DNA from: Pseudomonadota bacterium
GTDB lineage: Bacteria; Pseudomonadota; Gammaproteobacteria; Burkholderiales; Rhodocyclaceae
Direction of reading: 5' to 3'
Assembly: GCA_039805725.1 (NCBI GenBank)
Contig: JBDLTT010000040.1
Coordinates: 1,309 to 65,308, forward strand
DNA length: 64,000 nt
Shown here: in pieces, positions 1 through 64,000 of the stretch
Numbering within the stretch: the first letter of the stretch is position 1
How the letters are laid out: each line of letters starts with the position of its first letter
Made by a program: the position numbers and the translations under genes
The notes under the pieces: model-generated
What the model saw: only the letters and a program-made list of their open reading frames with translations
The model's database searches: none
What the model was told of the DNA's origin: nothing

Positions 1-37
1 GTCCAAAGTTCAATGTGTAGTTACGAATCTCTGACAT
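1..37 (-). CDS. nuoD: NADH-quinone oxidoreductase subunit D, 5' end only (runs off window)
   Basis: ATG at 37 reads MSEIRNYTLNFG, the typical NuoD N-terminus; follows nuoC. Confidence 0.9.
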   Translation of the reverse strand, partial: MSEIRNYTLNFG

Positions 38-96
38 GCTGCGATCCTGGATGTCCGGTGTGGTCCGTACTGATCTCGGTGATGTAAACCCGCGCT

Positions 97-699
97 TTAT
101 CGCGCCGGTTCGCCATAGGTTTCTTCACGCACGATACGCGGCGTGTTTTCGCGCGGTTCGATCGTGACGGGTTGATAGATAACGCGCTTCTGCTCATCGT
201 CATAACGCATCTCGACGTAACCCGAAATCGGGAAGTCCTTGCGGAACGGATGGCCGACAAAACCGTAATCGGTCAGGATACGACGCAGATCCGGATGGTT
301 GACGAACAGAATGCCAAACAAATCGAAGGCTTCGCGTTCGAACCAGTTGGCGGCGGTCCAGACATCCACGACCGAATCAACGACCGGCATTTGATCGTCC
401 GGCGCATAAACACGAACCCGTACGCGCTGGTTCAGTTCCACGGACAGCAGGTGCACCACCACGGCAAATCGTTTTTCATGCGATTCCTTGCCACCGTAGG
501 TTGAATAATCAACGCCGCAAAGGTCGATCAACTGATCGAACTTGAGGCCGGCAGCATCGCGCAGCTTCAACATTGCCGCATGGTAATCGGCGACAGCAAC
601 ATCGATGGTGATTTCACCCAAAGCTTGCTTCGTGCGGACGATGGCACCACCCAGTACCTGTTGCAGGGAATCGGCGAGGGTTTGTGTGTTTTGCGTCAT
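97..699 (-). CDS. nuoC: NADH-quinone oxidoreductase subunit C
   Basis: [12 protein letters not shown] and [19 protein letters not shown] motifs. Confidence 0.98.
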
Positions 700-723
700 G
701 ATCTTCTGTGTCCCCTACCGTGC

Positions 724-1203
724 TCAGCGGGCAATCGTACTGGTACGACGAATCTTGTTCTGTAGCTGAACCAGACCGTACAGCAGCGCTTCGGCGGTCG
801 GCGGACAACCCGGCACATAAATATCGACCGGTACGATGCGGTCACAGCCGCGCACCACCGAGTACGAGTAGTGGTAATAACCACCACCGTTGGCGCAAGA
901 CCCCATCGACACGACCCAGCGCGGTTCGGCCATCTGGTCGTACACCTTGCGCAGCGCCGGCGCCATCTTATTGGTCAGCGTACCAGCGACCACCATCAGG
1001 TCTGACTGGCGCGGGCTCGGGCGGAAGACCATACCGAAACGGTCAAGGTCATAACGCGCGGTACCGGCGTGGATCATTTCGACAGCGCAACAGGCCAGAC
1101 CAAAGGTCATCGGCCAGAGCGAGCCTGTACGGCAGTAATTGATCAGCTTGTCAGCCGTGGTGGTGACAAAACCTTCGTTGAGTACGCCCTGAATCTTGGA
1201 CAT
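724..1203 (-). CDS. nuoB: NADH-quinone oxidoreductase subunit B
   Basis: [22 protein letters not shown] Fe-S motifs. Confidence 0.98.
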
Positions 1204-1206
1204 TGC

Positions 1207-1563
1207 TTACTCCCACTCGAAGGCGCGCTTCCGCCACCCGTAGATGAAGCCCACGACCAGGATGGTCAAAAAAACCATCATGGCGATAAAACCATGCATG
1301 CCAATTTCTTTGATCACCACCGCCCAAGGGAAAAGAAAGGCGATCTCCAGATCGAAAAGAATGAAGATAATGGCCAGAAGGTAGTAGCGAACGTCGAACT
1401 TCATCCGCGCGTCTTCAAAGGCCTCGAAGCCACATTCGTACGCGGAAAGCTTCTCGCTATCAGGATTATTCGGAGCAACGAAGTGGTTCAGCAGACGAGC
1501 CAGAACGCCCACGGCGACGCCGACTGCGACGAACACCAGGATCGGAAAGTAATTTTCGAGCAT
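1207..1563 (-). CDS. nuoA: NADH-quinone oxidoreductase subunit A
   Basis: YECGFEAF...FDLE motifs; start placed at ATG 1563 (MLENYFPIL). Confidence 0.97.
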
Positions 1564-1635
1564 CAAGCCACCCAAAGTTTGCCAAATGACGCACAACAAC
1601 CAAAACCCACAATAACCGACCAGACAAGACTATCC

Positions 1636-1720
1636 TGGTGCCGACGGCGAGACTCGAACTCGCACAGCTTGCGCCACTACCCCCTCAAGATAGCGTGTCT
1701 ACCAATTTCACCACGTCGGC
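1636..1720 (-). tRNA. tRNA-Leu(GAG)
   Basis: GCCGACGTGGTGAAATTGGTAGACACGCTATCTTGAGGGGGTAG...GTTCGAGTCTCGCCGTCGGCACCA; long variable arm, CCA end. Confidence 0.96.
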
Positions 1721-1752
1721 ATTCCTGTTCGGTCAGCTACAGAAGCTGCAAC

Positions 1753-2127
1753 TCACCGAGGTACGTTTTTGGCCTTCGACGCACCTTCCGGACCGGCAAT
1801 TTTGCCTTCCATCGGAACACTCGCAGCACCAGCAACACCGGGTTCTGATTCTACATTGGATTGCATCACACTGCCAGCATTTTTCGACTGTAACGACTGA
1901 AAATTCGCCAGCAACAATGCGGTCACGAAGAAGACAGTCGCGAGCACCGCCGTCGAACGCGATAGAAAGTTGGCCGAGCCCGTTGCACCGAACAAACTGC
2001 CCGACGCGCCACTACCAAAGGCCGCACCCATATCGGCACCCTTGCCATGCTGCATCAGCACAAGGCCAATCACACCCAGTGCCGATACAATGTTCGCGAT
2101 AAGTACAATGACGTAAAGAATATCCAT
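1753..2127 (-). CDS. secG: Preprotein translocase subunit SecG
   Basis: LMQHGKGADMGAAFGSGASGSLFG motif; tpiA-secG-tRNA-Leu-nuo order. Confidence 0.97.
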   Translation of the reverse strand: MDILYVIVLIANIVSALGVIGLVLMQHGKGADMGAAFGSGASGSLFGATGSANFLSRSTAVLATVFFVTALLLANFQSLQSKNAGSVMQSNVESEPGVAGAASVPMEGKIAGPEGASKAKNVPR

Positions 2128-2165
2128 CTGTTTGCCTGCTTCTCTTTCCTGAAAAACGTCCGAAA

Positions 2166-2939
2166 TTACACCGCGCGCATCGTGGCGGCGGTGCAGATTG
2201 TACTGAAATCCTGGGCATCCAGGGCGGCGCCACCGATCAAACCACCATCCACATCCGGTAGCGCAAACAAGGTTGCCGCATTATTGCCCTTCACGCTACC
2301 ACCGTAGAGAATACGGGTCTGAACGAGGCCAGCCGCCACCAGACGCTGACGAATATGGGCATGCACCGACTGCACGCCTTCTGGCATCGGGGTTTTACCG
2401 GTCCCGATCGCCCACACCGGTTCGTACGCGATCACCAGGCTGGTGCCCTCATCTGCCACAGCGGCCAGGGCCAGAAGCACCGGAGCCAGCTGGCGGTCGA
2501 TGATATCCAACGTCTGGCCAGAGGCCTCCTGCTCGGCGGATTCGCCAACACAGACGATCGGCATCAGGCCACTATCGAGCGCGGCGATCGCCTGTGCCGC
2601 CACCTGCGCATCGGTCTCACCACAATACTGGCGGCGCTCCGAATGACCCACGATCACGTAGCGACAGCCCAGATCACGTAGCATGGACGCGCTGACCTGG
2701 CCCGTGAAGGCGCCCGCACGATGTTCGCTGACGGTCTGGGCGCCCACGCCAATCGGCGTTTCGGCCAGCAGTGCGGCGATTTGCGGCAGATAGGGGAACG
2801 GCGGGCAGACACCGATCTCCGGCAACGGCTGTTGCGCCAGCGCGGCAAGCAACGCCTCGATCAGAGCGCGGTTCGTCTCGAACGCACCGTTCATCTTCCA
2901 ATTGCCTACCACCAGTGGTGTTCTGACGACCGTCATCAC
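2166..2939 (-). CDS. tpiA: Triosephosphate isomerase
   Basis: GNWKMN, GHSERR, AYEPVWAIGTG, YGGSV. Confidence 0.98.
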   Translation of the reverse strand: MMTVVRTPLVVGNWKMNGAFETNRALIEALLAALAQQPLPEIGVCPPFPYLPQIAALLAETPIGVGAQTVSEHRAGAFTGQVSASMLRDLGCRYVIVGHSERRQYCGETDAQVAAQAIAALDSGLMPIVCVGESAEQEASGQTLDIIDRQLAPVLLALAAVADEGTSLVIAYEPVWAIGTGKTPMPEGVQSVHAHIRQRLVAAGLVQTRILYGGSVKGNNAATLFALPDVDGGLIGGAALDAQDFSTICTAATMRAV

Positions 2940-2982
2940 GAATCCTATTAAGCAGGAATACGAAAAATCGGAAAACTACGAT

Positions 2983-3013
2983 AAAAAGGCGCTCAACCTT
3001 ATGGCGAGCGCCT
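2983..3013 (-). terminator. Probable intrinsic terminator after glmM
   Basis: AGGCGCTC-loop-GAGCGCCT followed by TTTT on minus strand. Confidence 0.6.
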
Positions 3014-3115
3014 ATTCTAGAGCTTGAATTGTATTATTTTCGCGCTGCCCCGGTCAAACAGCACGACCAGAAGCGCCCTTCACGTTCCAAGTTATGCCGC
3101 TGGTGCCCGGCATTC

Positions 3116-4474
3116 TTACACGACCGATTTGACGGTCAGCGCGATACTTTCGGCTTCACCCCGTGACAAAGACGAATCTTCGGCTTCAACCATGACGCGA
3201 AGCACCGGTTCCGTGCCGGACGGTCGCAACAGGACACGCCCACGCCCCGCCAAACGCTGCTCTGCGGCGCTGATGGCTTGTTGGATCGCGGCGTGTTGTT
3301 GCCAGTTGAAACCGGGCGACACCGGCACATTGATCATGGTCTGCGGATAGAGACGCAGCGCCCCCAGCAAGCCGGCCAGACTTTGACCCGAGCGTTTGAG
3401 CGCCACCAGGACCTGCAACGCCGAAACCAGACCATCGCCCGTCGTATGACGATCCAGCGCCAAAATATGGCCCGAGTTCTCGCCCCCAAACAACCAACCC
3501 TCGGACGCCAGCATCTCCATCACATAACGGTCGCCCACTTTGGCCCGCTTAAAAGGCACACCTGCCGAGACCAGCGCCTGTTCCAATGCCATATTCGTCA
3601 TCAGCGTGCCGACCACGCCCGCCACCGGACCATCCAGTAGCCGGTCTCGGACGATCGCATACAGAATCTGATCGCCGTCATAGGCTCGCCCGTCGGCATC
3701 AACCATCACCAGACGATCCGCATCACCGTCCAGCGCGATCCCGAAATCAGCCTTGGCTTCGACTACGTGTCGCCCCAGAGACTCCGGATGCAATGCCCCG
3801 ACGCCGGCATTGATGTTTTCACCGTCCGGCGTATTGCCGATAGCGACCACATCGGCACCCAACTCATGCAGCACTTCGGGTGCGATGTGATAGGCCGCGC
3901 CGTGCGCACAATCCACGACGATTTTTAGACCGCGCAAATCGAAACTGTGCGGCACCGTACTCTTGCAAAATTCAATATAACGGCCAGCAGCATCATCAAT
4001 GCGACGGGCGCGCCCCAAGTCTTTGGGCGCTACGGTCTGCATCGGTTTGCCGTCCATCTCGTCAATGGCGGCTTCGATGGCACGTTCCACATCATCCGGT
4101 AGTTTCTTGCCATCGGCCGAGAAGAACTTGATACCGTTATCTTCAAAAGGGTTATGCGAGGCGGAAATCACCACGCCCGCCTGCAACCGTAGGGCACGTG
4201 TCAGATAGGCAATGCCCGGCGTCGGCAGCGGTCCTACCAGGTAAACGTCTACCCCTGCGGCCGAAAAGCCCGCTTCCAGTGCCGCCTCCAGCATATAACC
4301 GGAATTACGGGTGTCTTTACCGATCAGCACTCCCGGACGGTGGCCACCAGTATCACTACGCCCGACCAGAACACGGCCAGCGGCATACCCCAGGCGCAGG
4401 ACAAAGTCGGGCGTAATCGGATACTGGCCAACACGACCGCGCACACCATCCGTACCGAAATATTTTCGACTCAT
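3116..4474 (-). CDS. glmM: Phosphoglucosamine mutase
   Basis: [28 protein letters not shown]. Confidence 0.98.
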
Positions 4475-4514
4475 GCCAATCCAGCTCCTGAATATCTATC
4501 GAATGCCTTGTCCA

Positions 4515-5351
4515 TCAACCTAACGCCCGCAAAACCTTGAGTGCATCCACGGTTTCGCTCACGTCGTGCACCCGCACCATGGCTGCCCCGTATTGTGCCG
4601 CAAGCAACGCTGCGGCAACGCTCCCGGCGACACGTTCGTTCACCGGCTTGTCCAGCACATGACCAATCATGGTTTTACGCGAAACACCCACCAGCACCGG
4701 CAGGCCAAGCTTCACCAGATCGGGTAGCGCCCGGAACAATTGTTGATTATGCGCAAAGGTCTTGCCAAAACCAAATCCGGGGTCGAGGATCAGCCGGGTT
4801 CGGTCGATGCCGGCATGAACGGCAGCAACCTGGGCTGTTTGCAAGAAATCCCCCACTTCGGCCACGATATCCCCATATTGGGGCGCCGTCTGCATGGAGC
4901 GGGGTTCACCCTGCATATGCATGAGACAAACAGCCACATTCGCATGCGGCGCTAGCACCGTCGCCGCCGCGGGATCTGCCAACGCCGTCACATCGTTGAT
5001 CATACCCACGCCCAGCCGAATGGATTCGGCCATCACCGGCGCCTTTACCGTATCCACAGAAACCGGCACGCCAGCCGCCACCAGTTTTTCAAGCAACGGC
5101 AGCAAACGATCCAATTCTTCCTGCAACCCTACTGGCTGGGCGCCAGGACGGGTCGACTCCGCGCCAATATCGAGCAAGGCCGCGCCGGCGTCGATCATGC
5201 GCATTGCCTGATCAAAAGCCGCATCGACTCGATGGTGCAGACCATCTCCAGAAAAGGAGTCCGGGGTGACATTGACGATGCCCATTACGAGCGGTCGACC
5301 CGGTGACCAGGTCAGCGAATGGGTGCCACAGCGTAGCGAATGTTCGGACAT
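4515..5351 (-). CDS. folP: Dihydropteroate synthase
   Basis: MGIVNVTPDSFS, ESTRPGA, DPGFGFGK, GVSRK, RVHDV; start uncertain (ATG 5351 or 5390). Confidence 0.96.
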   Translation of the reverse strand: MSEHSLRCGTHSLTWSPGRPLVMGIVNVTPDSFSGDGLHHRVDAAFDQAMRMIDAGAALLDIGAESTRPGAQPVGLQEELDRLLPLLEKLVAAGVPVSVDTVKAPVMAESIRLGVGMINDVTALADPAAATVLAPHANVAVCLMHMQGEPRSMQTAPQYGDIVAEVGDFLQTAQVAAVHAGIDRTRLILDPGFGFGKTFAHNQQLFRALPDLVKLGLPVLVGVSRKTMIGHVLDKPVNERVAGSVAAALLAAQYGAAMVRVHDVSETVDALKVLRALG

Positions 5352-5422
5352 ATTTAAATACAAAGGCCGACCCCTGGGGTCGGCCTGCATGGGTTCAATG
5401 GATTAAGACTAATTCAGCAAAG

Positions 5423-7306
<1,884 letters not shown>

Positions 7307-7424
7307 GATGGCTTTCTGCTCAAAATGTGAAATTGATATCCTATTCTAACCCGAGTCCGGGATCGAACCTTGGCTAATCCTTAAGCCCACAGCCTGACAA
7401 GGGACAAGGCAACTGCATTTTTCA

Positions 7425-8048
7425 TTAATCCTTCAACCCCACACCCAACAGATACAATTCGCTGCTGCGCCCGCGCGAGGCCTCCGGTTTACGGGTCACC
7501 ACCTTACGGAATACCTGGCGCATGGCGACGACATACTCCGCAAACCCTGACCCCTGAAAAACCTTCACCAGAAACGCCCCCTGCGGTTGCAGGTGGTTGG
7601 CGGCAAAATCCAGAGCCAATTCGGCCAGGTGGATCGAACGCGCCTGATCCGACATGGGGATGCCCGACATATTGGGGGCCATATCGGAAAGCACAAGATC
7701 TACCTTAGCACCATGCAACATCGCTTCGACCTGTTTGAGGACGGCTTCGTCGTGGAAGTCGCCCTGGAGAAACTCGACCCCCGGCAACAGCGGATCCAGT
7801 GGAAGCAGATCCAGACCAATCACCCGCCCGGTATTGCCCAGCCGTTTGCGCGCCACCTGCGACCAACCGCCCGGCGTGCAACCCAGATCCACCACAATAC
7901 CGCCCCGACGAATGAGTTTGTCCTTGTCATCGACCTCCATGAGCTTGAAGGCCGCGCGCGACCGCCAACCCTCGGCCTTGGCGCGTTGCACCCAGGGGTC
8001 GTTCACATGCTCGCGCATCCATGCCTTACTTGTTTTGGTTCTGGCCAT
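7425..8048 (-). CDS. rlmE: 23S rRNA Um2552 methyltransferase RlmE
   Basis: [23 protein letters not shown]; upstream of ftsH. Confidence 0.97.
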
Positions 8049-8141
8049 ATCTTCGATCTGCTTCTGTCTGCTCTAGCGATGCCTGGCGTACAATGCCAGC
8101 CTTGCATTATCCGTGTTTACTGCCCTGAGTTTCCATTCATT

Positions 8142-8558
8142 ATGACCGCTGACCGACTTGCCCAACTGATTGCCGACAACACCCCTGAAGCACCCGCTGC
8201 CGGCGCGCTAGCGATTAGCACGGCCCAGCGCCGGGAACTCAAAGCGGCGGCGCACAGCCTAAATCCGGTGGTCACCATCGCCGACAACGGACTTTCACCC
8301 AGCGTGCTCAAGGAAATCGACCATTCGTTGAACATCCACGGCCTGATCAAAATCCGGGTCGCCAGCGACGAACGCGAACTGCGCGAAAGCTATCTGGCCG
8401 AAATCTGCCACACCCTGAGCGCCGCTGCGATACAACACATTGGCAAGCTGCTGGTGGTTTGGCGCCCGAAAGCCGAAGTCCGCATCGACAAATCCGGCAA
8501 AGCCACCGGTCGCCGCAAGGCACCGCGTCAGCTCAAACGCAACTTCCAGAACGGTTAA
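8142..8558 (+). CDS. yhbY: YhbY-family RNA-binding ribosome assembly protein
   Basis: AHSLNPVV...HGLIKIR...QHIGKLLVVWR; divergent from rlmE; start moved to ATG 8142. Confidence 0.92.
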   Translation: MTADRLAQLIADNTPEAPAAGALAISTAQRRELKAAAHSLNPVVTIADNGLSPSVLKEIDHSLNIHGLIKIRVASDERELRESYLAEICHTLSAAAIQHIGKLLVVWRPKAEVRIDKSGKATGRRKAPRQLKRNFQNG

Positions 8559-8571
8559 CAGATCGATCCGG

Positions 8572-9048
8572 TCAGATGTACCGGACGTCAATCATCTCGT
8601 ATTCGCGTTGACCACCGGGCGTCTGAACCTGCACCACGTCACCAGCAAACTTGCCAATCAGCGCACGCGCCAACGGGGACGCATACGAAATTTTGCCCTG
8701 CTTGATATCGGCCTCGTCTTCACCAACGATCTGATACGTCACGGCTTGACCTGAGTCTGCATCTTCCAGATCGACTGTTGCACCGAATACACAACGTCCA
8801 TCGGCATCCATGGCGGCCGGATCAATGATCTGGGCATGGCTTAACTTGCCTTCCACTTCCTGAATTCGGCCTTCGATGAAGCCCTGCTTTTCTTTTGCCG
8901 CATCGTATTCGGCGTTCTCCGACAAATCACCGTGGGCGCGCGCCTCGGCAATCGCCTCGATCACAGCGGGGCGCTCGATGGTTTTCAGGCGCTGCAATTC
9001 TTCCTGAAGCAGGGCAGCACCCTTAACGGTTAATGGAACCTTCGACAT
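8572..9048 (-). CDS. greA: Transcription elongation factor GreA
   Basis: [24 protein letters not shown]; start ATG 9048 (GTG 9057 possible). Confidence 0.98.
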
Positions 9049-9056
9049 AGCGGTCA

Positions 9057-12000
9057 CTATCCGTTCAGTTGGGCATGCAGCGACTGAATGGCGTAAACCT
9101 TCAGCGCATCGCCCGATAGAATGCCGGCCACAGCGGCTTCGGCACCCCAGATCGTGGTATACATCGTGACGCGCGCCATCAGACCCGAGGTCCGAATCGA
9201 ACGCGAGTCGTTGATCGCGTGCCGCTTCTCTTCCACCGTATTGATGATCAGGGCAATTTCATCATTCTTGATCATATCCACGATATGCGGACGGCCTTCG
9301 GTCACCTTGTTGACGCGTTGTACCGGCACACCGGCTTCTTCGATGGCTTTGGCGGTGCCGCGCGTCGCGTTCAGCTGATAACCGGCCAGATGCAGTTGGC
9401 GCGCCATTTCGACAGCCTTGGCCTTATCGCTGTCTTTCACTGACAGGAAGACCTTACCGTTCTTCGGCAGTTTGACGCTACTGGCCATCTGCGACTTCAC
9501 AAAGGCTTCGGGGAAGGTCTTGCCCACCCCCATCACCTCGCCGGTTGACTTCATTTCCGGACCGAGAATGGTATCGACGCCGGGGAACTTGGCGAACGGG
9601 AACACGGCTTCCTTGACCGAGTAGTACGGCGGTACGACTTCCTTGGTCACACCCTGCTCGGCCAGCGACTGGCCGGCCATGCAACGGGCGGCAATCTTGG
9701 CCAGTTGCAGGCCGGTCGCCTTGGAAACAAACGGCACCGTCCGCGACGCACGTGGGTTCACTTCCAGCACGTACACCTGATCGTCTTTGATGGCGAACTG
9801 CACGTTCATCAGACCACAGACATTCAGTGCCTGCGCCATTGCCTTGGTCTGGCGGCGCAGCTCTTCCTGAACCGCCTTGCCCAGCGAATACGGCGGTAGC
9901 GAACAGGCCGAGTCGCCCGAGTGGACGCCCGCCTGTTCGATATGTTCCATGACGCCGCCGATAATCACTTCCTGACCATCCGACAACGCGTCGACGTCGA
10001 CTTCACAGGCGTCGTTGAGGAAGCGGTCGAGCAGGACCGGAGAATCATTCGAAACTTTAACGGCCTCGCGCATGTAGCGCTCGAGATCCTTCTGCTCGTG
10101 CACAATTTCCATGGCGCGGCCACCCAGCACATACGACGGACGCACGACCAGCGGATAACCGATTTCTTCGGCCATACGCAGCGCTTCTTCTTCGGTGCGC
10201 GCGGTACGGTTCGGCGGCTGTTTCAAGCCCAGATCGTGCAGCAGCTTCTGGAATCGTTCACGGTCTTCGGCCGCATCGATCATATCCGGCGACGTACCAA
10301 TGATCGGCACGCCGTTGGCTTCCAGCGCCAGCGCCAGCTTCAACGGCGTCTGGCCACCATACTGCACAATCACACCCACCGGCTTTTCGATGGCAACGAT
10401 TTCCAGCACGTCTTCCAGCGTCAGCGGTTCGAAGTACAGTCGATCCGAGGTGTCGTAGTCGGTTGATACGGTTTCCGGGTTGCAGTTGACCATGATGGTC
10501 TCGTACCCGTCTTCGCGCATCGCCATCGCGGCGTGCACGCAGCAGTAATCGAATTCGATGCCCTGACCGATTCGGTTTGGGCCACCGCCCAGCACCATAA
10601 TCTTCTTCTTGTCCGTCGGCTGGGCTTCGCACTCGTCTTCATAGGTCGAGTACATGTAGGCGGTGTTGGTCGCGAACTCGGCCGCACAGGTATCGACACG
10701 CTTGTAGACCGGACGCACGCCCAGCGCATGACGGCGCTCGCGCACGGCTTGTTCGGTCGTTTTGGTCAGATAGGCCAGACGACGATCGGCGAAACCCTTG
10801 CGCTTGAGATAACGCAGTTCTTCGGCTGACAGGCTCTCGAAGGCGCGCTGTTCAACCGTCAGCTCCAGATCGACGATTTCCTTGATCTGCGTCAGGAACC
10901 ACGGGTCAATCTTGGTCAGTTCGAACACACGCTCAACCGTCATGCCTACGCCAAAGGCATCGGCCACGTACCACAGGCGATCCGGGGTCGCATTGGCGAG
11001 TTGCTCGTCGATGGTTTCCGGGTCGACCGTTTTCAGGTTAAAGCCGTCGACGCCCACTTCCAGACCGCGCAGCGCCTTCTGCAGCGACTCCTGGAAAGTA
11101 CGACCGATCGCCATCACCTCGCCCACCGACTTCATCTGCGTCGTCAGGCGGTTATCAGCCATCGGGAATTTTTCAAAGGCAAAACGTGGCACCTTGGTCA
11201 CCACGTAATCAATCGAGGGCTCAAACGAGGCGGGCGTTTTACCACCGGTAATTTCGTTGGCCAGCTCGTCCAGCGTATACCCGACGGCCAGCTTGGCAGC
11301 GATCTTGGCGATCGGGAAGCCGGTCGCCTTGGAGGCCAGTGCCGACGAACGCGACACACGCGGGTTCATTTCAATCACCACCATACGACCATCGTCCGGG
11401 TTGATCGAGAACTGCACGTTCGAACCACCGGTATCGACGCCAATCTCGCGCAGCACGGCGATCGAGGCGTTACGCATGATCTGGTATTCCTTGTCCGTCA
11501 GCGTCTGCGCCGGCGCCACGGTAATCGAGTCACCCGTATGCACGCCCATCGGATCCAGGTTTTCAATCGAACAGATGATGATGCAGTTGTCCTTGCGATC
11601 ACGCACCACTTCCATTTCGTATTCTTTCCAACCCAGCAGCGATTCTTCAATCAGCAACTCGTTGGTTGGCGAAGCCTCGAGACCACGCTTACAGATTGTC
11701 TCGAACTCTTCCATGTTGTAGGCGATACCGCCACCGGTGCCCCCCAGCGTAAACGATGGACGGATGATGGTCGGGAAGCCGATGCCGGCCTGCACCTGAT
11801 ACGCCTCTTCCATCGAGTGGGCGATGGCCGAGCGCGCCGAACCCAGGCCGATCTTGTTCATCGCCTGTTTGAACTTCTCGCGGTCTTCCGCCTTGTCGAT
11901 GGCCTCACGCGAGGCACCAATGAGTTCAACGCCGAATTTTTCCAGTACGCCGTTAGCAGCGAGATCGAGCGCGCAATTCAGCGCCGTCTGCCCCCCCATG

Positions 12001-12266
12001 GTCGGTAGCAGCGCATCGGGACGCTCGGTTTCGATGATGCGCGCCACCACCTGCCAGGTAATTGGCTCGATGTACGTGACATCGGCCATCTCCGGGTCGG
12101 TCATGATGGTGGCCGGGTTCGAGTTCACCAGAATGACTTTGTAGCCTTCTTCACGCAGCGCCTTACAGGCCTGTGCGCCGGAATAGTCAAACTCGCAGGC
12201 CTGACCGATAACGATCGGGCCGGCGCCGATGATGAGAATGCTTTTAAGGTCTGTACGCTTGGGCAT
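9057..12266 (-). CDS. carB: Carbamoyl-phosphate synthase large subunit
   Basis: [17 protein letters not shown], duplicated ATP-grasp, C-terminal MGS-like domain. Confidence 0.99.
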
Positions 12267-12280
12267 AGTTCAGCTTTTTA

Positions 12281-13495
12281 TTATTTTGCGGCGTGTTGAG
12301 ACATCAGATCGACGAATCGGTCAAAGAGGTAGCTGACATCGTGCGGGCCAGGGCTGGCTTCCGGGTGGCCCTGGAACGAGAAGGCCGGCGCATCGGTCAG
12401 GGCAATGCCCTGCAGCGTGCCGTCGAACAGCGAGACATGCGTCACCCGCACATTCGCAGGCAGCGTTTCGGCGTCCGCGGCGAAGCCGTGGTTCTGGCTG
12501 GTGATCAACACCTGGCCGGTGTCGATATCTTTCACGGGATGATTGGCGCCGTGGTGACCGAATTTCATTTTGACGGTCTTGGCACCAGCGGCCAACGCCA
12601 GCAACTGGTGGCCCAGGCAAATGCCATACACCGGTTTCTTCACGGCGAGAAACTCGCGAATCGCGCTAATCGCATAATCGCAGGGTTCCGGATCACCGGG
12701 GCCGTTGGACAGGAACACCCCGTCCGGATTCATCGCCAGCACCTCGGCCGCCGGGGTCTTTGCCGGTACCACGGTCACATCACAACCGCGCTCGGCCAGC
12801 ATGCGCAGAATGTTGCGCTTCACACCAAAATCGTAGGCCACGACTTTGAAACGCGGCGTCGGGCCGGTGACGTAACCCTTCAGCGTCCACTCCCCCTGAT
12901 TCCAGGTATAGGATTTCTCGACGCTCACTTCCTTGGCTAGATCCATCCCGGCAAGGCCTGGGAAGGCCTTGGCTTCCGCGAGCGCCGCAGCCGAATCCAG
13001 CGATTCGCCGGCAGCGGCGGCAATAATGCAACCGGCTTGGGCGCCCTTCTCACGCAGAATACGCGTCAGCTTTCGGGTGTCGATCCCAGCGATGGCGACG
13101 ATGCCGTGCTTCACCAGATAAGACGACAGGTCGCTCTGGGCACGCCAGTTCGATGCCACCAGCGGCAGATCGCGGATCACCAGACCGGCAGCGTAGTTCG
13201 CGTCCGACTCGAAATCTTCATCATTGCAGCCCACGTTACCAATATGCGGGTAGGTCAGCGTGACGATCTGACGGCAGTACGACGGATCCGTAAGAATTTC
13301 CTGATACCCGGTCAGCGCCGTGTTGAATACGACCTCACCCGATGTTTTGCCCGCCGCACCGATCGACTCGCCCCGAAAAACCGTACCATCCGCCAACACC
13401 AACATCGCGACCGGCCGGCTGGAGCAAAGGGGGACACTACTCTTGGCAGCGGACGAGACAGACGATAAAGACGAGGCAGACTCAGCGTAGGACAC
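12281..13495 (-). CDS. carA: Carbamoyl-phosphate synthase small subunit
   Basis: [31 protein letters not shown]; likely start GTG 13495 after GGAG. Confidence 0.97.
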
Positions 13496-13519
13496 AGCGG
13501 CTCCGGATGGCAGACATGC

Positions 13520-13573
13520 AAAGCGGGAGTCCAAAACTGCCGCCCGAAGGCGAACTTTCTGGAACTCCCGCTT
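13520..13573 (-). promoter_or_regulatory. Structured carA 5' leader (candidate attenuator)
   Basis: AAGCGGGAGTTCCAGAA...CGCC-TTCG-GGCG...TTTTGGACTCCCGCTTT long hairpin just upstream of the carA RBS. Confidence 0.6.
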
Positions 13574-13651
13574 GATTCCTGCAAATGCAGGATATTAAGC
13601 TGCTGAATTGTAGCGAAAAATGCTGCGTTGCGCTAGTGCCCCGAGAGGCCA

Positions 13652-14467
13652 TCAACCACGTAGGCCGAGCACATCCTGCATATCAAACAAGCCGTTAGCG
13701 CGGCCATGCATGAATTTCGCAGCACGGACGCTCCCCAATGCATAGGGCATGCGGCTGCTGGCTTTATGGCCGATTTCGACCCGTTCACCGGTGCCACAGA
13801 ACATCACCACGTGGTCACCGACGATGTCGCCGCCACGCACGGTGGCAAAGCCAATCGTGTTGTCCTTGCGCTCGCCTGTCACGCCTTCGCGACCATAAAC
13901 GGCCACCTCCTTCAGGTTACGACCCAGCCCCTGGGCGACGACCTCACCCATACGTAGCGCTGTTCCCGACGGCGCATCCACCTTGTGGCGGTGATGCGCT
14001 TCGACAATCTCGACGTCATAACCGCTGTTCAGAATACCTGCGGCGATCTCCAGCAGCTTAAAGGTCACGTTGACCCCCACGCTCATATTCGGCGCAAACA
14101 CCACGGGCACCGATTGGGCGGCTTCTTTAATCGCGGCCTTGCCGTCTTCTTCAAAACCCGTGGTGCCGATCACTATGCCCACCCCGGCTGCTTTGCAGGC
14201 TTGCAGATGCACCAAGGTGGCCTCCGGGCGTGTGAAATCGATCATGCAGTCAGCGCCTTTCAGGCCCGCCGCCACATCCGAACGGATACGCACCGCCGTC
14301 GACTGCCCAACGAACTCGCCGGGATCACGCCCTACAAACTCACTGCCCTCACGTTCAAACGCCGCGTACAGCGTTGTTGCCGGGTCTGCCAACACGGCCT
14401 CGATCAGCATACGACCCATGCGGCCCGAAGCGCCCGCGATCGCAATTTTTACCGGTACAGACATCAT
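13652..14467 (-). CDS. dapB: 4-hydroxy-tetrahydrodipicolinate reductase
   Basis: [22 protein letters not shown]. Confidence 0.98.
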
Positions 14468-14475
14468 CTTTCCTT

Positions 14476-15069
14476 TTACTTGAAGAGGTGGATAAAGCGC
14501 CACCACCACGAATCACTCTCTGGTTCGGAACCCTCTTCCGGGCCTTCAGTTCCCTCGGGCAATGCGCCAAGGTCGATAACCTGCGGCTCATTCGCCCGTG
14601 CCGCCCCCGCGACACCCGCCGCTGCGGCCGCATCCGCATCCAGATTCCCAGAAAATTGCACTTCGGCCGGTTGGCCCGCGGCGACGTCGCCGCCCACGCG
14701 TTGCAACAAGCCCGCCGAATTGAAATACATGAAGATGTTACGCATCGTGATCTCGCCGGTCTGTCCGTTTTCGAAACGATAGACATAATCCCAGCGATCG
14801 GCGTGGAAGGGATCCTGCAAGAGCGGCGTACCCAGGACGTAACGCACCTGGTCACGCGTCATACCTGGCCGCAACTGAACGATCTGCTTCTGTTCAACCA
14901 GGTTACCCTGCTGCACGTTGATCCGGTATTCCAGAAAATAACGCTCAACAGCACAACCATTCAGCCCGCTGACCGCCAGACCCATCAAGCCGGCAGCAGC
15001 CCACTGCCCGACGCATCGGACAACAGCGTTCTGGCGACGCGTCGCGGCACAACTGCGGAAAAGTGGCAT
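14476..15069 (-). CDS. bamE: Outer membrane protein assembly factor BamE
   Basis: Lipobox-like [28 protein letters not shown]; divergent from fur; start uncertain. Confidence 0.93.
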
Positions 15070-15132
15070 GGACGGAACAGGTCGTTGCAAAAGCCGCTAT
15101 CATATCCGAAGTCACCCCCCCAGGAATCGTTT

Positions 15133-15585
15133 ATGCCCTCCCCGAAAGACCTGCAGCAATCCGGACTCAAGGCCACGATGCCGCGAATGAAGATTCTCGA
15201 GGTCTTCGAAAAGCATCGGGATGCGCACCTCACGGCAGATGACGTCTATCGCATTCTAGTCACCGATGGCCTCGATATCGGCCTGGCCACGGTCTACCGG
15301 GCGCTGACCCAGTTCGAACAAGCAGGTCTGTTACAAAAGCAGAATTTCGAATCCGGCAAGGCCGTGTTTGAGCTGAATCGGGGTGATCACCATGACCACC
15401 TCGTCTGCCTGCAGTGTGATCGCGTTGTGGAATTCTGCGATCCAGAGATCGAACGTAAACAAGCCGAGATCGCCGAGAACCTGGGCTTTCGCATTCAGGC
15501 ACACGATCTGTGCCTCTACGCCGATTGCATCGACCAGAGCTGCCCGCACCGACCCACCAAGAAGGGGCTGCAGAGCCGGGTCTAA
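15133..15585 (+). CDS. fur: Ferric uptake regulator
   Basis: GLKATMPRMKIL, GLATVYRAL, HHDHLVCLQC. Confidence 0.96.
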   Translation: MPSPKDLQQSGLKATMPRMKILEVFEKHRDAHLTADDVYRILVTDGLDIGLATVYRALTQFEQAGLLQKQNFESGKAVFELNRGDHHDHLVCLQCDRVVEFCDPEIERKQAEIAENLGFRIQAHDLCLYADCIDQSCPHRPTKKGLQSRV

Positions 15586-15599
15586 CCGGCTCAAGCGCT

Positions 15600-17273
15600 C
15601 TAGGGCTCGAGCTTCAGCATCTCCGCCGCATGGGCCCGAGTTCGGGCCGTAATTTCTACGCCGCCCAACATCCGGGCAATCTCTTCGACACGCGCCGCAT
15701 CGTCCAGCGCGCTGACTTTGCTCCGGAACGCGTTGCCCGATTTTTCCTTGCTCACCTGCCATTGCCAACCGGCACAGGCCGCCACCTGCGGCAAATGGGT
15801 CACGCACAAGACCTGACGTCGTTCGCCCAATTTCGCCAGTAGGCGCCCCACCACTTCAGCCACACCGCCGCCGATACCGACATCGACCTCATCAAAGATG
15901 AGGGTCGGCACGGCGCTGCACGCGCTGGTCACCACCTGAATGGCCAGACTAATCCGTGAGAGTTCGCCACCGGAAACCACTTTGGATAACGGCCGCCAAT
16001 CGCTGCCGGCCAAGCCGCTGACCTGAAATTCAATACGTTCGTTGCCCTGTGCGCTCCCATCGCCATCCACCGGCTGCAGCACGATCTGGCACCGCCCCCC
16101 GCCCAAGGCCAGATCCTGCATGGCGTCGCTCACCCCTTTACCCAGCGCCTTGGCCGCTTTCTCACGGCCTTTGCTCAGGCGTGTCGCCGCTTCGGTGTAC
16201 GCTTTGGCGGCCGCCGCTACGCGTGCCTCCAGCGCGGCGATATCGGTTGCATCCGCCAACTGCTCGGCTTCTTTCTGCAGTTGATGATACAGCGCTGGCA
16301 GCGCCACGGGTTCCACCAAGTGCTTACGCGCCAGATCGAGCATCAAGCTCATGCGGCGTTCAACCTCAGCCAGCCGCGCCGGATCGACATCCAGATGATC
16401 AAGATGGCGGCGCAATACGGTCAGCGCTTCCGACAACTCGTTGTGCGCGGCCAACAAAAGATCGGTCGGCTCCTGCAAGCGCACATCCATCGCCGCGCCA
16501 TCTTTGAGGCGATGCTCCAACCGGCTCAATAGCGAGAGCAAGGGTTCGTCACCCTCACCAAGGGCATCAATCGTGCCCTGCACGATCTCAATCAGCGTAC
16601 TGGCATTGGCCAACCGGCTCTGTTCTTCGCCCATGGCCTGCCAGCCCCAATCCGGTGCATCGTTAGCCACTTCCGCCAGCGCTTTGATCTGCCAGGCTAG
16701 CGCATCGCGCCGCGCTTCGATGTCGCCAGAACGTTTGTCGGCCTCTTCGAGTAACTGCCGTGCCGACGACCAGATGCGCCAGGCTTCGGCAACGGCAGCG
16801 CCGTCTTTTTGCAACTGGCCAAAATCATCAAGCAACTGACGTTGCGCATCCGAACGCAGCAGCGACTGATGCGCATGCTGACCGTGGATATCGAGCAGCC
16901 ATTCACCGACGGTACGTACTTGTTGCAAGGTCACGGGCACACCGTTCACAAAGGCGCGCGACCGACCAGCCGCCTCGAGTACCCGGCGAATGAGCACACC
17001 CTCACCCGGCGCCAACGGAATGTCCTGCTCGGTAAACCATGCCTGAAACTCGGCGTTCTGAACGGCATCGAATTCAGCCGTCACCTCGGCGCGCTGCGTG
17101 CCCGAGCGAATCAAGCCCGCGTCGGCACGTTCGCCCAGCACAAAGGCCAGGGCGTCGATCAGCAAAGATTTACCAGCGCCGGTCTCGCCTGTCAGTGCGC
17201 CAAAACCGGGCTGAAAATCCAGCTCCAGCGATTCGACTAACACAAAGTCACGAATGACCAGCCTACACAACAT
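15600..17273 (-). CDS. recN: DNA repair protein RecN
   Basis: TGETGAGKS, SGGELSR, FDEVDVGIGG, VTHLPQVA. Confidence 0.98.
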   Translation of the reverse strand: MLCRLVIRDFVLVESLELDFQPGFGALTGETGAGKSLLIDALAFVLGERADAGLIRSGTQRAEVTAEFDAVQNAEFQAWFTEQDIPLAPGEGVLIRRVLEAAGRSRAFVNGVPVTLQQVRTVGEWLLDIHGQHAHQSLLRSDAQRQLLDDFGQLQKDGAAVAEAWRIWSSARQLLEEADKRSGDIEARRDALAWQIKALAEVANDAPDWGWQAMGEEQSRLANASTLIEIVQGTIDALGEGDEPLLSLLSRLEHRLKDGAAMDVRLQEPTDLLLAAHNELSEALTVLRRHLDHLDVDPARLAEVERRMSLMLDLARKHLVEPVALPALYHQLQKEAEQLADATDIAALEARVAAAAKAYTEAATRLSKGREKAAKALGKGVSDAMQDLALGGGRCQIVLQPVDGDGSAQGNERIEFQVSGLAGSDWRPLSKVVSGGELSRISLAIQVVTSACSAVPTLIFDEVDVGIGGGVAEVVGRLLAKLGERRQVLCVTHLPQVAACAGWQWQVSKEKSGNAFRSKVSALDDAARVEEIARMLGGVEITARTRAHAAEMLKLEP

Positions 17274-17277
17274 CGTT

Positions 17278-18237
17278 TTAGGCTCCCGACGAACGCGAAC
17301 CACTCGTGGTTTGCCCCGTTCGAATGCTCGGCCCTTCGCTCCAGTGCAACTTCTGACGCAGCATCGCAAAATAACTGTAGCCCGGTGGGTGCAGCAAGCG
17401 TACGCGATGCGGTGAACGCTGCAGCCGTACCGAATCCCCGGGCATCAAGTCCACCGTCTCCTGGCCGTCAAAGTGGGCGCGCGCATTGGCGCCCTGAACC
17501 AGCTTCACTTCAATCCGTGCGCTATCCGGCAAGGTAATTGGCCGATTCGACAGGGCGTGCGGACACAAGGGCACCAAGGCGATACCGCCCAGCTTGGGAT
17601 GCAGAATCGGACCATTGGCCGACAAGGCATAGGCCGTCGAACCGGTGGGCGTGCAGATAATCAAGCCATCGGCCCGCGCACTAAAAATAAACTCGTCATC
17701 GACACGCAGCTCAAACTCGATCAGGCGGCCAATGGCGCCTTTATCGATCACCACATCGTTAAACGCCAGATTGGCCTGCGGCTTCCAACCGGCCGAGGCG
17801 CCACCAAAGACCACCTCGGTATCGAGCAGCAGGCGTTCTTCCTGGGTGAACTTGCCGGCGAGCAACAACCCCATCGCTTCGATCATATCGGAGCGGGCAA
17901 TGTCGGTCATAAAGCCGAGGCGACCCTGATTAATCCCCACCAGCGGGCGGTCAAACCTCGCTAGCTGACGTGCGGCGTGAAGCATCGTCCCGTCACCGCC
18001 CACCACCACGGCTAGGTCGACGTGGGTACCGATCTGCTGGAAATCGGCGCACTCGCCGCCGGCCAGGGCCGATTTGCCGAGCAGCTGTTCGGCCTGAATG
18101 GCTGTCTCGGTTTCCACCAGAACCGACACGCCCTGCGCCCGAAAAAAATCTGCCAAAGCCGCAATGGAATCCGCCGCTTCAGGGCTATCCTGGCGACCAA
18201 TCAGCGCGACCGATTGCAACGGCAAGGGGTACGACAT
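17278..18237 (-). CDS. nadK: NAD kinase
   Basis: GGDGT, GRLGF, ND, TPTGSTAYALSA; start taken at ATG 18237. Confidence 0.96.
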   Translation of the reverse strand: MSYPLPLQSVALIGRQDSPEAADSIAALADFFRAQGVSVLVETETAIQAEQLLGKSALAGGECADFQQIGTHVDLAVVVGGDGTMLHAARQLARFDRPLVGINQGRLGFMTDIARSDMIEAMGLLLAGKFTQEERLLLDTEVVFGGASAGWKPQANLAFNDVVIDKGAIGRLIEFELRVDDEFIFSARADGLIICTPTGSTAYALSANGPILHPKLGGIALVPLCPHALSNRPITLPDSARIEVKLVQGANARAHFDGQETVDLMPGDSVRLQRSPHRVRLLHPPGYSYFAMLRQKLHWSEGPSIRTGQTTSGSRSSGA

Positions 18238-18358
18238 CCATCCGACTCCGCAAACAGCCCATCCGGGCGATTTCCGCCCCACCGATACCGATATCGACAG
18301 GCGATCAATATATCTCCTCCCCCGATTAAACCACAGAATAATTTTGTAGAATCGGGCT

Positions 18359-19438
18359 ATGCCATTCCGCCAATCATCCGGAACCTCATCCACGGCGTCT
18401 GCGACACCGCTAGACGATCGCGCTTGCGTATTGCTCAAAACCCTGATCGAGAGCTATATCGCCGAAGGCGCGCCGGTCGGTTCGCGGGTACTCTCCCGCG
18501 CCTCCGGGCTTGATCTCTCCGCCGCGACCGTACGTAACGTGATGGCCGATCTGGAAGATCTCGGTTTTATTGCCAGCCCCCACACCTCCGCCGGGCGCAT
18601 CCCCACACCGCGCGGCTACCGCTTCTTCGTCGATTCGCTGCTCACCATGCAACCTCTGGAGCAGATCGAACAAGCACGTATTCTTTCCGAACTGGCTGGG
18701 GCCAAAACGCAGCCGGGTCAAATCATCAGCCAGGCCTCTCGATTGCTGTCCGATCTGACACACTTTGCCGGCATCGTGATTGCGCCACGCCACCCCAGCA
18801 CACACATCCGTCAAATCGAATTCATCGCGCTATCCGATCAGCGTGTGCTGCTCGTCCTCGTGACCAGCGATGGCAATGTCCAGAATCGCATTCTCACGAC
18901 CGACCGGCCCTATAGCGCTGCCGAATTGACTGAAGCCGCTAATACCCTCAACCAGAACTTCGTCGGCCTCGAACTCGAACAGATACGCCACCGGGTGCAT
19001 GACGAGCTCACCCGCATCCGCGCCGACATGCAAGCCTTGATGGCCGCCGCACTCACCGCCAGCAGTGAAGCATTGATGCCACGCGAATCAGAAACCGTCA
19101 TCTCCGGCGAAAAAAATCTGCTCGACGTCGAAGACCTCAGTTCCAATATGCGCCGTCTGCGCGAACTCTTTGACCTCTTCGAACAACGCACCTCGCTTGT
19201 TCGCCTACTCGATCTTTCGCAACAAGCCGCCGGCGTCCGCCTGTACATCGGCCAGGAATCCGGCATCGCCACACTCGACGAATGCAGCGTCGTCACTGCG
19301 CCGTATCAGGTTGAAGGCCAAGTGGTGGGTTCGGTCGGCGTCATCGGCCCGACCCGCATGGCCTACGACCGTGTCATTCCCATCGTCGACATCACCGCCC
19401 GCCTGCTCTCGAGCGCACTCACCGAACAGGCTCACTAA
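18359..19438 (+). CDS. hrcA: Heat-inducible transcription repressor HrcA
   Basis: PVGS, SAATVRNVMADLE, PHTSAGRIPT, GPTRMAY. Confidence 0.98.
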   Translation: MPFRQSSGTSSTASATPLDDRACVLLKTLIESYIAEGAPVGSRVLSRASGLDLSAATVRNVMADLEDLGFIASPHTSAGRIPTPRGYRFFVDSLLTMQPLEQIEQARILSELAGAKTQPGQIISQASRLLSDLTHFAGIVIAPRHPSTHIRQIEFIALSDQRVLLVLVTSDGNVQNRILTTDRPYSAAELTEAANTLNQNFVGLELEQIRHRVHDELTRIRADMQALMAAALTASSEALMPRESETVISGEKNLLDVEDLSSNMRRLRELFDLFEQRTSLVRLLDLSQQAAGVRLYIGQESGIATLDECSVVTAPYQVEGQVVGSVGVIGPTRMAYDRVIPIVDITARLLSSALTEQAH

Positions 19439-19448
19439 GGCCATCCTC

Positions 19449-20570
19449 ATGAATAAAGATGTTCCCGTCTGGCGTCACGGCACGCCGCCACGTACTGCGC
19501 TTGTTCTGGTGAATTTGGGTACGCCCGATGCACCCAATGCCGCCGCCGTCCGCCGTTACCTCGCCGAATTCCTCGGTGATCCGCGCGTCGTGGAAATTCC
19601 GCGTCTGCTCTGGCTGGCCATTCTGCACGGCATCATCTTGCGCGTGCGCCCGAGAAAGTCGGCAGCCAAATACGCCACCATCTGGACGGACGCTGGTTCA
19701 CCCCTGCTTGTGCATACCGAAGCCCAGGCGCGACTGCTGGCCAGCACGCTGCACCAACGCGGCCACGACCTCATCGTCACCTGGGCCATGCGCTACGCCG
19801 GCAACGGGCCGCGCAGCATTCCGGCGGTGCTGGAACAGCTGCGCCGCGAAAACGCCACCCGCATTCTGCTCTTGCCGATGTACCCGCAGTACTCGGCCAG
19901 CACGACAGCCACGGCGATTGATCAGGCGCTGAACTGGGTCACCACGCTGCGCAACCAACCTGAATTACGCTATGTCCGCAATTTCGCCGACGACACCGGT
20001 TATATCAACGCCATAACCTGCGAGATACGCTCACATTGGCAGCAAAACCCGCCCCCCATGCTTCCCGATCCCAGCTATCGCCTGGTCATGAGCTTTCATG
20101 GCCTGCCCGAGCGCAACCTTAAACTGGGTGACCCGTATTTCTGCGAATGCCACAAAACGGCCCGTCTGGTCGCCGAAGCGCTCAACCTGCCCGCCGAATC
20201 GGTGGTCACCACCTTCCAATCACGCTTTGGTAAAGCCAAGTGGCTGCAACCCTATACCGAACCGACGCTCATCGACCTGGCCCAGCAAGGCGTCAAACGC
20301 ATCGATATTCTGTGCCCCGGTTTTGTGGCGGACTGCCTGGAAACGTTGGAAGAAATCAACATGGAAGTCCGCGCCGCCTTCCTCACGGCCGGTGGTGAGC
20401 ACTTCCATTACCTGCCGTGCCTGAACGAAACGCCGGCCTGGATGACCGCCCTCGCCGACCTCACTGAACGTCACCTGGCTGGCTGGCCCGCGACAGCAAC
20501 AGGCACCCCTGCGAAAGCAGCCCTGGAACAGCAGGCCGCCCGCGCCAAGACGCTCGGCGCACTTGAATAA
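19449..20570 (+). CDS. hemH: Ferrochelatase
   Basis: NLGTP, YPQYS, SFHGLP, FQSRFG, DCLETLEEI. Confidence 0.97.
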   Translation: MNKDVPVWRHGTPPRTALVLVNLGTPDAPNAAAVRRYLAEFLGDPRVVEIPRLLWLAILHGIILRVRPRKSAAKYATIWTDAGSPLLVHTEAQARLLASTLHQRGHDLIVTWAMRYAGNGPRSIPAVLEQLRRENATRILLLPMYPQYSASTTATAIDQALNWVTTLRNQPELRYVRNFADDTGYINAITCEIRSHWQQNPPPMLPDPSYRLVMSFHGLPERNLKLGDPYFCECHKTARLVAEALNLPAESVVTTFQSRFGKAKWLQPYTEPTLIDLAQQGVKRIDILCPGFVADCLETLEEINMEVRAAFLTAGGEHFHYLPCLNETPAWMTALADLTERHLAGWPATATGTPAKAALEQQAARAKTLGALE

Positions 20571-20589
20571 TCGTACGCCGCCCCCAACT
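20562..20589 (+). promoter_or_regulatory. Sigma-32-like promoter for grpE
   Basis: CTTGAA-N14-CCCCAACT overlapping the hemH stop. Confidence 0.6.
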
Positions 20590-20634
20590 AATGGCAAACA
20601 TCCTCTTTAGAAGCATTCACGGAACACAACCGAC

Positions 20635-21165
20635 ATGACCGAACAACACCAAGAACCAATCGTCGAAGACAACGCTGAACAGGCAGCTCCCGAAGCCGCA
20701 GCAACACCGAATACCCCAGAAGCGCAAATCGCTGCGCTCGAGGCCAAGGTCGCCGAACTGCAAGATGCTTATCTCCGCGCCAAGGCCGAAGGCGAAAACC
20801 TGCGCCGTCGCGCGGCCGAAGACGTGACCAAAGCGCACAAATTCGCCGTAGAGAAGTTTGCCCGTGAACTCATTGCCGTCAGCGACAGCCTCGACGCCGC
20901 GTTAGCCGATACCGCGGCCGATGCGGCTACCCTGCGCTCAGGCGTCGAACTCACCCAGAAGCAGCTGCTCAGCGCCTTCGAGCGTGGCGGCATGAAAGTC
21001 GAGAACCCGGCGCCAGGCGACAAGTTCGATCCGAATCAACATCAGGCCATCGCCATGGTCGACGCCGACCAACCGGGCAACACCGTCGTCAACGTGCTGC
21101 AAAAAGGGTATCAGCTGTCGGATCGCGTGCTGCGCCCGGCCATGGTCACCGTTGCTAACGGCTAA
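20635..21165 (+). CDS. grpE: Nucleotide exchange factor GrpE
   Basis: [25 protein letters not shown]. Confidence 0.98.
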
Positions 21166-21180
21166 TTCACACCCGCCCTA

Positions 21181-21207
21181 TTGAAAACAGGCATGGCGGC
21201 CCCACAT
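21181..21207 (+). promoter_or_regulatory. Sigma-32-like promoter for dnaK
   Basis: TTGAAA-N13-CCCCACAT. Confidence 0.6.
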
Positions 21208-21283
21208 AGTCGTCATGCCCGGTGAAATGTTTAGATTTCATCCAACCAATCAACCACTTAGAAAATCACAAGGATAAGATTCC

Positions 21284-23206
21284 ATGGGAAAAATTATCGG
21301 TATTGACCTCGGCACGACTAACTCGTGCGTGTCCGTCATGGAAAACGGCGCACCGAAGGTGATCGAAAACGCCGAGGGCGCCCGCACCACCCCGTCGATC
21401 ATCGCCTACACCAACGATGGCGAAGTGCTCGTTGGCGCACCGGCCAAGCGTCAGGCCGTTACCAACCCGAAGAACACCCTGTACGCCATCAAGCGTCTGA
21501 TCGGTCGTCGCTTCGAAGACAAGGAAGTCCAGAAGGACATCAGCCTGATGCCATTCAAGATCATCAAGGCCGACAATGGCGACGCCTGGGTCGAAGTGCT
21601 CAGCGACAAGAAAATGGCCCCGCAGCAGGTGTCTGCCGAAGTGCTGCGCAAAATGAAAAAAGCTGCTGAAGACTATCTGGGTGAAGAAGTGACTGAAGCC
21701 GTGATCACGGTACCAGCCTACTTTAACGACAGCCAGCGTCAGGCCACCAAAGATGCCGGCCGCATCGCCGGTCTCGACGTCAAGCGCATCATCAACGAAC
21801 CGACCGCTGCCGCCCTGGCTTTCGGTATGGACAAAAAAGAAGGCGATCGCAAGATTGCCGTGTTCGACCTCGGTGGCGGCACCTTTGACATCTCGATCAT
21901 CGACATCTCGGAAATCGACGGCGAACACCAGTTCGAAGTGCTATCGACCAACGGCGACACTTTCCTGGGCGGCGAAGACTTCGACCAACGTCTGATCGAC
22001 TACATCGTCACCGAATTCAAGAAAGAGTCCGGCGCCGATTTGAAGAACGACGTGCTGGCGCTGCAGCGCCTGAAAGAAGCTGCTGAAAAAGCCAAGATCG
22101 AGCTCTCGTCGGCGCAACAGACCGAAATCAATCTGCCGTACATCACGGCTGATGCCAGCGGTCCGAAGCACCTGACGATGAAGATCACTCGCGCCAAGTT
22201 TGAAAGCCTAGTCGATGACCTGATTGAACGCACCATCGCCCCGTGCGCCACTGCGCTCAAGGATGCCGGTTGCTCGGCCAGCGACATCAGCGATGTCATC
22301 CTGGTCGGCGGTATGAGCCGTATGCCCAAAGTGCAGGACAAGGTCAAAGAATTCTTCGGTAAAGAGCCGCGTAAAGACGTCAACCCGGATGAAGCCGTGG
22401 CTGTCGGTGCGGCCGTTCAGGGTGGCGTGCTGCAAGGCGACGTGAAAGACGTGTTGCTGCTCGACGTCACCCCGCTGACCCTGGGTATCGAAACCCTGGG
22501 TGGCGTGATGACCAAGCTGATTCCGAAGAACACCACGATCCCGACCAAGGCCAGCCAGGTCTTCTCGACTGCCGATGACAACCAGTCGGCTGTCACGATC
22601 CACGTACTGCAAGGTGAACGTGAGATGGCCAGCGGCAACAAGAGCCTGGGGCAGTTCAACCTGGAAGGCATTCCGCCCGCTGCCCGCGGTACGCCGCAGA
22701 TCGAGGTCACCTTCGACATCGACGCCAACGGCATTCTGCACGTCTCGGCGAAAGACAAGCAGACCGGCAAGGAAAATAAGATCACCATCAAGGCCAACAC
22801 CGGTCTGTCGGAAGAAGAGATCCAGCGTATGGTCAAGGACGCTGAAGCCAACGCCGCCGAAGACCATAAGGCGCGCGAACTGGCCGACGCCCGCAACGGC
22901 GGCGATGCCGCCGTGCACAGCGTCCGCAAGATGCTGAACGAACTCGGCGACAAGGTCCCGGCCGATGAAAAGGCCAAGATCGAAGCCGCTGCCAAGGAAG
23001 TCGAAGACGCCGTTCGTGGCACCGACAAGGCCGAGATCGAGAAGAAGGCCGAAGCGCTGATGCAGGCTTCGCAAGCCCTGGCGCAACTGGCGGGGGCACA
23101 AGGCGGTGACGCCGGTGCCGCACCAGGTGCTCAGGCCGACGCAGGCAAGCAGCCGGAAGGCGACGTGGTGGACGCCGAGTTCACCGAAGTGAAGGACAAG
23201 AAGTAA
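21284..23206 (+). CDS. dnaK: Chaperone DnaK
   Basis: [25 protein letters not shown]; C-terminal DAEFTEV. Confidence 0.99.
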
Positions 23207-23226
23207 CGCTGGATCACTGATCCAAT

Positions 23227-23254
23227 GGGGGCAAGGGCGACCTTGCCCCCTTTT
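23227..23254 (+). terminator. Intrinsic terminator between dnaK and dnaJ
   Basis: GGGGGCAAGG-GCGA-CCTTGCCCCC-TTTT. Confidence 0.75.
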
Positions 23255-23292
23255 GCATTAACCGATTTGAATCAAAACAAAGCTGAACCGCC

Positions 23293-24432
23293 ATGTCCAA
23301 ACGCGATTACTACGAAATTCTGGGTGTACACAAGGGCGCCTCCGACGACGACCTGAAAAAGGCCTATCGCCGCCTTGCGATGAAATACCACCCGGACCGT
23401 AACCCGGACGACAAATCGGCCGAGGCCCAGTTCAAAGAAGTCAAAGAAGCCTACGAAATTCTGAGTGACCCGAATAAACGCGCGGCTTACGACCAGTATG
23501 GGCACGCTGGTGTCGACCCCTCCATGGGCGGCGGCTTTGGCGGTTTTGGTGGTGGCGCCGGCGGCTTCGACTTCGGCAACATCTTCGAAGAAATCTTCCG
23601 CGGTGGTGGCGGCGGTTTTGGCGGTGGTGGCGGCCGTGGTAGTCGTAATCAGGTCTATCGTGGCGCTGATCTGCGCTACGACCTCGACATCTCGTTGGAA
23701 GAAGCCGCCAAGGGCACACAAACTCGCATCCGCATCCCGACTGAAATCAACTGCGACACCTGTAAAGGCTCCGGCGCCAAACCCGGCACCAGCAGCAAAA
23801 CCTGCGGCACCTGTAAAGGCAGCGGCCAGGTTCGTATGCAACAGGGTTTCTTCTCCGTACAACAGACCTGCCCGCACTGTCATGGCTCCGGCAAAGTCAT
23901 CGAAGACCCGTGTACCGACTGCCATGGCCGTGGTCGCAAGCGTGAAAACAAAACCCTGGAAATCAAAATCCCGGCCGGCGTCAACGATGGTGACCGCATT
24001 CGCCTATCGGGCGAAGGCGAAGCCGGCGTTAACGGCGGCCCGTCAGGCGACCTGTACGTACAGATCAGCCTGCGTCAGCACGAACTCTTCACGCGAGATG
24101 GTGACGACCTACATTGCGAGATCCCCATCACCATGACCACCGCCGCACTGGGTGGCGACATCGACGTGCCAACGCTAGACGGCACCGCCAGCCTGCGCAT
24201 CCCCGAAGAAACCCAGACCGGCAAGATCTTCCGTCTGCGCGGCAAAGGGGTGAAAGGCATGCGCAGTGGCGTCGAAGGCAACCTCTATGTGCACGTTGTC
24301 GTGGAAACCCCGGTCAACCTGAACAGCGAACAGAAAGAACTGCTGCGCAAATTCCAGGAGAGCCTCGGAGAACACCACTCCCCGCAAGAAGACGGCTGGC
24401 AGCAGAAGCTAAAAAACTTCTTTAGCGGCTGA
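23293..24432 (+). CDS. dnaJ: Chaperone DnaJ
   Basis: HPD motif, G/F-rich region, four CxxCxGxG repeats. Confidence 0.99.
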
Positions 24433-24456
24433 TCACTTCCAACTGTGCTCATGACC

Positions 24457-24486
24457 AAGAGCCATCTCAGGATGGTTCTTTTCTTT
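24457..24486 (+). terminator. Intrinsic terminator after dnaJ
   Basis: AAGAGCCATC-TCAG-GATGGTTCTT-TTCTTT. Confidence 0.7.
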
Positions 24487-24488
24487 AC

Positions 24489-25823
24489 TCAGCTTAAAGT
24501 TGCGACACTGCAGACCATCGTCAACCAGATCACAGCTGCGCAATAAGCCTGTGCACAGTATCGCAGGTTCAGCTTCGCCAGCAGGCTGGATGCGATTCCG
24601 TAACGCCCCTGAATCGCAAGATTAATGCCGGACATCGGCCCAGCAGCAAGCCCAATCGCCCACGACTGAACAAAGACAAGCGCCAACAACAAAGGTTCCG
24701 GGTGCAAAGGCGCCAACCACGTACCAACCATCGTGATCGAGATCACGGTGTGCACCCCAATAATGGCGAGCAGAATCATCACTGCAAGTACAGCAGCCGC
24801 CTCCAAAGCGCCAAATCTGGTGAACGGCAGCCAGACATCACCCATGCCAATCAACGACGTAAGACCGCTGGCAAGTGTGCCGGCGGCAAGAAATAGAATC
24901 ACTTCACCCGCCATGCTGGGTAAACGATGATGAGCGTGACTCGTGATCGCACGACAGACCAACAGCGGACCGTTACGAAACACCGACAGGACACAAACCA
25001 CCAGCAACGATGCAATACTGATAATCGAAAGGGCCGTCCACCTGGGAAAAAACCAATGACCCACAGCGACCAGTGCGGCCAATAACACTGGGATATACAA
25101 GGCCGATGGACGAAGTGGGTATCCGACAAAACCAGCGGTGTCATTGCCCATTTGACGGATGATGTCCCGCCCGCCGAGGACCAGCAGCACTCCAGCGAAG
25201 GAAGCACCTATCAAAGCAAGACGCAACGGATTCGCCCCTGGCGCATAGGTCAATGCAACGGCCGTGGCCGCAAAAAATGGTGACCAGGTAGCTGCTGCAA
25301 GAAAGGCGCGCACAAGCGCTACTGCTTGCTCCTGCGTGGGCTTCCCCTTCGGGCCGATTCGCTCAGCCATCATAAAAACAGCCGATAAGTTGATTACCGA
25401 ACCCAAGATGTGCACGCCCAGCATCGTGCGCCATAGCGCACCCTTCCCACGCGGCAGACCCCTATCCGTGTCAGGGGGCGGCGCCAGCATCTGCAGAAAA
25501 CTGACGGACACCAACATCCCGAGCAATGCTGAATTCTGTGTCAACAGATTGCCCCACATAGGGCGGCCACCGAGCGCAATGGTTAAAACGAAACCACCCA
25601 TGCCAATCCCTGCCAGCCAGAGTGACTGTTGTTTCTGCGCGCGCGCCAGCCCCGGCCACAATAAGGCACCAGCCGACCATGCGGCTACGCCGGCAGGCCA
25701 CCCAGGCATCCCATAGTCAGTACCAGCCAGTGCTGCAGTCAATGCCAGCAAAGTCAGCAAAAGTGCCACATAGGCACGTCGGTTCGGGAAATCGTTCCCT
25801 GATGCATTATTCATTGGAAACAC
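24489..25823 (-). CDS. Polytopic membrane protein, putative transporter (possibly ion-transporter superfamily)
   Basis: 444 aa with about 12 hydrophobic segments; WSPFF motif; substrate unknown. Confidence 0.7.
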   Translation of the reverse strand: MFPMNNASGNDFPNRRAYVALLLTLLALTAALAGTDYGMPGWPAGVAAWSAGALLWPGLARAQKQQSLWLAGIGMGGFVLTIALGGRPMWGNLLTQNSALLGMLVSVSFLQMLAPPPDTDRGLPRGKGALWRTMLGVHILGSVINLSAVFMMAERIGPKGKPTQEQAVALVRAFLAAATWSPFFAATAVALTYAPGANPLRLALIGASFAGVLLVLGGRDIIRQMGNDTAGFVGYPLRPSALYIPVLLAALVAVGHWFFPRWTALSIISIASLLVVCVLSVFRNGPLLVCRAITSHAHHRLPSMAGEVILFLAAGTLASGLTSLIGMGDVWLPFTRFGALEAAAVLAVMILLAIIGVHTVISITMVGTWLAPLHPEPLLLALVFVQSWAIGLAAGPMSGINLAIQGRYGIASSLLAKLNLRYCAQAYCAAVIWLTMVCSVATLS

Positions 25824-25835
25824 GACAACGGTTTA

Positions 25836-26240
25836 TTAGGGCGCTACCACCGGACGTCCTTCGGCCTTCCAGGCATTCATGCCGCCGCTGGCGTGATAGA
25901 TCGTGCCTTTCACAGATTGTGATTCCATATAATCGGCCACGGCCTTTGACCGACGGCCGCTACGGCACACCAGCACCACGGGCTCACCGGGCTTGGCCAA
26001 TTGTTGCTCCTGCTTCAACCAGCCCGCTTTATCAAAACCACCGCTAAACGAAAACGTCATGAGGCGCGCGCCCTTGATCACGCCCGTCTCTCGCCACTCT
26101 TCGGGTGTCCGTATGTCAATCACCGGCACGCCTTTGGCCTGTAAACGCGCCAGTTCAGCGTTATCAATGTCGATGATCTCGGCCTGCGCCACGATCGATA
26201 CGAGTAGTGATGCTGTGAGCAATAATTTAGTTATTCGCAT
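25836..26240 (-). CDS. Secreted rhodanese-domain protein (PspE-like sulfurtransferase)
   Basis: Signal peptide ending AQA, DIRTPEEW, CRSGRRS active loop, GGMNAW; AAGGAG RBS. Confidence 0.88.
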   Translation of the reverse strand: MRITKLLLTASLLVSIVAQAEIIDIDNAELARLQAKGVPVIDIRTPEEWRETGVIKGARLMTFSFSGGFDKAGWLKQEQQLAKPGEPVVLVCRSGRRSKAVADYMESQSVKGTIYHASGGMNAWKAEGRPVVAP

Positions 26241-26386
26241 TCGGGTGTCTCCTTATGTTTGGACCTACGAATCAGCCTGGCTGCTTTGCGCCGGTCAATC
26301 TCGACCCTGGGCCGATACAGACCTGACGCTAACGCCTTGGCTGCAGCATTCGGGCGTTTCTGGGGACGGCGGGCGCGTTTAGTCAT
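26231..26386 (-). CDS. Small basic protein, ArfA-like (alternative ribosome rescue factor candidate), 51 aa
   Basis: Hand translation MTKRARRPQKRPNAAAKALASGLYRPRVEIDRRKAARLIRRSKHKETPECE; fills the gap between co-oriented genes; below ORF-track cutoff. Confidence 0.6.
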   Translation of the reverse strand: MTKRARRPQKRPNAAAKALASGLYRPRVEIDRRKAARLIRRSKHKETPECE

Positions 26387-26446
26387 CGTCAGGCCAGTTT
26401 ACCCGCCCAAAGTCTCAGGCCAAAAATCTCTGGCACGGCGACCTCA

Positions 26447-27652
26447 TTAATTTCTGATGACGACCCGGCCGACCCAGAACGCGGCCAACACGTTGAAGCT
26501 GGCGGCCACCAAACCAACCCAGCCGTAACCGCTAATGAAGCCATCGGGTGTTTGCGTAATGAACACGCCGCCGATCATACTACCCAGCCCCATAGCCATG
26601 GATTGCACAGTGGCGTTGAGTGAAAGGAACGTGCCCCGCTCTTGCGGTTTGACTGCTGCACCCACAATGGCCAGCAAAGGCACCATGCGGCCAGACACTA
26701 GAATAAAGAAGAGCGTCGTGATGGCCAGCCAGGCGATGAGCGGGACCTGAGTCAGGTTGGTAACGAGGAGCACGGGAACGCAGGCGCCGATAGCGACGAT
26801 GCGGAACACAATGACTTTGCCGAGGCGATCGGCCAGTGCGCCAATGAGACGCGCGGTCACCAGCGTGGCGGCACCGCCGAGAAAATAGATCGCGGGAATT
26901 TGATCGCTGGCGATACCGACATTGGCAATGGTGTAGAGCGTGATGTACGGAATCACAGTGAACCCGCCGAGGATGACCAGACAGGTGAGTAGCATGGCGC
27001 GCAGATGATTTCGCTCGACCGCAACGCGCAGCATCTGGCGGATCGCCCGCTCTTCGCGCCGGGTGTCGAGATGCGCCCGGAAGTCTGGCAAGGCGCGATG
27101 ACCAAACCAGATGAGCCCGACGCTGATGAGGGTGATGAGTACGAACGGCGCTTGCCAGCCCAGGGCGTCGGCCAGCAGTAACGAGAGCGGCACACCGGCA
27201 ATGCTGGATACCGAGAACGCCGTGGCCACATAACCCGTGGCTTTTGCCCGCCGTTCAAAGGGAATGGCATCGGCCACCATGGTATGCACCAGTGCGCCCA
27301 TCATGCCGCCAAAGATACCGGCCAGACCGCGCGCAACAAGCAGGGTGAGAAAACCCGGTGACAGCGCACAGAGCAGCGTGGCCACGGCGAAGGCAACAAA
27401 GATGGCGAGCAAAAAACGCTTGCGTTCGAATCGATCGACGATGGGTGCGATAAGCAGGCCGGCGGCGGCCGCGCTGAAACTGTAACTGGCGACCAGCAAC
27501 GCGAATTCATGCGTCGTGATATTCAGCGCGCTGATGAGAAACGGCCCCAGCGGCATCATGATCATGAAGTCCAGCACATGGCAGAACTGAATGCCGGCCA
27601 GAATGAGCAGCATGGCGCGCTCCGCGTGCGCCAACTGCAGTCGTTGTGTCAT
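26447..27652 (-). CDS. MFS transporter
   Basis: About 12 TM; motif A-like DRFERK and GALADRLGK. Confidence 0.92.
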   Translation of the reverse strand: MTQRLQLAHAERAMLLILAGIQFCHVLDFMIMMPLGPFLISALNITTHEFALLVASYSFSAAAAGLLIAPIVDRFERKRFLLAIFVAFAVATLLCALSPGFLTLLVARGLAGIFGGMMGALVHTMVADAIPFERRAKATGYVATAFSVSSIAGVPLSLLLADALGWQAPFVLITLISVGLIWFGHRALPDFRAHLDTRREERAIRQMLRVAVERNHLRAMLLTCLVILGGFTVIPYITLYTIANVGIASDQIPAIYFLGGAATLVTARLIGALADRLGKVIVFRIVAIGACVPVLLVTNLTQVPLIAWLAITTLFFILVSGRMVPLLAIVGAAVKPQERGTFLSLNATVQSMAMGLGSMIGGVFITQTPDGFISGYGWVGLVAASFNVLAAFWVGRVVIRN

Positions 27653-27663
27653 GGGTTTGCCGA

Positions 27664-29052
27664 TCAGGCGCGACGCCAGACCGTGCCCTGCGGGGTATCT
27701 TCGAGGACGACGCCTGCGTCGAGCAAGTCTTTACGTACACGGTCGGCCGTGGCGAAATCTTTGGCTTTGCGGGCGTCGAGCCGTTCCTGAATTTTGGCTT
27801 CGATCTGCGCGGGGGTGAGGCCGTCGGCATCGGCACCCGTTGCACGTTGCAAGAACGCCTCCGGTGCGCGTTGCAGCAGACCCAGCACCCCGGCCAGGGC
27901 TTTGAGCTGGCCGGCAAGTTTGCTGCATTGATCACGATTCACCGCCTGCACCAGTTCGAACAATACGGCCATGGCTTCTGGCGTATTGAAGTCGTCGTTC
28001 ATGGCGGCGGCAAATTTCTGGCCATATGGACTTGTCCAATCGATGGCCGCATCTTCGGCCGGCACATTGCGCAAGGCGGTGTAGAGGCGTTCGAGTGCGT
28101 AGCCGGCATCATCGAGATGCGATGTCGAATAGTTCAGCGGGCTACGGTAGTGCGCCCGCAGAATAAAGAAACGGATGATCTCGGGGTCGTAGACTTTGAG
28201 CACGTCGCGGATCGTGAAGAAGTTGCCGAGCGACTTCGACATCTTTTCTTCAATGCCGTCTTTTTCCACACGGATAAATCCGTTGTGCATCCAGATGTTG
28301 GCAAAGGTGCCACCATGCGCGCCTTCGGACTGCGCAATTTCGTTCTCGTGGTGCGGGAACTGCAGATCGGCGCCGCCACCGTGAATGTCGAAATGGTCGC
28401 CGAGCAAGGCGCTGCTCATGGCCGAGCATTCGATATGCCAGCCCGGCCGGCCATCGCCCCAGGGCGATTCCCATGCCGGCTCTCCGGCTTTGGCGTGCTT
28501 CCACAGTACGAAGTCGAGTGGGTCTTCCTTGGCACCGGCCACAGCCACACGCTCACCGGCACGCAGATCGTCGAGCGATTTGCCAGAGAGCTTGCCGTAA
28601 CCGGGGAATTTGCGCACAGCGAAGTTGACGTCGCCGTCGCCGCCCTGATAGGCCAGGCCTTTGTCTTGCAGTGCGCCGATGAGGTCGAGCATTTCCGGCA
28701 CGTAGTCGGTTGCCCGCGGTTCCTTCGTCGGACGCAACACACCTAGCGCATCGCTGTCTTCGTGCATGGCGGCAATATAACGATCTGTCAGCTGCTGGAT
28801 CGTCTCGCCGCGTTCGTTGGCGCGATGGATGATCTTGTCGTCAATGTCGGTGATATTGCGCACGTAGTCGACCCGGTAGCCCTGCGCCATGAGCCAGCGG
28901 TACACCATGTCGAACACAACCATCACCCGGGCATGACCCAGGTGGCAAAAGTCGTAGACGGTCATGCCACACACGTACATGCGTACCTGCCCCGGATGGA
29001 TCGGCTTCAACGGGGTTTTTTCACGGGCAAGGGTGTTATAGATCGACAGCAT
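27664..29052 (-). CDS. cysS: Cysteine--tRNA ligase
   Basis: [27 protein letters not shown]. Confidence 0.98.
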
Positions 29053-29134
29053 GGGGGCGTAACCAAGGGAAATGCGGATAAAATGCGTCTTTGAATATAG
29101 CACGACCCATGGCATTCCCTAGGAGAAACCTTTC

Positions 29135-29632
29135 ATGCAAACCGTCATCCTCAACACCAATTACGGCCCCATCACGCTGGAACTCGATAACGAACACGCC
29201 CCGGTGACGGTTGCCAATTTTCTGACATACGCCCGCGAAGGCCATTACGACAACACAATCTTCCATCGGGTCATTAATGGCTTCATGATCCAGGGCGGCG
29301 GTTTCGCGCCGGGCATGAAGCAAAAGGATACCCATGCACCAATTAAGAACGAAGCCAACAATGGCCTGAAGAACACCACCGGCACCATTGCCATGGCGCG
29401 GACGAACGACCCGCAATCGGCCTCGGCACAGTTCTTTATTAATGTCGCTGACAACGACTTTTTGAACTTCAAGAGCGAAACTCCGCAAGGCTGGGGCTAC
29501 GCCGTGTTCGGCAAGGTCTCGGACGGCATGGATACGGTCAACAAGATCAAGGCCGTGAAGACCGGCACCAGTGGTTTCCATCAAGACGTACCCAAGGAAG
29601 ACGTGATTATCCAGTCGGTCACCATTAAATGA
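29135..29632 (+). CDS. ppiB: Cyclophilin-type peptidyl-prolyl isomerase
   Basis: [30 protein letters not shown]; divergent from cysS. Confidence 0.95.
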
Positions 29633-30369
29633 TTTTTTTTGCGTCCGATGTACACCTCTCATCGGACACCCCGGCCATTACGGCGCGCTTCCTGAATTTT
29701 CTGGAACGCGCCCGCCGGGAGGCTTCGGCCGTTTATCTGCTGGGTGACATTTTTGAGGCCTGGGTCGGTGACGAAGATCTCAAGCGCCGCGCTTACCAAC
29801 CGGTATTCGCCACCCTACGGGAACTGACGCAAGGCGGCGTGGCCGTATTTTTTATGGCCGGCAACCGGGATTTTTTACTGAGCGATCAGGTGCTGGCCAA
29901 ACTGGGCATGCACCGCCTGACCGACCCCTATGTGCTGTCGCTGTCGAACTGGCAGTTTGTGCTGTCGCATGGGGATCTGTATTGCACCGACGATGTGGCC
30001 TACCAGCGCTATCGCGCTATGGTGCACGACCCGAAAACTCAGGCCAAGTTTCTGGGGTATCCGTACTGGGTGCGCCGACTCATGGCTCGCTGGCTGCGCT
30101 GGAAGAGCGAAGGACGTCGCTACGATGCCCAAACTCTGACCATGACTGATGTGTCCGAAACCACCGTCGAAGACGAAGCACGCCGTTACGGCTACGCCAC
30201 GCTGATCCACGGCCATACCCACCGCCCGGCGACCCATGACATCATCGTGGATGGCATTCACGTTGAACGTTGGGTGCTGGCCGATTGGTCTAGCGAACGG
30301 GGCGAATATCTGGCCTGGGATGAGCGTGCTGAGGCCGAAGACGCCCGACTCGCCCGCCACACCATTTAA
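29629..30369 (+). CDS. lpxH: UDP-2,3-diacylglucosamine diphosphatase
   Basis: [26 protein letters not shown]; ATGA-type overlap with ppiB. Confidence 0.95.
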
Positions 30370-30404
30370 TATTGGTTTCATAAGCCGCCGTTAAGCTCTG
30401 TCGG

Positions 30405-30432
30405 CTTGAATATGAATTATCAGCTACCATAT
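30405..30432 (+). promoter_or_regulatory. Sigma-32-like promoter for yccA
   Basis: CTTGAA-N14-TACCATAT. Confidence 0.5.
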
Positions 30433-30487
30433 CGGTGCTGAGATGCTCCAATTTTTTTAGCACCCTGTTTTTATTGAGGAATTAGCC

Positions 30488-31183
30488 ATGGATATTCGCA
30501 CAACACCCTCTCTCGGCGGAATGACCATCAATGCCGCCCGCAATCAGGTATTGCGCAACACCTACTGGCTGCTCGCGCTGTCGCTGATCCCGACCGTCAT
30601 TGGCGCTATGGTCGGTATGGCCGCCAACGTGCCGATGCTGATGGCCGGTAGCCCGATCATGGGCGTGCTCCTGTTTTTCGGTGTCGCTTTCGCCTTTATG
30701 TGGGGCATCCAGCGCAATCGGAATAGCGCGACGGGTGTTTTCCTGCTGCTAGGCTTTACCTTCTTCATGGGCGTCATGCTGTCACAGATCCTGAGCGTCG
30801 CCCTGGGCATGACCAATGGTGGCGCGCTGATTGCGATGGCGGGTAGCGCCACGGCGGCAATTTTCTTCTCGCTGGCCATGTACACCAGCGTGAGCAAGCG
30901 TGACTTCAGCTTCATGGGTAACTTTCTGTTTGCCGGTCTGATTCTGCTGATCATTGCTTCGCTGGCCAATATTTTCCTGGCCATTCCGGCCATGGCGATC
31001 GCCATCTCGGCGATTGGCGCCCTACTCTTTACCGGCTACCTGTTGTATGACCTAAGCCGCATCGTCAATGGCGGTGAAACCAACTACATCACGGCCACCC
31101 TGGCGGTGTACCTGGATATCTACAACCTGTTCGTCAGCCTGTTGAACCTACTGATGATTTTTAACGGCAACGACCGCGACTAA
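30488..31183 (+). CDS. yccA: Bax inhibitor-1/YccA family membrane protein
   Basis: NQVLRNTYWLL, GGETNYITATLAVYLDIYNLF. Confidence 0.93.
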   Translation: MDIRTTPSLGGMTINAARNQVLRNTYWLLALSLIPTVIGAMVGMAANVPMLMAGSPIMGVLLFFGVAFAFMWGIQRNRNSATGVFLLLGFTFFMGVMLSQILSVALGMTNGGALIAMAGSATAAIFFSLAMYTSVSKRDFSFMGNFLFAGLILLIIASLANIFLAIPAMAIAISAIGALLFTGYLLYDLSRIVNGGETNYITATLAVYLDIYNLFVSLLNLLMIFNGNDRD

Positions 31184-31200
31184 GTTGCAATAGCCGCCGC

Positions 31201-31227
31201 AAAGGAGCCCGCTGCGGCTCCTTTTTT
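31201..31227 (+). terminator. Intrinsic terminator after yccA
   Basis: AAAGGAGCC-loop-GGCTCCTTTTTT. Confidence 0.8.
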
Positions 31228-31234
31228 CATTTAA

Positions 31235-31247
31235 AATCAATAAGTTG
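31235..31247 (+). promoter_or_regulatory. IHF consensus site
   Basis: AATCAATAAGTTG matches WATCAANNNNTTR within an AT-rich patch. Confidence 0.45.
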
Positions 31248-31348
31248 TAAATTTTTAGTCGAATCTGTCAACGCCACCCGCTCTTTACGCGTTATTTGCC
31301 CTACGCGGTCTGTAATTCGGGCCGATTACCGAACAGAGGTTTAGCAAA

Positions 31349-31639
31349 ATGGGCAAGAAAGCTTCAACAGAAATGGTCGTGCGCCAGCTGGAGCACTCGC
31401 TGCACATGACGTCGAAAGAAATCGAAGGCCTAGGTCGCAATTCCGCCGTGTGCGACTACGACTTGGGTTTACTGGATCAGCAGGGCGTGAAAAAGTGTCT
31501 GGCCGATTCGCTCAAGCTCTTTATCGAAGAGATCGCCCGGTTCAAAACCAAGAATGGTGCCGCTTACCGTCTGGCGCGTCAGATTTTCTCCGACGCGTAC
31601 TTGAACAGCGCCAACCTGATTGTGAAGGTTGCCGCCTAA
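31349..31639 (+). CDS. Hypothetical protein, 96 aa
   Basis: GAGG RBS, own terminator, occupies an intergenic gap. Confidence 0.8.
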   Translation: MGKKASTEMVVRQLEHSLHMTSKEIEGLGRNSAVCDYDLGLLDQQGVKKCLADSLKLFIEEIARFKTKNGAAYRLARQIFSDAYLNSANLIVKVAA

Positions 31640-31665
31640 GTTCCTAGGTCTCAGTCGCCCAACAT

Positions 31666-31691
31666 GCCCGGCAGCAAGCCGGGCTTTTTTT
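31666..31691 (+). terminator. Intrinsic terminator
   Basis: GCCCGGC-AGCAA-GCCGGGC-TTTTTTT. Confidence 0.85.
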
Positions 31692-31707
31692 GACAGCCCG
31701 GTGCGTC

Positions 31708-33063
31708 TTACAGACGACGAAAGACGGCGATCGACTCGACGTGCGCCGTATGCGGGAACATATTGGCAACTCCCGCGCCCTCGAGCGTATAGCCCTTGAC
31801 ATGGACCAGCACCCCGGCATCCCGCGCCAGCGTAGCCGGGTTGCAGGAAATGTAGACAATCGTATGCGGCGCGTCGCCGCGCGGCTGCTGGGCATCGGGC
31901 AGCGCTTTGACCAGCTCCAGCGCCCCTTCACGCGGTGGGTCGATCAGCATGCGGTCCAGCTTGCCTACTCGCTCCAGTACCGGCTGGCAATCCAGAAAGA
32001 GGTTGGCCGCCAAGAAGCTGGTCAAATGACCCAAGCTGTTCTTAGCGGCATTCTCAGCGGCCCGCTTCACGAGCGCCTCGCTCCCCTCCACGCCCACCAC
32101 CTCAGCACCGCTGCTGGCAATCGGCAGCGTAAAGTTACCTAAGCCACAGAACATATCGGCCACCCGTTCCCCCGGCTGTGCCGCCAGCAGGCGCATGGCC
32201 TTGGTCACCAGTGCATGATTCATCGCCGGATTGACCTGGGTAAATTCGGTGGGTGCAAAGTTCAGTGAAAGGCTAAAGTTCGGCAGATGGTAGGTCAGCA
32301 GCGGTCTATCCTGTGGATCCAGCGGGTGCACCGTTGCCGGTCCGCCCGGTTGCAGGAACCAACGTACGCCATGCCGCCTACCCAAAGCCGCCAAGTGGGC
32401 CTGGTCGGCCTCGGTCAGGGGCTCCAGGTGACGCAGCACCAACACGATATCGAGCACAGCGGGGTTGTCCGCGATTTCGCCTACGGCCATCTCGATTTGC
32501 GGCATTCGATCCGGCTGGCTCATGCCTTCGATGAGGTGGCGCAAGGGCACGAGCAGATCAGACATAGGCCTGGGCAAGATGCTGCACGAGGTCATGTCGG
32601 CGATATAGCTACTCCGGCGCTCATGGAACCCCACCAGCACGCCGCCCTTTTTAGGAACCAGACGCACGGACAGCCTTGCCCGATAGCGATAGTGCCAGGT
32701 CGGGCCCGAGATCGGGGCGTATACCGCCCCCGGCTTAACGTGACCGATATGCTGGAGATTATCTTCCAGAACCCGCTGTTTACTGGCGACCTGCATCAGC
32801 GGATCGGCATGTTGCAAGGAGCACCCCCCGCAAACGCCAAAGTGCGGGCAGCGGGGCATCACACGAGCTGAGGCCGCTTTATGGATCTCGGTGACCCGAG
32901 CCATTTCAAAATTAGGTTTACGCCGATAGCTGAGCCAGCTCACCCGTTCGCCGGGCAGCCCCCCTTCAACAAAAATCGTTTTACCTTCGGCGCGGGCGAT
33001 GCCCTGGCCGGCGTGGTCCAGAGACTCGATGATGCCCGTAGTTGCAACTGTATTTTTAGCCAT
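31708..33063 (-). CDS. rlmD: 23S rRNA m5U1939 methyltransferase RlmD
   Basis: CPHFGVCGGC, FTQVN, DMFCGLGNF, DPPR, YISCNPATLARD, MFPHTAHVE. Confidence 0.96.
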   Translation of the reverse strand: MAKNTVATTGIIESLDHAGQGIARAEGKTIFVEGGLPGERVSWLSYRRKPNFEMARVTEIHKAASARVMPRCPHFGVCGGCSLQHADPLMQVASKQRVLEDNLQHIGHVKPGAVYAPISGPTWHYRYRARLSVRLVPKKGGVLVGFHERRSSYIADMTSCSILPRPMSDLLVPLRHLIEGMSQPDRMPQIEMAVGEIADNPAVLDIVLVLRHLEPLTEADQAHLAALGRRHGVRWFLQPGGPATVHPLDPQDRPLLTYHLPNFSLSLNFAPTEFTQVNPAMNHALVTKAMRLLAAQPGERVADMFCGLGNFTLPIASSGAEVVGVEGSEALVKRAAENAAKNSLGHLTSFLAANLFLDCQPVLERVGKLDRMLIDPPREGALELVKALPDAQQPRGDAPHTIVYISCNPATLARDAGVLVHVKGYTLEGAGVANMFPHTAHVESIAVFRRL

Positions 33064-33286
33064 TGACCGTTCCTGCTGCAAACGTACCGCGCTTCCCGCG
33101 CATGAAAGCTGCCGGCAAAACCAGCCGGCAAGGCGGCAAATTGTACTGGATCCGCCGCCAGTTTTGCCCCTGTTGACCAATGCCAAAATGTGTATAATTT
33201 AACCAGACTGCATGTGTAGTCATGTCCTGTTCGGGACGCTGTTTCGGGCAGGAAATTCTTCAACGACCTTTATCTAAGGGAAGAAA

Positions 33287-33490
33287 ATGAAACAATCGCT
33301 CCTCGTCGCTGCTCTGCTCGCTCTCGCCGTTACCGCCTGTGGCAAAAAAGAAGCCCCGGCTGCTGCACCGGCCGCTCCGGCTGCTGCCCCGGCTCCTGCT
33401 GCTGCCGCTCCGGCCGCTCCTGCTGCTGCCCCGGCTGCCCCGGCTGCCCCGGCTGCCCCGGCTGCCGCTCCGGCTCCGGCTGCCAAGTAA
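33287..33490 (+). CDS. Small Ala/Pro-repeat lipoprotein
   Basis: Lipobox VTAC; mature chain almost all A/P; TATAAT at 33193 upstream; terminator downstream. Confidence 0.85.
   Translation: MKQSLLVAALLALAVTACGKKEAPAAAPAAPAAAPAPAAAAPAAPAAAPAAPAAPAAPAAAPAPAAK
33352..33484 (+). repeat. Imperfect 9-12 nt tandem repeats (CCGGCTGCC-type) encoding PAA/PAAA
   Basis: ccggctgccccggctgccccggctgccccggctgcc and variants. Confidence 0.85.
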
Positions 33491-33526
33491 TCGCTTTCGC
33501 GATCTTGGAACCGCTTCGGCGGTTGC

Positions 33527-33557
33527 AAAAAGAAACCGGCCCTCGGGCCGGTTTTTT
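33527..33557. terminator. Bidirectional intrinsic terminator
   Basis: AAAAAGAAACCGGCC-CTCG-GGCCGGTTTTTT between convergent genes. Confidence 0.85.
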
Positions 33558-33580
33558 CATGCCTGCGATTCTGGACGGAA

Positions 33581-34363
33581 TTAGGCATGTAACTCCAGCC
33601 AATCGAATCCATCTTCCTGGCTGGCGACATAAAATCGCGACGGAATATCGGAGAGCACCTCGCGAATTGCGGCCAACACATGCGCCTCGGTATTGTTGGA
33701 CTGCGACAGGTGCGCGGCAACCACGTGCTGCAATCGATCCAAATTGAGTCGACCGAGCAAGCCGGCGGCGTCCCGGTTACATAAATGGCCATAGCGGCCG
33801 GCAATGCGTTGCTTCAGGCTATCCGGATAGGACGATGCGGCCAGTAAATCCGGGTCATGGTTGAACTCGAGAACCAGTCCGTCGCAATCCTGCAACGAAC
33901 GTTCGACGTGCGGCGTGAGCATCCCCAGGTCGGTCAGAACGCCCAACCGCAGGGTCTCATACACGACAACGTACTGAACGGGTTCCCGCGCATCATGCGG
34001 GACCGGAAACGGCTGAACCTCGACACACCCCAACTCAAAGGGCGCATGGCTATCAATAATACGCAGGGCAACGCCGTTACAGGCATCAAGCGACCGCATA
34101 TGTACTGCGGCGTGGGTCCCTCGGGTAAGACAAACGGTGGCGCCCGTTTTGCGGGCAAGCGCCATCACGCCGCCAATGTGGTCGCCATGTTCATGGGTCA
34201 CGAGAATGGCGTCCAGCCCCATAGGGTCGACGCCGCGAGCTTCGATTCTGGACAGCGCCTGCCGCACCGGCAAACCACAATCGATCAGGAGGCGGGTTGA
34301 TCCCGCCTCAATCAGCAGTGCATTACCCTCGCTCCCGCTGCCGAGGGAGGTGAACCGAATCAC
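33581..34363 (-). CDS. MBL-fold metallo-hydrolase (YycJ/PhnP-like)
   Basis: LGSGSEGN, THEHGDH, PHDA, TDLG, HLS. Confidence 0.92.
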   Translation of the reverse strand: MIRFTSLGSGSEGNALLIEAGSTRLLIDCGLPVRQALSRIEARGVDPMGLDAILVTHEHGDHIGGVMALARKTGATVCLTRGTHAAVHMRSLDACNGVALRIIDSHAPFELGCVEVQPFPVPHDAREPVQYVVVYETLRLGVLTDLGMLTPHVERSLQDCDGLVLEFNHDPDLLAASSYPDSLKQRIAGRYGHLCNRDAAGLLGRLNLDRLQHVVAAHLSQSNNTEAHVLAAIREVLSDIPSRFYVASQEDGFDWLELHA

Positions 34364-35535
34364 CGCAACTGCTGCAGCAACAGATCCAGAATCTGGCGGG
34401 CAATCGGTGACACATCGGCCTGCCCCGTATCACCCGGTGCCAGAACGATCACGTTGGTAGGGCCACCCGCTTTTTGTTCTGCCACGCTGATACGGTACTG
34501 AACCTTGGTCGGCACCTTGTCATCCTTGCTGCGCCAGAAAGCCAGGCTGGCCCAGAAGCCGCCTTCGCCTTTTTCCTGAACCGACTTGTCGTCGGAGTCC
34601 ACGTAACGGACGTAGTACAAGCCCAAGTTCCGTTCGCGATCTTCCACCGTAAAGCCGACACGATCGAGCGCCAGACCGACCCGACGCCAGCTACGGTCAA
34701 AGGAGTCATCGACGACCAGCATCGCGCCACCGTTCGGCGACTGCACCATACGCGCTTTATCCAGCGCCTTCGCGGTCGTTGCGCCATCACCCTTCTTGGC
34801 CAATTCTTTAGCCTCGGGCTCACTGACACCGTCAAACTTGAACATCAGGCGACGCAGCATCTCGGCTTCCAGAGTCGGATCGGCATCGCGTGGCTGCCAA
34901 CGTGTCTCGCTCTTGCCTTCGGTGACATAGACTTCGACCATGCCGCGGTGGCTGATGAAAATATCGGTGGTACCGGCCTGCGGTCCTTTTTCCAGACGGG
35001 TGCGGTACATATCGCGTTCGGGTGTGGAATAGAGCGTACCGAGCACTTTGCCGAGGAAGCCCTGTATAGCCCCCGCGGGCACATTGGCCCGGTTTTCCGC
35101 CCAGTCGGTTTCCATGATGCCAGTCTGCGGATTTTCTTTTTTCAGGACAAAACCGTTTTCCTGCCAGAACGCTTTGGTGACATTCCAGGCCTTATCTTCA
35201 GGTACCGTGACGACCAGCCATCGATGGTTGCCTTGACGTTCGATGCGGGCAATACCGCGCGAGCCATCGGGCAAGACGCTCTCGTCAGCCTTCTGCGACT
35301 GCGCAGCCTTGTTCTTGGCGTTGACCTGCGAATAGACCGCAACGCCCGATGATGGCACATTGGGCGCGGTGTATTGTGTGGTATTGCTGGGGCGTGTCAG
35401 ATCCGGCGGGATATCCAGCGGCGGCGCCTTGGCGGCGGTGCCGTAATCGATTTTTTTGGATTCAGGCAGGTACGCACAGCCCACGGCCAGAGCGGCCAGC
35501 ATCAGGGTGCCGACACGGGACAGCTTATTCATCAA
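34360..35535 (-). CDS. bamC: Outer membrane protein assembly lipoprotein BamC
   Basis: Lipobox AVGC, LDIPPDLT, METDWAENRA; downstream of dapA. Confidence 0.9.
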   Translation of the reverse strand: MMNKLSRVGTLMLAALAVGCAYLPESKKIDYGTAAKAPPLDIPPDLTRPSNTTQYTAPNVPSSGVAVYSQVNAKNKAAQSQKADESVLPDGSRGIARIERQGNHRWLVVTVPEDKAWNVTKAFWQENGFVLKKENPQTGIMETDWAENRANVPAGAIQGFLGKVLGTLYSTPERDMYRTRLEKGPQAGTTDIFISHRGMVEVYVTEGKSETRWQPRDADPTLEAEMLRRLMFKFDGVSEPEAKELAKKGDGATTAKALDKARMVQSPNGGAMLVVDDSFDRSWRRVGLALDRVGFTVEDRERNLGLYYVRYVDSDDKSVQEKGEGGFWASLAFWRSKDDKVPTKVQYRISVAEQKAGGPTNVIVLAPGDTGQADVSPIARQILDLLLQQLR

Positions 35536-36408
35536 TCAAAGTCCTGCCTGTTTCATGGCGGCGCGCACGCGCTCGTGGAACGCCGGTGCCAGTTGGGTCA
35601 GCGGCAAACGCGCACCATGCGACATCAGACCCATCTCAGCGACGGCCCACTTCACAGGGATTGGGTTGGCTTCACAGAACAGATGGCGGTGTAACCCGAC
35701 CAGACGGCGATTGATACGCACGGCTTCGATAGCATTACCCGCCGCTGCGGCAACGCACATATCGTGCATGGCACGCGGTGCCACGTTAGCCGTGACCGAG
35801 ATGTTGCCGTGATACCCCATCAGAAGCGTGGCCATACAGGTCATGTCATCGCCGGAATACAGCGCAAAGCCCTCTGGGGCGCGTTCGATGAGATCACAGG
35901 CACGATCGATGTTGCCGGTGGCGTCTTTCACACCAATGATGCCGGGCACCTGGGCCAGGCGCAGAATGGTGTCGTTGCTCATATCGGCCACGGTGCGACC
36001 GGGAACGTTATACAGAATCACTGGCAGATCAACGGCTTCGGCAATGCTCCGGAAGTGCTGGTATAGCCCTTCTTGCGTCGGCTTGTTGTAGTAGGGCACC
36101 ACCGAAAGACCGGCATCGGCGCCAGCGTCCTTGGCGCGCTGGTGGAGATAAATCGCCTCTTTGGTGGAGTTGGCGCCCGTACCGGCAATGATGGGGATAC
36201 GGCCACCGGCGTGTTTGACAGCCTGTTCGATGAGCAGGCAATGTTCGTCAACGTCCACGGTGGGAGATTCGCCCGTAGTGCCGACCACCACAATGGCATC
36301 AGTTTTTTCTCGGATATGAAAATCCACCAGGTTTCTAAAAGCATCCAAATCCAGCCGCCCGTCGGAATGCATGGGGGTGACAATGGCAACAATCGAACCG
36401 GTGATCAT
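35536..36408 (-). CDS. dapA: 4-hydroxy-tetrahydrodipicolinate synthase
   Basis: GTTGES, YYNKP, YNVPGRT, GVKDA. Confidence 0.98.
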
Positions 36409-36484
36409 CTCAAAACCCATCCTTGAAAAGGCAGTGGCCGGGGAACCCATATCCCCGCCAGAATCTTTGCTATTCTAGCCGAAA

Positions 36485-37408
36485 TCAGATCTCGGCGAGC
36501 GCCCGCAAGTGGGCAGCCACACTACGTGCCAAGGCCGACATGACATAGCCGCCTTCCAGCATGGAAACGATGCGGTTATTGGCGTGGCGCGCAGCGACAC
36601 CGCGCAGCTGGGTGGTCACCCAGGCGTAATCTTTTTCGAAAAGCTTCATACCGCCCATATCGTCTTCATAATGCCCGTCAAAACCGGCCGAAATGAAGAT
36701 CATCTGGGGTTTGAACGCGTCCAAACGCGGAATCCAGGACTCCAACACCGCCTGCTGCAATTCTTCCCCGCCCGAACCACCGGGCAGTGGCACGTTGACC
36801 ATGTTGGAAGCCGGGTGATCTGTCCCGGAATAAGGGTAGAACGGATGCTGGAAAATGCTGCACATCAGGATCCGCTCATCACCGGCGCAGATGTTCTCGG
36901 TACCATTGCCGTGGTGAACGTCAAAATCGATAATCGCGACGCGCTCCAACTTGTGGTTTACCAGCGCATGGTGTGCCGCGATAGCAATATTGTTGAAGAA
37001 GCAGAAACCCATAGCGGCCTCCCGCTCACAATGATGGCCGGGCGGACGGACAGCGCAAAAGGCGTTTTCAGCCTTCTTGTCCATGAGTAAGTCCACCGCC
37101 AGAATGCCGGCACCGGCAGAGCGCAGCGCGGCCTGCCAGGTAAAGGGGTTCATAGCCGTATCGGGATCCAGATGCGCGATCCCGAAAGCCGGCGCCGTCT
37201 CTTTGATTTTCTTGATATGTGAGGCCGGATGCACCAGCATCAACTGCTCCACGGTGGCCAAAGGCGCCTCGTGATGGGCGAAATACATATCGATGCCCTG
37301 AGCAATCAGGTGATCATGAATCGCCGTCAAGCGCGCCGGGGCTTCAGGATGCAAATCCCCCATGTCATGCTTTAGGCAATCCGAATGCGTCACAAACGCG
37401 GTACTCAT
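36485..37408 (-). CDS. Histone deacetylase-family (AcuC/AphA-like) protein
   Basis: HPE, RPPGHH, GFCFFNN, DFDVHHGNGT, SAGFD, LEGGY. Confidence 0.94.
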   Translation of the reverse strand: MSTAFVTHSDCLKHDMGDLHPEAPARLTAIHDHLIAQGIDMYFAHHEAPLATVEQLMLVHPASHIKKIKETAPAFGIAHLDPDTAMNPFTWQAALRSAGAGILAVDLLMDKKAENAFCAVRPPGHHCEREAAMGFCFFNNIAIAAHHALVNHKLERVAIIDFDVHHGNGTENICAGDERILMCSIFQHPFYPYSGTDHPASNMVNVPLPGGSGGEELQQAVLESWIPRLDAFKPQMIFISAGFDGHYEDDMGGMKLFEKDYAWVTTQLRGVAARHANNRIVSMLEGGYVMSALARSVAAHLRALAEI

Positions 37409-37573
37409 AAAATTCCTGCTCCCCCAAACTGGCACGAATTGCAAAAACTCGGCCGCGCATGCTTTTGCATGACTTTTAGCTCTGATCTTTTAATTATCTG
37501 CCCATTTTCACCACTGAACAAGCCACAAACTATGGAAAAATGGGTACTCCTCCCATTGCCATATGCCGTTAAC

Positions 37574-38656
37574 ATGAGACGTTTTCTTGACCCGTGCTGT
37601 CGCGCACTTTTGCCCATCGCGTTAACCATGTCGCTGGCGCTCCTCTGGCTGGTGCCAACCGCCGAGGCGCGCAACCCGAAGAAACCGGCAAGCCCACCCA
37701 CCATGCTGCAGAATCCGGAAGTGGTCGATTTCATACAGCAGATGAGCGCCAAGCACGGTTTTGATCAAAGCACCCTATCCGACAGTTTCGCGCAACAGCG
37801 TCCGGACAACCGGATTATCCGCATCATGGCGCCGGCGCCGACGCAACTCACCCCCAACTGGGTGGCCTACCGGGAGCGCTTTGTGAACAGCCGCCGCATT
37901 CATCGCGGTGTGCAATTCTGGGACGCCCATAGCGACACCCTGGAGCGCGCCTCGCGCGAGTATGGCGTGCCACAGGAAATTATCGTCGCCATCATCGGCG
38001 TCGAAACAGAGTACGGCCGCAACATGGGCAGCTTCAATATTCTGAATGCGCTGGCCAGTATTGGTTTCTACGGCGAACGTCGCCGCGAATTTTTTCAGAG
38101 TGAACTGGAACAGTACCTTCTCCTGGCCCGGGACAACAGCATGGATCTGTCGACCACGCGCGGCTCTTTTGCGGGCGCCCTGGGTATTCCCCAATTCATG
38201 CCGAGTAGCCAGCGGCGCTGGGGGGTCGATTTTGATGGCAACCACAAGGTGGATCTGATTCACAGCCCCGTTGACGCGATTGGTAGTGTGGCCAACTTCC
38301 TCAAATCCCATGGCTGGCAAAAGGACGAGGTCGCGGTAATTCCGGTCACCCCGCCGCAACCATTGCCGATCGTCTTTGAAAAAGTCGATGTCAAACCGGG
38401 CATCTCCCTCGCGCAGTATCGTGATGCCGGCTTCGTGTTCGCATCACCGCTAAGCGATAGCACGCTCGCCACCTTGGTGACGCTGACCTCGCCTCAGGCA
38501 GCCACCCAGAATTGGCTGGGCTTAAACAACTACTATGTCATCACTCGCTACAATCGTTCGGCCGCCTACGCCATGTCGGTCATCGAGCTAGGGGCGGCAG
38601 TCCGTGAAGCACGGGCGGTCGCTCTGGCTGCGGCTGAATCGGTTGCGCTACAGTAA
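37574..38656 (+). CDS. mltB: Lytic murein transglycosylase B
   Basis: [37 protein letters not shown]; start uncertain. Confidence 0.93.
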
Positions 38657-39691
38657 CGAATCCGGCGTCAACTGACGCCCGCGAATAATGCCCTGCAAAC
38701 GTGTGAGCGCCTCACCCTGAATCTGCCGCACCCGCTCCCGGGTAAGCTGCAAATCGGCCGCGATTGCCTCAAGGGTTTCGGGCTCGCCGCCGCGCAAACC
38801 ATAGCGCCGTTCGATCACCTGACGCTGACGCTCCGGCAGCATATCGACCCAAGCCAATAACAAGGTTACCGATTCACTACTGGCAAAGGTCTCATGCGGG
38901 TCGCCCCCCTGCTCATCGGCCACCACTTCGCCAAGCGTCTGATCCGAACCGCTTTCTAGAGGTTGATCTAACGAACGGATCTGATCGTTTCGACGGAGCA
39001 ATTGCTCCACGACCTCTGGCGTCTTCTCGCACAGCCCTGCCAGTTCTTCCAGACTTGGCTCGCGGGCATGGGTCACCACGAACTGACGTCGGTGACGGTA
39101 AACCGCATTCATATCCCGCACCAAATGAACCGGCAAGCGCACCAGCCGCCCCTGATTTAACACGGCACGCTCAATCCCTTGCCGGATCCACCACGAGGCG
39201 TAGGTTGAAAAACGAAAACCCCGTTCCGGATCAAATTTATCCAGCGCATGCATCAAACCCAGATTACCCTCTTCAATCAGGTCGAGCAGCGGTAGGCCCC
39301 GGTTCATATAGTGTCGCGCAATCGACACCACCAGACGCAAGTTACGCTCCACCATTTCCTGACGTGCCGCAAAGTCACCTTCCCGCACGCGACGCGTCAG
39401 AGCAAGCTCTTCGTCCGCAGTCAGCAGGCTGTGCTTACCGATCTCGTTGAGATATTTTTGCGTCACATCGGCACTGGCTTCAACACGCAGACGCTCAAGC
39501 TCGGCATCCGCCAGCACCCGTTCGGCATCATCCAGGCGAGACAGCACTTCATCATCCGGCTCTGGGGCTTCAACCACATCAAAACCGACCCCATCCAGCG
39601 GCAAGTTTATGCGAACGTCATCAAACCCATCCGCGCCATCCGAACCTTCGTGCTGCGAAGGAATATCGGAACGGCGCGGTATTTTTTTCAC
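38648..39691 (-). CDS. rpoS: RNA polymerase sigma factor RpoS
   Basis: [41 protein letters not shown]; surE-pcm-nlpD-rpoS order. Confidence 0.93.
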
Positions 39692-40488
39692 GTGCCGCGT
39701 TGAGTCAAGAATTTGAGGGGGTCAACCGGCTTGCCTTGACGGCGCACCTCGAAATGCAGCATCACCATATCAGCGTCGCTGTCCCCCATGTCGGCAATAC
39801 GCTGACCACGCTTAACAACGTCACCCTCTTTCACAAGGATCTTGCTGTTATGTGCGTAGGCCGTCAGATAATTCCCGTCGTGCTTCACGATCACCAGGTT
39901 GCCATAACCACGTAAACCGGAACCAGCATAAACCACCTTGCCATCCGCCGCGGCGTCGACGGGCTCACCCATCTTGCCAGCGATATTGATACCCTTGTTC
40001 GAGGCGTCATTAAAACCGGCAACCACCTTTCCCTTGGCCGGCCAGGCGAATTTCACACCATCGGCCATGGCAGCCGCCGTCGCCGAAGACGTGCTCGGCA
40101 TGTCTTCACCCGGCTTCACCGCGGCAACCTTGTTATTGTCTTTGGGCAACTGATCGGTTTTGGCCACCATGTTGTTGCTCGGCGGTGCCTTCTTGTTTTT
40201 CTGCGCACTGCGGCGCACGCATAGGGTGCGATCCAGTTGGATGATGTTCGGGTTGCTCAGTTGATTCATCGCGGCGATCTCGCGATAGTCGGCACCCGCA
40301 TCCAACGCGATACCGATCAGCGTATCGCCCTTCTTGACGGTCCATGTCTGCGTGCAGTCTTTGGGAAGCGGCGGATAGGGCGATGCGGTTTTGGAACCAT
40401 CATCCACTGGCGCGCGATGTAGCGACGTACAGCCTGCGAGTGCCGCCAGCAGCAACCCCATCGAGATATTTTTTAGACCCTGCGTCAT
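39688..40488 (-). CDS. nlpD: LysM/M23 lipoprotein NlpD
   Basis: Lipobox LAGC, Lys[21 protein letters not shown]. Confidence 0.93.
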
Positions 40489-41156
40489 TCCACACCTGGC
40501 AACATCGGAACAAACTTTACCGGATCTAGACGCTTTTCTGTCCAACCGGTGTCTGTCCGCTCAATCAACAACATTCTCTGCTCGGCCGATTCACTGCTCG
40601 AACCGAATGGCATGACCATTCTGCCACCAACCGCCATTTGCTGTAAGAGGGCTTCCGGTACCTTGGGTGCAGCAGCCGCCAAGATAATCGAGTCGAAAGG
40701 TGCCGCCTCCGTAATCCCCTGATACCCATCGCCGTGTTTAAGGCGCACGTTAAAGCACTTGATCGCACGGAGATTCACCTTTGCGCGTTCGATCAGTCCG
40801 GCGAGACGCTCAATGGAATAGACCTCTTTGGTCAGACCCGCCAACACGGCCGCCTGGTAACCGCAGCCTGTGCCAATTTCCAGCGTTTTTCCCAACGGTC
40901 GCCCATCGGCACGCAGGCATTCGATCATGCGCGCCACAACAAAAGGCTGCGAAATGGTCTGCCCCAGGCCTAACGGCAGCGCGGTATCTTCGTAGGCACG
41001 ATGGGCAAAGGCCTCATCGACAAACAGATGACGTTCGACCTTGTTGATTGCACCCAAGACACCCTTATCGGCGATGCCCTGTTGTTGCAGTCGTTCAACC
41101 ATACGTGCCCGTGTCCGGGCTGAGGTCATTCCCTGTCCAAGCGCCGCTCGACTCAT
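40485..41156 (-). CDS. pcm: Protein-L-isoaspartate O-methyltransferase
   Basis: AYED, QTISQP, LEIGTGCGYQ. Confidence 0.96.
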   Translation of the reverse strand: MSRAALGQGMTSARTRARMVERLQQQGIADKGVLGAINKVERHLFVDEAFAHRAYEDTALPLGLGQTISQPFVVARMIECLRADGRPLGKTLEIGTGCGYQAAVLAGLTKEVYSIERLAGLIERAKVNLRAIKCFNVRLKHGDGYQGITEAAPFDSIILAAAAPKVPEALLQQMAVGGRMVMPFGSSSESAEQRMLLIERTDTGWTEKRLDPVKFVPMLPGVE

Positions 41157-41159
41157 GAA

Positions 41160-41909
41160 TCAATCCAACCAGCTTCGGACTGAATCCAGTTGATCGGTAT
41201 GGGTCAGATCGAGGCGTAGGGGGGTGATGGATACATAGCCCTCACCGACCGCGTGAAAGTCTGTACCGGGACCGTTGTCTTGCGCTGCGCCGGCCGGCCC
41301 GACCCAATACACCTCCTCACCGCGTGGATTCGTCGTTTTGATCACTGGCTCTGCTTTGTGACGTTTGCCCAGACGCGCCACCTTAAAACCCTTGATCGCC
41401 TCAAAGGGCAAATCCGGCACATTCACGTTGAGCAGCACCGGTTGCCCGAAGGATTTGTTGAGTAATTTTTCACCCAGCAGGCGGGCAACACGACCTGCCG
41501 TTGCAAATTGCGTGGCTTCCTTGCCAACCAGCGACACCGCCATCGATGGCACACCCAGAAGGTAGCCTTCGGTCGCTGCGGCCACCGTGCCCGAATACAC
41601 CGTATCGTCACCCATATTGGCGCCATGATTGATACCCGAGACGACCAGACTCGGCAAAGGTTCAATCAATCCCGTCACGGCCAGATGCACACAATCGGTG
41701 GGCGTGCCATTAACAAATTGAAAGCCGTTGGGCGCCGTGCGCAAGGTCAACGGACGATCCAGCGTTAGTGAATTACTCGCGCCACTACGATCCCGTTCAG
41801 GCGCCACCACATTGATTTTTCCTAGCGGCGACAGGGCATCGTGCAAGACGCGCAAACCCGTTGCGAAATAGCCGTCATCGTTGGAAAGAAGGATCGTCAT
41901 GGTGGGCAT
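41160..41909 (-). CDS. surE: 5'/3'-nucleotidase SurE
   Basis: [28 protein letters not shown]. Confidence 0.97.
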
Positions 41910-41964
41910 AAGGATACCGCAAGGCGCGGCGCTTACCGCAGGAGAGTCCTCGCTAAATCAGAAT

Positions 41965-41993
41965 AAAAAAGGAGGCCTTCCGACCTCCTTTTT
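41965..41993 (-). terminator. Intrinsic terminator after hns
   Basis: AAAAAAGGAGG-loop-CCTCCTTTTT. Confidence 0.8.
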
Positions 41994-42013
41994 AGTACGC
42001 GGCGAATTCGTGA

Positions 42014-42349
42014 TTAACGGATGAGCAGGCTTTCCAGTGATTTTCCTTGATTCAGGGCTGCCTGCACCCACAGCGGCTTGCGACCACGACCCGTCCAGGT
42101 TTCCGATGGGTTTGCCGGGTTGGCATATTTCGGTGCTACCGGCTTACGGGCGCCTGAGGATTTACGGGTTTTTTTGGTACCCGCCAGCTCTTCCAGTGAA
42201 TAACCATGTTCGCGGGCGATCTGCTTCAGCTTTTCAATCGCCGCTTCGCGGGCGGCACTGGTGGCCTCTTCCGTGCGGCGCTTGATCTCGCCCGGGATTT
42301 TTTTGAGCAAGTCTTTCAGCTGTTCTACATTGAGATTCGACAGATCCAT
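42014..42349 (-). CDS. hns: H-NS family nucleoid protein
   Basis: APKY...ETWTGRGRKPLW DNA-binding motif; N-terminal coiled coil. Confidence 0.93.
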   Translation of the reverse strand: MDLSNLNVEQLKDLLKKIPGEIKRRTEEATSAAREAAIEKLKQIAREHGYSLEELAGTKKTRKSSGARKPVAPKYANPANPSETWTGRGRKPLWVQAALNQGKSLESLLIR

Positions 42350-42552
42350 ATTTATCTCCGGAATAGTGCAGTTTTTAATAAAATCGAGCGGCAATTAATT
42401 AACCGATGCGCTAATTCTAATACCAGCATATTTAAAATACAACTCAAAAATATTTGAAGACGCGAAGTTAGGAATTTTTGAGAAATAAATTTGTTAAATT
42501 TAAAAAAACGAGCCGCTTCGATGATCGAAAGGGCTCTGAGATAGATTCAAAT

Positions 42553-42579
42553 AAAAAAGCCAACCGGCAAAGGTTGGCT
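42553..42579 (-). terminator. Terminator after tRNA-Pro
   Basis: AGCCAACC-loop-GGTTGGCTTTTTT on minus strand. Confidence 0.75.
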
Positions 42580-42595
42580 CATTCATTGAATCAAT

Positions 42596-42673
<78 letters not shown>

Positions 42674-42718
42674 CAAGCGCGCTATTGTACGGCAATAACG
42701 CAACCGGCTCAACGAAAC

Positions 42719-43180
42719 TCAGACTTTGAGTAGCTGAATGATCTCTTGCAGCTTGGCTTTGAGATCGCCGGGCACACCACGCTGACTTGTGTCAGCCACG
42801 GTGACTGCCTGAACCACGGCGCCGTTTGCGTGTCCGTTAGCATGGCTGCCGTTACTACTATTGCCACCATTGTGCCCATTGGGGTGACTCAGCTGATTCC
42901 GCGCTCCATGAATGGTGTAACCTTGCTCGTAGAGCAGTTCGCGGATACGGCGAACGAGCAGCACTTCGTGATGCTGATAATAACGACGATTGCCGCGCCG
43001 CTTGAGCGGCTTGAGCTGCGTGAACTCCTGCTCCCAGTAGCGCAGTACGTGCGCTTTAACCCCGCAGAGATCACTCACCTCACCAATCGTGAAGTAACGC
43101 TTGGCGGGAATAGGGGGCAACGCGGACAACGCCGTCGACGGGACGTCCGCTACAGCCGGCTGACTAAAGAGGTCGGTCAT
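42719..43180 (-). CDS. MerR-family transcriptional regulator
   Basis: [10 protein letters not shown]...[10 protein letters not shown]...RRGNRRYY; usual ihfA-merR-tRNA-Pro order. Confidence 0.93.
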
Positions 43181-43199
43181 GACTTATTGCTGGGTTTGG

Positions 43200-43505
43200 T
43201 CAGCTACGGCTCGACTTCTGAATACGCTCAACCTCATCCTTGAGCTTCTGGCTGGGATGAAAGGTCACGACGCGGCGTGCCGAGATCGGAATCTCCTCGC
43301 CGGTCTTGGGATTACGACCCGGGCGTTGCGGCTTGTCGCGCAACTGGAAATTGCCAAAGCCCGACAGTTTGACCCACTGCCCCGCCGTCAGCGTATCCGC
43401 GATTTCGGTGAAGAATGCTTCGACCATGTCTTTCGATTCGCGCTTATTGAGGCCGAGATTCTCAAAAAGAATATCGGAAACTTCAGCCTTGGTCAGTGTG
43501 GTCAT
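43200..43505 (-). CDS. ihfA: Integration host factor alpha
   Basis: [19 protein letters not shown]. Confidence 0.97.
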
Positions 43506-43542
43506 GATGCGGATCTTTCGTAAAGCGTGATGTTATCGTTTT

Positions 43543-45921
43543 TTAGGTTCTCAGGCTGGCACCAGCGGCCGTCAGCCGCTCAAGCAACTGCGCCATGACA
43601 GCGTCAACCCTCTGATCTTCAAGGGTTCCTTGAGTATCCTGCAAGGTAAAGCGGAAGGCAAGGCCTTTTGACCCGTCAGGCACCCCTTTGCCTTGATATT
43701 GGTCAAACAAGTCGACAGCGCGCAGCACAACGGGGGCGCCTTGCCAAAGACAATTTATAAGTTGCTGCACCGGTACGGCGGCATCGACCACTACGGCCAG
43801 GTCGCGCAGGACCACCGGGAAAGATGACACCGGGATATAAGTCGGCACCCTGCTTGGGGTCAGGACATCCATATCCAACTCGAAGAGGATCGGCGCAGAT
43901 TCCAGCTCATACTGCTGGACCCAGCGTGGGTGCAGCTCGCCCAACCAGCCAGCCGGATGACCATCGCGCAGGACACGGGCCGAACGACCGGGGTGAAACG
44001 CCGGATGTGCGGTCGCTTCGAAGGCAAGACGGCCAACTGTGTTGAGCGCTTCAACATCGGCTTTCACGTCGAAGAAATCGACAGCGCGGTGTTTCACGCC
44101 CCACTGCTCCGGAATAACGCTGCCCCAACTCAGCCCACCCAAGCGTAGGGTCTGGCGATAGCCCTCGACTTGGCCGGGTGCCTGACGGGTGGCACGTTCA
44201 AACACGCGACCCGTTTCAAAAATCTGCAGGCGCGGCTGACGGCGACGTTGATTGTGGATCAGCGTGTTGATCAGTCCACCGATCAATGTCGAACGCATCA
44301 CCGATAAATGGCTGGCGATGGGATTTGCCAGTTCGACCGGCGTGGCGTTGGCGGCGAAATCCTTTTCCCAGGATTCGGGCGTAAACGCGAGGTTAATCAC
44401 TTCCTGATAGCCGCGCTCCACTAGGGTCTCGCGCAGTGCGTGCACGGGGCGTTGCGTCTCGGTCTGTGCCTGCATGGCCATGGGACCGACCGGTGGCCTG
44501 GCCGGGACATGATCGTAACCGATGACGCGGGCGACTTCTTCGATGAGGTCTTCCTCAATCTCGAGATCATGACGCCAACTTGGCGGCATGATCACCACGC
44601 CCCCATCGACCACTTTAGGTTGGAAACCCAAGCGCTCGAAGATGGCTTTAATGTCGGCATCACTCGGGGCGATACCAAGCACCTTGCGAATACGATCAAA
44701 ACGGGCCGTCACCGGTTTGCGTTCGGGTAACGCCGTCACCTGGTCAACGACCGGGCCGGCGTCGCCGCCGCAAATATCAAGAATCAGCTGGGTGATGCGC
44801 TCAACCCCGATGACCGTATCGGCAAAATCGACGCCGCGCTCGAAACGGTGACCGGCATCGGTATTTAACGTCAGCCAGCGGCTTCGTCCCTGTATGGCCG
44901 ATGGCAACCAGTAAGCGGCCTCGATAAACACATCGGTAGTGCTATCGGCACAGGCGGTGCGTTCACCGCCCATGATGCCGGCAAGACCTATAGCGCCATC
45001 AGCATCGGCGATCACGCCATAGCGTGGATCCAGTGTCACTTCGTTGCCACCCAGCAGGGTAAGCTTTTCTTCCGGTTTAGCCCAACGGACGGTGAGACCA
45101 TGCTTCACGCTGTTCAAATCAAAGACATGATTCGGACGATTGAGCTCCAGCATGACGTAGTTGGAGATATCAACCAAGGCACTGATCGAACGCAGACCGC
45201 AACGCTCCAGGGCCTGGGTCATCCAGGCCGGTGTTTTGGCCCTGGCGTTCACGCCTTTGATGACGCGACCCGTGAAGCGACCACACAAATCTTCTGCTTC
45301 AATGCTGACCGACAGCGTTTGCTGATGCTTGGGTGCTACGGGTTTGATCTCAGGTATCGTCACCGGCGTATTGGTGAGCGCGGCAACTTCGCGTGCCAGA
45401 CCAAGCAGGCCCAGGCAGTCCGGGCGATTGGGCGTGAGCTTGAGCTCAATGCAGATATCGTCGAGACCCAAAAATTCGCGCAGCGATGTGCCGGGTTTGG
45501 CATCTGCAGCCAGAATCATCAAGCCATCGCTTTCCTTCGCCATACCGAGTTCGACGGCAGCGCAGAGCATACCGGCCGACGGCACGCCACGGACTTTGGC
45601 GTCTTTAATCTTAAAATCACCGGGTAGTTCAGCTCCCGGCAATGCGCACGGTACTTTAAGGCCGGCGGCCACATTGCTCGCACCGCAAACGATCTGACGC
45701 GGGGCGCCCTCACCCACATCGACTTCACACACATTCAGCCGATCGGCATCCGGGTGTTTGGTGACCGACAGCACATGGCCAACAACCACGTTGTTGAACG
45801 GTGGGGCCACCGGGCCGCGCTCTTCCACTTCCAGACCAGCCATGGTCAAAAGTTCGGCCAGCGCTTCGGACGAGAGATCCGGATTGACGAATTGCCGCAG
45901 CCAGGATTCCGAGAATTTCAT
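43543..45921 (-). CDS. pheT: Phenylalanine--tRNA ligase beta subunit
   Basis: HPDADRL, TPNRPDCL, RFERGVD, DLIEEVAR. Confidence 0.98.
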   Translation of the reverse strand: MKFSESWLRQFVNPDLSSEALAELLTMAGLEVEERGPVAPPFNNVVVGHVLSVTKHPDADRLNVCEVDVGEGAPRQIVCGASNVAAGLKVPCALPGAELPGDFKIKDAKVRGVPSAGMLCAAVELGMAKESDGLMILAADAKPGTSLREFLGLDDICIELKLTPNRPDCLGLLGLAREVAALTNTPVTIPEIKPVAPKHQQTLSVSIEAEDLCGRFTGRVIKGVNARAKTPAWMTQALERCGLRSISALVDISNYVMLELNRPNHVFDLNSVKHGLTVRWAKPEEKLTLLGGNEVTLDPRYGVIADADGAIGLAGIMGGERTACADSTTDVFIEAAYWLPSAIQGRSRWLTLNTDAGHRFERGVDFADTVIGVERITQLILDICGGDAGPVVDQVTALPERKPVTARFDRIRKVLGIAPSDADIKAIFERLGFQPKVVDGGVVIMPPSWRHDLEIEEDLIEEVARVIGYDHVPARPPVGPMAMQAQTETQRPVHALRETLVERGYQEVINLAFTPESWEKDFAANATPVELANPIASHLSVMRSTLIGGLINTLIHNQRRRQPRLQIFETGRVFERATRQAPGQVEGYRQTLRLGGLSWGSVIPEQWGVKHRAVDFFDVKADVEALNTVGRLAFEATAHPAFHPGRSARVLRDGHPAGWLGELHPRWVQQYELESAPILFELDMDVLTPSRVPTYIPVSSFPVVLRDLAVVVDAAVPVQQLINCLWQGAPVVLRAVDLFDQYQGKGVPDGSKGLAFRFTLQDTQGTLEDQRVDAVMAQLLERLTAAGASLRT

Positions 45922-45963
45922 GCTTGAAGTCTTTCGCTAAAACTCGATGCAGTCATGCGCCAC

Positions 45964-47067
<1,104 letters not shown>

Positions 47068-47091
47068 CTATCCGCTACTGCACTTTGCCGA

Positions 47092-47134
47092 TGATCCGAA
47101 AAAAAAGGAGGCTTGCCGCCTCCTTTTTCGGATC
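47092..47134 (-). terminator. Terminator after rplT
   Basis: GGAGGC-loop-GCCTCC followed by an 8-T run on minus strand, within an extended inverted repeat. Confidence 0.75.
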
Positions 47135-47165
47135 GCTCTGCGATTTTTTTCGAATCGCCCTGCGA

Positions 47166-47525
47166 TTACAGGCCGAGGCTTGCCTTGGCTTGGGTTGCCA
47201 GTTGGGCAAATGCCGGCTTGTCGAACACAGCCAGGTCAGCCAGAACCTTACGATCGACTTCGATCGACGCTTTCTTCAGACCGTTCATGAAACGGCTATA
47301 GGTCAGACCCAGTTCACGCGAAGCAGCGTTGATACGTGCAATCCACAGCGTGCGGAATTGACGCTTGCGTTGACGACGGTCACGGTACTGATACTGACCG
47401 GCCTTCATCACCGCCTGCTTGGCGATACGGTAGACGTTCTTACGACGGCCGCGGTAACCCTTGGCAAGTTTCAGAACTTTCTGGTGGCGCGCGCGCGCCG
47501 TTACACCACGTTTAACGCGAGGCAT
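47166..47525 (-). CDS. rplT: 50S ribosomal protein L20
   Basis: [14 protein letters not shown]...LWIARINA. Confidence 0.99.
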
Positions 47526-47537
47526 AGTCTATTCTCC

Positions 47538-47735
47538 TTAAGCGTAGGGCAGCATGGCTCGGACCGATGCAACATCCGAGGCGTTAACGGTTTCCGGACC
47601 GCGCAGTTGGCGCTTAACCTTGGTGGTCTTCTTGGTCAGGATATGGCGCTTAAATGCGTGGCCGCGCTTAATGCTGCCGCTGCCACGAACGCGGAAACGC
47701 TTGGCTGCGCCGCTCTTCGTCTTCATCTTGGGCAT
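47538..47735 (-). CDS. rpmI: 50S ribosomal protein L35
   Basis: [14 protein letters not shown]...HILTKK. Confidence 0.99.
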
Positions 47736-47863
47736 TTAGATGCTCCTTTATGTCATGTCATCAGGTGGTTTCCGACGGAAACTCTTGTTAACCCGATGCC
47801 ACTTGTAGTGACCCGGTTGTTTGCACAACCCGATCAATCCTGCTGAAAACCGCTACTGCTCAG

Positions 47864-48439
47864 TTAAGCCGCAGCCGTTTCCGTCTGTTCGTCTTTCACC
47901 TTCGGTTTAGCGCCTGCCGGGGCCTTCTTGACCGGGGCAATCACCATCACCATCTGGCGACCTTCCATCTTCGGCATCTGCTCAACAGCGCCGATTTCCT
48001 CTAGATCCGCTTTCACACGTTCTAGCTGACGCATCCCGAACTCCTGATGCGACATTTCTCGACCCCGGAAACGCAGGGTCACTTTGACCTTGTCTCCCTC
48101 GCCCAAGAAACGCACCATGTTGCGCATCTTGATCTGGTAATCGTTTTCGTCGGTACCGGGACGCAGCTTGACTTCCTTGACCTGAACCTGCTTCTGCTTC
48201 AGCTTGGCTTCATGCTGGCGCTTGGCTTCCTGGTATTTGAACTTGCCGAAATCCATGATTCGGCAGACCGGCGGTTCAGCCGTCGGCGCAATTTCAACCA
48301 GATCCAGTTCGGCTTCTTCAGCCTGCGCGAGCGCATCGCGAATGGAAACCACACCCAGCTGTTCGCCTTCGGGGCCGAGCAGGCGTACCTGCGGCGCAGT
48401 GATTTCCTCATTGAGGCGGTTCGACTTCGGAAGAGCTAT
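47864..48439 (-). CDS. infC: Translation initiation factor IF-3 (non-canonical ATA start)
   Basis: AAGGAG-8nt-ATA GCT CTT... gives the conserved [13 protein letters not shown] upstream of the ORF-track start; [18 protein letters not shown]. Confidence 0.95.
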
Positions 48440-48477
48440 GACCTGTACTCCTTGATTCAGTAAAAAACGAACCGCGC

Positions 48478-50385
48478 TTACCGGTAGGCAGCAACGTCTG
48501 CTTTCAGACGTTGGATCAGGTCTGCGACAGGCATTTGCCCCAGATCCTGACCCCCACGGGTACGCACGGCCACGAGACCGGCTTCTTTTTCCTTGTCGCC
48601 AACGACAAGTTGGTAAGGTAGCCGGTTAACGCTATGTTCCCGAATTTTATAGGTAATTTTCTCATTACGCAAATCGGCCTCGGCTCGGAAACCGGCCGCG
48701 TGTAGCTGACTTACCACAGCCTGGGCGTAATCAGCCTGTTTTTCCGAGATGTTGAGCACCACAGCCTGTACCGGCGACAGCCAAGTGGGCAGCGCACCCG
48801 AGTGGTTTTCGATCAGAATCCCGATAAAACGCTCCAGCGAGCCCAGAATGGCCCGGTGCAGCATCACCGGCACCTTACGGCTGTTGTCTTCGGCGACATA
48901 TTCAGCGCCCAGGCGTCCCGGCATCGAAAAATCGACCTGCATGGTGCCACACTGCCAGGAACGGCCAATGGCGTCTTTAATATGAAATTCGATCTTCGGA
49001 CCGTAAAAAGCACCCTCGCCCGGCAACTCCGTCCACTCCAGGCCAGAAGCCCGTAGACCGGCGCGCAGTGCCTCTTCGGCTTTGTCCCAGATCTCGTCGG
49101 AACCGACGCGGCCTTCCGGACGCAGTGCCAGTTTGACGGCGACATCGTTAAAGCCGAAATCGGCGTATACCTGTTTGACCAGCGCATTGAAGGCCGTGAC
49201 TTCGGCTTCGATCTGGTCTTCGGTACAGAACACGTGGCCATCATCCTGGACGAAACCGCGCACCCGCATCAAGCCATGTAACGCGCCCGACGACTCATTG
49301 CGGTGACAGGAACCGAATTCACCATATCGCAGCGGCAGATCACGATAGGAGCGCAGACCCGCGTTGTACACCTGCACGTGGCCCGGACAATTCATCGGCT
49401 TCAGCGCATAGAGGCGCTTTTCCGACTCGGTCGTGAACATATTCTCGTGGTAATGGTCCCAGTGGCCGGATTTTTCCCACAGGGAACGATCCAGAATCTG
49501 CGGGCAGCGCACTTCCTGATAACCATTATCGCGGTACACGCGACGCATGTACTGCTCGACTTCCTGCCAGACCGCCCAGCCCTTCGGGTGCCAGAACACC
49601 AGGCCCGGCGCTTCGTCCTGCATATGGAAGAGGTCGAGTGCACGACCCAGACGACGGTGATCACGTTTCTCGGCTTCTTCCAGCATGTGCAGGTAGCCAT
49701 CGAGGTCTTCTTTCTTGGCCCAGGCCGTGCCATAGACACGCTGCAACTGCTCGTTCTTGGGGTCCCCACGCCAGTAGGCGCCCGCGATCTTCATCAACTT
49801 GAAGTGCTTGAGCTTGCCGGTCGATGGCACGTGCGGTCCACGGCAGAGGTCGATGAAATCGCCTTCGCGATAGAGTGACACTTCCTGATCCTGCGGAATG
49901 GCCGCGATCAGCTCGGCCTTGTAGCGCTCGCCCTGCCCCTCAAAGAACTTGACGGCGTCATCACGCGACCAGACTTCTCGGGTGACGGGGATATCTTTCT
50001 TGGCCAGTTCGGCCATACGCTTTTCAATCGCGGTCAGGTCTTCCGGCGTAAACGGTCTTGAATACGCGAAGTCGTAATAAAAGCCATTGTCGACTGTCGG
50101 ACCAATGGTGACCTGCGCTTCCGGATACAGCTCCTTCACGGCATAAGCCAGCAAGTGCGCTGTCGAGTGGCGGATCAGCTCCAGCCCTTCCGGATCTTTG
50201 TCGGTGATGATGGCGAGCGGCGAATCCGTTTCGATCACGTAGCTGGCATCGACCAGCTTATCGTCGATGCGACCGCCAAGAGCGGCACGGGCCAGGCCGG
50301 CGCCAATACTGGCAGCGACATCCAGCACGGTGACCGGCTGAGGATAGTCGCGCTGGGAACCATCAGGAAGCGTAATAACGGGCAT
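48478..50385 (-). CDS. thrS: Threonine--tRNA ligase
   Basis: [43 protein letters not shown]. Confidence 0.99.
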
Positions 50386-50494
50386 CTTGAGCTCGCATTT
50401 GGTTAAAACAAACGCAAAAGCCAGAGCAGGTGGCCGGGGTCGCGATGATTGCGATAGTCGGCGAATCTGACTCTGGCTTGAGGGCTGAATTCGT

Positions 50495-50571
50495 TGGTAG
50501 GCGCGATTGGACTCGAACCAACGACCCCCACCATGTCAAGGTGGTGCTCTAACCAGCTGAGCTACGCGCCT
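50495..50571 (-). tRNA. tRNA-Val(GAC)
   Basis: AGGCGCGTAGCTCAGCTGGTTAGAGCACCACCTTGACATGGTGG...GTTCGAGTCCAATCGCGCCTACCA. Confidence 0.96.
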
Positions 50572-50628
50572 ACTGCAGAGGCGAGATTTTAACCAAAGAG
50601 TTGCTGCTTTGCAACCTGGCGCATCGAA

Positions 50629-50910
50629 TCAGCGTAGTAGCCACCATTTGCCGAGCCCCAGAGCCAACCAGAGCGAAAGCAGCGCAAAAAACAGCAAAAT
50701 TTCGCGGGCTGCAAAGCCACCTCCTGGCCAGAGCTTGCCGATCAGACTGCGGGGCGGCTGCAGAATCGTGTCAAACAAGCGCAGTACGGCGTTGCCTTTG
50801 CCTGCCTGGCCGGCCAATAGCGCGAGCAGCGCCCGGCCAACGACAATCCAGACGATCAACTCAATGACCGCACGTAATGCTACCAGGGCAAAGAGCACTC
50901 CCGAGGTCAT
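50629..50910 (-). CDS. Small membrane protein, YggT-like
   Basis: Two hydrophobic segments around NAVLRLFDTILQPPRSLIGKLWP; ATGA overlap with the symporter stop. Confidence 0.7.
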   Translation of the reverse strand: MTSGVLFALVALRAVIELIVWIVVGRALLALLAGQAGKGNAVLRLFDTILQPPRSLIGKLWPGGGFAAREILLFFALLSLWLALGLGKWWLLR

Positions 50911-53243
50911 TGCTCATCAACGCCAAATTCACGATCCAGGCGGTTCATCCAGTAGGCGTAAATAGCGATCAGCAGTAGATAAACGATCAATGCGCCTTTA
51001 GCACCAATCATGTAACCCAGCGGTAATCCGAGCAATATCCATTGATCCAGCCAGCGCGCAGCAAAACTGGCCACGAAGGTCACCATAAACCAGATACCAA
51101 GCAACAAAAGCGTTCCGGACAAGGTTTTGAGCCAATACCGGCGCTGCTGTTGGCGGAGGGAGTCTGGACCATGCCCCTCCTCGACACCCAGTCCACGGCT
51201 ATAGAGAATTCTCGGGTAGCGCAAACGTTCGATGAACTGCTGCGCTTCGGCGGACGGCGGCGATGTAAGCAGGCTGACCAAAATGTTGGTCAAGAACCCG
51301 GCCGGAACGCCAAAGACGGCGGCTGCCGACGCCTCGATGCCGAACCAGGGATCCATACCGATACCGTACCAGCCTAGCCATGGAATACTGTCAAACCGGA
51401 CGCGCGCGATGTAATACACCGTCAGCGCCAGGCCCACGATGATCCCGGCGATCGCGCCGTGACGATTGGCGCGCGGCCAGAAAATCGCCAAAACCAGCGC
51501 CGGAAAGAGCGCCGCGCCCGATAGCGAGAATGCCCACGCCACCATGTCGACCAGCGTCGCCGGTCGCTGCACCGCGATGGCGGCAGCGACAATGGCTACC
51601 GTCACCAACACGGATTTCGAGACGATCAGCCGCCAGGACGAGGATGCATCGGGCCGCAACATCTTGAAATAAATATCGTGCGAAAACGCCGAGGTGATCG
51701 ACAACAGCAATCCCTCCGATGTCGATAAGGCGGCCGCCAGGCCGCCGACCGCCACCATGCCGGAAATGACATACGGCAGACCGGCGATCTCGGGCGTGGC
51801 AAGCACAATCACATCGGGGCTGATCGACAGTTCCGCCCACTGCATCAGATGGTCATGATTGATGTCGTCGAATGAGAAGAGACCGATGCGCGCCCAGGCA
51901 CTGACCCATGCCGGCATAGATTCAATCGGTGCGCCGATCAAATGTTGCATAACCTCCAGCTTGACGAAAATGGCGTAGGCCGGCGCCAGCAAAAAGACCA
52001 GCACCACAAAGAACAAGGTCCAGAACACGGAGCGTCTGGCCTGACTGACGCTGGCGATACTGTAATAACGCATCAGCAAATGAGGCAGGGATGCCGTACC
52101 AATGGTCAGACAAAAAACGAGTGCCAGGAAATTGATGCGGCTGTGCGCATTGTCAGGCAGCGCAAAGGCTTTGAGATCATCCACCGGTGTTGCCGATCGA
52201 CGTTTGGCTTCCCTGGCATCTGTTCGCCAAACGGCATGCGCTTCCTGGGCCGTCAGTGGCATTTGCCGTCGCTCTCGCTCTAGCTGAACGATATCGCGCG
52301 CAGGCGCATCCGTCGCCTTCAACCGCTCGATTTTTTCCGTCAGATGCTTGCGCTCGTCGGCTAGCGATTGCGGCAATCCCTCAATTTTGGCTTCAAGAAC
52401 TCGTGCCCGTTGCTCATAAAGCTGACGGACTGCAACCTCGTCGGGGCGGTTGAAAATCTCGTGTTCGAGCGTCACCAGTTGATGCATCGCCTCTGCATAC
52501 AGCACGGGCGGTGCAGGCACACCCGTTTTATCAAATGCCAGGATGGTGATCGGGGTGATGTAAGCGATCAGCAGAATAACGTACTGTGCCGCCTGGGCGT
52601 GCATGAGCGCCCGCATGCCGCCGAGAAAAGAGCAAACCAGCACGCCGGCCAATCCGAGATAGACGCCGATTTCGAACTGCAGGGTAATGAATCGACTGGT
52701 GATGAGCCCAACGCCATAGACCTGCGCAACGACATAAATCAGCGAGGCGATGATGACCGCAAACGCCCCCAGCAATCGGATCGTCTGGCCGCCGTAACGT
52801 GCGGCCAAGAAATCGGGCAAGGTGTACTGTCCGAATTTACGCAAATAAGGCGCGAGTAACAGCGCCAGCAAGACATAGCCGCCGGTCCAGCCGATGACGA
52901 AGGCCAGCCCTTGATAACCTGACTGATAAAGCGCACCAGCCAGGCCAATAAAGGAGGCAGCCGACAGCCAGTCAGTACCGGCCGACAGGCCGGCATACAT
53001 GGCGGGCACGCGGCGGCCGGCCACAAAATATTCGGCGACATCGGAGGTGCGGGTAAAGAGCCCCACCAACGAAAATACCAGCAGCGTCAAGAAAAGAAAG
53101 ACGTAACCGATCCAGCGATCACTGAGCCCTTGGCTCTCAAGCCAACCCAGCACAAGAATTGACGCGACAAAGCCAACGGCAAATAGTGTCACGAATACTG
53201 CAGGGCCATAGGCGCCGAGCAATAGCCGCAGTCGGTTTGCCAC
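50907..53243 (-). CDS. Sodium:solute symporter (ActP/VC_2705-like) with C-terminal fused DUF4212-like small subunit
   Basis: YFVAGR, DWLSAASFIG, GWTGGY, APYLRKFGQYTLPDF, GTASLPHLLMRYY, LRYP; tail RYW...IWFMVTF...GLPLGY...KGALIVY...MNRLDREFGV. Confidence 0.88.
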   Translation of the reverse strand: MANRLRLLLGAYGPAVFVTLFAVGFVASILVLGWLESQGLSDRWIGYVFLFLTLLVFSLVGLFTRTSDVAEYFVAGRRVPAMYAGLSAGTDWLSAASFIGLAGALYQSGYQGLAFVIGWTGGYVLLALLLAPYLRKFGQYTLPDFLAARYGGQTIRLLGAFAVIIASLIYVVAQVYGVGLITSRFITLQFEIGVYLGLAGVLVCSFLGGMRALMHAQAAQYVILLIAYITPITILAFDKTGVPAPPVLYAEAMHQLVTLEHEIFNRPDEVAVRQLYEQRARVLEAKIEGLPQSLADERKHLTEKIERLKATDAPARDIVQLERERRQMPLTAQEAHAVWRTDAREAKRRSATPVDDLKAFALPDNAHSRINFLALVFCLTIGTASLPHLLMRYYSIASVSQARRSVFWTLFFVVLVFLLAPAYAIFVKLEVMQHLIGAPIESMPAWVSAWARIGLFSFDDINHDHLMQWAELSISPDVIVLATPEIAGLPYVISGMVAVGGLAAALSTSEGLLLSITSAFSHDIYFKMLRPDASSSWRLIVSKSVLVTVAIVAAAIAVQRPATLVDMVAWAFSLSGAALFPALVLAIFWPRANRHGAIAGIIVGLALTVYYIARVRFDSIPWLGWYGIGMDPWFGIEASAAAVFGVPAGFLTNILVSLLTSPPSAEAQQFIERLRYPRILYSRGLGVEEGHGPDSLRQQQRRYWLKTLSGTLLLLGIWFMVTFVASFAARWLDQWILLGLPLGYMIGAKGALIVYLLLIAIYAYWMNRLDREFGVDEQ

Positions 53244-53247
53244 CCTT

Positions 53248-54315
53248 TTAGATCCGATAGGTCAGCTTCAGGCGCTGCTGAAGACGCTTGGCCTGTTTCA
53301 GACCCTCACGGAGTACCGCCTCGTCATAAGTGCTGAGCTCTTCCGGATGCAGATGGTTATCCGGTTTGATGCCTTCGGTCATAGCACGATGCTGGTGGTT
53401 CAAACGTAGTCGCTGGAGTTCGGACATTGCCTGTAACGCAGCCGACACATCAAGTTCAGACATGCCGAACTTTTGTCCGGCTTGCAAAAAACGGGTACGG
53501 GTACTGGCCGACTTCACACCGTGCGCTAGCCCGATGATGCGACCCACATCGACAAAAATTCGGATACCGTACTTTTTAATGTCGACAAACTTTTCTTTGC
53601 CCTCCTTTTCCATGACCACATCCCCGGTAAAACCGATGGGTGGTTCGGCGGCCAGTGCATTGGTGGCCATCAGGCGCAGGAAGGTTTCTGCCGAGGGCGC
53701 CCAGCGCGCCAGCATTTCACGCAATGGGTCGACCATCGAAAAATCGCCATAGAGGGGGCGCACATCGAAGAAGATCGACGCATTGAGCAAGGCCGAGGGC
53801 TCTGGCTTGTGGATCCAGTCAAAGAAGAGCGCCTTCCATTCGTCTTCTGATCGGCACCAGGCCGGATTTCCCGCCATGATGTCACCGGAACACAACGTGA
53901 AGCCACAATCGGCCAGCCGCTGATTGGTTCGCTTAGCAAATGGCAGAAACACTTCACGTAAGAGATCGGCTTCGCGTTCATCGGAGGCTGAAAAAATCAG
54001 GCCATTGTCCTGGTCGGTGACCAACGTTTGCTCGTGTCGCCCTTCCGAGCCCAGACCAATCCAGCACCAGTTGGCCGCCGGCAAACGTGCTTCTTCAGCA
54101 GTGATGGCAACGACACGTGCAGCCAGCGCGTCGTTCAGCCATGAAATGCCGTAGGTCGCCAGCGCCCCCGTTAGCCCATCATCGAGAAAGGTCTGATCAA
54201 TCCGCTGTGCCTCTTCTGCCAAAGGCAGCAAAGCCGACATGCTGCTGGTTTTTTCAATTTTGGCCGCCAGCGTCTGTGCGCGATTGACGGCAAAGGTGTT
54301 ATCGCCGAAATTCAT
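53248..54315 (-). CDS. DUF294 nucleotidyltransferase with substrate-binding domain (GlnD/GlnE-like), no CBS or cNMP domains
   Basis: GSEGRHEQTLVTDQDNG (GS...DxD), CSGDIMAGNP, SIFFDVR, DIKK. Confidence 0.88.
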   Translation of the reverse strand: MNFGDNTFAVNRAQTLAAKIEKTSSMSALLPLAEEAQRIDQTFLDDGLTGALATYGISWLNDALAARVVAITAEEARLPAANWCWIGLGSEGRHEQTLVTDQDNGLIFSASDEREADLLREVFLPFAKRTNQRLADCGFTLCSGDIMAGNPAWCRSEDEWKALFFDWIHKPEPSALLNASIFFDVRPLYGDFSMVDPLREMLARWAPSAETFLRLMATNALAAEPPIGFTGDVVMEKEGKEKFVDIKKYGIRIFVDVGRIIGLAHGVKSASTRTRFLQAGQKFGMSELDVSAALQAMSELQRLRLNHQHRAMTEGIKPDNHLHPEELSTYDEAVLREGLKQAKRLQQRLKLTYRI

Positions 54316-54316
54316 G

Positions 54317-56491
54317 TCAATACTTCACTTGAGCAAAATAGGTTTTCTGAGAGGCTTCGATGGCCTGACCGAGTGTCGTGATGCCACGATCGGCCAGCGC
54401 AGGCAACAATCGTACAAACACCTGAGCGGTCGCAGTTGCATCTGCAAGCGCGTTATGGCGCTGATCCATATGGATTCCAAGGCGCTGCATGATCGCCTCG
54501 AGGCTATGGCTCTCCTGGTTCGGATGCGCCACCGCAGACAACAACAGGGTATCGAGTACCGGTTGATCAAAACGCAGGCCCAGGGTGGCCTCCTTGATCT
54601 CGAGGAAACGCATATCGAATGCGACGTTGTGACCTACCAACACCGTATCCGCACAGAAATCATGGAAGGCCGGCAACACCTGATCAATCGTCGGTTGACC
54701 CAGCAGCACACTGTCGGTGATGCCGTGAATCGCCATACTCGCCGCCTTGAGGGGTATGCGGGGATCAACCAGCTGATCGAAATGTTCCTGCTGCAACAGC
54801 CGACCATTGAGAATGCGCAACGCACCAATCTGGATAATTTCATCGCCGTTGCCCGGCTCCAGGCCGGTAGTTTCGGTATCAAAGACCGTATAGACCAGAT
54901 CAGTCAGTGGACGCTCCAGATCCACCTGACCGAGCGGCCGGTCAAAGAGATCGAAGTCGTAATATTCAGGGCGTGAATCGCCATCGCGTACGATCAGTTC
55001 GACACGCTCATCCGGTGAGGCACGCGGGATGAGCAAACGCAGCGATGCCTGATTCGCCGCACGCTGTCGTTGATACCAGATCTCGCCCCCATGCCGATCC
55101 AGCACTTCGCGCAGGGTGGGCGGGTTGACGCCGTGTCCATCGCGCATCGGCTCAATTTCCCAAGACAATACCGTCTCTGAGGACATCGACAAACCCAGCC
55201 AGAGTAGATCGATGTGTACAAAACGTTCGTCGCTACCCAAAGCGAGTGTCAGCGAACGAACCTCACCACTTTCTTCAATACGTGACGCCAGGAAGGTGAG
55301 TGCCGATACCAATGCAAAGCTGTCTGCCCGCACCCAAAGCGCTTCGGGTGTATCCGTTTGCAGGTTAACAGGAATCTTCAGCCGGGATTCGATCCGGCGG
55401 CTCGCCGCTTCCAGTATATCGGCCGCCATCATGTCATCCAGCGGCCAGTTCTGACGCAGCGAATCGGCGACTGTTTTAAGTGTCATATCCAGACGTTCGC
55501 TCATGCGCTTCACTTCTGACGACAAGACCCCGATAAACCGGTCACGATCCTGCGGTGCCATCTCGGGGTTGTCAGCCAGCATTTCCACTGCGGCGCGCAG
55601 CGTGCCCAGCGATGCACGACTCCCCTCCGTTAGCTCACCCAGGGCAGCATCACGTTTGGCATCTTGCTCCAGAGCACGCGTGATATTTTCAATGAGCAGA
55701 ATGTAGCCTGAGGCCGTCTGTATCCCTTCCAACTCCCGTAACACGGGCGCGATCTGCACGCGGATCAATTGGCTGCTATCGGTCGTTGTTACAAAGTTGG
55801 CGATAGCATGGCGATTACCCCGCTCCAACTGGATACGAATCGTTTCCCGCGCGTAATCGACCTGGCTGGCCTCAAGAATCGAGCTAATGGAACGCCCCAA
55901 CCCAATCAGCGCACCACTCGAAACCGAAGTCGGCCCCTTGGCCAGCGACTCGAACATAAATCGTGCACGATTGTTATAGAGCAGAATTCGCCCGTCCAGA
56001 TTACAAACCACGACAGCCTGCGCCAACTCAGACATCAGTGCTGCCAGACGATTCTTTTCTTCTTCGACATTACTCTTGGCTTTGGCAACCTGGGCTTCTA
56101 CGTCATCGATATAGGCATCACGCTGGGTTGCCAGATCGTTAATCGCGCGCACCAGCTCACGGAGCTCTGGTGGGCCCTCTTCCGTAATACGAAAGGAGCG
56201 ATTCGAGCCCAGCATCAGGCGCAATTCTTCGACCATCGCCGCCATTCCCGTCACATAACGGTTAAACAGGCGGCGAACCAGGGCGAGACCCAGAACAAAC
56301 CCCGTTGCTGTCAGAACACCGCCTAACGGCACCTGGGGCAATAAATGCTGAACCAGTACCTCACGCATACCGGGGGATGCACCAGCCCAGATCAATACAG
56401 AGGTCAGTAGGAAGGGGCCCGTCATCAACATGCCGAGCACCAACACAGCAAGGACGAAACGCCACTTGGCCTTTAGATCACGCAAAAACAT
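54317..56491 (-). CDS. Membrane PAS / pseudo-histidine-kinase / DEDDh 3'-5' exonuclease fusion protein
   Basis: 2 TM, HAMP-like segment, PAS (AVVVCNLDGRILLYN), His-less DHp, then VFDTETTG, GHNVAFD, HNALADA. Confidence 0.88.
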   Translation of the reverse strand: MFLRDLKAKWRFVLAVLVLGMLMTGPFLLTSVLIWAGASPGMREVLVQHLLPQVPLGGVLTATGFVLGLALVRRLFNRYVTGMAAMVEELRLMLGSNRSFRITEEGPPELRELVRAINDLATQRDAYIDDVEAQVAKAKSNVEEEKNRLAALMSELAQAVVVCNLDGRILLYNNRARFMFESLAKGPTSVSSGALIGLGRSISSILEASQVDYARETIRIQLERGNRHAIANFVTTTDSSQLIRVQIAPVLRELEGIQTASGYILLIENITRALEQDAKRDAALGELTEGSRASLGTLRAAVEMLADNPEMAPQDRDRFIGVLSSEVKRMSERLDMTLKTVADSLRQNWPLDDMMAADILEAASRRIESRLKIPVNLQTDTPEALWVRADSFALVSALTFLASRIEESGEVRSLTLALGSDERFVHIDLLWLGLSMSSETVLSWEIEPMRDGHGVNPPTLREVLDRHGGEIWYQRQRAANQASLRLLIPRASPDERVELIVRDGDSRPEYYDFDLFDRPLGQVDLERPLTDLVYTVFDTETTGLEPGNGDEIIQIGALRILNGRLLQQEHFDQLVDPRIPLKAASMAIHGITDSVLLGQPTIDQVLPAFHDFCADTVLVGHNVAFDMRFLEIKEATLGLRFDQPVLDTLLLSAVAHPNQESHSLEAIMQRLGIHMDQRHNALADATATAQVFVRLLPALADRGITTLGQAIEASQKTYFAQVKY

Positions 56492-56559
56492 GGGCTATCC
56501 CTATCACTACATTTACCTCAAACTGTTTAATTATGCGCTTTCTTGCATGCGCTTAACAG

Positions 56560-56925
56560 TCAGGCCAGCACCTCGCGGATCTTAACCACCAGATCCTTGG
56601 TAGAAAACGGCTTCAGCATATAGGCATCGGCGCCAAGCGCCAGCCCCTTGGCTTGCTCCGTATCGCGTCCCTTGGCGGTGAGCATAATGATTTTGAGTGA
56701 TGCCAGCGACGTATCGGCTCGCAGAATCTCGCAAACCTCGAACCCGGATTTCTTGGGCATCATCACGTCGAGCAATACCAGGTCGGGGTTAAAGCTGCGG
56801 ACTTTATCAATCGCCGCATCACCATCCCCGGCAGTATCAATTTGGAAACCTTCCTTCTTGAGCAGAAACTCTAGTGACATCACGATATTAGGTTCATCGT
56901 CGACAATGAGGATCTTATGGGTCAT
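56560..56925 (-). CDS. Single-domain response regulator (receiver only)
   Basis: IVDD, LLDVMMP, LTA, KPF; 121 aa from ATG 56925 after AAGGAG. Confidence 0.93.
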   Translation of the reverse strand: MTHKILIVDDEPNIVMSLEFLLKKEGFQIDTAGDGDAAIDKVRSFNPDLVLLDVMMPKKSGFEVCEILRADTSLASLKIIMLTAKGRDTEQAKGLALGADAYMLKPFSTKDLVVKIREVLA

Positions 56926-56941
56926 CGCAGTCTCCTTGGCG

Positions 56942-59695
56942 TCATGCATCTGACAATGGAATGGTAAAGAGGAAGGTGGAGCCGGATTCGATCTCATCGC
57001 CAGCGGCAGTGGTGCCGCCCGTCGTGCTCTCAACCCAGAGTTTGCCACCAAAGTGTTCAATAATTTCTCGGCTAATCGGCAGCCCAAGCCCGGTACCCTG
57101 GGGCTTATCGGTCATGGTATTGCCGCCCTGGCGAAATCGTTCGAAGATGATTTCCTGATAAGCCTCCGGGATACCGGGGCCGTTATCATGTACTGCCACG
57201 ATGGCAAAACCATTACTGCGGCTCAGGCGCACCGTGATACGACCGTTGCCTTCCGGTACGAACTTCACGGCATTAGACAATAGGTTGATGATCACCTGCT
57301 TGATTCGGTCCCGATCCACATCCACCAGCACCGGCAGATTATCTTCTGGCAGGGTGATCACACAGTCCGCACCGCGTGTCCGGAAGAGCTGACCCAGAGA
57401 CGCTGCTGTCTCGTCAACCAGTTCACGCAAATCCAGTTGCTCAACCAGCCAATCGACCCGACCGGACTCCAGCTTGGCAAAATCGAGAATCTGGTTGATC
57501 AGCCGGGTCAGACGCTCGGCCTCCCCGACGATGATGCCCAGAAACCGCGTACGGTCCTCTTCTGCCATCTCCGGGTCGGCGTGCAGCATCTCGGAAAACG
57601 CACGAATCGAGGTCAATGGTGTGCGCAGTTCATGGGTCACCGTCGACATAAAGTCGTCTTTCAGCCGATCAACTTCCATCAACTTATCATTGGCGGCACG
57701 CAGTTCACGACTCGCTTCTTCCAGCTCTGCCGATTTGCGTTCCAGTTCCCGCGAGTGCGCACGCACCTGAGAAGCCTCATCCAGAATGTTCAGCACCTCA
57801 TCAAAACCGAGCTCTTCTTCCTGAACGACAGAACTGACCATCACATGGGCGCTGGCAGAGCCAATCGTACCGGCCAACTGTGTTTCTGCAAACATCACAA
57901 AATCAGCATCCGCTTTGAGTTCGCCAATTTTGCCAATCCCACGATCCTTGGCGTAGCGCTGCAATCGACTCTGCGCCTGTTTGGGTCCCAGAAAACGCTT
58001 AAGCAACTCGATCAGGGAGTCTGCAGAGGCCGTACCACGCCATATTTTTGGCGCGAGCGATACCGAACTGTTGATGTTGACGAATTGACTGGCTGTTGCT
58101 AATTCATTGGCATTCTGTCGGGTCAGCATGGAGACAATCACATATCCACCCAGGTTGAATAGGAGGCTCCAGAACAGCGAGTGTGCGATCGGATCCAGGG
58201 TTGTTAGACCAAACAAACCATGCGCCGCCAAGCCATCGATGCCCCACGGCCCTTGCGTAATGAAATCACTTGCGATCCAGCCTGATTTACCAAATGAGGG
58301 TAACAGCGCCGTATAGAGCCAGACGGCAAACCCCAACAGCAGCCCGACCATCGCTCCCTGCCGATTACCTTCTTTCCAGTACATACCCCCCAACAGCGAT
58401 GGTGCAAATTGTGCGACCGCCAGAAACGAGATGAGTCCAATCGATACGAGCGCGTACGCCTCACCGGCAAAGCGGAAATAGAGGTAGCCCAGAAAGAGCA
58501 GAAACACAATGGTGCAGCGACGAATCAACATGATCACGCCGCTCAGATCTTTACGGGTCGTGAAATCGAAGCGGCCATGCAGCAGAATTGGCATCACCAG
58601 GTCATTGGAAACCATGGTCGCCAGGGCGATCGTCTCTACAATCACCATACCGGTTGCCGCCGACAACCCCCCCAGGAAGGCCAACATCGCCATCGCATTG
58701 GTACCCTCGGCGAGTGGCATGGTCAGAACCAGGGTGTCTGCTTCGAAAGCTTGTCCATTGAACTGAATCAGTCCCGCCAGCGCAATCGGTAAGACAAATA
58801 TATTGATCAGCAAAAGATAAAGCGGAAACATCCAGACCGCCCGCCGCATATGTGTTTCATCAACGTTTTCTACAACCGTAATCTGGAACTGCCGAGGCAA
58901 CATCAGAATGGCCAAGCCGGAAAGTAATGTCAGCGCAAACCAGTTACCAAAATTAATCGATTCCGGCTGTAACAAACGGGCAATTGCCGGAATGGCCTCA
59001 GCGCGGGCGAAAAGGTCACCAAAACCGTCGTTCAGATACCAGACCACATAGGCGCCGACGGCAAGGAAGGCAATGAGCTTGAAAACAGATTCAAACGCGA
59101 TGGCCAGCACCATGCCCTCATGGCGCTCGGTCACATCCAGATGACGCGTACCAAAAACAATCGTAAACGCCGCCAGAATGATGGCAATCACCGCTGTCGA
59201 ATCCGGCATGAACGCCAGTGATTCCAACGCATCCGGAATCAAGGCCTGCGCATCGTCCGGGAACAAGATCTTGAGGCTATAGGAAATCGCCTTCAATTGC
59301 AGCGCGATATAGGGAATAATCCCCACCACGGCAATCACGGTCACCAGTCCCGCCAGCAACTGGCTCTTGCCGTAGCGCGCCGCAATAAAATCAGCGATCG
59401 ACGTCAGGCGCAACGTTTTGCTCACGCGGATCATCTTGAGAATGACGGCCGCAAACAGGAACATGATCGTCGGGCCGAGATAAATGGTCAGGAAGCTAAA
59501 ACCACCCGTGGTAGCGCGCCCCACGCTACCGTAAAAGGTCCACGATGTGCAGTACACAGCGATCGCTAAGGCGTAAACCGTCGATGTAATCACCGAACGC
59601 CCGGCATCCGCACGACGATCGCCGAAGCGGGCAACGGCAAACAAAAGACCCAGATAGACAAAGGTCAACAGCGCGACGACCCATGTTGCAATCAT
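56942..59695 (-). CDS. SLC5(SSS)-STAC sensor histidine kinase (CrbS/CbrA-like)
   Basis: AVYCTSWTFYGSVG, LPRQF, STAC-like FAETQLAGTIGSASA, H-box THELRTPL, NLLSNA, DNGPG, GTGLGL. Confidence 0.92.
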   Translation of the reverse strand: MIATWVVALLTFVYLGLLFAVARFGDRRADAGRSVITSTVYALAIAVYCTSWTFYGSVGRATTGGFSFLTIYLGPTIMFLFAAVILKMIRVSKTLRLTSIADFIAARYGKSQLLAGLVTVIAVVGIIPYIALQLKAISYSLKILFPDDAQALIPDALESLAFMPDSTAVIAIILAAFTIVFGTRHLDVTERHEGMVLAIAFESVFKLIAFLAVGAYVVWYLNDGFGDLFARAEAIPAIARLLQPESINFGNWFALTLLSGLAILMLPRQFQITVVENVDETHMRRAVWMFPLYLLLINIFVLPIALAGLIQFNGQAFEADTLVLTMPLAEGTNAMAMLAFLGGLSAATGMVIVETIALATMVSNDLVMPILLHGRFDFTTRKDLSGVIMLIRRCTIVFLLFLGYLYFRFAGEAYALVSIGLISFLAVAQFAPSLLGGMYWKEGNRQGAMVGLLLGFAVWLYTALLPSFGKSGWIASDFITQGPWGIDGLAAHGLFGLTTLDPIAHSLFWSLLFNLGGYVIVSMLTRQNANELATASQFVNINSSVSLAPKIWRGTASADSLIELLKRFLGPKQAQSRLQRYAKDRGIGKIGELKADADFVMFAETQLAGTIGSASAHVMVSSVVQEEELGFDEVLNILDEASQVRAHSRELERKSAELEEASRELRAANDKLMEVDRLKDDFMSTVTHELRTPLTSIRAFSEMLHADPEMAEEDRTRFLGIIVGEAERLTRLINQILDFAKLESGRVDWLVEQLDLRELVDETAASLGQLFRTRGADCVITLPEDNLPVLVDVDRDRIKQVIINLLSNAVKFVPEGNGRITVRLSRSNGFAIVAVHDNGPGIPEAYQEIIFERFRQGGNTMTDKPQGTGLGLPISREIIEHFGGKLWVESTTGGTTAAGDEIESGSTFLFTIPLSDA

Positions 59696-59925
59696 GACGT
59701 GCCCCGGTCGACGTTTGATTTGAGCTGCCCACTGGTCGACGGCTCGGTGATGCGGCGCGCGATGAGAATCACCGCCAACCACCATACAAAGAGAAGCACA
59801 TAAAGTAACGGCCAATCACCCACACTACCGCGATACAGCGAAAGCAATGGGTAATTGAATACCAGCAGAGACACAAAGCCGATGACCCCCAGCTTGAGCA
59901 AGGTCTTCTGCATGGCTTTGGGCAT
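59692..59925 (-). CDS. Small two-TM membrane protein coupled to the kinase
   Basis: AAGGAG RBS; FNYPLL...WPLLYVLLFVWW; ATGA overlap with kinase start. Confidence 0.8.
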   Translation of the reverse strand: MPKAMQKTLLKLGVIGFVSLLVFNYPLLSLYRGSVGDWPLLYVLLFVWWLAVILIARRITEPSTSGQLKSNVDRGTS

Positions 59926-59954
59926 GTCAACTCCTTACGAACTAAAGTGCTTAA

Positions 59955-59992
59955 AGAGAAAAACCGGCGCAGACTCCCGCGCCGGTTTCTCT
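59955..59992 (-). terminator. Terminator-like hairpin after acs
   Basis: AGAAACCGGCGC-GGGAGTCT-GCGCCGGTTTTTCT on minus strand. Confidence 0.7.
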
Positions 59993-60111
59993 GTCAATCA
60001 TTGGCTGATTTCTGATGATCAGCTCAAAATCCGGCTTTCACCGGTGTCGCGAGCCACCCTCCTCCTGAATGATCGCGACGGGAGCGCCGGTACCGGCGCT
60101 CCTGATCCCGC

Positions 60112-62067
60112 TTAGCCCTTGAGCTGCTCAAGGATATGCGGGTTTTCCAGCGTCGAGGTATCTTGCGTGACTTCCTCACCCTTAGCCAGGGAGCGGAGCA
60201 GACGACGCATGATCTTGCCCGAACGGGTCTTCGGCAGGTTCTCACCAAAGCGGATGTCTTTCGGCTTGGCGATCGGACCGATTTCCTTACCTACCCAATC
60301 CGACAGTTCCTTGATGACCTTCTTGGCTTCATCTCCGGTCGGGCGCGAACCCTTCAGCACGACAAACGCCACAATCGCTTCACCGGTCAGATCATCCGGA
60401 CGGCCGACCACCGCAGCTTCGGCCACCAGCGGATTTGCCACCAGCGCCGATTCGATTTCCATGGTGCCCATACGGTGACCCGACACGTTCAGTACGTCAT
60501 CGATACGACCGGTAATGGTGAAGTAACCATTTTCGGCATCACGGATAGCGCCGTCACCGGCCAGATACAGCTTGCCACCCAGATCTTCCGGGAAGTACGA
60601 CTTCTTGAATCGATCAGGATCGCCCCAGACCATACGAATCATCGACGGCCAAGGCTTCTTCACGACCAGGATACCGCCCTGACCCCATGGCACTTCGTTG
60701 CCGGTCTCGTCGACCACGGCGGCCTGGATGCCCGGGAACGGCAGCGTGCACGAACCCGGCACCAGCGGCGTTGCACCCGGCATCGGGGTGATCATGTGAC
60801 CACCGGTTTCGGTCTGCCAGAAGGTATCGACGATCGGGCAGCGGCCGCCACCCACGTTCTCGTAGTACCACTCCCAGGCGGCCGGGTTGATCGGCTCACC
60901 GACCGAACCCATCAAGCGCAAGCTCGACAGATCATACTTCTTCGGATGGATCGCCGGATCAGCATCGGCCGCCTTGATCAGCGAACGGATGGCGGTCGGC
61001 GCGGTGTAGAAAATATTAACCTTGTGCTTCTGAATCATGTCCCAGAAACGGCCGGCGTTCGGATAGGTCGGCACGCCTTCAAACACGACTTCGGTACCAC
61101 CACACGCCAACGGGCCATAGGTGATATAGGTGTGGCCCGTGACCCAACCGATATCGGCCGTGCACCAGAAGACGTCTTCTTTCTTCAGGTCGAAGGTGTA
61201 GAGCATCGTGAGCATGGCGTGCAGCAGGTAACCGCCCGTCGAGTGCTGAACGCCCTTCGGCTTGCCGGTCGAACCCGAGGTGTAGAGCAGGAACAGCGGA
61301 TGCTCGGCTTCAACCCAGACCGGATCACACTTGTCCGACTGCTTGTCGACCACATCACTGGCCCATACGTCGCGGCCAGCCGTCATATTAACTTCGGTAC
61401 CCGTGCGCTTGAACACCAGCACTTTCTTGCAACCGTCACAGCCACCCATACCAAAAGCTTCATCGGCGATGGCCTTCAGCGGTAACGCCTTACCACCACG
61501 GAACTGACCGTCGGTGGTCACCAGCACCTTGGCGCCGGCATCTTCGATACGGTCACGCAGCGACTGCGCCGAGAAGCCACCGAACACCACCGAGTGCGTT
61601 GCGCCGATGCGGGCACAGGCTTGCATCGTAGCAATGCCATCAATCGTCATCGGCATGTAAATAATGACGCGATCACCCTTCTGTACACCCAGCTCCTTCA
61701 GTGCGTTGGCAATCTTGCAAACGCGAGCCAGCAGTTCTTTGTAAGTGACTTTGGTCACCTGGCCATCGTCGGCTTCGAAGATGATTGCAACTTTGTCACC
61801 CAGACCTTTTTCGATCTGACGATCCAGACAGTTGTAGGAGGCATTCAGCTTGCCATCAACAAACCAGCCGTAGGTCGGCGCCTTCGACTCGTCGAGTGTC
61901 TTGGTAAACGGGGTTTGCCAGCTTAGTAGTTCCTTAGCGCGCTTGGCCCAGAAACCCTCGTAATCTTTTTCTGCTTCGGCACACAGCGCCTTGTACCCAT
62001 CCATGCCCGAAACTGCAGCGTTCTTCACGAAATCCGGGGACGGTTGGTACACCTTGGCATTCGACAT
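60112..62067 (-). CDS. acs: Acetyl-CoA synthetase
   Basis: [44 protein letters not shown]. Confidence 0.98.
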
Positions 62068-62371
62068 GTTGCATCTCCTCGCTATTGTTAGATACTGCCT
62101 GGTTACTCCGAGATGCTTCCGCACTTCGGGCCGGCATCTAGGCGCCAGTTGCGGATTTGAGCAACCGGGCCGTACGCTGGGTACGGGATCATTTAATGAC
62201 CTGAGCCTTACACCCTGCTTACACACCAAACCCTTTAATCACGCGGCTTTTATGTGGCGTCGCAGCAATAGCTCGATCGACGCCAAACCACCGCAAGCGC
62301 CGACTTTTTATTACAATTCAACTCACGCCGCGAGCGCCCTACTCAATCATCTTCGCCGTCCGGGAAAAAAC

Positions 62372-63901
62372 ATGAGCACGATCAAGCAGGAAGACTTTAT
62401 TCAGTCCATCGCCGACGCCTTTCAGTACATTAGCTACTACCACCCCCTGGACTACATCAAAGCCCTGGGCGAAGCCTACAAACGCGAAGAAAGCCCGGCG
62501 GCCAAAGACGCTATTGCCCAGATACTGACCAATTCGCGCATGGCCGCCGAAGGCCACAGACCGATCTGCCAGGATACCGGCATTGCTGTCGTTTTCCTCA
62601 AGGTTGGCCAGAACCTGAAATGGGACGCCACGCTCAGTGTGCAGGAAATGGTCAACGAAGGTGTCCGTCGCGCCTACCTGAACCCGGACAATAAACTGCG
62701 TGCTTCAGTGCTGCTGGATCCGGCCGGTGCCCGTAAGAATTCCAAAGACAATACCCCGGCGGTCGTGCACTACGAAATCGTCGAAGGTGACGAGCTGGAA
62801 GTCATCTGCGCCGCCAAGGGCGGCGGGTCGGAAAATAAATCCAAGTTCTACGCGCTCAACCCATCGGACTCGATCGTTGACTGGGTGCTGAAGACCCTGC
62901 CAACCATGGGTGCTGGCTGGTGTCCGCCGGGGATTCTGGGCATCGGGATCGGCGGCACCCCGGAAAAGGCCATGCTGCTTGCTAAAGAATCGCTGATGGC
63001 GCCATGTAACATTCACGAGCTGCATGCCAAGGCCGCCGAAGGCCAAACACTGACCCGGGTTGAAGAACTGCGCCTGGAACTCTACGAAAAGGTTAATGCC
63101 CTCGGCATTGGAGCTCAGGGTCTGGGTGGCCTGACCACCGTGCTCGACGTCAAGATTCTGGATTACCCGACCCACGCCGCTTCGCTGCCAGTTGCCATGA
63201 TCCCCAACTGTGCTGCGACCCGTCACGTGCACTTCCACCTCGACGGCTCCGGCCCTGCCCATCTACCGACGCCAAAGCTAGAAGACTGGCCGGATATTAC
63301 CTGGGCACCGGACGCCAAAAAGGCTAAGCGCGTCAACCTCGACACGCTAACCAAAGCCGAAGTCGCTTCGTGGAAACCGGGCGACATCCTGCTGCTCAAC
63401 GGCAAAATGCTCACTGGCCGGGATGCTGCCCACAAGCGCATCCAGGACATGCTGGCGCGTGGCGAGAAACTACCGGTCGACTTTACCAACCGCGTCATTT
63501 ACTACGTCGGTCCGGTCGATCCGGTGCGTGATGAAGTCGTTGGCCCGGCAGGTCCGACGACCGCCACCCGGATGGATAAGTTCACCCGCATGATGCTCGA
63601 GCAAACCGGCCTCATCGCCATGGTCGGCAAGGCCGAGCGCGGCCCTGCCGCCATCGAAGCGATTCGCGACAACAAGGCGGCTTACCTCATGGCGGTCGGT
63701 GGTGCTGCTTACCTTGTGTCGAAGGCCATCAAGGAAGCCAAGGTCGTCGGCTTCAACGATCTCGGCATGGAAGCTATCTACGAGTTCACCGTCGAAGATA
63801 TGCCCGTTACGGTGGCCGTGGATTCTTCGGGCACCTCGGTACACGAAACCGGTCCGAAGGAGTGGCAAGTCAAGATCGGCAAAATTCCGGTCAAGTCCTG
63901 A
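62372..63901 (+). CDS. Class I fumarate hydratase (Fe-S)
   Basis: PICQDTG, KGGGSENK, CPP, CAATRH, GRDAAH, GPTTATRMD. Confidence 0.95.
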   Translation: MSTIKQEDFIQSIADAFQYISYYHPLDYIKALGEAYKREESPAAKDAIAQILTNSRMAAEGHRPICQDTGIAVVFLKVGQNLKWDATLSVQEMVNEGVRRAYLNPDNKLRASVLLDPAGARKNSKDNTPAVVHYEIVEGDELEVICAAKGGGSENKSKFYALNPSDSIVDWVLKTLPTMGAGWCPPGILGIGIGGTPEKAMLLAKESLMAPCNIHELHAKAAEGQTLTRVEELRLELYEKVNALGIGAQGLGGLTTVLDVKILDYPTHAASLPVAMIPNCAATRHVHFHLDGSGPAHLPTPKLEDWPDITWAPDAKKAKRVNLDTLTKAEVASWKPGDILLLNGKMLTGRDAAHKRIQDMLARGEKLPVDFTNRVIYYVGPVDPVRDEVVGPAGPTTATRMDKFTRMMLEQTGLIAMVGKAERGPAAIEAIRDNKAAYLMAVGGAAYLVSKAIKEAKVVGFNDLGMEAIYEFTVEDMPVTVAVDSSGTSVHETGPKEWQVKIGKIPVKS

Positions 63902-63926
63902 GTTTCACTTGCAGGAAAACAACCGG

Positions 63927-64000
63927 GTGCCGACAACGCAGCGTCCCGTGATCGGGGTCTTCGACTCCGGTCTGGGCGGTCTGTCGGTACTTGGTGCCCT
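63927..64000 (+). CDS. murI: Glutamate racemase, 5' end only (runs off window)
   Basis: GTG start after AGGA; reads ...PVIGVFDSGLGGLSVL. Confidence 0.88.
   Translation, partial: MPTTQRPVIGVFDSGLGGLSVLGA

Follow-up and report, generated by a model that had tools for sequence, protein, structure and literature searches.

ArfA (alternative ribosome-rescue factor A) is a peptide that releases ribosomes trapped on broken messages. It binds RF2 only on the ribosome, RF2 and rescue factor being species-adapted, and KGKGS is its most conserved motif; the E. coli ArfA structures are 5H5U, 5MDV, 5U4I and 5MGP. Within ArfA, Leu19, Leu24 and Phe25 form a hydrophobic patch that binds Trp319, Val198 and Phe217 of RF2, Gln27-Glu30 adds a strand to the RF2 beta-sheet, and the basic tail with its KH motif occupies the empty mRNA channel (PMC5378476, PMC8012679). 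BrfA of Bacillus subtilis, likewise an RF2-dependent rescue peptide, also has its KH motif lodged in the mRNA channel (PMC8012679), and ArfT of Francisella tularensis, a short basic rescue peptide with no tmRNA-linked control, is a published case of a rescue factor that ends at a stop codon of its own (PMC6299226).

Here we describe a small gene, found in a 64,000-nucleotide stretch of DNA (hereafter the window), whose product is likewise short and basic, has a KH motif near the end of its conserved core and is read up to its own stop codon. By description only, it differs from ArfT, which belongs to the KGG-repeat stress-protein family, carries no hydrophobic residue at the position of Phe25 and uses RF1 or RF2 (PMC6299226), and, again by description only, from BrfA, which is made from non-stop mRNA like ArfA and is regarded as unrelated in sequence.

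A small basic gene between the MFS and rhodanese genes

The small gene occupies positions 26231 to 26386 on the minus strand (51 codons, ATG at 26386, TAA at 26231-26233) and encodes a very basic peptide, with 17 lysines and arginines against 5 aspartates and glutamates and a pI of 11.6. Its upstream neighbour encodes a 401-aa MFS transporter (26447..27652, minus strand; Pfam MFS_1, E 1.8e-48), from whose stop codon it is separated by a 60-nt spacer that holds no SD (26387..26446, minus strand). Its downstream neighbour encodes a rhodanese-domain protein of 134 aa whose N-terminal segment is signal-like (25836..26240, minus strand; Pfam PF00581, E 1.6e-14). The end of the small gene and the start of the rhodanese gene overlap by 10 nt (26231..26240, minus strand; ATGCGAATAA), and the small ORF also contains the rhodanese SD, AAGGAG (26249-26254, minus strand), which precedes the ATG of the rhodanese gene by 8 nt. 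A preliminary description of this DNA had reported the very basic 51-aa frame, its run of 10 nt into the rhodanese gene together with the AAGGAG that it carries, and a TAAACT hexamer 9 nt upstream of the ATG with no SD; each of these was found in the sequence, the frame exactly as it had been quoted and no purine-rich SD lying between the hexamer and the ATG. As for the neighbours, NCBIfam matched the MFS transporter best to the myxochelin exporter MxcK (304 bits, well below the 525-bit cut-off), and directly after the rhodanese gene lies a gene for a 444-aa multi-pass membrane protein (24489-25823, minus strand) that matched no Pfam or NCBIfam family.

The source genome, that of a small freshwater betaproteobacterium, is a 1.44-Mb MAG, 83% complete, and we looked for the small gene in the species-level genomes of its genus (Fluviibacter-like Rhodocyclaceae). 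An orthologous open frame of 49-52 codons, at 61-84% identity, was present in 8 of the 19, and in all eight loci it lay downstream of the orthologous MFS gene, which serves as the synteny anchor (tblastn synteny). Across 28 pairwise comparisons of 44 aligned codons, dN/dS ranged from 0.06 to 0.19 and dS from 0.7 to 3 or saturation. Conservation among the eight orthologues spans residue 1 to Lys45, the final 4-7 residues being variable, and the invariant columns of the genus alignment (A2) include N13, A16, L19, L23, E29, R32, R33, R40, K43 and H44. The small gene is thus real and under purifying selection, and conservation of the open frame in relatives, which the preliminary description had named as a test of its proposal, was borne out in these eight genomes. 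Because it sits at a fixed site after the MFS gene and its synonymous divergence is near saturation, the Fluviibacter-type gene is old in the genus. At the same time it is missing from 11 of the 19 genomes, G001 (complete) and G016 (99% complete) among them, and is therefore accessory rather than essential, that is, dispensable within the genus.

The sequence ahead of the gene is less well kept. The block GAGAC-N6-GGCGGGTAAACT, which ends 9 nt before the ATG, is common to the window and to the loci L003 (genome G012) and L007 (G018), is partial in L004 (G005) and was not found in L005, L006, L008 and L009, where other DNA precedes the small gene; the TAAACT block is kept in only three of the eight orthologous loci. 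A consensus promoter scan at the small gene returned no sigma-70 site, and by eye TTGGCC-16-TAAACT upstream of it agrees at 8/12 positions. A terminator scan at the small gene found none, an Rfam search of 25700-26800 gave no match, and the folding of the region was unremarkable (z = -1.5). The mRNA of the small gene may be near-leaderless. We also observed that, within the intergenic block (26395-26415, minus strand), GGCGGG could pair with CCCGCC of codons 5-7 and so enclose the start codon, the 3' arm of this pairing being coding sequence.

That the small gene overlaps the rhodanese start by 10 nt and holds the rhodanese SD would also fit a leader or coupling ORF that merely controls the rhodanese gene, and the ORF could be a chance frame in GC-rich DNA. 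We regard this as very improbable: relatives of the peptide were found outside the genus by database profile searches, and both the leader-ORF and the chance-ORF readings are ruled out by a rhodanese gene that follows the small gene in only two of the eight loci and by a dN/dS of ~0.1, since selection has thus kept the amino-acid sequence itself and not the open frame alone. The two loci are the window and L003 in G012, the latter being the only other locus with the 10-nt overlap arrangement.

Relatedness to ArfA and to DUF7230

The sole Pfam match of the window protein was DUF7230 (PF23876; E 5e-5), at 23.7 bits against a gathering score of 27 bits, which is exceeded by its orthologues P0128 (35.8 bits) and P0002 (30.4 bits). 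At E<=10 the Pfam ArfA model, PF03889, matched neither the window protein nor any other part of its genome (gathering score 25.5 bits; E. coli ArfA, as a control, scored 89.5 bits), NCBIfam held no match for the small peptide, and a single-sequence phmmer search against PDB chains retrieved no ArfA chain. A profile search of 1.8 billion representative proteins yielded 11 proteins at E<=1e-3 and a search of 5.8 billion clusters yielded 35 family members, so that the family is small. Most database homologues carry a precomputed PF23876 match; NCBI names a Fluviibacter homologue "hypothetical protein", and JGI gives five of the family the name "stalled ribosome alternative rescue factor ArfA". 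PF23876 was found in 4 of 201 genomes of the order, PF03889 in 3 of the same 201 and in 5 of 400 genomes of the class sample, and a literature search found DUF7230 mentioned in no paper. The motif N-P-V-A-K-A-L ... F-R ... V is common to DUF7230 and the small-gene orthologues, whereas L023 and L025, which match DUF7230 best within the order, have V-V-P-D-K-R and acidic tails where the small peptide has V-E-x-D-R-R.

Pairwise and profile comparisons connected the peptide to ArfA more directly. With the E. coli ArfA sequence taken from NC_000913, BLASTP gave a gapless alignment with 13 of 45 residues identical (pairwise E 4e-6). We then compared 27 family members by hhalign to 13 diverse canonical ArfA sequences, collected by PF03889 genome searches and including a Neisseria-like type, a Pseudomonas-like type and others, and obtained a probability of 90.5%, an E-value of 1.3e-6 and a score of 35.6, again without gaps (small-peptide residues 7-47 against ArfA 8-48); the genus-only alignment scored 26.5 against ArfA. 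In 635 controls with column-shuffled ArfA alignments the mean score was 8.1 (sd 1.7) and the maximum 15.1. The score is far above those of the shuffles, and the likeness therefore lies in the order of the residues and not in composition alone, though, the peptide being short and strongly basic, part of the likeness to ArfA is compositional, a part for which the shuffles control. An HMM built from the 13 ArfAs alone ranked the small ORF first among all 28,260 stop-to-stop frames of at least 30 aa in its own genome (E 0.0065, 16.8 bits; the next at E 1.7). Among the distant members of the family, P0137 weakly matches both Pfam models (DUF7230 at 0.0033, ArfA at 0.0041), and some look intermediate, with VEKNRKK or RAYRRKGKR.

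Judged from sequence, then, the small peptide is related to ArfA, and is best described as a divergent ArfA relative that lies within or adjoining DUF7230; because it fails the curated model, lacks KGKGS and does not have the non-stop design, we do not file it as a strict member of the ArfA family. The preliminary description had called it an ArfA-like divergent factor from a gapless match to the E. coli ArfA sequence, and had named a profile match as a further test. The gapless match was reproduced with the NC_000913 sequence, with NA, L, L[YF]R, RVE, R and KH all in register, and the profile comparisons (35.6 against a shuffled maximum of 15.1, and the top rank in the genome) and the kept residues uphold the relatedness to ArfA, whereas formal membership is not upheld, since the curated Pfam ArfA model does not match and Pfam assigns the protein to DUF7230. 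The same description had further stated that KGKGS and a hydrophobic tail are absent and that translation ends at a stop codon belonging to the gene itself, and these statements agree with what is given below.

RF2-contact residues, mRNA-channel residues and the stop codon

The conserved core of the peptide spans residues 13-45 (26252..26350, minus strand; N-A..AL...L[YF]R.[RK]VE ... R..KH) and aligns without gaps to ArfA residues 14-46. With ArfA (YhdL, PF03889) it shares the size of the functional part, ~45-50 residues, and the order of motifs, namely N-A, L, L-[FY]-R-x-[RK]-V-E and a basic tail ending in K-H. In this register N13/A14 and L19 of the small peptide correspond to ArfA N14/A15 and L20; Leu23, Tyr/Phe24, Arg25 and Arg/Lys27-Val28-Glu29 correspond to ArfA Leu24, Phe25, Arg26 and Arg28-Val29-Glu30 and are invariant or nearly so in the clade; and P26-[RK]27-V28-E29 stands at the ArfA strand Gln27-Glu30. 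In the tail, Arg40, Lys43 and His44 correspond to ArfA Arg41, Lys44 and His45, with K43 and H44 invariant. Two ArfA positions are replaced, Leu19 by Ala (Ala18 of the small peptide) and Ala18 by Lys, and KGKGS is not kept, the aligned residues being K34-A-A-R-L38. The small peptide also differs from ArfA in its strongly basic N-terminus (MTKRARRPQKRP).

Aligned with E. coli RF2, the RF2 of the same genome shows no gaps and retains Val198, Phe217 and Trp319. A complex prediction for this RF2 and the peptide, off the ribosome, gave no answer (score 0.05, mark 0.32).

The small gene departs from canonical arfA in its 3' end. In three canonical arfA controls, a near-perfect hairpin of -21 to -27 kcal/mol lies between the core and the stop codon, and all the canonical ArfAs that we collected have hydrophobic tails. 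Unlike these, the small gene carries no hairpin, RNase III site or terminator in frame and no hydrophobic C-terminal extension, a part that in ArfA destabilises the full-length product, and in the window an ordinary stop codon (the TAA at its 3' end) follows 6 codons past the core. Among the eight orthologues, only 4-7 codons follow the core and encode short, polar tails (ETPECE, AKII, SKSEDVQ and others), and none has an in-frame hairpin after the core, their strongest local structures lying at varying positions inside it. With no in-frame hairpin and a short polar tail, the peptide should therefore come from intact mRNA by normal termination and should not be under tmRNA control.

Taken with the cellular setting described below, we lean modestly towards a reading in which the small peptide would be an RF2-dependent backup to tmRNA that works like ArfA but is made from normal mRNA. 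Action in the manner of ArfA without the tmRNA-coupled switch is the best supported of the readings because both the RF2-contact residues and the mRNA-channel residues are kept. On a ribosome that has reached the 3' end of a broken message and stalled there, the basic rear part (residues ~30-45, with the invariant Lys43-His44 at its end) would occupy the vacant mRNA channel. The middle part (Leu23, Tyr/Phe24 and Arg/Lys27-Val28-Glu29) would add an extra strand to the RF2 beta-sheet and hold RF2 open; RF2 held open in this way would need no stop codon to cut the nascent peptide from its tRNA. From these residues we infer that the small peptide binds the ribosome, recruits RF2 and acts in rescue.

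The same comparison can be read differently, as a small basic ribosome- or RNA-binding protein of ArfA/DUF7230 stock in which RF2 recruitment was lost or was never present, for instance a plug of the mRNA channel that silences or protects idle ribosomes, or a peptide that acts with RF1 or another partner. The loss of KGKGS, the replacement of ArfA Leu19 and Ala18, the lack of tmRNA-linked control and the dispensability of the gene in the genus all fit such a protein, and ArfT is an example of a similar short basic peptide that is able to work with other release factors (PMC6299226). The best-conserved stretch, however, is L-[YF]-R-x-[RK]-V-E, which corresponds to the RF2-contacting strand and patch of ArfA and not to its channel-binding tail, and the matching pocket is kept in RF2, and we consider a peptide without RF2 recruitment unlikely.

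Trans-translation setting, mobile elements and implications

As with ArfA, the setting is a proteobacterium with tmRNA, SmpB and an RF2 that has the ArfA-binding pocket: the genome encodes SmpB and a tmRNA with the tag ANDERYALAA. At the tmRNA locus (G000:C44:11756-12785), ARAGORN called a normal tmRNA and an overlapping "permuted tmRNA", the latter probably a false call. RF1 and RF2 were the only genes with an RF-1 domain both in this genome and in four of five genus genomes that we searched, among them G001 and G008, which are complete; G014, the remaining one, held a second RF2 copy and no ArfB-sized match. ArfB was thus not found in the genus genomes searched for RF-1 domains, and is also missing from G001 and G016, which both lack the small gene. 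In ~32 of 59 other genera of the family, a third, ArfB-sized RF-1-domain match was present. The two RF2 genes of G014 are near-identical and lie on separate contigs (C33 and C38) of a MAG with 4% contamination, so that strain mixing is likelier than a true duplication.

In this setting, the favoured reading of an ArfA-like peptide would gain a further step. Since the gene stops at an ordinary stop codon and has neither an in-frame hairpin nor a hydrophobic tail, its product would be translated from intact mRNA, and tmRNA tagging would not turn it off. The peptide would thereby back up trans-translation in a standing, not a conditional, manner, in a genus whose searched genomes showed no ArfB.

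Relatives of the small gene also occur in what may be mobile DNA. Around three distant ones, P0135, P0156 and P0158, the genes are small, point the same way and include an ERF recombinase (PF04404) or GP88 (PF17338), and these arrays look like phage early regions. The metagenome contigs that carry P0156, P0135 and P0158 are L046, L077, L078 and L079. The family also has weak PHROG matches (phrog_20887 at 1e-4), and its nearest ESM-Atlas cluster is viral, which we treat as a lead only. Within the genus, G008 has three copies of the small gene in all, the third of them divergent and placed directly after an orthologue of the rhodanese gene. At its first locus (L008:1018-2543; G008:C1, ~464 kb), an antitoxin/RelE-ParE-like pair lies between the MFS gene and the small gene, and a MazF/PemK-like and AbrB-like pair follows the small gene, after which comes an apparently degraded second copy (L008:2307-2543). 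At the other (L071:1076-1641; G008:C1, ~2.27 Mb), a toxin-antitoxin-like pair precedes the rhodanese orthologue (135 aa), which overlaps by 4 nt the divergent 53-aa DUF7230-type gene that follows (MKSTKGGAKKALKPRSAPARALSARMFRKRVEQDRK...).

On these grounds the small gene could instead be an accessory gene derived from a phage or mobile element, recently lodged in a chromosomal hot spot and with an element-centred job such as modulating host translation during infection, or defence or counter-defence. Its patchy presence in the genus and the toxin-antitoxin pairs that flank the copies in G008 speak for such an origin, as do the phage-like arrays, the PHROG matches and the viral cluster. Against it stand the fixed chromosomal site after the MFS gene in all eight genomes and the near-saturated synonymous divergence, and the Fluviibacter type was found neither in IMG/VR, where a pattern scan with alignment A2 returned no relative, nor in named phages, where tblastn found nothing for the window protein or for P0135. 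We therefore hold this account to be decidedly unlikely; it would, in any case, be compatible with an ArfA-like mechanism.

In the window as in G008 the rhodanese gene adjoins an ArfA-like gene, but the gene order differs between the two, and so does the paralogue. This wiring, in which the small gene is followed by the rhodanese gene here and the rhodanese gene by the divergent paralogue in G008, hints at co-expression under a particular stress. A broader proposal, which we offer tentatively and regard as doubtful, is that DUF7230-type peptides would constitute a second, largely phage- and island-borne ArfA branch that recruits RF2 to empty-A-site ribosomes without tmRNA-coupled control, that the domesticated Fluviibacter copy, no ArfB having been found, would be the only backup to trans-translation, and that this branch would have been wired repeatedly to a secreted rhodanese.

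To summarize, the small gene keeps the RF2-contact and channel-binding residues of ArfA and has dropped KGKGS together with the tmRNA-coupled regulatory design. If the peptide rescues ribosomes, the mechanism of ArfA would be separable from tmRNA-coupled control, a Pfam family of unknown function (DUF7230) would gain a testable role, and surveys that use only the ArfA model would undercount backup rescue systems. This is relevant to the question whether rescue activity is universally essential and to how effective inhibitors of trans-translation would be.

Follow-up and report, generated by a model that had tools for sequence, protein, structure and literature searches.

Seven close-set genes downstream of acs in a Fluviibacter MAG (83% complete) are best read, tentatively and at somewhat less than an even chance, as a two-component circuit that would act post-translationally on monocarboxylate uptake and follow a writer/eraser logic. 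The window (the whole stretch of DNA analysed, 64,000 nt; assembly GCA_039805725.1, contig JBDLTT010000040.1, positions 1,309 to 65,308, forward strand) carried on its minus strand acs and then small77, a sensor kinase gene, a receiver gene, exoF, a DUF294 gene, a symporter gene and small93. The original prediction of seven co-oriented genes 3' of acs was borne out, all eight open reading frames being present on that strand where it had placed them, and, in agreement with it, domain searches found no recognisable DNA-binding domain in any of the seven. The features referred to below are as follows.

60112..62067, minus strand: acs, acetate--CoA ligase of 651 aa (NF001208 1018 bits and TIGR02188 964 bits, both above cut-off)
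59957..59992, minus strand: terminator-like hairpin in the spacer between acs and small77, with a 16-bp GC-rich stem and a U tract after it
59692..59925, minus strand: small77, a 2-TM peptide and positional analogue of CbrX, with an ATGA overlap with the kinase gene
56942..59695, minus strand: SLC5-type transceptor histidine kinase of 917 aa (SLC5 58286-59674, HisKA 57461-57661, HATPase_c 56951-57316)
56560..56925, minus strand: single-domain response regulator (receiver) of 121 aa, REC only (Response_reg 100.9 bits)
54317..56491, minus strand: exoF, 724 aa (TM hairpin 56300-56470, PAS 55685-56017)
55469-55681 and 55019-55438, minus strand: kinase-like part of exoF, a His-less DHp (Glu289 at the His position) and a degenerate CA, respectively
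54944..54973, minus strand: linker motif R-P-E-[FY]-Y-D-F-D-L-F before the exonuclease domain of exoF, in a linker that was modelled with low confidence
54329-54895, minus strand: DEDDh exonuclease domain of exoF (RNase_T residues 536-692, 121.9 bits)
53248..54315, minus strand: sensor-less DUF294 nucleotidyltransferase of 355 aa (NTase 53797-54207, DUF294_C 53257-53685)
50907..53243, minus strand: VC_2705-family Na+/solute symporter of 778 aa (TIGR03648 666.4 bits, cut-off 320.75)
52119-52481, minus strand: helical insertion of roughly 100 aa in the symporter, common to 16 orthologues
50916-51146, minus strand: DUF4212 small subunit fused C-terminally to the symporter, residues 700-777 (TIGR03647 (PF13937) 75.5 bits against 26.05)
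50629..50910, minus strand: small93, a 2-TM protein of 93 aa, with a 4-nt overlap with the symporter stop

The gaps between successive genes were 186 nt (acs to small77), -4 nt (small77 to kinase, the ATGA overlap), 16 nt (kinase to receiver), 68 nt (receiver to exoF), 1 nt (exoF to DUF294), 4 nt (DUF294 to symporter) and -4 nt (symporter to small93). The 186-nt spacer downstream of acs folded at -86.8 kcal/mol (z -6.4 relative to shuffles), and its hairpin was overlapped by a sub-threshold Rfam match. Because the hairpin is strong and terminator-like, acs probably forms a transcription unit of its own or one that is attenuated; the view of acs and the seven genes as one stretch held for order and strand, but the hairpin separates acs from the rest.

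In the proposed circuit, the kinase would sense or transport a small carboxylate and phosphorylate the receiver, which would dock on the His-less DHp of exoF, like DivK on the pseudokinase DivL, and switch the exonuclease. The exonuclease would remove or trim a nucleotidyl mark that DUF294 would set on some protein required for uptake through the symporter; this is more likely to be the symporter itself or its small subunit than Acs. The transferase would be the brake and the exonuclease the release, and organic-acid uptake would probably be switched on and off without a change in gene expression. As domain searches found neither CBS nor cNMP domains in the DUF294 protein, the circuit would receive all its regulation through the kinase-receiver-exonuclease arm. 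A sharper version, in which the phosphorylated receiver on the dead kinase would turn on a DEDDh enzyme acting as a protein de-nucleotidylylase, erasing or trimming the tyrosine mark of a GlnE-like DUF294 on the symporter or small subunit as the sole two-component output, we regard as doubtful.

The N-terminus of the kinase was found to be a CbrA/CrbS-like SLC5 transceptor, as had been claimed: residues 8-470 aligned to CbrA (cryo-EM chain 10ED, residues 11-452; phmmer, E 1.5e-66), and the SSF model gave a weak full-length match. In the SLC5/STAC histidine kinases CbrA, CrbS and RpuS, this solute:sodium symporter domain has 13 TM helices. The kinase core was recognised by HisKA (69.5 bits) and HATPase_c (95.4 bits), with the H box T-H-E-L-R-T-P-L in the sequence, and domain searches detected no PAS and no REC (Response_reg) domain. 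The phmmer alignment ended at residue 470 and the library STAC models gave no match; the approximately 200 residues from SLC5 to HisKA leave room for a STAC domain and a signalling helix. As judged from the sequence, small77 and the kinase are translationally coupled, and in at least 34 of 54 loci an ORF of 45-140 aa with two hydrophobic segments and an N[FY]PLL motif ended at the kinase start. This arrangement resembles that of CbrX-CbrA in Pseudomonas putida (PDB 10ED), where the gene for a 2-TM peptide likewise runs into that for an SLC5-type kinase and CbrX binds the SLC5 domain of CbrA (PMC13022988), the likeness being one of position and two TM segments for small77 and of the SLC5 alignment for the kinase. 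CbrA differs in that its ligand is histidine, in that it contains a PAS domain and in that its signal goes to the sigma-54 activator CbrB.

Two of the original assignments at the far end of the gene row were not sustained. The symporter had been called ActP-type, but it scored far below the respective cut-offs (TIGR02711 129.5 bits against 1099, PRK09395 165.8 against 750) and is instead of the VC_2705 type. Its fusion to DUF4212 stems from the loss of 8 nt by comparison with another Fluviibacter, in which the two are separate genes; a nearby 'RNase T domain protein' is reported as a cofit partner of DUF4212 small subunits (10.1101/072470). The 'YggT-like' label of small93 likewise had to be dropped (PF02325 16.2 bits against a gathering score of 27, E 0.015). 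Its Atlas neighbours were hypothetical proteins (score 0.88, a lead only), and homologues were found only in Rhodocyclales-type loci (L007, L008, L009 and L012), that is, in close relatives.

Synteny was assessed in a sample of 80 loci from other species, with denominators that differ by feature (70, 65 and 44). The receiver lay directly upstream of exoF in 62 of 70 loci, and kinase plus receiver were upstream of exoF in 51 of 65. Within 10 kb, DUF294 was present in 38 of 44 loci, a symporter, the type of which differed between loci, in 26, and acs in 14. The kinase-receiver-exoF trio occurred in Rhodocyclales, Burkholderiales, Thiotrichales, Xanthobacter, Desulfobacterales and others, covering several classes. 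Linkage of the module genes is far beyond chance; the expected conserved linkage of all seven was found for the trio and DUF294, but not for the full seven-gene unit, given the lower counts for acs and symporter and the confinement of small93 to close relatives. In a 300-genome sample of the class, DUF294 was present in 13 of 15 exoF-positive and 60 of 285 exoF-negative genomes, in which kin are not independent. At one Dechloromonas locus (L004), exoF and a short DUF294 gene were followed by a long cNMP/CBS-DUF294 gene and a stand-alone exonuclease-like gene.

The candidate writer is the DUF294 protein (DUF294 137 bits, DUF294_C 130 bits), in the family of which G89, S90, D101 and D103 (the G-S...D-x-D motif) are invariant. 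When its AF2 model (pLDDT 95) was searched against 48,161 chains, GlnE AT-N (Z 26.2), GlnE AT-C (25.3) and DrrA (24.1) matched over about 300 of the 355 residues, the next among the matches listed having Z of at most 12.6. All three modify protein tyrosines. The structure search thus points to a GlnE/DrrA protein-AMPylase fold, in line with the earlier description of the protein as GlnE-like: GlnE, Legionella DrrA/SidM and nearly the whole DUF294 model share the same two domains (nucleotidyltransferase and helical substrate-binding) and the motif, but at an identity of only 10-16%, and DUF294 is a putative protein nucleotidylyltransferase. The GlnE mark is reversed by a second transferase-fold domain of GlnE itself and the DrrA mark is removed by SidD, neither via an exonuclease, and we know of no DEDDh exonuclease that takes a nucleotide off a protein. 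In the literature, no report was found of a biochemical activity for any DUF294 protein or partner exonuclease. In exoF (AF2 model pLDDT 83), the catalytic residues D538, E540, D626, H679 and D684 were invariant in 43 sequences, and the exonuclease domain superposed on those of PolC and epsilon with an rmsd of 1.7-2.5 A (32% identity and 1.7 A for a PolC-type polymerase). Judged by the model, it looks like an ordinary DnaQ/PolC-type nucleic-acid exonuclease, which counts against a role as protein eraser.

An RNA substrate is unlikely. In that case an mRNA, an sRNA or a tRNA would be tailed at its 3' end by DUF294 and trimmed by the exonuclease, and the circuit would control how stable the symporter or acs transcripts are or how they are translated. 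The exonuclease domain is a standard 3'-5' nuclease of the DnaQ/RNase T type in which no catalytic residue is missing, which would suit such a task, and Pol-beta-type transferases include the poly(A), CCA and TUTase enzymes. However, the matches at Z 24-26 were protein AMPylators only, no RNA-tailing enzyme was among the best 50 entries of the structure search, and the sole one in the Foldseek search was a TUTase at E >0.5; in addition, exoF is membrane-anchored, and an Rfam search of the operon yielded no RNA family.

The proposed circuit further depends on the kinase-like part of exoF. Model and family alignment agreed with its description as a PAS/pseudokinase/DEDDh exonuclease, with a His-less DHp and a degenerate CA placed before an intact DEDDh domain. 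The HAMP and PAS matches were weak in the domain search, and Foldseek matches of the model were to the kinases WalK, VicK, YF1 and ThkA and the exonucleases PolC, epsilon and DinG. Among 43 family representatives, the phospho-acceptor His column held Glu in 23, then Gln, Asp, Lys or Ala and never His, and the N, G1 and G2 boxes of the CA were degenerate or gone. The sensor module matched 382 clusters (50% identity) at E<=1e-30, most of the listed members being 705-740 aa long; no published study of the exonuclease-fused form of the module was found.

The lone receiver is an intact, output-less REC as predicted, with D9, D10, D53 and K105 invariant and T83 kept in at least 90% of the family alignment. 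Prediction of the receiver-exoF complex gave an ipSAE of 0.36 (best of three controls 0.00), rated as weak support. Of 80 solved complexes 58 reached that mark, as did 2 of 110 mismatched pairs; just 7 of the 80 and both mismatched pairs passed at 0.60 or below. The runs shared at least 96% of contacts and the partner had a pLDDT of at least 81; since solved kinase-regulator complexes exist, the pass may reflect likeness only. Similarity between the DHp of the kinase and that of exoF was practically equal within loci (0.284) and between loci (0.282), and therefore gave no co-evolution signal for a shared receiver. The arrangement recalls DivL-DivK of Caulobacter crescentus, in which a kinase-like protein without a phospho-acceptor His (its place is taken by Tyr in DivL and mostly by Glu in exoF) likewise acts with a single-domain receiver, the phosphorylation state of which DivL reads, and here too the signal would run in reverse, from receiver to DHp. 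DivL, however, keeps an ATP-binding CA and signals to the kinase CckA, whereas the CA motifs of exoF are gone, its output would be the fused DEDDh exonuclease, and its binding of the receiver is a weakly supported in silico prediction.

We consider it distinctly unlikely that the receiver is not the link at all, being a phosphate sink or signalling elsewhere, with the kinase also feeding an unlinked CrbR-like DNA-binding regulator and exoF obeying a PAS or membrane signal of its own. The characterised SLC5/STAC kinases CrbS, CbrA and RpuS all act via DNA-binding regulators, and such an unlinked partner may lie in the missing part of the MAG; the missing DHp co-evolution signal and a few exoF genes with no adjacent kinase and receiver (L029, L043, L055, L064 and L072) point the same way. 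Yet all five DNA-binding response regulators found in the MAG, the sole GerE-type one among them, had their own adjacent kinase, and the position of the receiver directly upstream of exoF was widely conserved. Moreover, the mean identity of 73% in the receiver family is what a protein that has several partners would be expected to show, and the DHp-like hairpin of exoF was 31% identical to the DHp of the neighbouring kinase.

A free nucleotide messenger, which was among the targets originally suggested, is improbable. DUF294 would then make a linear or cyclic oligonucleotide acting on the symporter or Acs, and the exonuclease would degrade it (compare oligoribonuclease and pGpG). In favour of this, cGAS/CD-NTases and OAS have the Pol-beta fold, and short oligonucleotides are degraded by DEDDh enzymes; against it, the GlnE/DrrA match spans the whole DUF294 protein including the helical substrate-binding domain, no messenger receptor domain is evident in the operon, and no CD-NTase, OAS or cyclase was among the listed structural matches, in itself inconclusive. 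It is highly improbable that exoF is a DNA exonuclease brought to DNA or the sliding clamp by its linker motif, the link to carboxylate genes being incidental: proofreading exonucleases are its nearest relatives in structure and sequence, and the end of the motif (kept in 41 of 43 representatives and 77 of 80 loci), D-F-D-L-F, resembles the clamp-binding pentapeptide, but exoF is membrane-anchored, is nearly always encoded with a carboxylate-type kinase, receiver, DUF294 and symporters, and the genome carries its own dnaQ.

For the post-translational circuit, a close functional comparison is with CrbS/CrbR (= MxtR/ErdR) of Vibrio and Pseudomonas, where an SLC5-type transceptor kinase is likewise tied to acs, a monocarboxylate symporter and a DUF294/DnaQ-like exonuclease pair. 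The CrbS/CrbR regulon includes acs, actP/yjcH and a cNMP-CBS-DUF294/exonuclease operon (PP_0354/PP_0353, Pflu5625) (PMC5715377; 10.64898/2026.09.07.749794). In P. alloputida, no targets of the SLC5/STAC system MxtR/ErdR depend on it more strongly than the DUF294 and exonuclease genes; deletion of the exonuclease PP_0353 gave poorer growth on pyruvate, like deletion of actP-I or yjcH, deletion of the transferase PP_0354 did not impair growth on pyruvate, and both mutants grew worse on propionate (10.64898/2026.09.07.749794). The propionate defect of both mutants counts against a simple brake/release model, which does not predict it. Deletion of the regulon member Pflu5625 had no phenotype (PMC5715377). 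In its strict form, CrbS is a hybrid kinase with a C-terminal receiver that works with a LuxR-type regulator activating acs, whereas the kinase described here has neither PAS nor REC and its partner is REC-only. The exonuclease is here fused to a membrane/PAS/pseudokinase module, the transferase is free of cNMP and CBS sensors, and the link from kinase to enzyme pair would be by protein-protein contact instead of transcription.

The DUF294 and exonuclease pair is present in about a quarter of the sampled genomes of the class and is part of the acetate/pyruvate regulon in Pseudomonas. Since the module would hard-wire a sensor kinase of that kind to the exonuclease, by way of the receiver and the dead kinase domain, the functional link may have evolved on two occasions, at the level of transcription in Pseudomonas and through protein contacts in the module; this suggests that the exonuclease is the half of the pair that is regulated and promotes uptake. 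The module is a compact system open to testing, as its five proteins are soluble or can be truncated, the epistasis to be expected is clear and the candidate chemistry is defined. If the exonuclease does remove protein-bound nucleotides, it would represent a new class of AMPylation/UMPylation eraser and a new type of two-component output, and a mark on the symporter or its small subunit would be a new way of gating transporters.

The seven co-oriented genes directly downstream of acs lie on contig C40 of a 1.44 Mb MAG that is 83% complete, and the gene map and spacings bore out the original prediction of a compact module, apart from corrections to two gene labels. The proteins encoded here have close homologues that carry the name Fluviibacter. 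Most of the other domain labels were confirmed by Pfam and NCBIfam. Intergenic distances, from acs onward, were 186, -4, 16, 68, 1, 4 and -4 nt, and the module is followed directly on its 3' side by a tRNA gene, with thrS and infC next.

Features of the module region (window positions; genes from the ORF map)
60112-62067 (-): acs
60081-60103 (-): second, perfect hairpin, immediately past the acs stop
59957-59992 (-): terminator-like hairpin between acs and small77, a 16-bp GC-rich stem followed by a U tract
59692-59925 (-): small77, a 77-aa two-TM peptide
56942-59695 (-): kinase, 917 aa
56560-56925 (-): receiver, 121 aa
54317-56491 (-): exoF, 724 aa, a membrane/PAS/pseudokinase protein fused to a DEDDh exonuclease
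54944-54973 (-): linker motif R-P-E-[FY]-Y-D-F-D-L-F, exoF residues 507-516, in a flexible linker disordered in the model
53248-54315 (-): DUF294 protein, 355 aa
50907-53243 (-): symporter, 778 aa
52119-52481 (-): charged helical insertion of ~100 aa, symporter residues ~255-375, between two TM helices
50629-50910 (-): small93, a 93-aa membrane protein
50495-50571 (-): tRNA-Val (GAC)

The 186-nt spacer 3' of acs is predicted to fold strongly (z -6.4 against shuffled sequences). Only ~30 nt, ribosome-binding site included, separate the terminator-like hairpin from the start of small77, so that expression of the seven genes probably depends on read-through or on a promoter 5' of the hairpin, and they would not simply form part of the acs message. 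A scan for consensus promoters and terminators gave counts no higher than the shuffled expectation and missed both hairpins of the spacer, while an Rfam scan returned only the tRNA-Val and one sub-threshold sRNA match, which coincides with the terminator hairpin; no RNA holder is listed for the module region. Contig C40 also encodes, outside the window and ~13 kb upstream of acs (G000:C40:76437-78353, G000 being this MAG), a second acyl-CoA synthetase that is a paralogue of Acs (E 1.9e-149) and probably resembles propionate--CoA ligase. No SIR2/CobB turned up in the MAG (83% complete), too weak a basis for arguing that Acs needs another modification system.

Using the window's proteins as queries, 80 loci were mapped in other species (Rhodocyclales, Burkholderiales, Thiothrix, Competibacter, Xanthobacter, a Pseudomonas, Desulfobacterales and Chloroflexota bins). 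Cultured organisms that carry the fused form include Fluviibacter phosphoraccumulans, Tepidicella xavieri, Piscinibacter aquaticus and Xanthobacter. The receiver gene stood immediately 5' of exoF in 62/70 loci, and kinase and receiver together 5' of exoF in 51/65. Within 10 kb, DUF294 was found in 38, the symporter in 26 and acs in 14 of 44 loci, and kinase, receiver, DUF294 and symporter were all present in 20 of the 44. By these counts the conserved unit is limited to peptide, kinase, receiver and exoF, joined in most cases by DUF294, and acs, the type of symporter and small93 are variable company; of the seven-gene, acs-linked co-occurrence proposed originally, only this core was thus retained. 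Of 300 sampled genomes of the class, 16 carried exoF, this MAG included, and DUF294 occurred in 13 of the 15 others compared to 60 of the 285 without exoF (related genomes not being independent).

The kinase carries HisKA and HATPase_c domains, with neither PAS nor REC detected by Pfam or NCBIfam, and its residues 1-470 aligned (E 1.5e-66) to PDB 10ED, a cryo-EM chain of the Pseudomonas transceptor CbrA (identity given by PMC13022988). Small77 overlaps the kinase start (ATGA), the same arrangement as cbrX with cbrA, CbrX being a two-TM hairpin bound to the SLC5 domain (PMC13022988). At least 34 of 54 related loci have an equivalent ORF with a common N-[FY]-P-L-L motif that ends at the kinase start. 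The receiver is REC-only (Pfam, NCBIfam) and belongs to a family with 73% mean identity in which the phospho-acceptor residues are all intact.

The AlphaFold model of exoF (pLDDT 83) begins with a TM hairpin and long helices. These are followed by a PAS domain (residues 159-269), then by a DHp hairpin (271-341) and a CA-like alpha/beta domain (352-491), which a linker of low confidence connects to the exonuclease (533-721). Foldseek matched this model to the PAS-kinases WalK, VicK, YF1 and ThkA and to the exonuclease domains of PolC, epsilon and DinG. Over 84 residues, the DHp shares 31% identity with its counterpart in the neighbouring kinase, and Glu289 occupies the place of the phospho-acceptor His. 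Among 43 representatives of the family, D538, E540, D626, H679 and D684 were invariant, while the N, G1 and G2 boxes were degenerate and the residue in the His column was E, Q, D, K or A; judged from these residues, exoF would be a dead kinase joined to a live exonuclease. A search with only the sensor/pseudokinase part gave 382 clusters (50% identity) at E<=1e-30, the listed members of which were mostly 705-740 aa long. The linker motif was nearly invariant (77/80 loci) and was kept with or without DUF294, kinase or receiver nearby, so that its partner could not be deduced from their presence. The motif may serve for docking or for modification of a Tyr, and its pattern resembles the beta-clamp pentapeptide.

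We infer that the receiver connects the kinase to the exonuclease. Complex prediction with two copies of exoF 262-500 and the receiver gave an ipSAE of 0.36, the best of three controls scoring 0.00 (rated as weak support), with contacts agreeing by at least 96% between runs and a partner pLDDT of at least 81; kinase-regulator complexes have already been solved, and the pass may thus reflect likeness only. On the premise that a shared receiver might make kinase and exoF DHp domains more alike within than between genomes, such pairs were compared, and identity (0.284 vs 0.282) and BLOSUM score per site (1.10 vs 1.08) hardly differed; p reached 0.009 only in the stretch around the His, with negligible effect, and the test was uninformative on this point. 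Five DNA-binding regulators were found in the MAG, each adjoining its own kinase. A FixJ/GerE-type regulator on contig C15, at first look an orphan, has a kinase gene directly upstream and is therefore an unlikely equivalent of CrbR. No other output for the SLC5 kinase was visible in the MAG, from which 17% of the genome is possibly missing.

The DUF294 protein, unlike most of its relatives, is without cNMP and CBS domains. Compared with the whole PDB, its model (pLDDT 95) matched only the two halves of GlnE, and DrrA (Z 26.2, 25.3 and 24.1, over ~300 residues), the next, unrelated matches covering single sub-domains only (Z <=12.6); among the matches listed, neither RNA-tailing enzymes nor cyclic-nucleotide synthases scored anywhere close. 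GlnE, in both halves, and DrrA are protein-tyrosine AMPylation enzymes. The GlnD/GlnE likeness originally proposed was upheld by fold for GlnE. The relation to GlnE and DrrA is visible by fold only; a sequence search against the PDB returned nothing meaningful. The longer homologues among the best 120 were cNMP/CBS forms only, with no exonuclease fusion. In a Dechloromonas MAG (L004), exoF and a short DUF294 come first, and directly behind them lie a long cNMP/CBS-DUF294 and a stand-alone gene resembling an exonuclease (L004:15220-15888). The latter had no Pfam match and carries D-L-S-T-S-G in place of D-T-E-T-T-G as its first catalytic motif; its product may have lost exonuclease activity and been retained as a partner. 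This locus can be read as a double set of transferase and nuclease, with sensing via the transferase in one pair and via the nuclease in the other.

The symporter, labelled ActP-type in the original prediction, instead belongs to the VC_2705 family (TIGR03648, 666 bits) and is fused C-terminally to a DUF4212 small subunit, and the YggT match of small93 scored 16 bits, below the cut-off of 27. An ActP-like symporter is encoded elsewhere in the MAG (contig C38, 34302-36056). In another Fluviibacter (L012:4500-4760), symporter and DUF4212 are separate overlapping genes, relative to which 8 nt (stop codon and spacer) are missing at the junction in the window (50916-51213, -); the fusion may be real and lineage-specific or an assembly indel. 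Three kinds of symporter occurred across the loci (long VC_2705 with the insertion, standard VC_2705, and ActP/MctP-like). Standard VC_2705 symporters lack the ~100-aa insertion, which 16 orthologous symporters adjoining exoF loci have in common; by analogy with the CbrA TM6/7 loop it is probably periplasmic. Few residues of the DUF4212 region (50916-51146) were kept in at least 90% of 24 small subunits; among them are a Y-W pair at the N-terminus and a Tyr close to the cytoplasmic end of TM2, speculative candidates for tyrosine-mark sites.

Protein nucleotidylation by DUF294 proteins was predicted long ago, and Pflu5625 lies in the CrbS/R regulon, its deletion being without phenotype (PMC5715377). 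According to a September 2026 preprint (10.64898/2026.09.07.749794), dependence on MxtR/ErdR is strongest for PP_0353 (exonuclease) and PP_0354 (DUF294); pyruvate uptake requires ActP-I, growth on pyruvate is impaired in exonuclease, yjcH and actP-I mutants but not in the DUF294 mutant, and exonuclease and DUF294 mutants both grow worse on propionate. Price et al. reported that DUF4212 small subunits are cofit with an 'RNase T domain protein' encoded nearby (10.1101/072470). No mechanistic study was found in the literature on DUF294, COG2905, PA3233 or actP with exonuclease, nor any paper on the pseudokinase-fused form. Together, the regulon, mutant and cofitness papers are consistent with symporter-dependent uptake being promoted by the exonuclease and restrained by the transferase. 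A writer/eraser pair, DUF294 writing a nucleotidyl mark and the exonuclease removing it, is the best available reading, supported by the DUF294 fold, synteny and published genetics; the eraser chemistry and the target are what we infer. To this the window adds a minimal version, with one sensor-less transferase and one exonuclease, together with a fused symporter subunit, an acs terminator and a conserved linker motif, and new with this case is the genetic asymmetry between exonuclease and transferase, drawn from the 2026 preprint.

Follow-up and report, generated by a model that had tools for sequence, protein, structure and literature searches.

A membrane-anchored pseudokinase-exonuclease conserved beside a single-domain receiver and a DUF294 nucleotidyltransferase

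Within the window (the whole 64,000-nucleotide stretch of DNA that was analyzed), a single gene joins a degenerate histidine kinase core to an intact nuclease domain. Its 724-residue product is modeled as a membrane-anchored sensor built like a class-I histidine kinase (two transmembrane helices, HAMP, PAS, DHp, and CA) with a C-terminal exonuclease. A linker motif (RPEYYDFDLF) retrieved 579 relatives; the family occurs in at least 579 species and in ∼10% of the sampled Pseudomonadota, and a literature search found no paper describing such a fusion or family. On balance we lean toward an explanation in which the receiver encoded next to it binds the dead kinase and thereby controls an exonuclease acting jointly with the adjacent DUF294 protein. 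The gene row is as follows.

60112..62229, minus strand: acetyl-CoA synthetase, head of the gene row (Pfam ACAS_N, AMP-binding, AMP-binding_C)
56942..59815, minus strand: SLC5-type transporter-like histidine kinase with intact HisKA and HATPase_c and with His728 (Pfam)
56560..56925, minus strand: single-domain response regulator of 121 aa, directly upstream, 68 nt before the pseudokinase-exonuclease (Pfam Response_reg 1.8e-28, synteny)
54317..56491, minus strand: pseudokinase-exonuclease gene, 724 aa, stop codon at 54317-54319
53248..54315, minus strand: sensor-less DUF294 nucleotidyltransferase of 355 aa (Pfam DUF294 and DUF294_C)
50907..53243, minus strand: sodium:solute symporter with a C-terminal DUF4212 segment, end of the gene row (Pfam SSF, DUF4212)

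The transporter-like kinase probably starts at a Met at about 59695. A promoter and terminator scan of the row returned nothing above shuffled expectation.

Domain architecture and the degenerate kinase core

The AF2 model of the pseudokinase-exonuclease (pLDDT 89.2, pTM 0.78), together with sequence and profile searches, divides the protein into the following parts.

56276..56488, minus strand: two transmembrane helices, approximately residues 2-72, with a loop of ∼17 residues (hydropathy, AF2 model, profile)
56030..56275, minus strand: HAMP and signaling helix, approximately residues 73-154 (Pfam, AF2 helices, Foldseek WalK/VicK)
55682..56029, minus strand: PAS domain, approximately residues 155-270 (Pfam, family alignment, AF2 model, profile)
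55466..55681, minus strand: DHp-like helical hairpin, alpha1 271-307 and alpha2 313-342 (BLASTP, profiles, AF2, Foldseek)
55625..55627, minus strand: Glu289 codon at the phospho-acceptor His position (alignment to the neighboring kinase, family column)
55007..55465, minus strand: degenerate CA (HATPase-like) domain, residues 343-495, without N, G1, or G2 boxes (profiles, AF2)
54896..55006, minus strand: flexible linker with the family-specific motif at residues 507-516 (AF2 pLDDT, family conservation)
54320..54895, minus strand: DEDDh 3'-5' exonuclease domain, residues 533-724 (Pfam, PDB profile match, Foldseek, catalytic residues)

The transmembrane helices correspond to hydropathy windows 10-36 and 54-72 and to long helices at residues 2-37 and 40-96 of the model, and the family profile matched the TM-HAMP region of the HtrII transducer. 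The Pfam HAMP match was weak (E 0.031), with model helices at 40-96 and 108-154. The PAS domain carries the family motifs VCN.DGRILLYN.RAR and GLGRS, matched the WalK PAS (4mn5) at 1e-7 in the profile search, and has the best conserved core of the sensor, with N173 and G197 invariant and C163, Y172, G199, R200, and S201 nearly so. Behind it, the model places a DHp hairpin at residues 271-342 and an alpha/beta CA domain at 352-491. The linker fell below a pLDDT of 50 at residues 497-517, and its residues R507, D512, F513, and L515 are nearly invariant in the family.

Pfam returned no HisKA or HATPase_c match in this protein at E<0.1, and the kinase fold was recognized by structure and profile comparison. 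The top Foldseek matches of the model were WalK, VicK, YF1, and ThkA (E 4e-20 to 8e-13 for WalK, VicK, and ThkA), and the family profile matched VicK (1e-21), ThkA (5e-13), and DivL (4q20; 3e-7) in the PDB. The HAMP-PAS-DHp-CA kinases WalK, VicK, and ThkA share the domain order and fold (best structural and profile matches 9a5d, 4i5s, and 3a0r); unlike them, the protein analyzed here has no acceptor His, ATP motifs, or phosphatase motif and bears an added C-terminal nuclease.

In a gapless 49-residue alignment to the neighboring kinase, Glu289 falls opposite His728 (codon 57632-57634) and 20 positions are identical; when every genomic frame of 150 aa or longer (2303 in all) was scanned exhaustively without gaps, the runner-up segment reached 14/49. 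BLASTP of the pseudo-DHp against the kinase region found 26/84 identities (E 3e-10) with a second segment over the G2-box and C-terminal strand, and hhalign of the two family profiles gave a probability of 98.9% (E 3e-17) over 216 columns spanning DHp and CA. These three comparisons rule out chance similarity. The identity is family-wide but modest (12-20/49, median 16, over 72 loci; ∼33%), and a genome-specific resemblance, as by gene conversion, is not supported, this genome merely standing at the high end of the range. In the hhalign columns the N-box Asn is variable or Arg, the G1 motif DNGPG has become W.G.., and G2 (GTGLGL) is not conserved; the phosphatase motif E/DxxT/N is absent from the DHp. 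Among 104 family representatives the His column holds E in 60, D in 9 (E or D in 69/104), Q in 8, A in 6, R in 6, and H in 2, and the two His-bearing proteins are not leftover true kinases, as they also have no N, G1, or G2 boxes. Relative to this column, Gly predominates at +1, Ala or Ser occupies +4, and Arg is conserved at +3, as are the positions in lower alpha1 that the kinase also has. Thus, of the features of a class-I HisKA kinase, the DHp hairpin and CA fold are present, and the phospho-acceptor His and the N, G1, and G2 boxes are absent, leaving a kinase fold with a non-phosphorylatable His-site residue that is conserved across orthologues, as in a DivL-like pseudo-histidine kinase. 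With Glu for His, no ATP-binding boxes, and no phosphatase motif, the core is, as judged from sequence, catalytically dead.

The initial annotation had placed the reading frame at 54317-56491, the Glu at 55625-55627, and the kinase His at 57632-57634, and had counted 20/49 gapless identities by hand; all of these are exact. It also described an ATPase-like region lacking N-box and DxGxG motifs, which the hhalign columns bear out, and proposed checks of the DHp-CA fold and of His loss in orthologues: the model, Foldseek, and profile searches place a DHp-CA unit behind HAMP-PAS, and the loss is consistent through the family.

The exonuclease domain and its DUF294 partner

The C-terminal domain matched Pfam RNase_T at 5e-35, the family profile matched the PolC exonuclease (2p1j) at 2e-50, and Foldseek returned the PolC, DinG, and epsilon exonucleases. 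All five DEDDh residues are present (D538 and E540 of the Exo I DxE, D626 of Exo II, and H679 and D684 of the Exo III Hx4D motif) and are conserved in 100-102 of the 104 representatives, in agreement with the earlier statement that the three motifs are intact, and the domain is predicted to be a live 3'-5' exonuclease. A proofreading identity was rejected. The domain scores 111.6 bits against the DnaQ equivalog model TIGR01406 (cut-off 222.7 bits), whereas the true dnaQ of the genome, on another contig (C52:16698-17378), scores 302.1 bits; the DnaQ label is therefore wrong, as had been anticipated when such a name was called misleading. In a tree, a long, fully supported branch parts the DUF294-linked exonucleases from dnaQ.

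These results bear on the idea that the protein is simply a DnaQ paralogue, a housekeeping exonuclease for DNA or RNA with a decayed sensor and no signaling role. Database names of its relatives ("DNA polymerase III subunit epsilon" or "3'-5' exonuclease") speak for it, as does the fact that the closest solved domains are the PolC and epsilon proofreaders. Against it stand the separate dnaQ, the bit scores, the tree, and the fixed gene context; moreover, the sensor half recurs in at least 384 clusters (50% identity, E<1e-30) and is modeled at high confidence, and so is not decaying. We regard this idea as close to refuted.

The exonuclease gene lies beside that of a DUF294 nucleotidyltransferase in an acs, SSF-permease, and SLC5-kinase context, and the DUF294 ATG follows the exonuclease stop codon by 1 nt. 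By sequence, the DUF294 protein had no match among solved structures; its likeness emerged from a fold search, in which the AF2 model (pLDDT 94.5) had as its only significant Foldseek neighbors GlnE AT-C, GlnE AT-N, and DrrA-Rab8a (E 3e-7 to 3e-6, TM 0.61-0.64). In four sampled genomes an exonuclease, two CBS domains, and DUF294 are fused in single frames of 712-745 aa, so that a protein folding like the GlnE adenylyltransferase domains is joined there to a hydrolase. GlnD likewise unites a transferase and a removing domain in one protein, although for removal GlnD uses an HD domain and GlnE a second NTase domain acting by phosphorolysis, neither of which has the DEDDh fold.

Because DUF294 folds like GlnE and DrrA and is fused to exonucleases, the speculation that the exonuclease has an NMP-peptide substrate gains some ground. 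In its boldest form, which we consider improbable, the DEDDh domain would act in vivo as a protein de-nucleotidylylase and not as a nucleic-acid exonuclease, erasing an AMP or UMP mark placed by DUF294 on a protein of the machinery for acetate uptake and activation (Acs, the permease, or the kinase) under the control of the phosphorylated receiver acting through the dead kinase. We know of no DEDDh domain that takes an NMP off a protein. If true, this would be a two-component system with a reversible protein nucleotidylylation cycle as its output and a new eraser fold.

Gene linkage, proposed receiver docking, and competing explanations

The order acs, kinase, receiver, pseudokinase-exonuclease, DUF294, and permease is kept across Rhodocyclales and Burkholderiales. 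In 74/86 loci the gene immediately upstream encodes a single-domain receiver. The same holds for 14/15 loci from genomes sampled across the phylum, also where the kinase is missing or lies elsewhere; the transporter-like kinase itself is present in 74/86. No receiver gene immediately precedes the relatives without DHp-CA, namely TM-PAS-exonuclease proteins (L112-L114), short forms, and fusions with DUF294; in the tree L112 and L113 group with a receiver-linked, DHp-CA-bearing member of the same taxonomic family. The short, PAS-only, and DUF294-fused forms came from a whole-genome search; a protein-database search for short stand-alone relatives yielded almost only full-length members cut at contig ends. 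Solo copies with no receiver, kinase, or DUF294 nearby occur in Accumulibacter (L014, L018, L029, L034, L035, and L051) and at L106, and therefore the module can work without these proteins or uses partners encoded elsewhere; these copies count against the docking explanation favored below.

In the explanation that we favor, the pseudokinase-exonuclease would be a dimeric sensor and the effector of the neighboring two-component pair. The transporter-like kinase would sense a small carboxylate and phosphorylate the output-less 121-aa receiver, which, we infer, would dock on the retained DHp-like bundle as DivK does on DivL. The resulting change would run through the degenerate CA domain and the RPEYYDFDLF linker to switch the exonuclease allosterically, and HAMP and PAS may supply a second input. 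The exonuclease and the translationally coupled DUF294 would act as opposing partners, one adding and one removing, on a substrate that bears a nucleotide and is linked to the uptake and activation of acetate. Given that genes for a carboxylate-sensing kinase, an output-less receiver, and a GlnE-like nucleotidyltransferase accompany the family, the two-component system here probably controls a nuclease and not a transcription factor.

Docking of the receiver, proposed in the initial annotation, drew indirect support from the receiver adjacency, from the relatives that have neither DHp-CA nor an upstream receiver, and from the adjacent kinase, which is the best or only kinase match to the pseudo-DHp in this genome and four complete genomes (a weak match, E about 0.025, when each genome's own pseudo-DHp is the query). 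Prediction of a complex of two DHp-CA copies and the receiver hints only weakly at docking: it scored 0.43 (best of three controls, 0.00), past a mark that was reached by 58/80 solved complexes and 2/110 mismatched pairs, but passes at 0.60 or below comprised only 7/80 solved complexes and both passing mismatches. The runs agreed in at least 86% of contacts, with partner pLDDT of at least 81, and the pass may reflect prior exposure of the predictor, because kinase-receiver complexes have already been solved. The pseudo-DHp is far more variable than the kinase DHp and the receiver alpha1 helix is almost invariant across loci, which is not as a strictly shared docking surface would predict; the near-invariance of alpha1 also made a receiver/pseudo-DHp covariation analysis unfeasible.

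That surface variability would suit an autonomous sensor nuclease, in which HAMP-PAS senses its own signal, the dead DHp-CA is only a scaffold for dimerization and transmission, and the receiver acts elsewhere, for instance by draining phosphate or on a different target, its linkage reflecting co-regulation only. The conservation of the PAS core, the TM-PAS-exonuclease relatives that have neither DHp-CA nor receiver, and the orphan copies in Accumulibacter point the same way. Such independence would nevertheless leave unexplained an output-less receiver that is immediately upstream more steadily than the kinase, a DHp-CA whose presence tracks that of the receiver, and the conserved Arg at +3 and kinase-shared lower alpha1 positions, and we judge it unlikely. 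We hold it quite doubtful that the pseudokinase instead forms a heterodimer or higher-order complex with the transporter-like kinase in the membrane, through the related DHp helices, tuning its kinase/phosphatase output or being switched by its conformation, with the receiver a kinase substrate only. Both proteins are membrane-bound, the kinase is usually encoded nearby, and its DHp is the nearest one in all of the genomes compared, with the strong hhalign match noted above. However, its position varies, it is absent within ∼9 kb on each side at L094, L097-L099, and L103 while the receiver-exonuclease pair is kept, and the DHp identity is only about one-third; the different membrane and linker modules (SLC5 vs 2TM-HAMP-PAS) argue for homodimers and against such a complex.

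Relation to known systems and significance

The comparison with DivL made at the outset is apt. DivL of Caulobacter crescentus (PMC4211667, PDB 4q20) and the pseudokinase-exonuclease are both membrane-anchored PAS-DHp-CA proteins with a non-phosphorylatable His-site residue and a genetic tie to a single-domain receiver, the transmitter core is proposed as the input in both, and in both loss of DHp-CA accompanies loss of the receiver. DivL, however, has Tyr at the His site and keeps its H, N, G1, F, and G2 boxes (PMC4211667), whereas the present protein has Glu or Asp and has lost all ATP boxes; DivL acts on the kinase CckA and carries no output enzyme, whereas here a DEDDh exonuclease is fused; and binding of the receiver (DivK~P) is demonstrated for DivL and is proposed here by analogy.

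In Pseudomonas putida, PP_0353 (a stand-alone exonuclease) and PP_0354 (cNMP-CBS-DUF294) rank among the genes that depend most strongly on the homologous MxtR/ErdR, that is, CrbS/CrbR (PMC9927547; PMC5715377; bioRxiv 10.64898/2026.09.07.749794). Deletion of the short Pseudomonas homologue gave no growth defect on acetate or succinate and a moderate one on propionate and pyruvate only (PMC9927547; bioRxiv 10.64898/2026.09.07.749794), which weighs against the favored explanation. In both settings an exonuclease, likened here to PP_0353 by the published description of an RNase_T-type domain alone, is paired with DUF294 and associated with acs, actP-type permeases, and a kinase of the SLC5 type. 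Pseudomonas couples the kinase to the pair by transcription, through a DNA-binding regulator, whereas the receiver here has no DNA-binding domain; and PP_0353 stands alone with the sensor domains on PP_0354, whereas here DUF294 is sensor-less and the exonuclease carries a 530-residue TM-HAMP-PAS-pseudokinase. In our tree, short DUF294-linked exonucleases (L108 and L109) fall with the pseudokinase-exonuclease family, apart from dnaQ, on long branches whose order within the group is unsupported.

Current annotation of the family ("DNA polymerase III subunit epsilon," with the nuclease as the only precomputed Pfam domain) overlooks the sensor half. Two-component systems are known chiefly for control of transcription, c-di-GMP turnover, or motors. 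An output-less receiver hard-wired in at least 579 species to a nuclease-bearing dead kinase would be DivL-style reversed signaling with an enzymatic output. The finding bears on a question in the acetate-switch field, the role of the exonuclease/DUF294 pair, for which the fusions, together with the GlnE/DrrA-like fold of DUF294, suggest as a candidate a nucleotide add/remove cycle and possibly protein AMPylation.

Gene row and predicted fold

The pseudokinase-exonuclease gene lies within a row of genes that share one direction.

60112-62229 (-), acetyl-CoA synthetase
56942-59815 (-), SLC5-type transporter fused to an intact HisKA/HATPase_c kinase
56560-56925 (-), 121-aa receiver without an output domain
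54317-56491 (-), pseudokinase-exonuclease, ORF of 724 residues
53248-54315 (-), DUF294 nucleotidyltransferase, 355 aa
50907-53243 (-), sodium:solute symporter with a DUF4212 tail

The receiver stop codon is 68 nt from the pseudokinase-exonuclease start, and the TGA of the latter is separated from the DUF294 ATG by 1 nt; a promoter and terminator scan of the row gave no signal exceeding shuffled expectation. The source genome is a 1.44-Mb assembly (completeness 83%), and close relatives bear the name Fluviibacter (Rhodocyclales). At the start (56477-56491), most homologues begin at the position matching ORF residue 6; as judged from the alignment, the annotated ATG may precede the true start by five codons, or the window's lineage may carry a short N-terminal extension. 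The DUF4212 segment is at the C-terminus of the symporter (Pfam residues 700-776) and in relatives follows the permease (Dechloromonas/Azonexus type) or precedes it (Zoogloea type).

An AlphaFold2 model of the pseudokinase-exonuclease, built from alignment A1 (104 full-length representatives), had a mean pLDDT of 89.2 and a pTM of 0.78 and contained the following parts.

two long membrane helices
HAMP and signalling helix
residues 159-269, PAS domain
residues 271-307 and 313-342, helical hairpin
residues 352-491, alpha/beta domain
residues 497-517, disordered linker
residues 533-721, exonuclease

The top Foldseek matches were whole sensor kinases (WalK 9a5d, VicK 4i5s, YF1-type LOV kinases, and ThkA 3a0r), with the PolC, DinG, and epsilon exonuclease domains matching the C-terminus. 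The family sequence profile matched VicK (1e-21), ThkA (5e-13), HK853, and DivL (4q20, 3e-7) in the kinase part, HtrII in the TM-HAMP part, and the PolC exonuclease 2p1j (2e-50). Model, Foldseek, and profile thus concur on the DHp-CA fold proposed in the initial annotation. Pfam recognized RNase_T as the sole clear domain, the HAMP and PAS signals being weak. Residue 213 (about 55853-55855) is Tyr at a position where the family PAS domain has a nearly invariant His (consensus HAL).

Kinase core and nuclease residues

Ungapped alignment of the DHp segments of the protein and the neighbouring kinase gave 20 identities in 49 residues, as originally counted, and the next-best 49-mer in an exhaustive scan of the genome (all frames of 150 aa or longer) gave 14/49. 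Glu289 (codon 55625-55627) occupies the phospho-acceptor site, which is His728 in the kinase (codon 57632-57634). BLASTP aligned 84 residues of the two proteins (E 3e-10), with a second matching segment at the end of the CA domain, and hhalign matched their family profiles over 216 columns across DHp and CA (probability 98.9%, E 3e-17). In these columns the target family lacks the Asn of the N-box, the G1 motif (DNGPG vs W.G..), and the G2 box, so the reported absence of the N-box and G1 motif holds and extends to G2.

Among the 104 representatives, the residue in the His column is E in 60, D in 9, Q in 8, A in 6, R in 6, and H in 2, a loss of His that is consistent among orthologues; 97 of them retain the Arg at +3. 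Gly predominates at +1, and +4 carries Ala or Ser; therefore, the E/DxxT/N phosphatase motif is also absent. The DEDDh set, described earlier as intact, is complete (D538, E540, D626, H679, and D684), and its residues are conserved in 100-102 of the 104. Together, the His column, the lost boxes, and the kept DEDDh residues indicate, at the level of sequence, that the kinase core of this family is old, conserved, and dead and that the nuclease is live. Residual true kinases were also considered; both His-bearing representatives still lack the ATP boxes.

With the sensor half as sole query, 384 clusters formed at 50% identity were retrieved (E<1e-30), almost all of them with lengths of about 700-745 aa, and the linker motif RP[EVA][FY][YF]DF[DN]L occurs in at least 579 species genomes. 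In an even phylum sample, 44 of 401 genomes (16 of 212 genera), other classes among them, matched at E<=1e-20, a few of these matches spanning the PAS part only.

The nuclease and its DUF294 partner

The warning that a DnaQ label would mislead was justified: the nuclease domain scored 111.6 bits against a dnaQ cut-off of 222.7, and the real dnaQ, on another contig of the genome, scored 302 bits, which excludes a proofreading DnaQ. The nuclease-domain tree places a long, fully supported branch between dnaQ plus a dnaQ-like control and the DUF294-linked exonucleases, the backbone among the latter being unresolved.

A sequence search with DUF294 against solved structures gave no match. Its AF2 model (53 homologues, alignment A4; pLDDT 94.5) had as its only significant Foldseek matches the GlnE adenylyltransferase domains 3k7d and 1v4a and the Legionella DrrA AMPylation domain with Rab8a, 6yx5 (E 3e-7 to 3e-6, TM 0.61-0.64). 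All three are protein AMP-transferase folds; the model therefore favours a protein target for the DUF294 writer, and a nucleotide-removing role for the fused nuclease would be worth testing.

When 301 genomes were searched with the nuclease domain as sole query and flanks were then fetched, three further forms were found, all beside DUF294 and SSF-permease genes.

L108 and L109, stand-alone exonuclease, about 240-250 aa
L112:6300-7748(-), L113:5488-6888(+), and L114:6378-7883(-), 2TM-HAMP-PAS-exonuclease (PAS match and TM segments), 467-502 aa, no room for DHp-CA
L115:5003-7138(-), L116:6311-8464(+), L117:6375-8510(+), and L118:6049-8283(+), exonuclease (RNase_T), two CBS, DUF294, and DUF294_C in a single frame (Pfam), 712-745 aa

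The single-frame fusions are Rosetta-stone evidence that exonuclease and DUF294 act together. An SLC5-type kinase adjoins two of these four frames.

In P. putida, PP_0353 (exonuclease) and PP_0354 (a cNMP-CBS-DUF294 protein) share one operon that is under direct MxtR/ErdR (= CrbS/CrbR) control and among the most strongly dependent genes; the deletions grow normally on acetate and succinate and have moderate defects on propionate and pyruvate, and the authors state the function to be unknown (PMC9927547; bioRxiv 10.64898/2026.09.07.749794; PMC5715377).

Linkage to the receiver and the proposed mechanism

In 80 Rhodocyclales/Burkholderiales loci, acs, kinase, receiver, pseudokinase-exonuclease, DUF294 (often two copies), and permease occur in nearly constant order. 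The receiver is directly upstream in 74 of 86 target frames, the remainder being mostly contig ends or a second, orphan Accumulibacter copy. In 15 phylum-sample loci the order becomes acs, permease, DUF294, receiver, target, kinase; 14 of them keep receiver and target as a pair, five of these 14 without a kinase in the flanks (about 9 kb each side), and the DUF294 partner bears CBS, or cNMP plus CBS, sensor domains. The window has a single sensor-less DUF294 gene (53248-54315, minus), and many Rhodocyclales loci (L003-L041) have two tandem paralogues that share about 50% and 40% identity with it. In Accumulibacter (L014, L018, L029, L034, L035, L051; G004:C1:3612639-3614785), an orphan copy has no receiver, kinase, or DUF294 nearby, and a second copy adjoins a 921-aa kinase.

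No receiver was directly upstream of any stand-alone, PAS-only, or DUF294-fused form in the flanks inspected, and the tree groups two PAS-only forms with a member from their taxonomic family that has DHp-CA and is linked to a receiver. In this small sample, the DHp-CA module and the receiver come and go together; a co-occurrence argument of the same kind was made for DivL and DivK (PMC4211667).

A search with the window's pseudo-DHp returned the adjacent kinase as the only other match in the window's genome and as the best kinase match in four complete genomes; when each genome's own pseudo-DHp was used, the adjacent kinase was still the sole kinase found, weakly (E about 0.025). Over 49 residues, the two DHp segments share 12-20 identities (median 16, 72 loci). 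The kinase DHp and receiver alpha1 helix are almost invariant, so no covariation is left to analyse, and the variability of the pseudo-DHp opposite an almost invariant alpha1 counts against the docking surface being strictly shared. Prediction of two DHp-CA copies with the receiver (separate alignments A2 and A3) passed at a score of 0.43 (best of three controls, 0.00), with contacts agreeing at least 86% between runs and partner pLDDT at least 81. In calibration, 58 of 80 solved complexes passed the mark, as did 2 of 110 mismatched pairs; passes scoring 0.60 or less came from just 7 of the 80 and from both of these mismatched pairs. Because kinase-receiver complexes have already been solved, the pass may reflect likeness only, and it weakly favours the receiver on DHp-CA.

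Of the initial interpretation, the fold of a dead kinase, the consistent loss of His, and the mis-annotation stand; linkage and phyletic pattern give good reason to propose receiver docking. For a kinase core converted to a sensor of a single-domain receiver the precedent is DivL, in which Tyr occupies the His site and all ATP boxes are retained (PMC4211667); the present protein instead has Glu289 and has lost N, G1, and G2. A literature search found no paper describing a pseudokinase-exonuclease fusion. Most likely, a carboxylate-sensing kinase would phosphorylate the bare receiver; docked on the dead kinase, this receiver would gate the DEDDh nuclease, which would work with the GlnE-like DUF294 transferase. 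The protein combines known kinds in a new form, a DivL-type pseudokinase with an acs-linked exonuclease/DUF294 pair.
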